Source of the DNA: Solirubrobacteraceae bacterium
Lineage (GTDB): Bacteria > Actinomycetota > Thermoleophilia > Solirubrobacterales > Solirubrobacteraceae
DNA length: 31,661 nt
Direction: 5' to 3'
Assembly: GCA_035264745.1 (NCBI GenBank)
Contig: DATFPO010000213.1
Coordinates: forward strand, 1-31,661
A model generated the notes under the pieces. It saw only the letters and a program-made list of their open reading frames with translations. It was not told the DNA's origin and searched no databases. The translations under genes and the position numbers were made by a program. Below are positions 1 to 31,661 of the stretch, piece by piece; within the stretch, counting starts at the first letter, position 1; each line of letters begins with the position of its first letter.

Positions 1-29
1 CTGCCCGCCGATCCGGCTGAGCCCGGGGG

Positions 30-575
30 TCAGCCCGGCGCGAACTCCCCCGGGCTTCTGGTGGGCGGCGCGGGGCGGGGGCGCGGAGACGAGTGAGCGG
101 CGCCCGACCGCGTGGCCGCGGGAGGCGAGCGGCGGTGCCGGCTCGATCGCCGGGGGCGCGACCAGCCAACGCGGGTGCGGCGCGACGGACGGCGGGAGAC
201 GGCAGCGCGCCGGCCCGAGACGGTGCGCCGGCCGGCCCGGCGCGACGCGGTGGCGTGGCTGCCCGTCGCGCGCCGGGCGCGGGCGCGCCGGCGGCCCGCG
301 GAGCGCCTCGCCCGCTCCGGACGCGGCGACGGCGCCCGTGCCGCCGCCTCCGGCGCCGGGGACCCGGACGGAGAGGGGACGCCCGCGGCCCGCGGCGCCG
401 GGGCCGGCGGGTTGCCGGCGGCGGCGGGTGAGGGTGGGAGCCCCGGCTCGCGCCCGCCCAGGCGCGGCCAGACCACGACGAGGCCGCCCACGGCCAAGGC
501 GGCGAGCGTCCATCCGACGTTCGCCCACCGGATGCGATCGCGCAGCGGCTCGGGATCGTCGCGTTGCCCTCCCAC
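30..575 (-). CDS. Hypothetical membrane-anchored Pro/Arg-rich protein
   Basis: One hydrophobic segment (WANVGWTLAALAVGGLVVVWP) followed by a low-complexity P/R/A tail. Divergent from rpsF, with TACCGT (580-585, minus strand) just upstream of the GTG. No family recognised. Confidence 0.5.
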   Translation of the reverse strand: MGGQRDDPEPLRDRIRWANVGWTLAALAVGGLVVVWPRLGGREPGLPPSPAAAGNPPAPAPRAAGVPSPSGSPAPEAAARAPSPRPERARRSAGRRRARARRATGSHATASRRAGRRTVSGRRAAVSRRPSRRTRVGWSRPRRSSRHRRSPPAATRSGAAHSSPRPRPAPPTRSPGEFAPG

Positions 576-615
576 GCGGACGGTAGGCGGCCGGGCCGGC
601 GATTCGCCCCCCGGT

Positions 616-624
616 TGCTATGGT
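616..624 (+). promoter_or_regulatory. Putative extended -10 promoter of rpsF (TGcTATGGT)
   Basis: TGn-TAnnnT motif ending 33 nt before the rpsF ATG. Confidence 0.5.
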
Positions 625-657
625 CCTGCGCCGCCCGACCCCGCCGGCAACCTCGAC

Positions 658-1026
658 ATGAGCAGCCTCTATGACCTCATGCTCCTGCTGGACTCCGACG
701 CTCCCGGCGAGCGGCGGCAGGAGATCCTGCGCGACGTCGAGTCGGCCATCGGCTCGGGCGGGTCGCTCGAGTCCAAGCACGACTGGGGCGTCCGCCGCCT
801 GGCCTACGAGATCGATCACCGCAGCGAGGCCGAGTACCACCTCTTCCAGTTCCGCGGCTCCCCCGAGCTGCTCGACTCGCTCCGACGCACGCTCAGGCTG
901 ACCGACGGGATCGTCCGGTTCCGGCTGATCAGGGTGAGGCCGGGGACGCCGCCGCCTCCGGCCGCGCGATCGGAGGCCTCGGGAGAGCGCGCGGCGGAGG
1001 CCGCCGAGGCGCCGGCCGCCCGCTGA
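658..1026 (+). CDS. rpsF: 30S ribosomal protein S6
   Basis: YDLMLLL...WGVRRLAYEI...YHLFQF...LRLTDGIVRF S6 signature; canonical rpsF-ssb-rpsR-rplI order. Start set at ATG 658; the longer ORF from 112 is an open-frame extension. Confidence 0.97.
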   Translation: MSSLYDLMLLLDSDAPGERRQEILRDVESAIGSGGSLESKHDWGVRRLAYEIDHRSEAEYHLFQFRGSPELLDSLRRTLRLTDGIVRFRLIRVRPGTPPPPAARSEASGERAAEAAEAPAAR

Positions 1027-1032
1027 TCTCGG

Positions 1033-1049
1033 GGCGGGACTGACCCGCC
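1033..1049 (+). terminator. Short GC hairpin after rpsF, weak terminator candidate
   Basis: GGCGGG-actga-CCCGCC followed by gcttcact (poor U-tract). Confidence 0.25.
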
Positions 1050-1119
1050 GCTTCACTCGACTCAGCAACAGATCCTCGCAACATGCGGCAGCGCCGGTCG
1101 GCGCCGCCGCCGCCCCCCC

Positions 1120-1125
1120 TACACT
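1120..1125 (+). promoter_or_regulatory. Putative -10 (TACACT) for ssb
   Basis: TAnnnT hexamer in the rpsF-ssb spacer; AAAGGAG Shine-Dalgarno precedes the ssb GTG. Confidence 0.45.
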
Positions 1126-1201
1126 CGGGCGATCGCGCGCCCGGGCCGCCGCGGCCGGCCGGGCGCGGCACGAGTCTTCCGCCGTTTCGAAAGGAGCCGC
1201 C

Positions 1202-1654
1202 GTGGCAGCCACCAACATCAACCGCGTCGTCCTGACCGGCAACCTGACGCGAGACCCCGAGCTGCGCTCGCTGCCGAGCGGGACCGCGGTCTGCAGCCTG
1301 CGAATCGCCTGCAACACCCGCCGCAAGGGCCAGAGCGGCGAATGGGAGGACAAGCCGAATTACTTCGACGTGACCGTCTGGGGTGGTCAGGGCGAGAACT
1401 GCGCCCGCTACCTGTCGAAGGGGCGCCCGGTGGCGATCGACGGGCGCCTCGAGTGGCGCGAATGGGAGGCTCAGGACGGCGCCAAGCGGCAGGCGGTGGA
1501 GATCGTGGCCGACTCGGTCCAGTTCCTGGGCAGCCGCGACGACGGCGGGAGCGGGAACGGCTTCACCGCCCGCAGCGACGTCCCGGTCGACGAGCGCGAC
1601 TTCCAGCCCGCGTCTACCGGCGGCGGCACGGGCGACGACGACATCCCGTTCTGA
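1202..1654 (+). CDS. ssb: Single-stranded DNA-binding protein
   Basis: INRVVLTGNLTRDPELR, GRPVAIDGRL, acidic C-terminus DDDIPF. Confidence 0.98.
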   Translation: MAATNINRVVLTGNLTRDPELRSLPSGTAVCSLRIACNTRRKGQSGEWEDKPNYFDVTVWGGQGENCARYLSKGRPVAIDGRLEWREWEAQDGAKRQAVEIVADSVQFLGSRDDGGSGNGFTARSDVPVDERDFQPASTGGGTGDDDIPF

Positions 1655-1659
1655 GCGCG

Positions 1660-1686
1660 CCGCGGCCGCCTAGCGGGCGGCCGCGG
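1660..1686. repeat. Perfect 11-bp inverted repeat after ssb
   Basis: CCGCGGCCGCC-tagcg-GGCGGCCGCGG. Confidence 0.6.
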
Positions 1687-1712
1687 GCCCAAGCCGGTCC
1701 CACCGGCCTCGC

Positions 1713-1718
1713 TAGACT
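1713..1718 (+). promoter_or_regulatory. Putative -10 (TAGACT) for rpsR-rplI
   Basis: TAnnnT hexamer downstream of the hairpin; GAGGA Shine-Dalgarno at 1762-1766. Confidence 0.45.
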
Positions 1719-1774
1719 CTCGCGCTCGGCGGCCGGCGCCCATCGCCGGCCTTCAGCAGACGAGGATTCTCAGC

Positions 1775-2053
1775 GTGGCCAAGCAACGCAATCGGCGGGT
1801 GACCCGCAGGCGCGACCGCAAGGGCGGCGTCGGCTCGGGGCGGCGCAAGCCCTGCCCGTACTGCCGCGACAAGGTGGAGCAGGTCGACTACAAGGACGTC
1901 GGCTCGCTGCGACGGTTCGTCTCGGACAAGGGCAAGATCCGCTCACGCCGCATCACCGGCGCCTGCCGCCGCCACCAGAGCCAGATCGCCCGCGCGGTCA
2001 AGCGGGCGCGGGAGCTCTCGCTCCTGCACTACGTCGGCGACGAACGCCGCTAG
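1775..2053 (+). CDS. rpsR: 30S ribosomal protein S18, Zn-binding (C+) form
   Basis: CPYC...DYKD...GKIRSRRITGACRRHQ...AVKRAR; retains the Cys/Cys/Cys/His Zn ligands. Confidence 0.98.
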   Translation: MAKQRNRRVTRRRDRKGGVGSGRRKPCPYCRDKVEQVDYKDVGSLRRFVSDKGKIRSRRITGACRRHQSQIARAVKRARELSLLHYVGDERR

Positions 2054-2059
2054 ACCGCC

Positions 2060-2509
2060 GTGCCGCAGGCGATCCTCCTCCAGGACGTGGAGCCGCTGGG
2101 CGAGCGGGGTTCGGTGGTCGACGTCTCCCCCGGGTACCTGCGCAACTACCTGGTGCCGCGCAAGCTGGCCCACCCGGCCACCAGAGCCGCGCTGGAGGCG
2201 GCCCGTGCCCGCCACGAGGCCCAGGAGCGAGCCCGCCACGAGGCCCAGGAGCGGGCCCGCGAGAACGCCGCCCTCCTGACCAAGACGGTGCTCACGATCC
2301 CCGCCCAGGCGGGCGAGGACGGCCGCCTGTTCGGCTCGGTCACGGCTCAGGACGTGGCCGACGCGATCCGCGAGGCACGCGGCCTGCGGGTGGACCGGCG
2401 TCGTGTCCACCTCGAGGATCCCATCCGTCATGTCGGGACCCACATGGTCGCCGTCGACGTCGCCGACGGGGTGACCGCTTCGGTCAAGACTATGGTCGTC
2501 GCCCGCTGA
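2060..2509 (+). CDS. rplI: 50S ribosomal protein L9
   Basis: ILLQDVEPLGERG...V.PGYLRNYLVP, GRLFGSVT; 149 aa; position after rpsR. Confidence 0.97.
   Translation: MPQAILLQDVEPLGERGSVVDVSPGYLRNYLVPRKLAHPATRAALEAARARHEAQERARHEAQERARENAALLTKTVLTIPAQAGEDGRLFGSVTAQDVADAIREARGLRVDRRRVHLEDPIRHVGTHMVAVDVADGVTASVKTMVVAR
2207..2260 (+). repeat. 24-nt in-frame tandem repeat in rplI (ARHEAQER x2 + AR)
   Basis: gcccgccacgaggcccaggagcg(a/g) at 2207 and 2231, partial copy at 2255. Confidence 0.9.
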
Positions 2510-2539
2510 GGGCCCGGCTCCCGTCACTGCGCCGCCCGC

Positions 2540-2563
2540 GCCGGTCTCCGCAAAAAGATCGGC
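2540..2563 (+). terminator. Hairpin downstream of rplI
   Basis: GCCGGTCT-ccgcaaaa-AGATCGGC (8 bp with one G-U); no U-tract. Confidence 0.3.
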
Positions 2564-2604
2564 AACTAGCGGGAAGGCCGCGCCCGGGCCGCCGGAGCCG
2601 GATC

Positions 2605-2610
2605 TAAAGT
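2605..2610 (+). promoter_or_regulatory. Putative -10 (TAAAGT) upstream of dnaB
   Basis: TAnnnT hexamer exactly 7 nt before an ATG at 2618. Confidence 0.45.
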
Positions 2611-2617
2611 CGCGCCG

Positions 2618-2651
2618 ATGCCCGGCGCCGTCCCGACCCTCGCTCGCCTCC

Positions 2652-2665
<14 letters not shown>
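2618..2665 (+). CDS. Candidate leaderless uORF (MPGAVPTLARLRGHR) overlapping the dnaB start
   Basis: ATG 7 nt after TAAAGT; TGA at 2663-2665; overlaps the dnaB GTG by 14 nt in a different frame. Confidence 0.3.
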
Positions 2666-6084
<3,419 letters not shown>

Positions 6085-6124
6085 GCCGGAGGTCGCGGCC
6101 GGCTGCGCCGGTCCCCGCCGGGGA

Positions 6125-6838
6125 TCAGCCCGTGGCCGGCGCGCTTGACCCGCCCGCCGGGAGAACGTGCGCCTCGCCCCGGCGCAGGGTGCGGCGGACG
6201 ACCGCCATGGCCCCCAGCAGGCTTATCGCCGCCAACGTGATCTGAACCGAGAGGATCCCCTCCTCGCTCCAGTACACGTCCTCGAGCTGGAGCAGCAGCG
6301 CCGACTCGTCCAGCGTCAGCGCCCCGCCGACCCCGAACGCGATCGCCAGCCAGCGCTCGAGGGCCTCGTTCTCGGTCACCAGGGCGGCGCCGCCGGCCAG
6401 GAGGGCAATGGCGATCCCCGGCACGAAGTGATGGATGTGCCGCGGTCCGACGACCAGTTCGCGGAACGGTCCGAACTCGCCGCGCGAGCGGATCAGCCAG
6501 GTGCTGGTGCGCACCGCCCCGAACGTGACGACGAACGACCCCAGCAGGTTGAGCAGGACGTTCTCACGCATGCTGGCGGTCCGGTATCCCTCGACCGCCA
6601 CCTCGACCGACTGGCGCGCCGCCTCGCCGGCCGCGGCCAGGACGTCGTCCGCCTCGGCCGGAAGCGGGGCGGAGCCCCGGCGCCAGACGCGGCCCAGCTC
6701 CCCCGCCATCGCGGCCGCCGTGGTGGTCAGCGCGAGCACCCCGATCGCTGCCGTCGTGCGGTCCAGGCGACGGCGCGCCCGGCGCCGGCGCGGCGACAGC
6801 CGCGAGACGCGCCGGCCACTCGCCCGGCCGAGGGTCAC
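6125..6838 (-). CDS. Integral membrane protein of unknown function (HIHH / LDE / DVYW motifs)
   Basis: About five hydrophobic segments; RHIHHFVPG and LTLDESALLLQLEDVYWS. GTG start overlaps the upstream stop (GTGA). Confidence 0.75.
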   Translation of the reverse strand: MTLGRASGRRVSRLSPRRRRARRRLDRTTAAIGVLALTTTAAAMAGELGRVWRRGSAPLPAEADDVLAAAGEAARQSVEVAVEGYRTASMRENVLLNLLGSFVVTFGAVRTSTWLIRSRGEFGPFRELVVGPRHIHHFVPGIAIALLAGGAALVTENEALERWLAIAFGVGGALTLDESALLLQLEDVYWSEEGILSVQITLAAISLLGAMAVVRRTLRRGEAHVLPAGGSSAPATG

Positions 6839-7521
6839 GCCGGCTCCTCCGAGAGGCGAGCCGGTACCCCCCGCGCCCGCGCCCGGGCGGGGACGTCGCG
6901 AATCACCACGGAGTCGGCCTCCACCACGGCGTCGGGCCCGACCTCGATGCCCGGGACCAGCACGGCCCGGTCGCCCACCCGGCACCCCCGCCGCAGGGTC
7001 ACGCCGCTCGGGCGCTCGCCGGGCGGGTGGCGGCCCATCGTGTGGTCGTTGGCGGTGACCACGGCCTCGCCCACCGACACCCCGTCCTCGACGCGCGAAC
7101 CGCCGGTCAGGTAGGAGCCCGAGCCGATCACCGCGCCGGCGCCGACCGGGACGTCGTTGTCGACCGCGGCGCCCGTGCCGATCCGGGCGTCGGGGCCGAT
7201 CCGGGCGCGCTCGCGCACGTGGGCTTCCTCGCCGACCGTGGCCCGCGCGCCCAGCCGCGCCCCGGCCAGCACGACCGCGCCGGCCCCCACCGCGACGCCG
7301 TCGCCGACCTGCAACGGCGCGGGTGCCTGTCGCGGCGCGCGCGAGCGGGGCGACAGGCGCGGCGGCCTGCCCAGGACCGCGCCGGCCCCCACCGTCACCC
7401 CGTCCCCGATCACCGTGGCGTCGTGCACCACCGCCCCGGCGCCCAGCCGGACGTCCTTCCCGAGCCGCGCATCGGGCGCCACCGCCGGGGCGGCCTCCCG
7501 GTGGTCAGCGGGCTGCGGCAC
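6835..7521 (-). CDS. Hexapeptide-repeat (left-handed beta-helix) acetyltransferase, WbpD-like
   Basis: Repeated [VI]G..A.[VI] hexapeptides, VVTAND motif, C-terminal RDVP...GVPAR; start inferred at GTG 7521. Confidence 0.8.
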   Translation of the reverse strand: MPQPADHREAAPAVAPDARLGKDVRLGAGAVVHDATVIGDGVTVGAGAVLGRPPRLSPRSRAPRQAPAPLQVGDGVAVGAGAVVLAGARLGARATVGEEAHVRERARIGPDARIGTGAAVDNDVPVGAGAVIGSGSYLTGGSRVEDGVSVGEAVVTANDHTMGRHPPGERPSGVTLRRGCRVGDRAVLVPGIEVGPDAVVEADSVVIRDVPARARARGVPARLSEEPA

Positions 7522-8521
7522 CCGCCTCCCGGCCCGAGGCGTCGAGTGAGCGCTGGAGCGCCTCCAGGACGCGAACCACCCGCAGGCCGCTGTGGCCATC
7601 GCTGTCGGGCGTGCGCCGGTCTCGCACGCAATCGACGAAGTGCTGGCACTCCACCTGCAGGGGCTCGATGTTCGCGATGCGCGGGCTCCAGACGTCGCCC
7701 GAGCGGGTGATGTACTCGCCGTAGCCGGTGGTGCTCTCGTCGAACCCCTTGTCGTAAACCGTGACCTTGCGCTCGAGCTCCATGTCGTCGAAGGTCGCCA
7801 TCTGGCGCGAGCCCACCACCGTGAAGCGGCGCTCCTTGTGCGGGTCCAGCCAGGAGAGATGGAGGTGGGCGGACAGGCCGGAGGGGAAGCGCAGGAAGCA
7901 GAAGACCACATCCTCGACTCCGGGGCGCATGTAGCTCTCGCCCCTGGCCTCGACCTCGTGGGGCTCCTCTCCGGCGAGATGCAGGACCACCGAGACGTCG
8001 TGCGCCCCCAGGCTCCACAGCGCGTTCTCGTCGGCGCGCAGCTTGCCCAGGTTCAGGCGGTTGGAGTAGATGTAGTGGACCTCTCCCAGGCGCCCGGAGT
8101 CGGCGATCTCCTTGAGCTTTTGCACTCCGGGGTGGTACTCGAGCAGGTGCCCGGCCATCAGCACCCGGCCGAACTCCTCGGAGGCCTCCACCAGCCGCTC
8201 GGCGTCGGCCGCCGACTGGGCCAGCGGCTTCTCGACCAGGCAGTGCTTGCCCGCCTCCAGCACCCGCAGGGCCAGCGGCGCGTGGGTGGCGACCGGCGTG
8301 GCGAGCGCCACGGCGTCGAGTCCCGGGTCGGCCAGCAGCTCGTCGAGGTCGGCGGTGAACCGCGTGTCCGGCCAGCTGCCGGCCAGCCGCTCGCGGGCGG
8401 CCGGGGAGCTGTCGCAGCACCAGCTCAGCCGGCAGTCCGGCAGGCGGGCGAAGTTGCGGGCCAGGTTGGGGCCCCAGTAGCCGAGGCCGACGACGCCCAC
8501 CGTGACGCCGCGCTCGCTCAC
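7505..8521 (-). CDS. Gfo/Idh/MocA NAD-dependent oxidoreductase, WbpB-like
   Basis: VGVVGLGYWG, LVEKPLA, MAGHLLEYHPG, SLGAHDVS; GTGA overlap with the upstream gene. Confidence 0.9.
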   Translation of the reverse strand: MSERGVTVGVVGLGYWGPNLARNFARLPDCRLSWCCDSSPAARERLAGSWPDTRFTADLDELLADPGLDAVALATPVATHAPLALRVLEAGKHCLVEKPLAQSAADAERLVEASEEFGRVLMAGHLLEYHPGVQKLKEIADSGRLGEVHYIYSNRLNLGKLRADENALWSLGAHDVSVVLHLAGEEPHEVEARGESYMRPGVEDVVFCFLRFPSGLSAHLHLSWLDPHKERRFTVVGSRQMATFDDMELERKVTVYDKGFDESTTGYGEYITRSGDVWSPRIANIEPLQVECQHFVDCVRDRRTPDSDGHSGLRVVRVLEALQRSLDASGREAGAAAR

Positions 8522-9768
8522 AGCCGCTGCACCCGCCCGTCGTCCGACCCGCGGGTGACGCCGCGCAGGTCGAGCACGATCGGCGCCTCTCGGACCACCC
8601 GGTCGTGGTCGACCTCGGGATGGGCGGTGACGATCACCGCCAGATCGGCGCCCTGGAGGGCGTCGCCCAGGTCGGGCTCGCCGCTCAGCCCCAGCTCGGG
8701 CAGCTCGGGGACGTGCGGGTCGTGGTAGGCGACGTCCGCCCCGCGGCCGCGCAGCAGCCGGATCAGCTTGAGCCCCGGCGACTCGCGGGTGTCGGCCACG
8801 CCCGCCTTGTAGGCGACTCCGAGCACCAGGATGCGCGCGTCGCGCGTCGCCTTGCCGACCTGGTTGAGCATCTCGACCACGCGGGTGGCGCAGTAGTAGG
8901 GCTGGCTCTGGTTGATCTTCCCGGCCAGCTCGATGAACTCGGGCACGAAGTCGAACTCGCGGGCCTTCCACGACAGGTAGAACGGGTCGACGGGAAGGCA
9001 GTGACCACCCATGCCGGGGCCCGGGTCGAAGCGCATGAACCCGAAGGGCTTGGTCGACGCGGCGTCGACCACCTCCCACACGTCGATGTCCATCCGGTGG
9101 CAGAGCGCGGCGAGCTCGTTGACCAAGGCGATGTTCACCGAGCGGAAGATGTTCTCCAGCAGCTTGGACAGCTCGGCGACCTCGGGCGACCCCACGCGCA
9201 CCACCTCGTCGCAGATCGTCCCGTACAGGCGCTCGGCCCGCTCGCCGCAGCTCGGCGTCAGGCCACCGACGACCTTGGGAGTGTTGCGGATGGTGTGGTC
9301 GGCGCGCCCGGGATCCACGCGCTCGGGGGAGAAGGCGACCCCGAAGTCCTCGCCGGCGCGCAGTCCGGAGCGCTCGAGGATGGGCACCAGCGTCTCGCGC
9401 GTGGTGCGCGGGTACGTGGTGGACTCGAGGACCACCAGCTGGTTGCGCCGCAGCACCGCGGCCAGCGACTCCGCGGCGGCCAGCAGCGGTCCCAGCTCCG
9501 GCTCGCGGTTGACGCTCAGCGGGGTGGGAACGCAGATCAGCACGGCGTCGGCCTCGGCCAGGGCCGCGTAGTCGGTGGTGAAGCGGAGCCGTTCGGCGGC
9601 CGCCTCGAGGCGCTGGGAGGGCACGTCGTCGATGTGCGAGCGCCGCTCGGCCAGCGCGGCGACCAGCGCCTCGTCGTTGTCCACGCCCACCACCCGCGTG
9701 CCGGCCTGCGCGAACTCGATCGCCAACGGCAGGCCGACGTACCCGAGACCGACGATCCCGACCGTCAT
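8518..9768 (-). CDS. UDP-N-acetylhexosamine 6-dehydrogenase (WbpA/WecC/WbpO family)
   Basis: GLGYVGLP, ICVPTP, LESTTYP, FSPERVDPG, KLLENIFRSVNIALVNE, PGPGMGGHCLPVDP, LGVAYK...DTRESP. Confidence 0.95.
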   Translation of the reverse strand: MTVGIVGLGYVGLPLAIEFAQAGTRVVGVDNDEALVAALAERRSHIDDVPSQRLEAAAERLRFTTDYAALAEADAVLICVPTPLSVNREPELGPLLAAAESLAAVLRRNQLVVLESTTYPRTTRETLVPILERSGLRAGEDFGVAFSPERVDPGRADHTIRNTPKVVGGLTPSCGERAERLYGTICDEVVRVGSPEVAELSKLLENIFRSVNIALVNELAALCHRMDIDVWEVVDAASTKPFGFMRFDPGPGMGGHCLPVDPFYLSWKAREFDFVPEFIELAGKINQSQPYYCATRVVEMLNQVGKATRDARILVLGVAYKAGVADTRESPGLKLIRLLRGRGADVAYHDPHVPELPELGLSGEPDLGDALQGADLAVIVTAHPEVDHDRVVREAPIVLDLRGVTRGSDDGRVQRL

Positions 9769-10844
9769 CCGGCCGCCAGTCTAAGCGTCGGCAGGGCGGC
9801 CACCACGCGCTCGCCCGCCCGTCCGTCGCCGTACAGCAGGGGGCGTCCGTTTGGCGCAGGGCGCCCCAGCGCGGCCAGCGCCGCCTCCCGGTCGAGGTCC
9901 ACGAGCACGTTCCACCCCGTGGCGATGGTCTCGGTCCATTCCGTGCGGTCGCGCAGGGTCAGGCAGCGAACGCCGGCGAGATAGGCCTCCTTCTGCACCC
10001 CGCCGGAATCGGTGAGCACGGCGTAGGCGTGGCACAGCAGCGCGGTGAAGTCGAGGTAGCCCAGGGGCGGGGCCACGCGCAGGGCGTCTCGCTCCAGCAG
10101 CCGCCCAAGCAGGCCAGCGGCCTCGAGGCGCGCCCGGGTGCGGGGGTGAAGCGGCAGGACGGCGGGCAGCGGCAGGCCGGCCACCAGATCCACCAGGGCA
10201 TGCAGCCGCTCGGGGTCGTCCACGTTGCCGGCGCGGTGGGCGGTGACCAGCGCGTAGTCGCCGCTGTGCACCGAGAAGCGCTCGAGCGCCTCGGTGCGCT
10301 CACGTGCGCGTGGCTGGATTAGCTTGGCCACATCAACCATCACGTCGCCGACCAGCTCGACGCGCCCCGCCACTCCCTCGCGGCGGAGGTTCTCGACCGC
10401 CGGTTCGGAGGAGCACAGCAGCAGGGCGCTGAGGTGATCCACCAGCACGCGGTTGAGCTCCTCGGGCATCGCGTGGTCGAACGACCGCATCCCGGCCTCC
10501 ACATGAGCCACCGGCACTCCGGACTGCGCGGCCACGATCCCGCCGGCCAGCGTCGAGTTGGTGTCGCCGTAGACCAGTACCGCGTCGGGTCGCACCTCGG
10601 AGACCACCGGCTCGAGCCGGGCCAGCATGCGCGACGTCTGGGAGGCGTTGGAGCCCGAGTGGACCCCGAGCTCGCGCTCGGGCGGCGGGACGTCCAGCTC
10701 CTCCACGAACACCCGTGAGAGCTCGTCGTCGTGGTGCTGGCCGGTATGGACCAGCACCTCGTCGTGCTCACGGCGCAGCGGTCGCGAGACCGCCGCGGCC
10801 TTCACGAACTGCGGGCGGTTTCCGATGATGCTTAGTACGCGCAC
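9765..10844 (-). CDS. wecB: Non-hydrolysing UDP-N-acetylglucosamine 2-epimerase (WecB/WbpI family)
   Basis: IIGNRPQFVK, VHTGQH, VYGDTNSTLAG, HVEAGMRS, MPEELNR, LTDSGGVQKEAY, LRDRTEW; GTG start at 10844. Confidence 0.95.
   Translation of the reverse strand: MRVLSIIGNRPQFVKAAAVSRPLRREHDEVLVHTGQHHDDELSRVFVEELDVPPPERELGVHSGSNASQTSRMLARLEPVVSEVRPDAVLVYGDTNSTLAGGIVAAQSGVPVAHVEAGMRSFDHAMPEELNRVLVDHLSALLLCSSEPAVENLRREGVAGRVELVGDVMVDVAKLIQPRARERTEALERFSVHSGDYALVTAHRAGNVDDPERLHALVDLVAGLPLPAVLPLHPRTRARLEAAGLLGRLLERDALRVAPPLGYLDFTALLCHAYAVLTDSGGVQKEAYLAGVRCLTLRDRTEWTETIATGWNVLVDLDREAALAALGRPAPNGRPLLYGDGRAGERVVAALPTLRLAAG
9778..9783 (-). promoter_or_regulatory. Putative internal -10 (TAGACT) for the sugar dehydrogenase
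   Basis: Lies in the last codons of the epimerase, 9 nt before ATG 9768. Confidence 0.4.
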
Positions 10845-10934
10845 AGCGGGGAAAAATCGGCCTTGACGTGGGACTTCTGGTGTCGAACGTACGCAGCACC
10901 GTAGCGGCCGCGGTGGGCGCCTCCCGTCATCTGC

Positions 10935-10955
10935 TCTGGTACTTCCGGTACCAGA
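10935..10955. promoter_or_regulatory. Perfect 8-bp dyad in the leader of the sugar cluster
   Basis: TCTGGTAC-ttccg-GTACCAGA. Confidence 0.4.
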
Positions 10956-10974
10956 TCGACGGCGACGAGGTCCG

Positions 10975-11781
10975 CTAGGCGGGCTCGCGCGCGTCCTCTG
11001 GATCCAGCGCCGAGAGTTCCTGCTCGATCCGCTCGCGCAGGCGCCTCGCCGCCTCGGCGGTGACCGGCCCGGGGGCCGGGAGATCAGCCTCCTCGATCCC
11101 CGAGACCGGCATGACCTCGCGCACGGTCGACGCCACGAACGCCTCATCCGCCCGAGCGGCGTCCTCTCGGGTGCAGGATTCCTCGCTGACCTCCATCAGG
11201 TCGAGCAGGCGCCCGCGGGTGATCGAGCCCAGGATGTGCTCGGACAGCGGCGGCGTGCGCAGCCGTCCCTCGGTGACCCAGAAGAACGACGAGGTCGTCC
11301 CTTCCAGCACGCGTCCGTGAGGAGTGACCAGGAGCGCGTCGTCGAAGCCCCGCTCTTGGGCCAGGCGCATGGCCAGCATGTTGGCGGCGTAGGACAGCGA
11401 CTTGATCCCCTCCAGCACCCGGGTCGGCGTGTAGGTCACGTAGCCGAGGCGGACGCTGGGAGGTACCGGCGGCAGGGGCTCGATCAGCGCCAGGCGCCGA
11501 CCGCCGCGGGTGACGACCAGCCGCAACAGCCCGTCCACCGGCCCGGCCTCAGCCAGAAGGACCTCGACGTCGTCGCCGAGCGCCGCCACGTCGGCCGGGA
11601 GGCGGAGGTTGACGCTCGAGCCCTCCAGGCGACGGAGGTGGTCCTCCAGCGCAAAGGGTCGCCCGTCGTAGAGGCGCAGCACCTCGAACGCGCCGTCGCC
11701 GCGGAGCAGCCCCTCGTCCGTGGCCGGGATCGTGGCCTGCTCGGAGGGCCCCACGATGCCGTCGATGCAGGCCAGCGACAT
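10975..11781 (-). CDS. PLP-dependent aminotransferase class IV (IlvE/PabC/Dat family)
   Basis: DEGLLRGDGAFE, LEDHLRRL, catalytic Lys in GIKSLSY, EGTTSSFF, ILGSITR, EAFVASTVREVMPV. Confidence 0.93.
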   Translation of the reverse strand: MSLACIDGIVGPSEQATIPATDEGLLRGDGAFEVLRLYDGRPFALEDHLRRLEGSSVNLRLPADVAALGDDVEVLLAEAGPVDGLLRLVVTRGGRRLALIEPLPPVPPSVRLGYVTYTPTRVLEGIKSLSYAANMLAMRLAQERGFDDALLVTPHGRVLEGTTSSFFWVTEGRLRTPPLSEHILGSITRGRLLDLMEVSEESCTREDAARADEAFVASTVREVMPVSGIEEADLPAPGPVTAEAARRLRERIEQELSALDPEDAREPA

Positions 11782-11782
11782 A

Positions 11783-11855
11783 TGGGCCGTGTAGGACTCG
11801 AACCTACAACCTTGAGATTAAGAGTCTCCTGCTCTACCAGTTGAGCTAACGGCCC
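11783..11855 (-). tRNA. tRNA-Lys(CTT), CCA not encoded
   Basis: GGGCCGT-TA-GCTC-AACTGGTA-GAGC-A-GGAGA-CTCTTAA-TCTCA-AGGTT-GTAGG-TTCGAGT-CCTAC-ACGGCCC-A; full cloverleaf, 73 nt. Confidence 0.97.
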
Positions 11856-11865
11856 GGGCGCGGCC

Positions 11866-11871
11866 ATGTTA
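11866..11871 (-). promoter_or_regulatory. -10 (TAACAT) of the tRNA-Lys gene
   Basis: TAnnnT hexamer ending 10 nt upstream of the mature tRNA 5' end. Confidence 0.6.
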
Positions 11872-11909
11872 GCGGCGGGGGGGCCGCCTCTCGGGCGGCT
11901 CCCGAAGGG

Positions 11910-12620
11910 TCAGCCCGACGCCGGCGGCGGCGTCGCTCCGGCGCCCCGGGGAGCCCCGAAACCGTGCTGGCGCTTGGCGTTGGCCACCTGGGCCCGCACC
12001 GCCGCGCGCTGAGCGGGCGGGGTGAGCGCGACCGCCCGGCGGCCGGCCAGGTCGCCCTTGCGCGTCTGCCCGGCGGCGTACGCGTAGAGCGCGAGCTGGA
12101 AGTACGTCTGAGGGCTCGGCTGGGCGTCGGCCACGATCTCCGCGGTTTGCACCCCCTGGGATGGCCGGTTCAAGCCGGCCGGCCCGTACGCCTGGACCAT
12201 CAGGCGGGCCACGTCCACGTCCGGGTGCCGCGGGTCGAGGGTCAGGTAGCGCTCCCAGGCCTGGGCGGCGCCGGCCAGCCGGCCCCGGCCCTTGGAGGTG
12301 AACGTGGACGTGCGCTGGTCGTAGTTCTCGCCCTGGCCGGCGAGCTGGAAGCGGGTCCGGGTCAGCAGCGCCCACCCGGCCGCGTCGTCGGGGTTGGCGC
12401 GAACCCGGCGCACGGCTTGGCGCTCTAGTCCGGTCAGGGCATCGCTGCCGCTGGACTGCTGGTCGCCGCGGTCGGTGACCCCGATCGCGTCCAGCAGGCC
12501 GCCGGACACGCTGCCACCAATGCCGAACAGGACGAGCCCGCCGCCCATCAGCACCGCGAGCGTGATGTAGATGCCCTGCACTGTGCGGCGCCGGCCGCGG
12601 CCTCTCAGGTCAAACAGCAT
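11910..12620 (-). CDS. Membrane-anchored TPR-like helical protein
   Basis: MLFDLRGRGRRR + one TM helix, then Ala-rich helical repeats (WALL..., AAQAWERYLTLDP, TYFQLALYAYAAG). Overlaps the tatC end by 11 nt. Confidence 0.75.
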   Translation of the reverse strand: MLFDLRGRGRRRTVQGIYITLAVLMGGGLVLFGIGGSVSGGLLDAIGVTDRGDQQSSGSDALTGLERQAVRRVRANPDDAAGWALLTRTRFQLAGQGENYDQRTSTFTSKGRGRLAGAAQAWERYLTLDPRHPDVDVARLMVQAYGPAGLNRPSQGVQTAEIVADAQPSPQTYFQLALYAYAAGQTRKGDLAGRRAVALTPPAQRAAVRAQVANAKRQHGFGAPRGAGATPPPASG

Positions 12621-13596
12621 CGGAGGAGAGATCGTCGGGGCGGAGCTCGGCCTCACGGCGCGCCCGGACCCGCTCGAGCCAAGACGCCAGCAGGATACTC
12701 AGCTCGTACAGCGCGATCAGGGGCACCATCTCCAGCAGGGTGGTGACCGGGTCGGTGCCCGGAAGCAGCATGGCCACCACGGCGATCAACACGATCGCGT
12801 AGCGGCGGGTGCGGCGCAGCGACGCCGGGGTGACGATCCCGAGTCGGGTGAGGGCCAGCACGGCAACCGGGATCTGGAACAGGATCCCCAAGGCTGCCAG
12901 GGTCAGGGCGACGAACGAGTAGTACGGACGGGCCTGGAGCAGCACGTCGAACGAGTCGGAGTTGAACGTCTGCAGGAAGTGGATCGCGGGTGGGAGCACC
13001 ACGAAGTAGCCGAATGCGACTCCGGTCACGAACAGGAGGGGCACCAGGAGCATGAGCGGGAGGGCCACCCGCTGCTCGGTGCGATTGAACGCCGGGAGCA
13101 CGAACGCGTACGCCTGGTAGAGGATGACCGGCAGGGCGAGCAGCAGCGCGAAGTAGGCGGAGATCGTCAGGGTGGTGGCCAGGGGCTCTCCCACTCCCAG
13201 CGTCACGGGCTGGCGACCCGCCGTGCTCGTCGGCAGAGCCCTGGCCGCAGCGGCGTACGAGCGCGCCGCCTGGCGCAGTGCCAGCCGATCGGCCGGAGTG
13301 CGCACGGCCTCTGAGCGGGCCAGCCGCGCGAGCGCCACGCCCCCGCTCTCCAGCGCCCGGCGCAGGGCCAGCTGTGAGCCCGCCTCCTGGGAGAGCGGAC
13401 CGCTCGCTCGGGCGCCGGCGGCCTGCTGAGCGGGCCGGTTGACGATCTGCAGCAGGGCGTGGTTCTGCCACAGGGCGATCCCGAAGGCGGCCGTGAAGGC
13501 CAGCGCCGAGATGATCAGCCGGCTGCGCAGCTCATCGAGGTGCTCGGTGAGCGAAAGCCGGTCGTCGTGACCGATCGGACGCAGCGCCGTCGCCAT
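12610..13596 (-). CDS. tatC: Twin-arginine translocase subunit TatC
   Basis: LSLTEHLDELRSRL, LPVILYQAYAFVLPA, FGYFVVLP, FQIPV, RRYAIV, PGTDPVT...PLIALYELSI. Confidence 0.97.
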   Translation of the reverse strand: MATALRPIGHDDRLSLTEHLDELRSRLIISALAFTAAFGIALWQNHALLQIVNRPAQQAAGARASGPLSQEAGSQLALRRALESGGVALARLARSEAVRTPADRLALRQAARSYAAAARALPTSTAGRQPVTLGVGEPLATTLTISAYFALLLALPVILYQAYAFVLPAFNRTEQRVALPLMLLVPLLFVTGVAFGYFVVLPPAIHFLQTFNSDSFDVLLQARPYYSFVALTLAALGILFQIPVAVLALTRLGIVTPASLRRTRRYAIVLIAVVAMLLPGTDPVTTLLEMVPLIALYELSILLASWLERVRARREAELRPDDLSSDAV

Positions 13597-13607
13597 GGGA
13601 GGTCGGG

Positions 13608-13937
13608 CTATTTCCGGACGACCCGCTCGCCCTCGGGCGAGCCGGGCGCTGTGCTCGCGCCCTCGGGCGTCCCGGACGCTGTGCTCGCGCCCTCGGGCGT
13701 CGCGGGTCGCGGCGGGCCCTCGGGCGTCGAGACTCGCGACGGGCCGGCGGGCAGCTCGGCGGGCTCCTCGTCGTCGCCGCCGCGGCCCCTCCGGGAGGTG
13801 ATCGAGTCCTTGAACTCGCGTATCCCCTGACCCAGCGCCCGGCCGGCGGCGGGCAGGCGCTTGGGTCCGAAGATCAGCAGGATGATCCCCAGGACGACGA
13901 GGAGCTCGAGCGGGCCAATTGAGCCGACGAAGGGCAT
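13608..13937 (-). CDS. tatA: Twin-arginine translocase subunit TatA
   Basis: IGPLELLVVLGIILLIFGPKRLP..GRALGQGIREFK; GGAGG Shine-Dalgarno. Confidence 0.95.
   Translation of the reverse strand: MPFVGSIGPLELLVVLGIILLIFGPKRLPAAGRALGQGIREFKDSITSRRGRGGDDEEPAELPAGPSRVSTPEGPPRPATPEGASTASGTPEGASTAPGSPEGERVVRK
13629..13726 (-). repeat. Imperfect 30/30/27-nt tandem repeat in the TatA tail ([TS]PEG x4)
   Basis: GCCCTCGGGCG at 13629, 13659, 13689 and 13716. Confidence 0.85.
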
Positions 13938-13951
13938 CGCGATGTGCCTCC

Positions 13952-13971
13952 AGGCTGTCGCGAACAGCCTA
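13952..13971 (-). promoter_or_regulatory. tatA -10 (TAGGCT, 13966-13971) overlapped by a 7-bp dyad
   Basis: AGGCTGT-cgcga-ACAGCCT; its right arm contains most of the minus-strand -10. Confidence 0.45.
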
Positions 13972-14031
13972 GCGGGTCGACCGCCGCCGCCGGCCGCAGT
14001 GGACGCTTGGCGATGAGCCAGGGGGTCGAAG

Positions 14032-14058
14032 TCAAGTTTCTCGGCGCACGGCCGATGA
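14032..14058 (+). promoter_or_regulatory. Sigma28 (FliA/WhiG/SigD)-type promoter
   Basis: TCAA-N15-GCCGATGA versus consensus TAAA-N15-GCCGATAA, ending 10 nt before the GTG at 14069. Confidence 0.6.
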
Positions 14059-14068
14059 TGGTTCTAGA

Positions 14069-14482
14069 GTGTCCGACGCCAACGACAATTCGTCCTCGAT
14101 CAGGCGGATCGTCCTGTCCAGCGGCCGGGAGAAGATAGAGGTCGTCCTCTCGGACGAGCCGACCGACGAGCGCGAGGCGCGCCCGGCTCCCGGGGGTCTC
14201 CACGTCTGCCGGTGGTGCGAGTCGCCTCTGGTCCATCCGACCTCCTGGCAGGAGGTCGACGGCGGCCGTTGGCACCTGCGCCTGCGCTGCCCCGACTGCG
14301 AGCGGGCCTCTGAGGGAGTCTTCGTACGCGCCGAGGTGGAGCGCTTCGACGACGAGCTGACTCGCGGCGGCCTGGCGCTGGCGCGAGACCTCCGCAAGCT
14401 GGCGCACGCCAACATGGAGGAGGAATGCGAGCGGTTCATCGCCGCCCTCCACGCCGAAGACATCCTGCCGATCGACTTCTGA
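14069..14482 (+). CDS. Hypothetical Zn-ribbon protein (CRWC...CPDC) with C-terminal helix
   Basis: Two CxxC pairs 23 residues apart; acidic amphipathic C-terminal helix ending EDILPIDF; fills the gap between tatA and hepT. Confidence 0.8.
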   Translation: MSDANDNSSSIRRIVLSSGREKIEVVLSDEPTDEREARPAPGGLHVCRWCESPLVHPTSWQEVDGGRWHLRLRCPDCERASEGVFVRAEVERFDDELTRGGLALARDLRKLAHANMEEECERFIAALHAEDILPIDF

Positions 14483-14498
14483 GCCGTGCCGGCCGCGC

Positions 14499-15482
14499 TC
14501 AGGCGTAGCGATCCACCACGCCGTCGGCGATCAGCTGCAGCGCCTGCAGCTGCGCCGCCGGCAGCGGGGGGAGCGTCGCCCGCGCCTCGGCCACCATCTC
14601 GAGCGCCAGGCGCCTGGCGTCCTCCAGCGCGCCCGTGGCCTCGATCGCGTCGCACACGGCCTCGGCCCGGTCCGCGGCGGCGATCTCCCGCAGATCCAGC
14701 CGCGCGACGTCATCCGAGCGCTGGCGCGCCAGGATCAGCGGCAGCGTGACCGTGCCGTCGAGCAGGTCGGCGCCGCGCCGCTTGCCGGTGCGCTCGGGCG
14801 GGCCCGAGACGTCCAGCACGTCATCGAGCACCTGGAAGGCCAGGCCGATGCCGCGGCCGAAGGCCGCCAGCTCCCGGACCCTGGCGCCGTCGGCGCGGCC
14901 CTCCAGGGCGCCGAGCCGGCAGGCCGCCTCGAACAGCGCGGCGGTCTTGAGCTCGCACCGGCGCAGGTAGCGCTCCACGGTGACCTCCGGGTCGAAGGCG
15001 TCGGCTCGCTGGAGCAGCTCGCCGCCGGCCAGCGCGGTGGACGCCGCCGACAGCGCGCGCACCTCGTCGCGGCGCCGGTTCAGCGCCAGCTCGGCGAACG
15101 CGCGCGAGAACAGCAGGTCGCCGGTCGCGGTGGCCATGGCACGCCCGGCCGAGGCGACGACAGTGGAGCGCCCGCGCCGCAGGTCCGCCGCGTCCAACAC
15201 GTCGTCGTGGACCAGCGTGGCGGAGTGGACCAGCTCGACGGCGGCCGCCGCCCGCACCAGTCCCTGTCCGTCGTCCCCATGATCGCCCGCCGCGACGAAC
15301 ACGACCAGAGGCCGGAGCCGCTTGCCCCCGGCGGCGATGGTGTCTCCGGCGTGACCGGCCAGGACCTCGCCGTGGCCGGCGGCGAGCTCGGCCAGGCGTT
15401 GCTCCAGGGCCGCCATGAGGCCGCGGATGTGGGCGCCGGCGGCGTCCACGACCGCCTCCACCGCCGGCGCGACCGCGCTCAC
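14499..15482 (-). CDS. hepT: Long-chain trans-polyprenyl diphosphate synthase (HepT-like catalytic subunit)
   Basis: GGKRLRP, first motif ELVHSATLVHDDVLD + LRRG, KTAALF, second motif AFQVLDDVLD; GTGA overlap with menG. Confidence 0.9.
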   Translation of the reverse strand: MSAVAPAVEAVVDAAGAHIRGLMAALEQRLAELAAGHGEVLAGHAGDTIAAGGKRLRPLVVFVAAGDHGDDGQGLVRAAAAVELVHSATLVHDDVLDAADLRRGRSTVVASAGRAMATATGDLLFSRAFAELALNRRRDEVRALSAASTALAGGELLQRADAFDPEVTVERYLRRCELKTAALFEAACRLGALEGRADGARVRELAAFGRGIGLAFQVLDDVLDVSGPPERTGKRRGADLLDGTVTLPLILARQRSDDVARLDLREIAAADRAEAVCDAIEATGALEDARRLALEMVAEARATLPPLPAAQLQALQLIADGVVDRYA

Positions 15483-16240
15483 GTCGAGACCTCTCCCACG
15501 TGGATGGCGATGATGCCGCCGGCGGTCACGATCCACCTTACGCGTTCCAGGCCGCATTGCCTCATGGCTGCGGCCAGGTCCCGGGGCCCGGGAAACCGTC
15601 TCACCGAGCTGGGCAGGTAGGTGTACGCGTCGTGGTCACCCGCCATGCGGCCGAGTGCCGGCACCAGGCGGTCGAACCACAACCGGTAGAACCACGAGAG
15701 CGGCGGCCTCTGCGGAGTGGTGATCTCGAGGATCACCACGCGGCCGCCTGGACGCACCACGCGGGCCATCTCGGCCAGCCCGCGGTGCAGGTCGGCGAAG
15801 TTGCGGGCGCCGAAGCCGGCCGTCGCCGCGTCGAAGCAGGCGCCCGGATAGGGAAGCGACATCGCATTGCCCCACTCGAACGAGACCTCGGCGCCCGGCA
15901 CCGGGTCGGCGGACGACTTTGCCCGCGCCCGGTCGAGCATCGCCTCGGAGAAGTCCGACCCCACCACCCGGCCGCCCGGGGCGACCCGCCTGGCCAGCTC
16001 GGCGGCGAGGTCGCCAGTCCCGGTGGCCACGTCCAGCGCGCTGCCGCCCGGCTCGAGCGCCGCCAGGTCGGCGGCCCGGCGGCGCCACTCGCGGTCCAGC
16101 CCGGCCGTCATCACCGCGTTCATGCGGTCGTAGACGCCGGCGATCCGGTCGAACATGGCGCGCACCTGACGCTCCTCGAGCACGCCGGCGGACGGGTGGG
16201 CGCCGGGAGACACCGGCTCGCGCACGGCGGCGGGGGTCAT
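15479..16240 (-). CDS. menG: Demethylmenaquinone methyltransferase
   Basis: VRAMFDRIAGVYDRMN, LDVATGTGD, DFSEAML, GFGARN, EMARVVRPGGR, AYTYLPSSV. Confidence 0.95.
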   Translation of the reverse strand: MTPAAVREPVSPGAHPSAGVLEERQVRAMFDRIAGVYDRMNAVMTAGLDREWRRRAADLAALEPGGSALDVATGTGDLAAELARRVAPGGRVVGSDFSEAMLDRARAKSSADPVPGAEVSFEWGNAMSLPYPGACFDAATAGFGARNFADLHRGLAEMARVVRPGGRVVILEITTPQRPPLSWFYRLWFDRLVPALGRMAGDHDAYTYLPSSVRRFPGPRDLAAAMRQCGLERVRWIVTAGGIIAIHVGEVST

Positions 16241-16253
16241 CGCTGACGCTCCG

Positions 16254-16979
16254 CTACTTGAGGGTCGAGAGGAAGTGGACGAGGGCGTTGAACTTCTGGG
16301 GCGGAAGGTCCTTGAACGAGGGCATCGGCGCGGTGGGGTTCTGGAGCGTCCGCGCGATCGCCTCCTTGGGGAGCCGCTGGGCGATCTTGGTGAGGTTGGG
16401 CCCGGGGCCGTCGTTGCCGTTCTCGCCGAACTTGTGACAGGCCAGGCAGCCGGACTGCGCTGCCACCTTCTTGCCGGCGTTGAACTGGGCCAGGGCGGCG
16501 CCCTTGACGTCCGACGGCGGCTTGGCCTCGATCTGGGTCGGTGAGCCCGCGATGGCGCCGGTGTACGTGAGGTAGGCCATGGCCACGATCGTGAAGATCC
16601 CGGCCATGGTGGCGATCGGGCGCCGCTCCGGGCGCCGCTCCGGGCTGCGGTCGTAGAACGGCAGCAGGATCAGCAGGATCAGGCACAGCGTGGGAATCCC
16701 GATGGCGGCCAGCGGGACCAGCTCGCGCGGCTTGATCACGCGCAGCAGCTCGAAGAGGAAGAAGAAGTACCACTCGGGTCGGGGGACGTAGGTGGTGGTG
16801 GTCGGATCGGCCTTGGGGCCCAGCTCGGCGCCCAAGACGATCGCCATGGCGATGATCGTGATCATCACCACGACGGCCATGGCGGAGTCCTTGGCCACCG
16901 CGTAGGGGAAGAACGGCTTGCCCTGGGCCTTCAGGAGGCTGTAGTCCCGGAGGTACTGCTCCTTCTCGCTCTGGTTCAC
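16254..16979 (-). CDS. qcrC: Cytochrome bc complex subunit IV (PEWY) fused to monoheme cytochrome c
   Basis: GKPFFP, PRPEWYFFFLF, LLPFYDRS, CLACH heme-binding motif, distal MPSF; GTGA overlap. Confidence 0.9.
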   Translation of the reverse strand: MNQSEKEQYLRDYSLLKAQGKPFFPYAVAKDSAMAVVVMITIIAMAIVLGAELGPKADPTTTTYVPRPEWYFFFLFELLRVIKPRELVPLAAIGIPTLCLILLILLPFYDRSPERRPERRPIATMAGIFTIVAMAYLTYTGAIAGSPTQIEAKPPSDVKGAALAQFNAGKKVAAQSGCLACHKFGENGNDGPGPNLTKIAQRLPKEAIARTLQNPTAPMPSFKDLPPQKFNALVHFLSTLK

Positions 16980-17803
16980 CCGACCTCCTGCCGGCGCAGG
17001 TCCTCGGGCGTCTCGGCCTTGAGCCACGGCGGGGCGGTCGTCCCCAGCTTGGCCACCAGGTAGAGATGCGCCCCGATCAGCGCGGCGATCGCGCCGGGGA
17101 CCAGCAGCATGTGGACCGAGTAGAACCGCGACAGGGTGGTGGCGCTGAACTCCGGGCCCGCACGCAGGAAGTCGGCCAGGAACGGCCCCAGGATGGGCGC
17201 GGTGCCGTTGAGGTTCACCGCCACTATCGTGGCCCAGTAGGACCGCTGGTCGAAGGGCAGCAGGTACCCGGTCAGCGACATCATCATGGTGAGGACGAGC
17301 AGCACCACGCCGATCACCCAGTTGAGCTCACGGGGGTACTTGTAGGCGCCGAAGAAGAACGTCCGCGCCATGTGCAGGAAGATCAGCACCATCATCGCGG
17401 TGGCTCCCCACTTGTGCATGCCGCGTACGAACTCGCCCAGGAACACGTCGTTGGTGAGGTGGCGGGCGGACTCGTAGGCCCGGGTGGGCGATGGGTCGTA
17501 GTACATGGCCAGGAAGACCCCGGTGACCGCCTGCGACAGGAAGGCGAACATCGTCGCCGAGCCGAGGGTGTAAAACCAGTTGGTCCCCTTGGGGACCTTG
17601 CGGAACATCATCCAGCGCAGGCTTCCCGACAGGGAGGTGCGCTCGTCCACCCAGTCCACGACGCTGATCCCGGCCTCCTTGCCGGCGGTCACCGCGGTAT
17701 GGCGCGACGAGACCTGCCCGTTTGCGCCGTTGCCGTCCCCGGGGCGCCTCGGCCTGGGGTTGAGCGCCCTGGGCATGGGCGGCCTGGGCAGCTTGAGGTT
17801 CAT
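16976..17803 (-). CDS. qcrB: Cytochrome b6-type (short, split) cytochrome b
   Basis: WVDER, RGMHKWGA...FLHMAR, YKYPRELNW, TGYLLPFDQRSYWA, LSRFYSVH...AHLYLV. Confidence 0.95.
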   Translation of the reverse strand: MNLKLPRPPMPRALNPRPRRPGDGNGANGQVSSRHTAVTAGKEAGISVVDWVDERTSLSGSLRWMMFRKVPKGTNWFYTLGSATMFAFLSQAVTGVFLAMYYDPSPTRAYESARHLTNDVFLGEFVRGMHKWGATAMMVLIFLHMARTFFFGAYKYPRELNWVIGVVLLVLTMMMSLTGYLLPFDQRSYWATIVAVNLNGTAPILGPFLADFLRAGPEFSATTLSRFYSVHMLLVPGAIAALIGAHLYLVAKLGTTAPPWLKAETPEDLRRQEVG

Positions 17804-18489
17804 CCCGAACCCTTAACGCCCGGCGGGGCGGACGGGGTCGAGAACCGCCCCGGATAGGCGTACTGGCCGATGCCGTCCACCGCCTCGCCGGGATCGCGGG
17901 GTGAGAAGCGGCGCAGGTGGGAGTTGACGCTGTACCGGGGCCCGATCTCCACGCGGCCGCCGCGCACCCGGGTGTAGAAGCGGTCGAGCGGGCGCACCGG
18001 AGGCCCTCCCGCCACCTTGCCCTGGAAGTCGTAGACGCCGCCGTGGCAGGGGCAGACGAAGCGCGTCGAGGCCTCGATGTAGCGAACCGGGCACCCCAGG
18101 TGGGCGCAGCGGGTGGAGATGGCCACGTAGGCGTCGTAGCGGTCCTTGGGCGGGCCGTCGATCGAGGGGTTGTGCTTGCGCAGGTAAACGGTGCTCTTGC
18201 CCGCCTCGCCGATCCCCGGCGTCACCGTGACCACCCGGGGTACGTAGGTGGTGTCGGGAAACTCGCCCACCGCGCCGACGTCCTCCCAGCGCGCCTCGCC
18301 GCGGTCGAACACCGGTCCCAGCGCGAAGCCCAGCGCCGGCAGCGCGAAGGCGGCGACCGCGATTCCCCCGAGGGCCTGGGCGCTTCCGGTCATGAAGCGC
18401 CGGCGGGTCACCGTCTCGCCCTCGAACGCGCCCGGGATGTTCCGGTTTGCGGTGTAGGGAGACTGTGGTTCGGGGCGGGTATCGGGCAC
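17800..18489 (-). CDS. qcrA: Rieske 2Fe-2S subunit with Tat signal anchor
   Basis: TRRRFM twin-arginine motif + TM helix; CAHLGC and CPCHGG boxes; GPPVRPL. Confidence 0.95.
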   Translation of the reverse strand: MPDTRPEPQSPYTANRNIPGAFEGETVTRRRFMTGSAQALGGIAVAAFALPALGFALGPVFDRGEARWEDVGAVGEFPDTTYVPRVVTVTPGIGEAGKSTVYLRKHNPSIDGPPKDRYDAYVAISTRCAHLGCPVRYIEASTRFVCPCHGGVYDFQGKVAGGPPVRPLDRFYTRVRGGRVEIGPRYSVNSHLRRFSPRDPGEAVDGIGQYAYPGRFSTPSAPPGVKGSG

Positions 18490-18583
18490 GGCTAGGTGGG
18501 GAGAGCAGTCGAATTCAATGGGCCCGGAAGGGTACCGTCAACATGGCGACGGTCGGCACAAGCGGCCCTCGCGCAGGCCGAGA

Positions 18584-19135
18584 TTAGGCTTTTCGCGGCC
18601 GGCGCTCGCGGGCCGCGCGGGCGGCCGAGCCGAGGGCCTGCGCGGCTCCCGGTCGCCCCTCCCGGACCATTGCCTTGGCCCGGTGGTGGGCCTCGCCGCC
18701 GCCCCAGCCGACCGCGACCGCGCCCGCCTCCCAGACCGCCTCGGCCAGATCCCGGTCGCCCGCCGCCTGGGCCTGCGCGGCCAGCGAGATGACGTCGGCG
18801 AGCTCCGCCACCGCCTCCAGGTCGCCCAGGTGGGCCAGGCGCGACAGGCCCAGCGCGTACAGCTGGTCGCCTAGCAGGAGCGCCAGGTTGGGGTCGCCGG
18901 GATGTACCAGCGCACCCGCCTGCTCGTAGTGCAGCCGGTAGCCCTCGTGGATCATGTCGATCAGCAGTTCGTACTCGGCTCGCCGTCCGTCCACCCGCGG
19001 CCCGGCGGCCGCCAGCCTCGCCGGGCCGTCGGGCGCGTCGTCGGCGGGCTCCCGCACGACGGCCGCGAGCAGGGGGCCCTGGTCGAGTAGCTCGCGGTAC
19101 AGCCGCCGCAGCCCGTCCGCCGGCGCCGCGCTCAT
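18584..19135 (-). CDS. Hypothetical protein; probable catalytically inactive trans-prenyltransferase-fold (HepS-like) subunit
   Basis: IDMIHEGYRLHYE and LALLLGDQLYALGLSRLA align with VELVHSATLVHDD and ATATGDLLFSRAFAELA of hepT; ATGA overlap with hemL. CDS confident, function inferred. Confidence 0.7.
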   Translation of the reverse strand: MSAAPADGLRRLYRELLDQGPLLAAVVREPADDAPDGPARLAAAGPRVDGRRAEYELLIDMIHEGYRLHYEQAGALVHPGDPNLALLLGDQLYALGLSRLAHLGDLEAVAELADVISLAAQAQAAGDRDLAEAVWEAGAVAVGWGGGEAHHRAKAMVREGRPGAAQALGSAARAARERRPRKA

Positions 19136-20415
19136 GGCACCCGCTCGAACGCCGCGGCCGCGGCCGCGGCCGTGCGCTCGACATCCGCGTCGGTGTGCGC
19201 TAGCGACGGAAACCAGGCCTCGAACTGCGACGGCGGCGGATAGACGCCGTGCTTGAGCAGCGCCCGGCACCAGGCGGCATGGGCCGCCAGATCGCACTCC
19301 CGCGCCCCAGCGTAGTCGCGAACCGGGTCCGGGCTGAAGAAGACCGTGAGCAGCCCCGGGGCGCTCTGGACCTGGACCGGGCGGTCGCCGGCCGCGGCCC
19401 GGAGGGCGTCGGCCAGAGCCTGGGTGAGCTGACCGAGCCGGATGTAAGCGTCGTCGTCGAGCAGGGACAGGGCCACGATGCCGGCGGCCGCCGCCACCGG
19501 ATTCCCGGACAGCGTCCCCGCCTGGTAGACGTCGCCGGCCGGCGCGATTCGCTCCATCAGCTCGCGGCGGCCGCCGAACGCCGCGCCGGGAAGGCCGCCG
19601 CCGATGATCTTGCCCATGACGGTCAGGTCGGGCCGCACGCCGGCCAGCTCCTGCGCGCCGCCCCGCGCCACCCGGAAGCCCGAGATCACCTCATCGAAGA
19701 TCAGCAGGCAGCCGTTGGCGTCGGCCGCCGCCCGCAACGACTCCAGGAACCCCGGCTCGGGCGGGACCAGGCCCATGTTGGCCGGGTAGGGCTCGGCCAG
19801 GATCGCCGCCAGGTCGTGCTCGTCCACCGCCGCCTCCAGCGCCGCCCGGTCGTTCCAGGGGATCACCACGGTCTGGGCCGCGACCTGGGCCGGAACGCCG
19901 GGGCTGGCGGGTATCCCCTGCGTGGCCAGGCCCGAGCCCGCCGCCGCCAGCAGCCCGTCGACATGGCCGTGATAGGCGCCGGCGAACCTGAGCACCAGGT
20001 CGCGGCCGGTCACCGCGCGGGCCAGCCGGACCGCGCTCATCGCGGCCTCCGTCCCCGATGAGGTCATGCGCACCATCTCCACCCCCGGCACGCGCTGTAC
20101 CAGCTCGGCGGCCAGCTCCACCTCGACCGCGGTCGGGGCCCCGAAGCTGGTCCCCCGCTCGGCGGCGGCCTGGATCGCGGCGACCACCGCGGCCGGCGCG
20201 TGGCCGTGGACCAGCGGCCCCCAGGAGCACACCCAGTCCAGGTAGCGGTTGCCGTCCACGTCGACGATCTCCGCTCCCTCCCCCCGCTCGATGAACAGCG
20301 GGTCGCGGCCGATCGAGCGCATGGCCCGGACCGGCGAGTTGACGCCCCCGGGCAGCAGGCCGACGGCGCGCGCGTACAGCCGCTTTGAACCGGCGTCGGT
20401 CAGCGGCATGGTCAT
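19132..20415 (-). CDS. hemL: Glutamate-1-semialdehyde 2,1-aminomutase
   Basis: PGGVNSPVRA, DWVCSWGP, SFGAPT, SSGTEA, YHGHVD, IFDEVISGFR, MGKIIGGGLP, YQAGTLSGNP, PPSQFEAWF. Confidence 0.98.
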   Translation of the reverse strand: MTMPLTDAGSKRLYARAVGLLPGGVNSPVRAMRSIGRDPLFIERGEGAEIVDVDGNRYLDWVCSWGPLVHGHAPAAVVAAIQAAAERGTSFGAPTAVEVELAAELVQRVPGVEMVRMTSSGTEAAMSAVRLARAVTGRDLVLRFAGAYHGHVDGLLAAAGSGLATQGIPASPGVPAQVAAQTVVIPWNDRAALEAAVDEHDLAAILAEPYPANMGLVPPEPGFLESLRAAADANGCLLIFDEVISGFRVARGGAQELAGVRPDLTVMGKIIGGGLPGAAFGGRRELMERIAPAGDVYQAGTLSGNPVAAAAGIVALSLLDDDAYIRLGQLTQALADALRAAAGDRPVQVQSAPGLLTVFFSPDPVRDYAGARECDLAAHAAWCRALLKHGVYPPPSQFEAWFPSLAHTDADVERTAAAAAAAFERVP

Positions 20416-20499
20416 GGCCGCTAGCTTCCCGGATCGGGCGCCGCTGCGCCGTCCGGCTCGCCCCCGCCCGACTGTCAGGCCCGGCGGGCCGTCCGCGCC

Positions 20500-21582
20500 T
20501 CAGGCGTGCTCGCGCTCCCAGCGCCGGAAGTCGTCGGTGAAATACAGGAGGCGGACCTTCTTGTACTCGGTCGAGGAGTACAGCGTCGCCCTCTCCTGGA
20601 TCCCGGTTCCCTCGGCGATCGAGTCCAAGACCGCGTCGCACTCCTCCTGGGAGCGGCCGTGGGCCATGGTGAAGATCGAGTACGGCCAGTCGCGATAGGT
20701 CGGGCGCTGGTAGCAGTGCGAGATGCCGCGGAAGGCGGCCATTTGGGGGCCCAGCTCGGCGATGCGCTCGTCGGGCACGTTCCACACCCCCATGCCGTTG
20801 GCCGAGAACCCGGCACGGCGGTGGTAGAGGATCCCGGCCACGCGGCGCAGCAGGCCGCGCTCGCGCATGCCGGTCATGTGGTCCAGCAGGCGTTCGACCG
20901 GCACCCCGAGCTGCGCGGCGGCCGGCGCGTAGGGCTCCGGCGCCACCGGCAGGTCGCCCTGCGTGGCCCGGATGACCGCCACGTCGAAGTCGTCGAAGGG
21001 CTGCTTCTCCAGCTCAGCCGGTTCCTGAGCCACCCCCGCCGAGGCCAACGCCTCGGTGCCGCCCTCCATCTCGAGGTCCATCCGGATCTTGAACAGCTTG
21101 AGGGTGGGCAGCTGGCGCACCGACTCGGCGCCGGTGAGGTCCCGCAGGAGGTCGAGCGTCCCGTCCAGCCCCAGGCGCGAGTCCTCCTCGACCGCGATCG
21201 TGAACCACAGGTTGAACTCGTGGTTGCGCAGGTAGTTGTGCGACACACCCGGGTGCGAGTTGATGACCTGCGCCGCCCGGTGCGGGTACTCGGGGTCCAC
21301 CTTGGCCGCGACCAGCATCGAGCGGTAGCCGAGGGCCCGCGTGTCGTAGATCGGCGTGACCTGGCGGATGATGCGCTCGTCGATCAGGCGCGATATCCGC
21401 CTGAGCGCCTCGTCCTCGTCGATGCCCGCGTCGGCCGCGATCCCGGCGTACGGCCGCGGCTGGAGCGGGAACCGGCTCTGGACGAGGTTGAGCAGCCGGC
21501 GGTCCAGGTCGTCCAGGGCGACCGCCGCCCCGCCGCGCCGCGAGCGGATCTTGGCAACCGGCGCTTGGCCGCGGGCGCTCAC
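20500..21582 (-). CDS. ahbAB: Fused siroheme decarboxylase AhbA-AhbB (NirDL/NirGH-like, two Lrp/AsnC-like halves)
   Basis: Half 1: Q.RFPL.PRPY...VSHNYLR.HEFNLWFTI. Half 2: QGDLPV.PEPY...HRRAGFSANGM.VW...ISHCYQRP...WPYSIFTMAHG. Located between hemB and hemL. Confidence 0.9.
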   Translation of the reverse strand: MSARGQAPVAKIRSRRGGAAVALDDLDRRLLNLVQSRFPLQPRPYAGIAADAGIDEDEALRRISRLIDERIIRQVTPIYDTRALGYRSMLVAAKVDPEYPHRAAQVINSHPGVSHNYLRNHEFNLWFTIAVEEDSRLGLDGTLDLLRDLTGAESVRQLPTLKLFKIRMDLEMEGGTEALASAGVAQEPAELEKQPFDDFDVAVIRATQGDLPVAPEPYAPAAAQLGVPVERLLDHMTGMRERGLLRRVAGILYHRRAGFSANGMGVWNVPDERIAELGPQMAAFRGISHCYQRPTYRDWPYSIFTMAHGRSQEECDAVLDSIAEGTGIQERATLYSSTEYKKVRLLYFTDDFRRWEREHA

Positions 21583-21595
21583 CCGGCGCGCCGCC

Positions 21596-22576
21596 TCAGA
21601 CCCGGGCCAGCCAGGACGCGACGTCCTTGGCGTGATAGGTGACGATGATGTCGGCGCCCGCGCGCCTGATCCCGGTGAGCGCCTCGAGCACCGCCGCCCG
21701 CTCGTCGAGGTGCCCCGCGGCGGCGGCCGCCTTGACCATGGCGTACTCCCCGCTCACGTTGTAGGCCGCCACCGGCAGGCGGACCGCGTCGCGGACGCGG
21801 GCGATGACGTCGAGGTACGGCAGCGCCGGCTTTACCATGACCATGTCGGCGCCCTCCTGCGCGTCCAGCAGCGCCTCGCGCACCGCCTCGCGGGCGTTGG
21901 GCGGGTCCATCTGGTACGAGCGCCGATCGCCGAACGCCGGCGCCGAGTCGGCCGCCTCGCGGAACGGCCCGTAGAACGCCGACGCGAACTTGGCCGAGTA
22001 GGCGATGATCGGGGTGTCGCTGAGCCCGTCCGCGTCCAGCTCGGCGCGGATCGTTCCCACCCGGCCGTCCATCATGTCGCTGGGCGCCACCGCGTCGGCC
22101 CCGGCGTGGGCCTGCGAGACCGCCGTGCGGGCCAGCAGCTCGACGCTGGCGTCATTGTCGACGCTGCCGTCCTCGCGCAGGCGGCCGCAGTGGCCGTGGT
22201 CGGTGTACTCGCACAGGCAGACGTCGGTGATCACCAGCAGCTCGGGGCGGGCCTCCTTGATGGCCCGGGTGGCGAGCTGCGCCACCCCCTCGTCGTCCCA
22301 GGCGCCGGACCCGTCGGCGTCCTTGGCGGCGGGGATCCCGAACAGCAGGACCGCCGGGATGCCGAGTTCGGCGGCCTCGGCCGCCTCCTCGACCGCCGCC
22401 GAGATCGACAGGCGGCTGATGCCCGGCATGGAGTCGATCGGCTGGCGCCCCTCGGCCCCCAGCGCCACGAACATCGGGTAGACCAGCCGGCGCACGTCGA
22501 GCTCGGTCTCCCGCACCAGCTCGCGCAGGACCCCGGACTTGCGCAGGCGCCGGAGGCGCGTTTGCGGAAAGGCCAT
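21596..22576 (-). CDS. hemB: Porphobilinogen synthase (Zn-type)
   Basis: [64 protein letters not shown]. Confidence 0.99.
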
Positions 22577-22584
22577 CGAGGGTG

Positions 22585-22590
22585 AGGATA
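22585..22590 (-). promoter_or_regulatory. -10 (TATCCT) of probably leaderless hemB
   Basis: 8 nt before the hemB ATG; no Shine-Dalgarno. Confidence 0.55.
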
Positions 22591-22615
22591 CTTGGGGCCG
22601 GCTGCCCGGCCGGCG

Positions 22616-23557
22616 TCATCCGGCTCCGGGCGCGGTGGCGGGTCGTGGCCGGGTCACGACGATCTGGACCACCGCCAGGACCAGCACCGCCGCGGTCAGG
22701 AGCCGCTCGCTCTCGGGGATGGGGTGGAAGAAGGCGTAGATCTGGATCGCGATCGCGACGATCTGGGCGGCGACCGGCAGGATGATCGCGCGCCAGCCCA
22801 CCACGGGCGGAAGCTCGACGGGTCGCTCGCTCGGCTGCCAGGCGGCGAACGCGATCATCACCGCGCCGGCCGACCACAGGAAGTCGTACTTCCCCCCCGT
22901 GTAGGTGCGGGCGGCCGCCTGCACCGAGTACACCGCGTCCCCGAGCGCCGTCACCAGCAGCCCGAGACCGAGCAGGATCCACGTCCGGCCCGGCCGCCAC
23001 GCCGTGAGCGGAAGCAGGCCGACCACGGCCCCGATTAAGAGGAGGTCGGCGAGCGGATAGGCGAAGTTGAGCAGCTGGGGAAGGCCGCGCTGGACCGCCT
23101 GGCGGGCGGCCGGCTCGAGCACCAGGCTGACGCCGGGGATGGCGACCAGCACCACGATCGCCAGGCCGTCGATCCACCGGTGCAGCTCGAACCGGGGGAT
23201 CCGATCGAGGACCAGCAGGACCAGGCCCGCGATCGCGAACGGGTACCAGAGGATCCAGAAGATGTCGGCCGGGCTGGGCAGCGGGATCGAGCTGGTGTAG
23301 ACGAAGCTGGCGATCGCCTCGCCCGTGCCGAACCAGGTCAGCGCCAACCCGAAGCACACCCAGGCGCGTCCGCGCCGGCCCTGGGTGGCGCCGCGCACCA
23401 GGCACACCGCGCCTGAGGCGAACACCAGGGCGACGTGCACCCAGGTGGAGAAGAACTCGTTGATCGCCGAGTCGGGCGAGGTGACGACGTCGACGGCGAT
23501 CTCGCCGGCCAGCAGAGCCAGCAGCAGCGCCCCGACGACCCGACGCGCCGGGGACAT
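22616..23557 (-). CDS. Multi-TM protein resembling the membrane sensor region of actinobacterial GGDEF/EAL/HD-GYP proteins, without an output domain
   Basis: About nine TM segments with PSPADIFWILWYP, AYPLADLLL, LGDAVY, YDFLW; ends right after the last TM. TGATG overlap with the permease. Confidence 0.75.
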   Translation of the reverse strand: MSPARRVVGALLLALLAGEIAVDVVTSPDSAINEFFSTWVHVALVFASGAVCLVRGATQGRRGRAWVCFGLALTWFGTGEAIASFVYTSSIPLPSPADIFWILWYPFAIAGLVLLVLDRIPRFELHRWIDGLAIVVLVAIPGVSLVLEPAARQAVQRGLPQLLNFAYPLADLLLIGAVVGLLPLTAWRPGRTWILLGLGLLVTALGDAVYSVQAAARTYTGGKYDFLWSAGAVMIAFAAWQPSERPVELPPVVGWRAIILPVAAQIVAIAIQIYAFFHPIPESERLLTAAVLVLAVVQIVVTRPRPATAPGAG

Positions 23558-24897
23558 CAGCTCGCGAACCTGCGCATGGACAGCCGGGCGATCACCGCGA
23601 ACGCGACGGTCAGCGCCAGCAGGTGGAGCACCGGCAGGGCGATTCCGCCCGCCTGGTTGAGGGCGCCGTCCAGCGCTTGGAGAGCCGGCTTGAACGGGAA
23701 CAGGGCGCAGATCACGCGGATTACGGCGTAGAGACCCGACGACACCGCACCGCTGGGCACGAGGGCCAGGAAGGCGACCGGCAGCGAGAGCAGGAAGGCC
23801 AACAGCGACGCGGCTCGCACCTCGCGCGCCAGGCCACCGATCGCCACGCCCAGCGCCGCGAAGGACACCGCCCCGGCTGCGAGGGCCACCACCCACTGGG
23901 GGAAGCGGCTCCACTGCAGCCCCACGAGCAGCGCGATGCCGCACAGCATCACCAGCGCCACCAGGAACGCGCACGCCGCGGCCAGGCCGATCTTCTCGAC
24001 CAGTAGGCCGGCGCGCGAGACCAGGCCGCGCACCAGCCGGGTGAAGGCCCCCTCCTCGCGCTCCAGCGCCAGCATCCCCGAGGCCAGCAGGACCGTCACG
24101 AACATGAGCGACACGGCCACGGCCACGGCCACCGCGAACGAGCTCAGGGGCGTGGTGGCCCCCTTGAGCGCGATCCGCCTGACCTGGACCGGCTGCGCGA
24201 CGGTGGTGAGGACGTCGTTGGCCAGGTTCAGGTTGCTGACCGCCAGCCCGGCGAAGTCCCTGACCTGGATGAGCGGCGGGCGCTGGCGGGCGCCCGCCGG
24301 CAGCGTCTTCAGCGTGGCGGCGAGGATCGCCTCGGTCCGGCGCAGGCCCAGGATGTGGAGCGTGCGGCCGAGCAGCTCGAAGTCGCCGCCGTCCAGCAGC
24401 AGCCGGATGTCCTGGACGGCGATGTCCTTGAACTTGTCCGACAGGGCCGCGTTGGCGTCGGCCAGGCGCGAGTTGATGATCTGCTCGACGAAGCGGCCCT
24501 TCACCGGGTCCTCGTTGTTGTAGACGACCTCCACCTGGGCGCTCTGCAGCCCGGTGGACAGCTTCTGGGTGATGTCGGAGGGGATGACCAGGGCCGCGAG
24601 GACCTCGCCGGACCTCACCTTGCGGATCGCCGCTTCGCGGCTGTGCACCCGCACCGGCTGAATCGACCTGAACAGCTCGCTGGCATAGCGCGACGCGTCG
24701 ACCTTCTCGCCTCCCAGGCTGATGGTGTTCTGGCCGGGGGGGACGAGGTTGACGAACGCGACCTTGGGCTTGTCCGGGCCCCGGGAGAGCGCGAACCCGA
24801 TCAGCAGCGAGACCAGGACCGGGTAGAGCACCAGCAGCGCCACCAGCAGCGGGGAACGGCGCAGGATCTGGAGGTCCTTGAGCAGCAGCCAGCGCAT
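23557..24897 (-). CDS. ABC-2 type exporter permease with large extracytoplasmic loop
   Basis: LLLKDLQILRRSP, N-terminal TM, soluble loop (ALVIPSD), LALEREEGAFTRL, multi-TM C-terminus (LFPF). Confidence 0.9.
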   Translation of the reverse strand: MRWLLLKDLQILRRSPLLVALLVLYPVLVSLLIGFALSRGPDKPKVAFVNLVPPGQNTISLGGEKVDASRYASELFRSIQPVRVHSREAAIRKVRSGEVLAALVIPSDITQKLSTGLQSAQVEVVYNNEDPVKGRFVEQIINSRLADANAALSDKFKDIAVQDIRLLLDGGDFELLGRTLHILGLRRTEAILAATLKTLPAGARQRPPLIQVRDFAGLAVSNLNLANDVLTTVAQPVQVRRIALKGATTPLSSFAVAVAVAVSLMFVTVLLASGMLALEREEGAFTRLVRGLVSRAGLLVEKIGLAAACAFLVALVMLCGIALLVGLQWSRFPQWVVALAAGAVSFAALGVAIGGLAREVRAASLLAFLLSLPVAFLALVPSGAVSSGLYAVIRVICALFPFKPALQALDGALNQAGGIALPVLHLLALTVAFAVIARLSMRRFAS

Positions 24898-24907
24898 CCG
24901 CGACGGC

Positions 24908-25666
24908 TCAGTGTCCCCGCGCGTGCAGAAAGCGGACGAAGGCTTCCTCGAAGCCCAGATCCGAGCCGCCGACCTCCAGCTCCAGCGCGCGCGGCGTGCC
25001 GGTGAACAGAAGCTCGCCGTCGGCCAGCACCAGCACCCGGTCGGCGTGGCGCTCGGCCTCCTGGACGTTGTGGGTCGAGTAGACCACGGTCGTACCCCGC
25101 GCCCGGCGCTGGGCGATGAACTCCCACAGGCGCTCGCGCTGCCGGGGATCCAGCGCCGAGGAGGGCTCGTCGGCGAGCAGCACCGGCGGGTCCGCCAGCA
25201 GCCCGATGGCCACGTTGACCCGTTGCCGGTTGCCGCCCGAGAGCGTCGACAGCTCGTCGTCGGCGCGATCGGCCAGCCCGGTCTGCTCGAGCATCTGCCC
25301 CACCACGCCCTCCGGGTCGCCGACGCGCTCGAGCCGCGCGAACAGGCGCAGGTTCTCGGCGACCGAGAGCTTGGAGTAGACGCCGGCGTGCTGGGGAACC
25401 CAGCCCACCCCGTCGAGCCCCTCGACCTGCCCGTCGTCCGGCGATTGGATGCCGGCCAGGATCGACAGCAGGGTGGTCTTGCCAGCGCCGTTGGGACCGA
25501 TCACCGCGACCAGCTCGCCGGACCGGACCTCGAAGGTCACGTCGCGCAGCGCGGCCCGCTCGGCGTAGCGCTTGCCCAGTCCGCGGGCCGCCAGGGCGAG
25601 GGCCCGGACGGGGGCGGGGGACGTTTGCTCGGACGGCGGGGCGGGTTCGGCTTCCGCGCGAGCCAT
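24908..25666 (-). CDS. ABC transporter ATP-binding protein
   Basis: Walker A GPNGAGKT, signature LSGGNRQR, Walker B LLADEP, H-loop STH; start ATG 25666. Confidence 0.95.
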   Translation of the reverse strand: MARAEAEPAPPSEQTSPAPVRALALAARGLGKRYAERAALRDVTFEVRSGELVAVIGPNGAGKTTLLSILAGIQSPDDGQVEGLDGVGWVPQHAGVYSKLSVAENLRLFARLERVGDPEGVVGQMLEQTGLADRADDELSTLSGGNRQRVNVAIGLLADPPVLLADEPSSALDPRQRERLWEFIAQRRARGTTVVYSTHNVQEAERHADRVLVLADGELLFTGTPRALELEVGGSDLGFEEAFVRFLHARGH

Positions 25667-25673
25667 CGTGCGG

Positions 25674-25679
25674 AGGCTA
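25674..25679 (-). promoter_or_regulatory. Putative -10 (TAGCCT) of a leaderless ABC operon; its TAG is the AI-2E stop codon
   Basis: Exactly 7 nt before ATG 25666; no Shine-Dalgarno. Confidence 0.5.
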
Positions 25680-27062
25680 CCCGCCGGCGGCGACCGCCGG
25701 CCGCAGCGGCGCGCCGCAGGTGCGGCAGAAGGCGTCGCCCGGGGCGGGCGCCGCTCCACACTGCTCGCACGGCGCAGCCGGTGGGCCCTCCGGCAGGTGA
25801 CCGCCGTCCGCGACCAGGAGGGCCGCATCGGTCCGGCTCCATGGCTCGAGCACGAGGTGGCGTCGCAGGTAGAGCAGCGTTTCGCGGGCCACCGCGATCA
25901 ACGGGAGGGCGATGAAGGCTCCGAGGAGCCCGTAGAGCTCGGCCCCCAACAGCAGCGCGAAGATGACCAGCAGCGGGTTGATCCGCAGCGAGTGGCCGAA
26001 CACCTGGGGGGCGACGACGTGCCCCTCCAGCTGCTGGATGCCGATGAACAGCAGCACCACCCACACCGCGGTGAGCGGGTCCTGGAACAGCGCCACCAGG
26101 ACCGGGGGGAGCGCCCCCAGCGTCGGCCCGACATACGGGACCAGCTCCATGAGGCCGAAGAAGATCCCGAAGAACAGGGCATAGCGCTGGCCGTCGGGGA
26201 AGATCCCGACCGCGCCGAAGATCCACAGCGCGATCCCCACGCTGAGGCCCATGATCACCGAGAACAGCAGCTGCCCGCGCACGTAGCCGGACACCGCCTT
26301 CTGAGCGCGCAGCGCATAGTCGTCCTCGGGTGAACCGTCGCCGGGTGGCATGACCTCGCGCACCACCCTGCCGATTCGCGGCGCGTACAGGAGCATGTAG
26401 ACCGAGATGACGATCACCAGCACCAGGCCGAGGCCGGTCTCGACCACCCGGGTCACCAGGTCCTGGCCCAGTGCGATGAGGCTGCCCGAGCCGCTGAGCA
26501 CCTTGCGCTGCAGCGTGGTCAGGGCCGTCTCCCCCTGGCGCTTGACCTGGATCCCGATCCCTTGGGCATCGAGCCAGCCCTGGGCCGACGCCAGCGAGCG
26601 GTTCGCCGAGTTGACCAGGCCCGGGACGTCCCGCTGGAGCGATCTCACCTGTTCGCTGACCGGGTTGACCAGCAGGGCGACCGCCCCGGCGACCGCCACG
26701 AAGAAGCCGATGTACACGGCGGCCACCGCGAGTCCCCGCGGCACGTGCAGCCGGCGCTGGCCCAGGGGGCGCTGGACCAGCTTGACCAGGGGGTTGAGGA
26801 TCAGCGCGATGACCGTGGCCACCAGGAAGATGAGCAGCGCCGTACCCGCGGCCCGCGCCAGGCTCCACAGCGCCAGGGCGCCGAGCAGGACCGCGACCAG
26901 CTGGATCCAGCGCGGCACGACCATCGGCTCGGCCCGAGCCGGCGGTGGAGGCAGCTCCGCCTCCGGCGGCCCCAGATGCTCCTGGGGCCCGGACTCGTCG
27001 GGATCCGGGTCCAGCCTCGACGACGGCTCGTCGGTCAGGCGCTGTTCCTCGGGTTGGCCCAC
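25677..27062 (-). CDS. AI-2E (PerM/TqsA/UPF0118) family permease with C-terminal double Zn ribbon
   Basis: ALILNPLV, SGYVRGQL, ELVPYVGP, IQQLEGHVVAPQVFG, INPLLVIFALLLG; tail CEQC...CRTC. Confidence 0.92.
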   Translation of the reverse strand: MGQPEEQRLTDEPSSRLDPDPDESGPQEHLGPPEAELPPPPARAEPMVVPRWIQLVAVLLGALALWSLARAAGTALLIFLVATVIALILNPLVKLVQRPLGQRRLHVPRGLAVAAVYIGFFVAVAGAVALLVNPVSEQVRSLQRDVPGLVNSANRSLASAQGWLDAQGIGIQVKRQGETALTTLQRKVLSGSGSLIALGQDLVTRVVETGLGLVLVIVISVYMLLYAPRIGRVVREVMPPGDGSPEDDYALRAQKAVSGYVRGQLLFSVIMGLSVGIALWIFGAVGIFPDGQRYALFFGIFFGLMELVPYVGPTLGALPPVLVALFQDPLTAVWVVLLFIGIQQLEGHVVAPQVFGHSLRINPLLVIFALLLGAELYGLLGAFIALPLIAVARETLLYLRRHLVLEPWSRTDAALLVADGGHLPEGPPAAPCEQCGAAPAPGDAFCRTCGAPLRPAVAAGG

Positions 27063-27124
27063 GTGGCTGACATCGGCGTCGACTGACTCCAGGGTAGGGG
27101 ATACCTGATGGACCGGAGCCCAGC

Positions 27125-27910
27125 ATGAGGCTCCTGTTCGTCGGCGACGTCGTCGGCGGCATCGGCCGGCGCAGCCTGCGGGCGCTTCTGCCCGAGCTTC
27201 GGGAGCGCCACCAGCCCGACTTCGTCGTGGTCAACGGCGAGAACGCGGCCGGCGGCGTGGGGATCACCCCGCGAGTGGCTGAGGAGCTCTTCGGTCTCGG
27301 CGCCGATGCGCTCACGCTGGGCAACCACGCCTACCGCCACCGCGAGGTCTACCGCTACCTGGATGAGGAGCCGCGGATCGTGCGGCCCGCGAATTACCTG
27401 CGCAGCCAGCCCGGGCGGGGAAGCTGTGTGGTCGAGCGCGATGGGGTCCGCCTCGGCGTGGTGAACCTGAGCGGCAACCTGTTCATGCAGGCCGGGCGCC
27501 CGGCGTTCGTGGAGATCGACTCGGTGCTCAGCGGGCTGGAGGGAAAGGTGGACCACCTGGTGGTCGACATGCACGCCGAGGCCACCAGCGAGAAGGTGGG
27601 CATGGGTTGGCACCTGGACGGTCGGGTGACCGCCGTCGTCGGGACCCACACCCACGTCCCCACCGCCGACGCCCGGGTGCTTCCGGGAGGGACCGCGTAC
27701 ATCACCGACGTGGGCATGACCGGGCCGCGGGGCGGCGTCATCGGGGTCAAGCGCGAGCAGGCGCTCGAGGCGTTGAGCCGCCAGATGCCCGTCCACTTCG
27801 AGACGGCGGAGGAGGATCCCTGGCTGATGGCGGTGCTGATCACCGCCACCGAGCCCATGCGCGCGGAGTCGATCGAGCCGATCCTGCTCCCCGCCCCGGG
27901 CGTGCGCTGA
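27125..27910 (+). CDS. ymdB: YmdB-family metallophosphoesterase (2',3'-cyclic nucleotide phosphodiesterase)
   Basis: LFVGDVVG, VNGENAAGG, TLGNH, RPANY, VDMHAEATSEK, GTHTHVPTAD, YITDVGMTG. Confidence 0.96.
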   Translation: MRLLFVGDVVGGIGRRSLRALLPELRERHQPDFVVVNGENAAGGVGITPRVAEELFGLGADALTLGNHAYRHREVYRYLDEEPRIVRPANYLRSQPGRGSCVVERDGVRLGVVNLSGNLFMQAGRPAFVEIDSVLSGLEGKVDHLVVDMHAEATSEKVGMGWHLDGRVTAVVGTHTHVPTADARVLPGGTAYITDVGMTGPRGGVIGVKREQALEALSRQMPVHFETAEEDPWLMAVLITATEPMRAESIEPILLPAPGVR

Positions 27911-27912
27911 CC

Positions 27913-29703
27913 CTACGCCGCGGCGACGGCCTCCTGCGGCCGCCCGCGCGCGGGCGGCGGGGCGGGCGGCGGGGCGCCTGCGCCGGCCAGCACCACCACC
28001 ATGACCAGCGGAAAGAACCACACGATGTAGAGGTAGAACCAATGCGTGACGCCGATCTGGACGGCGATGAGCACCGCGGCCGCCAACGCGGCCAGGCTCA
28101 CCACGTCGCGCCGCCGGGGCACGAACGCCACCACGACGGCCAGGGCCATGGCCGCCAGCTGGACGGCGATCTGCACGCCGTGCAGCCCTCCGACCAGCCC
28201 CCACAGCGAGAACGGGGAGTCGCGGTCCGCCTGGTAGGCCACCGCCCGCTGCCAGAACTGGCCGGCTGACCCCTCGAGCATCACCGGGACGAACGCCACC
28301 GCGGCGGCGGCCAGGAAGCCGGCGCTGAACCGCGCCAGCGAGCGAATCCGGCCGCCGCGCGCACCGGCGCCGGCCGGCCGGTAGAGGGCGAACAGGGGCG
28401 CCAGCGCGAGCGGGGCGAACTTGGTGGCGGCCGCCATGGCCACCGCGGCGCCGCGGGCCGCCGGGCGTCCGGCCGCCAGCAGGGCGGCCGTGACCAGCGC
28501 GGCCACCAGCGAGTCGTTGCTGTTGGAGTTCGACGCGAACAGCGTGAACGGGTATGCGGCCCAGGCATAGGCCAGCGCGATGCCCAGCGTCGGACCCCGG
28601 ATGCGAACGCCGGTCAGGAAGAGGAGCAGGATGGTCAGCAGGTCGAAGCCCACCGCCGCACCGTGCGCCGCGGGCAGGTCGTCCCAGCGCCCGCTCCAGG
28701 GCCACACGCGCTCGAACGGGACGTAGGCGTAGTACACGACCGGGCCGTAGGTGTCCCCGTGCTCGTTGTCGCGCGGGAAGTGATGGTAGATCGGCTTGCC
28801 GTGGACGATCCGGTCGGCGCCGATCACGCCCGCGTACCCCACGTCGATCACGTTCGAGTCCACGACGTTGAGCCCCACCCGAAAGCCGATCAGGAACACC
28901 AGGCCGACCACCAGCCACGTCGTCGGCACCAGCAGCGGCGGGTCGGCCGTCGCCCCAAGTCGGGGTTCGCGCGCGCGGGCGCGCGCGAGCAGCAGCATGC
29001 GCACCAGCAGGTAGGCCAGGGGCGGGTACGCGAGCGGGACCGAGACCCCGATCTCCCCATGGCTGAAGAAGCCCAGCGAGACCGAGAAGCTGGCCAGCAC
29101 GAGAAGGTCCAGGTGGCGCAGCGAGCGCAGCCGCCGGCGATCCACGAAGGGGGCCACGAACAGGACCAGCAGCGGGATCCAGACGTAGAGCGCCCCCGCC
29201 TTGCGGCCGAACGCGCCGGGGTACCCCCGCGCCATCGACCAGGCCACCTGGAAACCACTCCAGGACTCCAGCACCCTCCCGGTGCGGTCGTCGATGATCA
29301 CCTGGGCGATCTCCTTGCGCTCAGACGACGGCTGGCCGCGCCGCGGAGCCGTGAAGTAGGAGACCTGCCAGCGGCCGGATCCCTTGAGGTAGGCCGAGGC
29401 CGTGGCGCCGGGATGGCGGCGCAGCGTCGCCACCACCGTCCGGTCGCGTGCGGCGATCCGCAGGACGTCGCGCGCCGAGCGCAGACGTCCGCGCGGCGGC
29501 ACCACCTGGCTGGCGGGTGTGACCAGCTGGTCGGGGTCGGTGGGCGCCCGCGAGCGCGGCGCGGCCGTGGTGGAGCCGGCGGCGCCACCGGCTCCCGCAG
29601 CGGGCTGGGGGGCGGCGGCGGTCAGCGCCAGGGCCGCGGCGACGACCACCGCGACCGCCCCACCGCCCCACCGGGGCGCGACGTGTTGCCCTCGCGTGCT
29701 CAG
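27913..29703 (-). CDS. GT-C fold (GT87-like) polyprenol-phosphate-sugar glycosyltransferase with an N-terminal exported PepSY-like domain; start uncertain (29703 CTG or 29649 GTG)
   Basis: Signal-like N-terminus, soluble domain ending VIIDDRTGRVLE, then many TMs with DSNVIDVGY, DTYGP, YPF...NSND, KFAP, SPFSLWG, WFYLYIVWF. Confidence 0.75.
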   Translation of the reverse strand: MSTRGQHVAPRWGGGAVAVVVAAALALTAAAPQPAAGAGGAAGSTTAAPRSRAPTDPDQLVTPASQVVPPRGRLRSARDVLRIAARDRTVVATLRRHPGATASAYLKGSGRWQVSYFTAPRRGQPSSERKEIAQVIIDDRTGRVLESWSGFQVAWSMARGYPGAFGRKAGALYVWIPLLVLFVAPFVDRRRLRSLRHLDLLVLASFSVSLGFFSHGEIGVSVPLAYPPLAYLLVRMLLLARARAREPRLGATADPPLLVPTTWLVVGLVFLIGFRVGLNVVDSNVIDVGYAGVIGADRIVHGKPIYHHFPRDNEHGDTYGPVVYYAYVPFERVWPWSGRWDDLPAAHGAAVGFDLLTILLLFLTGVRIRGPTLGIALAYAWAAYPFTLFASNSNSNDSLVAALVTAALLAAGRPAARGAAVAMAAATKFAPLALAPLFALYRPAGAGARGGRIRSLARFSAGFLAAAAVAFVPVMLEGSAGQFWQRAVAYQADRDSPFSLWGLVGGLHGVQIAVQLAAMALAVVVAFVPRRRDVVSLAALAAAVLIAVQIGVTHWFYLYIVWFFPLVMVVVLAGAGAPPPAPPPARGRPQEAVAAA

Positions 29704-31196
29704 AGCCGGAAGTGTGCCCGCACCATCGGCTCCACGTCGCGCACCGACCACTGGGCCCGGTCCTCGCTGCTGGCAGGGCCGGCGCCGCACCACAGCAGCG
29801 GGCACAGCGAGTCGTCCCGGTGCAGCGAGCCGTGGCTGCCAGCACCGAGGTGCCCGGCACCGCCCCAGTCGGTGAACTCGTGGCCCGGCGCAGCCGAGAG
29901 GAGCACGTCTCCGGAGTGGGCGCATTGCAGCGCCGACCAGGCCCGCCCGAGCGGGTCGGGGTAGTCGTCGCTGACCAGCACCCCGTCCTGCACCCTCGCC
30001 GCCACGACGTCGAGCTCACCAGCCACGCTCCAGCGCTCGCCGCGCAGGTCCGCGAGCTCCCCTCCGGGCGAGAACCTGAGCCGTCCGGGGTCGCCAGCGA
30101 TGATCGCCTCGCCGTCCTCGAGCCACAGGGCCAGATCGACCGCGTCGGACTCCAGCCCCGCCTCCACGACGTCGTAGACCACCCCCTCGCGCAGCTCGGG
30201 GTCGAGCGCGTAGACCATCGCGGCCCGCTGTCCGGGGCACAGCGCCACCTCGCCCTCCTCGGGGGCCGGGTCGTCGGGTTGCAGGACGCGCCAGCCGCCG
30301 ACCAGCTCCTCCAGCTCGATCGGGGAGTCGACCTGGGATTGGGCGTGGTCGGCCAGGACGATCACGGCGTGATCGGCCAGGAACTCGTCGAAGCCCCCTG
30401 CCGCCTCCATCACCCGCTGGAGCTGGCGGTCGGCCAGCTCGACCGAGGTCAGCTGCGCCTCGGGGCCCCGCCGGTGCGACCAGGCGTCGTTGTCGGGCAG
30501 CGACAGCAGCAGGAAGTCGAACAGGTCGTGCTCCACCAGGTAGGCGCCGACGCAGCCGGCATGGGCGTCGCGCGCCCCCGGGAGCCCCAGCTGCGATCGG
30601 CACCCGGTCGGGCGCGAGGAGAACAGGTCGGCGTAGAAGAGCTCCTGGGGCCCGTACACGGCATGGCGGAACAGCGTCGCCCCTACCAGCCGGGCCAGCG
30701 CGCTCTCGGTGCTGATCGGGTGGCGGTGGCGGCCGCGGTAGACCATGAAGGTCGTCCCCGCGGTCCTCAGCCCGGCGTCGTCCAGCGACTCGAACACCGT
30801 GGGCGTGCGCCGCGAGAGGTGGGCGAGGTTGAGGTTGTAGATGGTGTCGGTGAGCGAGCGCTGGATCCCGAACGCCCGGGTGGCCGGCAGGCTGGACCCG
30901 TATTCGACGTAGCGTGCCTCGCCCCGATGGAACCAGTTCATCGCCGGGATCCCGTGCCGGTCGGGCCCCACGCCCGTGGCAATCGCCGAGGTGCACACCG
31001 GGGTGACCGACGGGAACGCCGAGACGCAGTCGTCCACGTAGACGCCGTGCTCCATGAGGTGGGCCAGCGCCGGCGTCCGGCCCTCCTCTACGGCACGCTC
31101 GAGGCTCTCGGAGCGCAGCCCGTCGATGACCACGAGCACCAGCTTCCTGATCGATCCCCGCTTCCCGCCGCGCCCGCGGCCCCGCGCGGTGCTCAC
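29700..31196 (-). CDS. Alkaline phosphatase superfamily nucleotide pyrophosphatase/phosphodiesterase
   Basis: LVVIDG, FPSVTP (Thr nucleophile), ATG..P.RHGI, DNDAWSH, ADHA, HGSL; no obvious signal peptide. Confidence 0.9.
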   Translation of the reverse strand: MSTARGRGRGGKRGSIRKLVLVVIDGLRSESLERAVEEGRTPALAHLMEHGVYVDDCVSAFPSVTPVCTSAIATGVGPDRHGIPAMNWFHRGEARYVEYGSSLPATRAFGIQRSLTDTIYNLNLAHLSRRTPTVFESLDDAGLRTAGTTFMVYRGRHRHPISTESALARLVGATLFRHAVYGPQELFYADLFSSRPTGCRSQLGLPGARDAHAGCVGAYLVEHDLFDFLLLSLPDNDAWSHRRGPEAQLTSVELADRQLQRVMEAAGGFDEFLADHAVIVLADHAQSQVDSPIELEELVGGWRVLQPDDPAPEEGEVALCPGQRAAMVYALDPELREGVVYDVVEAGLESDAVDLALWLEDGEAIIAGDPGRLRFSPGGELADLRGERWSVAGELDVVAARVQDGVLVSDDYPDPLGRAWSALQCAHSGDVLLSAAPGHEFTDWGGAGHLGAGSHGSLHRDDSLCPLLWCGAGPASSEDRAQWSVRDVEPMVRAHFRL

Positions 31197-31661
31197 CGCA
31201 GGACGCGCAGGCCGGCGTATTTGCGCTGGTCGCGATGGCGCCCGCGGACCAGCAGCACCAAAGCGACGGCGACCACGACCAGCGAGAGCGGCGGGAGCAC
31301 GACCGCGACGGCCGCGAACGCCAGCGCCAGGCCCTCCAGGTAGATGACCAGCGCCGCGCGCGCCTCGCGGTCGAGCCGGGCGACGACCCGCCCGAAGAAG
31401 TTGCGCACGGCCGCCTGGGTCAGTGCGGCGCAGGCCAGCCCGCCGACTAGTCCGGGCCAGGCCGGCTCTCCCACGTCGGCCAGCGACCCCCCGAATTCCA
31501 GGGCCCCCATCCCGATGCCCACGCCGCCCACCGCCGCCGCCAGCGCGCCCGGTCCCAGCGCCGGGGCGCCGCGCCGGCGCTCGATGACGGTCACCACCAC
31601 CAGGCCCGCGGCGGCCGCCAGCAGGAAGATCGGGCTCTCGAGGAAGCTGTAGTCGGTTCGA
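31193..31661 (-). CDS. Hypothetical integral membrane protein, 5'-truncated by the window edge
   Basis: Frame stays open to position 31660 (RTDYSFLESPIFLLAAAAGLVVV...); several TMs; C-terminus RKYAGLRVLR; GTGA overlap with the phosphodiesterase. Confidence 0.7.
   Translation of the reverse strand, partial: RTDYSFLESPIFLLAAAAGLVVVTVIERRRGAPALGPGALAAAVGGVGIGMGALEFGGSLADVGEPAWPGLVGGLACAALTQAAVRNFFGRVVARLDREARAALVIYLEGLALAFAAVAVVLPPLSLVVVAVALVLLVRGRHRDQRKYAGLRVLR

Follow-up and report, generated by a model that had tools for sequence, protein, structure and literature searches.

A candidate non-catalytic small subunit of a HepS/HepT- or HexA/HexB-type prenyl diphosphate synthase encoded at the junction of haem and menaquinone genes in Actinomycetota

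The hypothetical protein X183 (183 aa) is probably the non-catalytic small subunit of a two-component, medium-chain trans-prenyl diphosphate synthase of the HepS/HepT or HexA/HexB type. Its gene lies in a run of haem, respiratory and menaquinone genes (Table 1) within the window, i.e. the whole 31,661-nt stretch of Solirubrobacteraceae DNA that was analysed. In bacteria, C30 and C35 trans-prenyl synthases are known as a class made up of a catalytic and a non-catalytic subunit (i.e. HexA/HexB and HepS/HepT; PMC7839719). The major quinone of cultured Solirubrobacter and Conexibacter is MK-7(H4), which carries a C35 chain (PMC10722151, PMC3035278). A search of the literature found no description of the X183 family, or of heteromeric synthases in Thermoleophilia.

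The coding status of X183 was examined using base composition, substitution patterns and homologue searches. GC contents at codon positions 1, 2 and 3 of the frame were 0.88, 0.52 and 0.92, and an excess of third-position substitutions was observed against seven orthologues, indicating that this frame, and not an overlapping 230-aa ORF, is the gene. The alternative ORF (18492-19184, minus strand) belonged to no family, exhibited the wrong codon-position GC pattern and was rejected. The ATG of X183 overlaps the TGA of the hemL ORF (ATGA, within gtgccATGAgcg), confirming in the sequence the overlap on which a sequence-only reading of this DNA had based a coupling of the two genes. A word-indexed search returned >2000 homologues, all unnamed, of which the labelled ones were from Solirubrobacterales/Solirubrobacteraceae, and an exhaustive profile search placed about 850 clusters (50% identity) in the family, again unnamed. 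X183 is, therefore, a real and conserved gene. Several proteins of the representative library (P0170, P0227, P0244, P0236 and others) appeared to be fusions and were considered as Rosetta-stone evidence, but were set aside, as the second domain was either uninformative or only a fragment of hemL; these fusions look like mis-called high-GC ORFs. Nine residues (E64, G65, H69, L87, G89, D90, A94, G96 and W135) are invariant across the class and fall in the motifs EG(Y/F)xLH(Y/H) and LLxGDxxYAxGL.

Table 1. Features of the window on either side of X183, listed in their order along the minus strand
Feature	Coordinates	Strand	Domain matches and remarks
hemB (ALAD)	21596..22576	-	PF00490 at 1.5e-146
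Fused AhbA/AhbB-like (NirDL-type) siroheme decarboxylase	20500..21582	-	PF17805 + PF22451, two copies each
hemL-like class-III aminotransferase (glutamate-1-semialdehyde aminomutase type)	19132..20415	-	PF00202 at 5.7e-66
X183, 183 aa	18584..19135	-	Asp-motif-less; N-terminal half of trans-IPPS fold (predicted); candidate non-catalytic small subunit (HepS/HexA-like)
Rieske Fe-S subunit (qcrA-like)	17800..18489	-	PF00355 at 8.9e-10; follows X183 after 94 nt
Cytochrome b, N-terminal, b6-type	16976..17803	-	PF00033 at 9.7e-49
Cytochrome b C-terminal/subunit IV fused to c-type cytochrome domain	16254..17027	-	PF00032 at 4.9e-12, PF13442 at 1e-8
UbiE/MenG demethylmenaquinone methyltransferase	15479..16240	-	PF01209 at 2.9e-61
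HepT-like catalytic trans-polyprenyl diphosphate synthase, both Asp-rich motifs	14499..15557	-	PF00348 at 1e-57

The minus strand of the window reads hemB, AhbA/B-like decarboxylase, hemL, X183, Rieske, cytochrome b, cytochrome b-C/c, MenG, HepT-like, small ORF and tatC. X183 and the qcrABC-menG-hepT genes share this strand, as had been noted earlier, and the proposed hepS-[qcrABC]-menG-hepT arrangement was recovered, with the hepS-like X183 followed by qcrABC and then by menG-hepT. No sigma-70-like promoter or terminator was found between hemL, X183 and qcr. The best NCBIfam match of the HepT-like protein was TIGR02748 (GerC3_HepT; 6.6e-57, below its cut-off), and its PDB relatives were IspB, S. 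aureus HepPPS, B. subtilis HepT and HexB (1e-46 to 1e-40). As this protein (P0002) is about equally similar to the homodimeric IspB and the heteromeric HepT/HexB, nothing in HepT itself indicates a need for a partner. The longest ORF of HepT opens with an ATG at 15557, which adds a 25-aa Arg/His-rich extension and a 79-nt overlap with the end of menG; the true start is probably downstream, because the sequence-only reading took 15482 and the Pfam match starts at residue 72. The bc-type complex (16254-18489) is split in b6f style into a short cytochrome b and a separate subunit-IV-like protein with a c-type domain, and a terminator-like hairpin is present inside the cytochrome b gene (17582-17597). 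The AhbA/AhbB-like decarboxylase adjoins hemL in most relatives, and these gene assignments hint at a siroheme-dependent haem route in the class to which X183 belongs.

Homology of X183 to prenyl synthases was investigated using pairwise, profile and HMM-HMM comparisons. No Pfam family matched X183 at E <= 0.1, including PF00348, PF07307 and PF22538. The sole NCBIfam match was a sub-threshold one to TIGR02749 (solanesyl-PP synthase; E 0.045, residues 81-120), and a PDB sequence search with profile A1 (i.e. the order-level X183 alignment) returned only 2ftz (E 0.59); both of these weak single matches fall on the same X183 helix. Two weak genome matches of the A1 profile were to amidohydrolases and were dismissed as chance. 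Alignment of A1 to an 18-sequence HepT alignment using hhalign gave a probability of 52% (P 1.4e-4), and the class-wide X183 alignment (A2) gave 82.9% (P 9.2e-6) over 159 columns. Within the A2 alignment IHEGYRLH was paired with VHSATLVH, LLLGDQLYALGLSRLA with ATATGDLLFSRAFAELA and EAVAELAD with DEVRALSA. The by-eye match of X183 to the polyprenyl synthase downstream, from which the sequence-only reading had started, was thereby reproduced on the same helices by profile, but the pairwise similarity was not significant (BLASTP against the in-window HepT-like protein, E = 18). A whole-genome HMM search with A2 recovered the cognate HepT genes of about two dozen genomes at E-values of 1e-5 to 1e-3. 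Additionally, the ESM-Atlas feature neighbours of X183 outside its own family were PF07307 HepS and PF22538 HexPS-like clusters (score 0.90-0.91).

The same alignment shows which catalytic elements are missing. His69 of X183 is aligned to the His preceding DDxxD, and H69-Y70-E71 stands in place of HDD, in agreement with the HYE replacement that had been noted by eye. A gap of ~10 residues then spans DDxxD to RRG; the RRG is indeed missing, but the loss previously described as a deletion of the LRRG loop is part of this one gap shared with DDxxD and not a separate event. No Asp-rich motif is conserved in A1 or A2 (DDAPD, residues 32-36, belongs to a variable loop), and the protein ends before the helix that carries the Asp residues of the SARM; the second Asp-rich motif is absent, as had been claimed, and so is the GGKRxR motif for substrate binding. 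X183 is a remote trans-IPPS homologue that has lost FARM (DDxxD), the RRG loop and SARM (the second Asp-rich motif) and so cannot itself catalyse condensation. The earlier term 'paralogue' should be read loosely, as likeness to the HepT of the window is seen only by profiles and structure.

The structure of X183 was predicted using AlphaFold2 with A1, giving an all-helical model (pLDDT 94, pTM 0.89). The top Foldseek matches in the PDB were nearly all long-chain trans-IPPS, with probabilities of <=0.99 and weak E-values. When these matches were compared using VIA, Z values reached 12.9; 60 chains scored Z >= 8, and >30 IPPS clusters fell at Z 8-12.9. In an independent comparison with 48,161 PDB chains (cluster representatives), 9kp1_A ranked first (Z 11.9, rmsd 2.8 Å, 134 residues), with X183 residues 1-146 superposing on residues 3-165. 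As 9kp1_B is named 'Heptaprenyl diphosphate synthase component 2' (i.e. HepT), 9kp1_A is HepS, the non-catalytic subunit. HexA (3aqb_A) was matched at Z 9.9 with 120/135 residues aligned, and a plant GPPS small subunit and OsGRP at Z about 10. The structure tool cautions that Z values below about 13 in all-helical proteins, and thus those of X183 (10-13), may reflect a common helical arrangement; homology is the better reading because unrelated folds were cleanly separated (Z 6.3 or less) and because the HMM-HMM result is independent. Of the fold, the model retains the N-terminal half alone, i.e. the helix of the first Asp-rich motif and the next two (GDxLYAxGL and the following one). A comparison with isoprenoid synthase folds had been suggested as a check on the by-eye alignment; the predicted structure matches the IPPS fold, with HepS closest, and places X183 in the trans-IPPS superfamily (PF00348 clan) as a half-fold.

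The presence of X183 and HepT was scored in 151 genomes of the class that were at least 90% complete, with HepT orthologues defined by E <= 1e-40 to P0002. Both genes were found in all 12 genomes of family f1, all 12 of f2 and the single genomes of f3, f79, f81 and f82. X183 and HepT were present in 27/27 and 26/27 genomes, respectively, of f4, 27/27 and 25/27 of f80, and 24/25 and 22/25 of f7, and each in 16/17 of f6. Thus, both genes occur in 10 families, and both are absent from f5 (0/26 each), the co-absence being essentially one clade-level event (f5) plus two single genomes. No genome among the 151 carried a HepT orthologue without X183, and the X183-only genomes listed are fragmented assemblies; the co-occurrence proposed as a test of the pairing was therefore observed. 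By elimination, G406 is the one f6 genome that lacks both genes; the X183 and HepT loci are not linked in that family. Genomes of f5 retain hemL and UbiD while missing X183 (G089 keeps hemL-Rex-UbiD), and those examined (G030 and G089) possess one PF00348 gene each, which shares 30-31% identity with HepT and does not adjoin menG. This gene is long-branched and branches beside the clade of a second ('b') PF00348 paralogue, not with HepT; the f5 loci concerned are L053, L078, L058 and L060. A 'b' paralogue of roughly 300 aa is present in every examined genome with X183. Genomes of f1 and f2 (98-100% complete) contain X183 and HepT and have no UbiD, and none was found in the window's own genome (79% complete). 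The combination of f5 (hemL and UbiD, no X183) and f1/f2 (X183, no UbiD) indicates that X183 tracks HepT and not UbiD or hemL.

Gene order was then compared among relatives. The arrangement hemL, X183, Rieske, cytochrome b, cytochrome b-C/c, menG, hepT, tatC is conserved in the taxonomic order to which the window belongs. The step from hemL to X183 is kept in all X183-bearing families examined and is the most conserved adjacency, and menG adjoins hepT in every examined genome with a HepT orthologue. X183 and Rieske are separated in f4 and f7 by a UbiD-family gene, and both families carry a gene for a UbiX-type flavoprotein ahead of menG. The order in f6 is hemL, Rex, X183, UbiD, UbiA, with no qcr genes near X183 and with menG-hepT on a different contig. 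A diverged X183 homologue of 168 aa in G015 directly follows hemL and overlaps the start of UbiD. X183 always lies where haem genes meet menaquinone/respiratory genes, but is not always near hepT. In the window it shares strand and cluster with menG and HepT; qcrABC is interposed. Two features of this arrangement count against the small-subunit reading: X183 is 3 kb from hepT, with qcrABC and menG between them (and on another contig in f6), and it is translationally coupled to hemL, and in f4 to UbiD, rather than to hepT. The tightest physical linkage of X183 is to hemL (and to UbiD in other families), not to hepT. Late menaquinone steps seem to differ within the class, as f1/f2 are without UbiD while f4, f6 and f7 have UbiD together with UbiX (f4, f7) or UbiA (f6); genomes G045, G145, G275, G236 and G288 and that of the window were used for this comparison.

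Small subunits of known two-component synthases resemble X183 in architecture. HepS of B. subtilis (GerC1, PF07307, 9kp1 chain A) is likewise non-catalytic, lacks Asp-rich motifs and has an N-terminal half-fold, and its gene is also upstream of menG-hepT in a menaquinone cluster, the product class being C35/MK-7. HepS is, however, longer (251 aa as compared to 183 aa, of which residues 1-146 alone superpose), and PF07307 does not detect X183. The X183 gene differs from hepS in having qcrABC (and UbiD/UbiX in other families) before menG-hepT and in its translational coupling to hemL, and X183 is from Actinomycetota (Thermoleophilia by the names of homologues) whereas HepS is from Bacillota. With 143 aa, HexA of Micrococcus luteus B-P 26 (3aqb chain A, PF22538) is a small helical protein that has half of the IPPS fold and lacks catalytic motifs, as is predicted for X183; its synthase makes C30, and no sequence similarity to X183 is detectable (13% identity once the structures are aligned). 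The hexA gene is found in the order hexA-menG-hexB. Eukaryotes also have catalytically inactive proteins of the IPPS fold that modify what a catalytic partner makes or how active it is, namely the small subunits of plant heteromeric GPPS, OsGRP and PDSS2/Dlp1. These differ from X183 in their nearly full-length folds, in the chain lengths concerned and in their CxxxC interaction motifs, and no specific sequence relationship to X183 was found. As X183 is by sequence a member of neither PF07307 nor PF22538, we class it as a putative new sequence family of the small-subunit kind.

The neighbouring genes raise other possibilities. X183 could be a soluble accessory that binds polyprenyl lipids (i.e. 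a chaperone or metabolon scaffold) and is not a subunit of HepT, passing polyprenyl diphosphate or prenylated naphthoate to a UbiA-type prenyltransferase or a UbiD-type decarboxylase. The UbiD-family gene directly after X183 in f4, f6 and f7, its overlap with X183 in G015 and the UbiA that also follows in f6 would fit such a role, and half of an IPPS fold might still accommodate a prenyl chain. We consider this unlikely, as X183 and UbiD are doubly dissociated (f1/f2 have the former without the latter, and f5 keeps hemL-Rex-UbiD without X183), X183 tracks HepT instead and its closest structural match, HepS, is part of a synthase. Lower still is the probability of a modulatory pseudo-subunit, either an inhibitor that titrates HepT or a partner of the 'b' PF00348 paralogue that changes its product in the manner of plant GPPS small subunits. 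This explanation draws on the second PF00348 gene of every X183 genome examined and on the structural matches to plant small subunits and OsGRP, but X183 is unlinked to the 'b' paralogue in all genomes examined, co-occurs with the HepT orthologue and is encoded within the menaquinone/respiratory cluster. A haem- or bc-complex-related factor, contributing to assembly or cofactor delivery, is highly improbable. The fold and profile homology point to prenyl synthases, f6 is without nearby qcr genes and f5 retains hemL without X183; these observations outweigh the ATGA overlap with hemL, the strong conservation of the hemL-X183 adjacency and the qcr genes directly after X183 in the window's order.

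As a small subunit, X183 would use its three strongly conserved helices to pair with the catalytic HepT-like protein whose gene follows menG. Those same three helices form the dimer interface of homodimeric IPPS, and X183 would stand in for the second protomer. Residues E64, G65, H69, G89, D90 and W135 would line the interface or the product tunnel. HexA has been proposed to set chain length jointly with the large subunit (PMC7839719). As in HexA/HexB, X183 may close the bottom of the tunnel such that elongation from FPP halts at C35, the outcome being the heptaprenyl chain of MK-7(H4). We infer heterodimerisation of X183 with HepT and a role for X183 in activity or in the C35 limit. This proposal provides a testable function for a family of ~850 clusters annotated as 'hypothetical' in abundant soil bacteria (i.e. 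Solirubrobacterales and relatives). If it is true, two-component medium-chain prenyl diphosphate synthases extend beyond Bacillota, and X183 represents a third, very diverged small-subunit lineage in which to study the control of product length by a catalytically dead half-fold, with relevance to MK-7 engineering and to annotation of quinone pathways in metagenomes. Actinobacterial menaquinone side-chain synthases are usually described as homodimers, a description that would then need correcting.

Weak matches of the X183 profile in another actinobacterial class led to P0273 and P0274, dead HepT paralogues of a type (170-280 aa) that is encoded directly beside hepT. P0273 (176 aa) has no Pfam family, and its gene overlaps the start of a 324-aa PF00348 gene. 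P0274 (278 aa) is matched by PF00348 with an E-value of 3.5e-11 and by PF07307 with one of 0.041; in the PDB it is closest to B. subtilis HepT (2.9e-18), with KHYA in place of VHDD. Each protein was matched to A2 with an hhalign probability of 93%, and the model of P0273 has the same half-fold as X183 (Z 12.1 to HepS and 11.8 to HexA). Short dead paralogues were nearly universal in 48 genomes of this sister class, usually 0.1-3 kb upstream of hepT, and two of them were weak matches of the HepS HMM. PF07307 itself was not matched above its cut-off in any of 301 Actinomycetota genomes, nor at E <= 1 in the window's genome. The sister-class paralogues share with X183 a His-(Tyr/Thr) in place of the HDD of FARM, an LxxGDYxYAxG helix and the half-fold, but differ in adjoining hepT or lying <=3 kb from it and in having no coupling to hemL; P0274 is also much less diverged than X183, as its matches to B. 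subtilis HepT and PF00348 indicate. These proteins form a graded series, from catalytic HepT through P0274 and P0273 to X183, which supports the small-subunit reading by association.

A broader scheme, which we regard as speculative and rather unlikely, is that X183 and the sister-class paralogues reflect two-component C30-C35 synthases as the normal state in deep-branching Actinomycetota, derived from repeated or ancient degeneration of HepT duplicates, with the invariant polar residues of X183 (E64, H69, D90 and W135) coupling chain termination to the hand-off of heptaprenyl-PP into an assembly line for haem, quinone and the bc-complex. Such coupling, if true, would explain the fixed position of X183 between hemL and the quinone/qcr genes. 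Distances of 2-3 kb between hepT and the dead paralogue are common in the sister class, and in G107 (L048, 9635-13692) ORFs of 106 and 593 aa occupy this gap.
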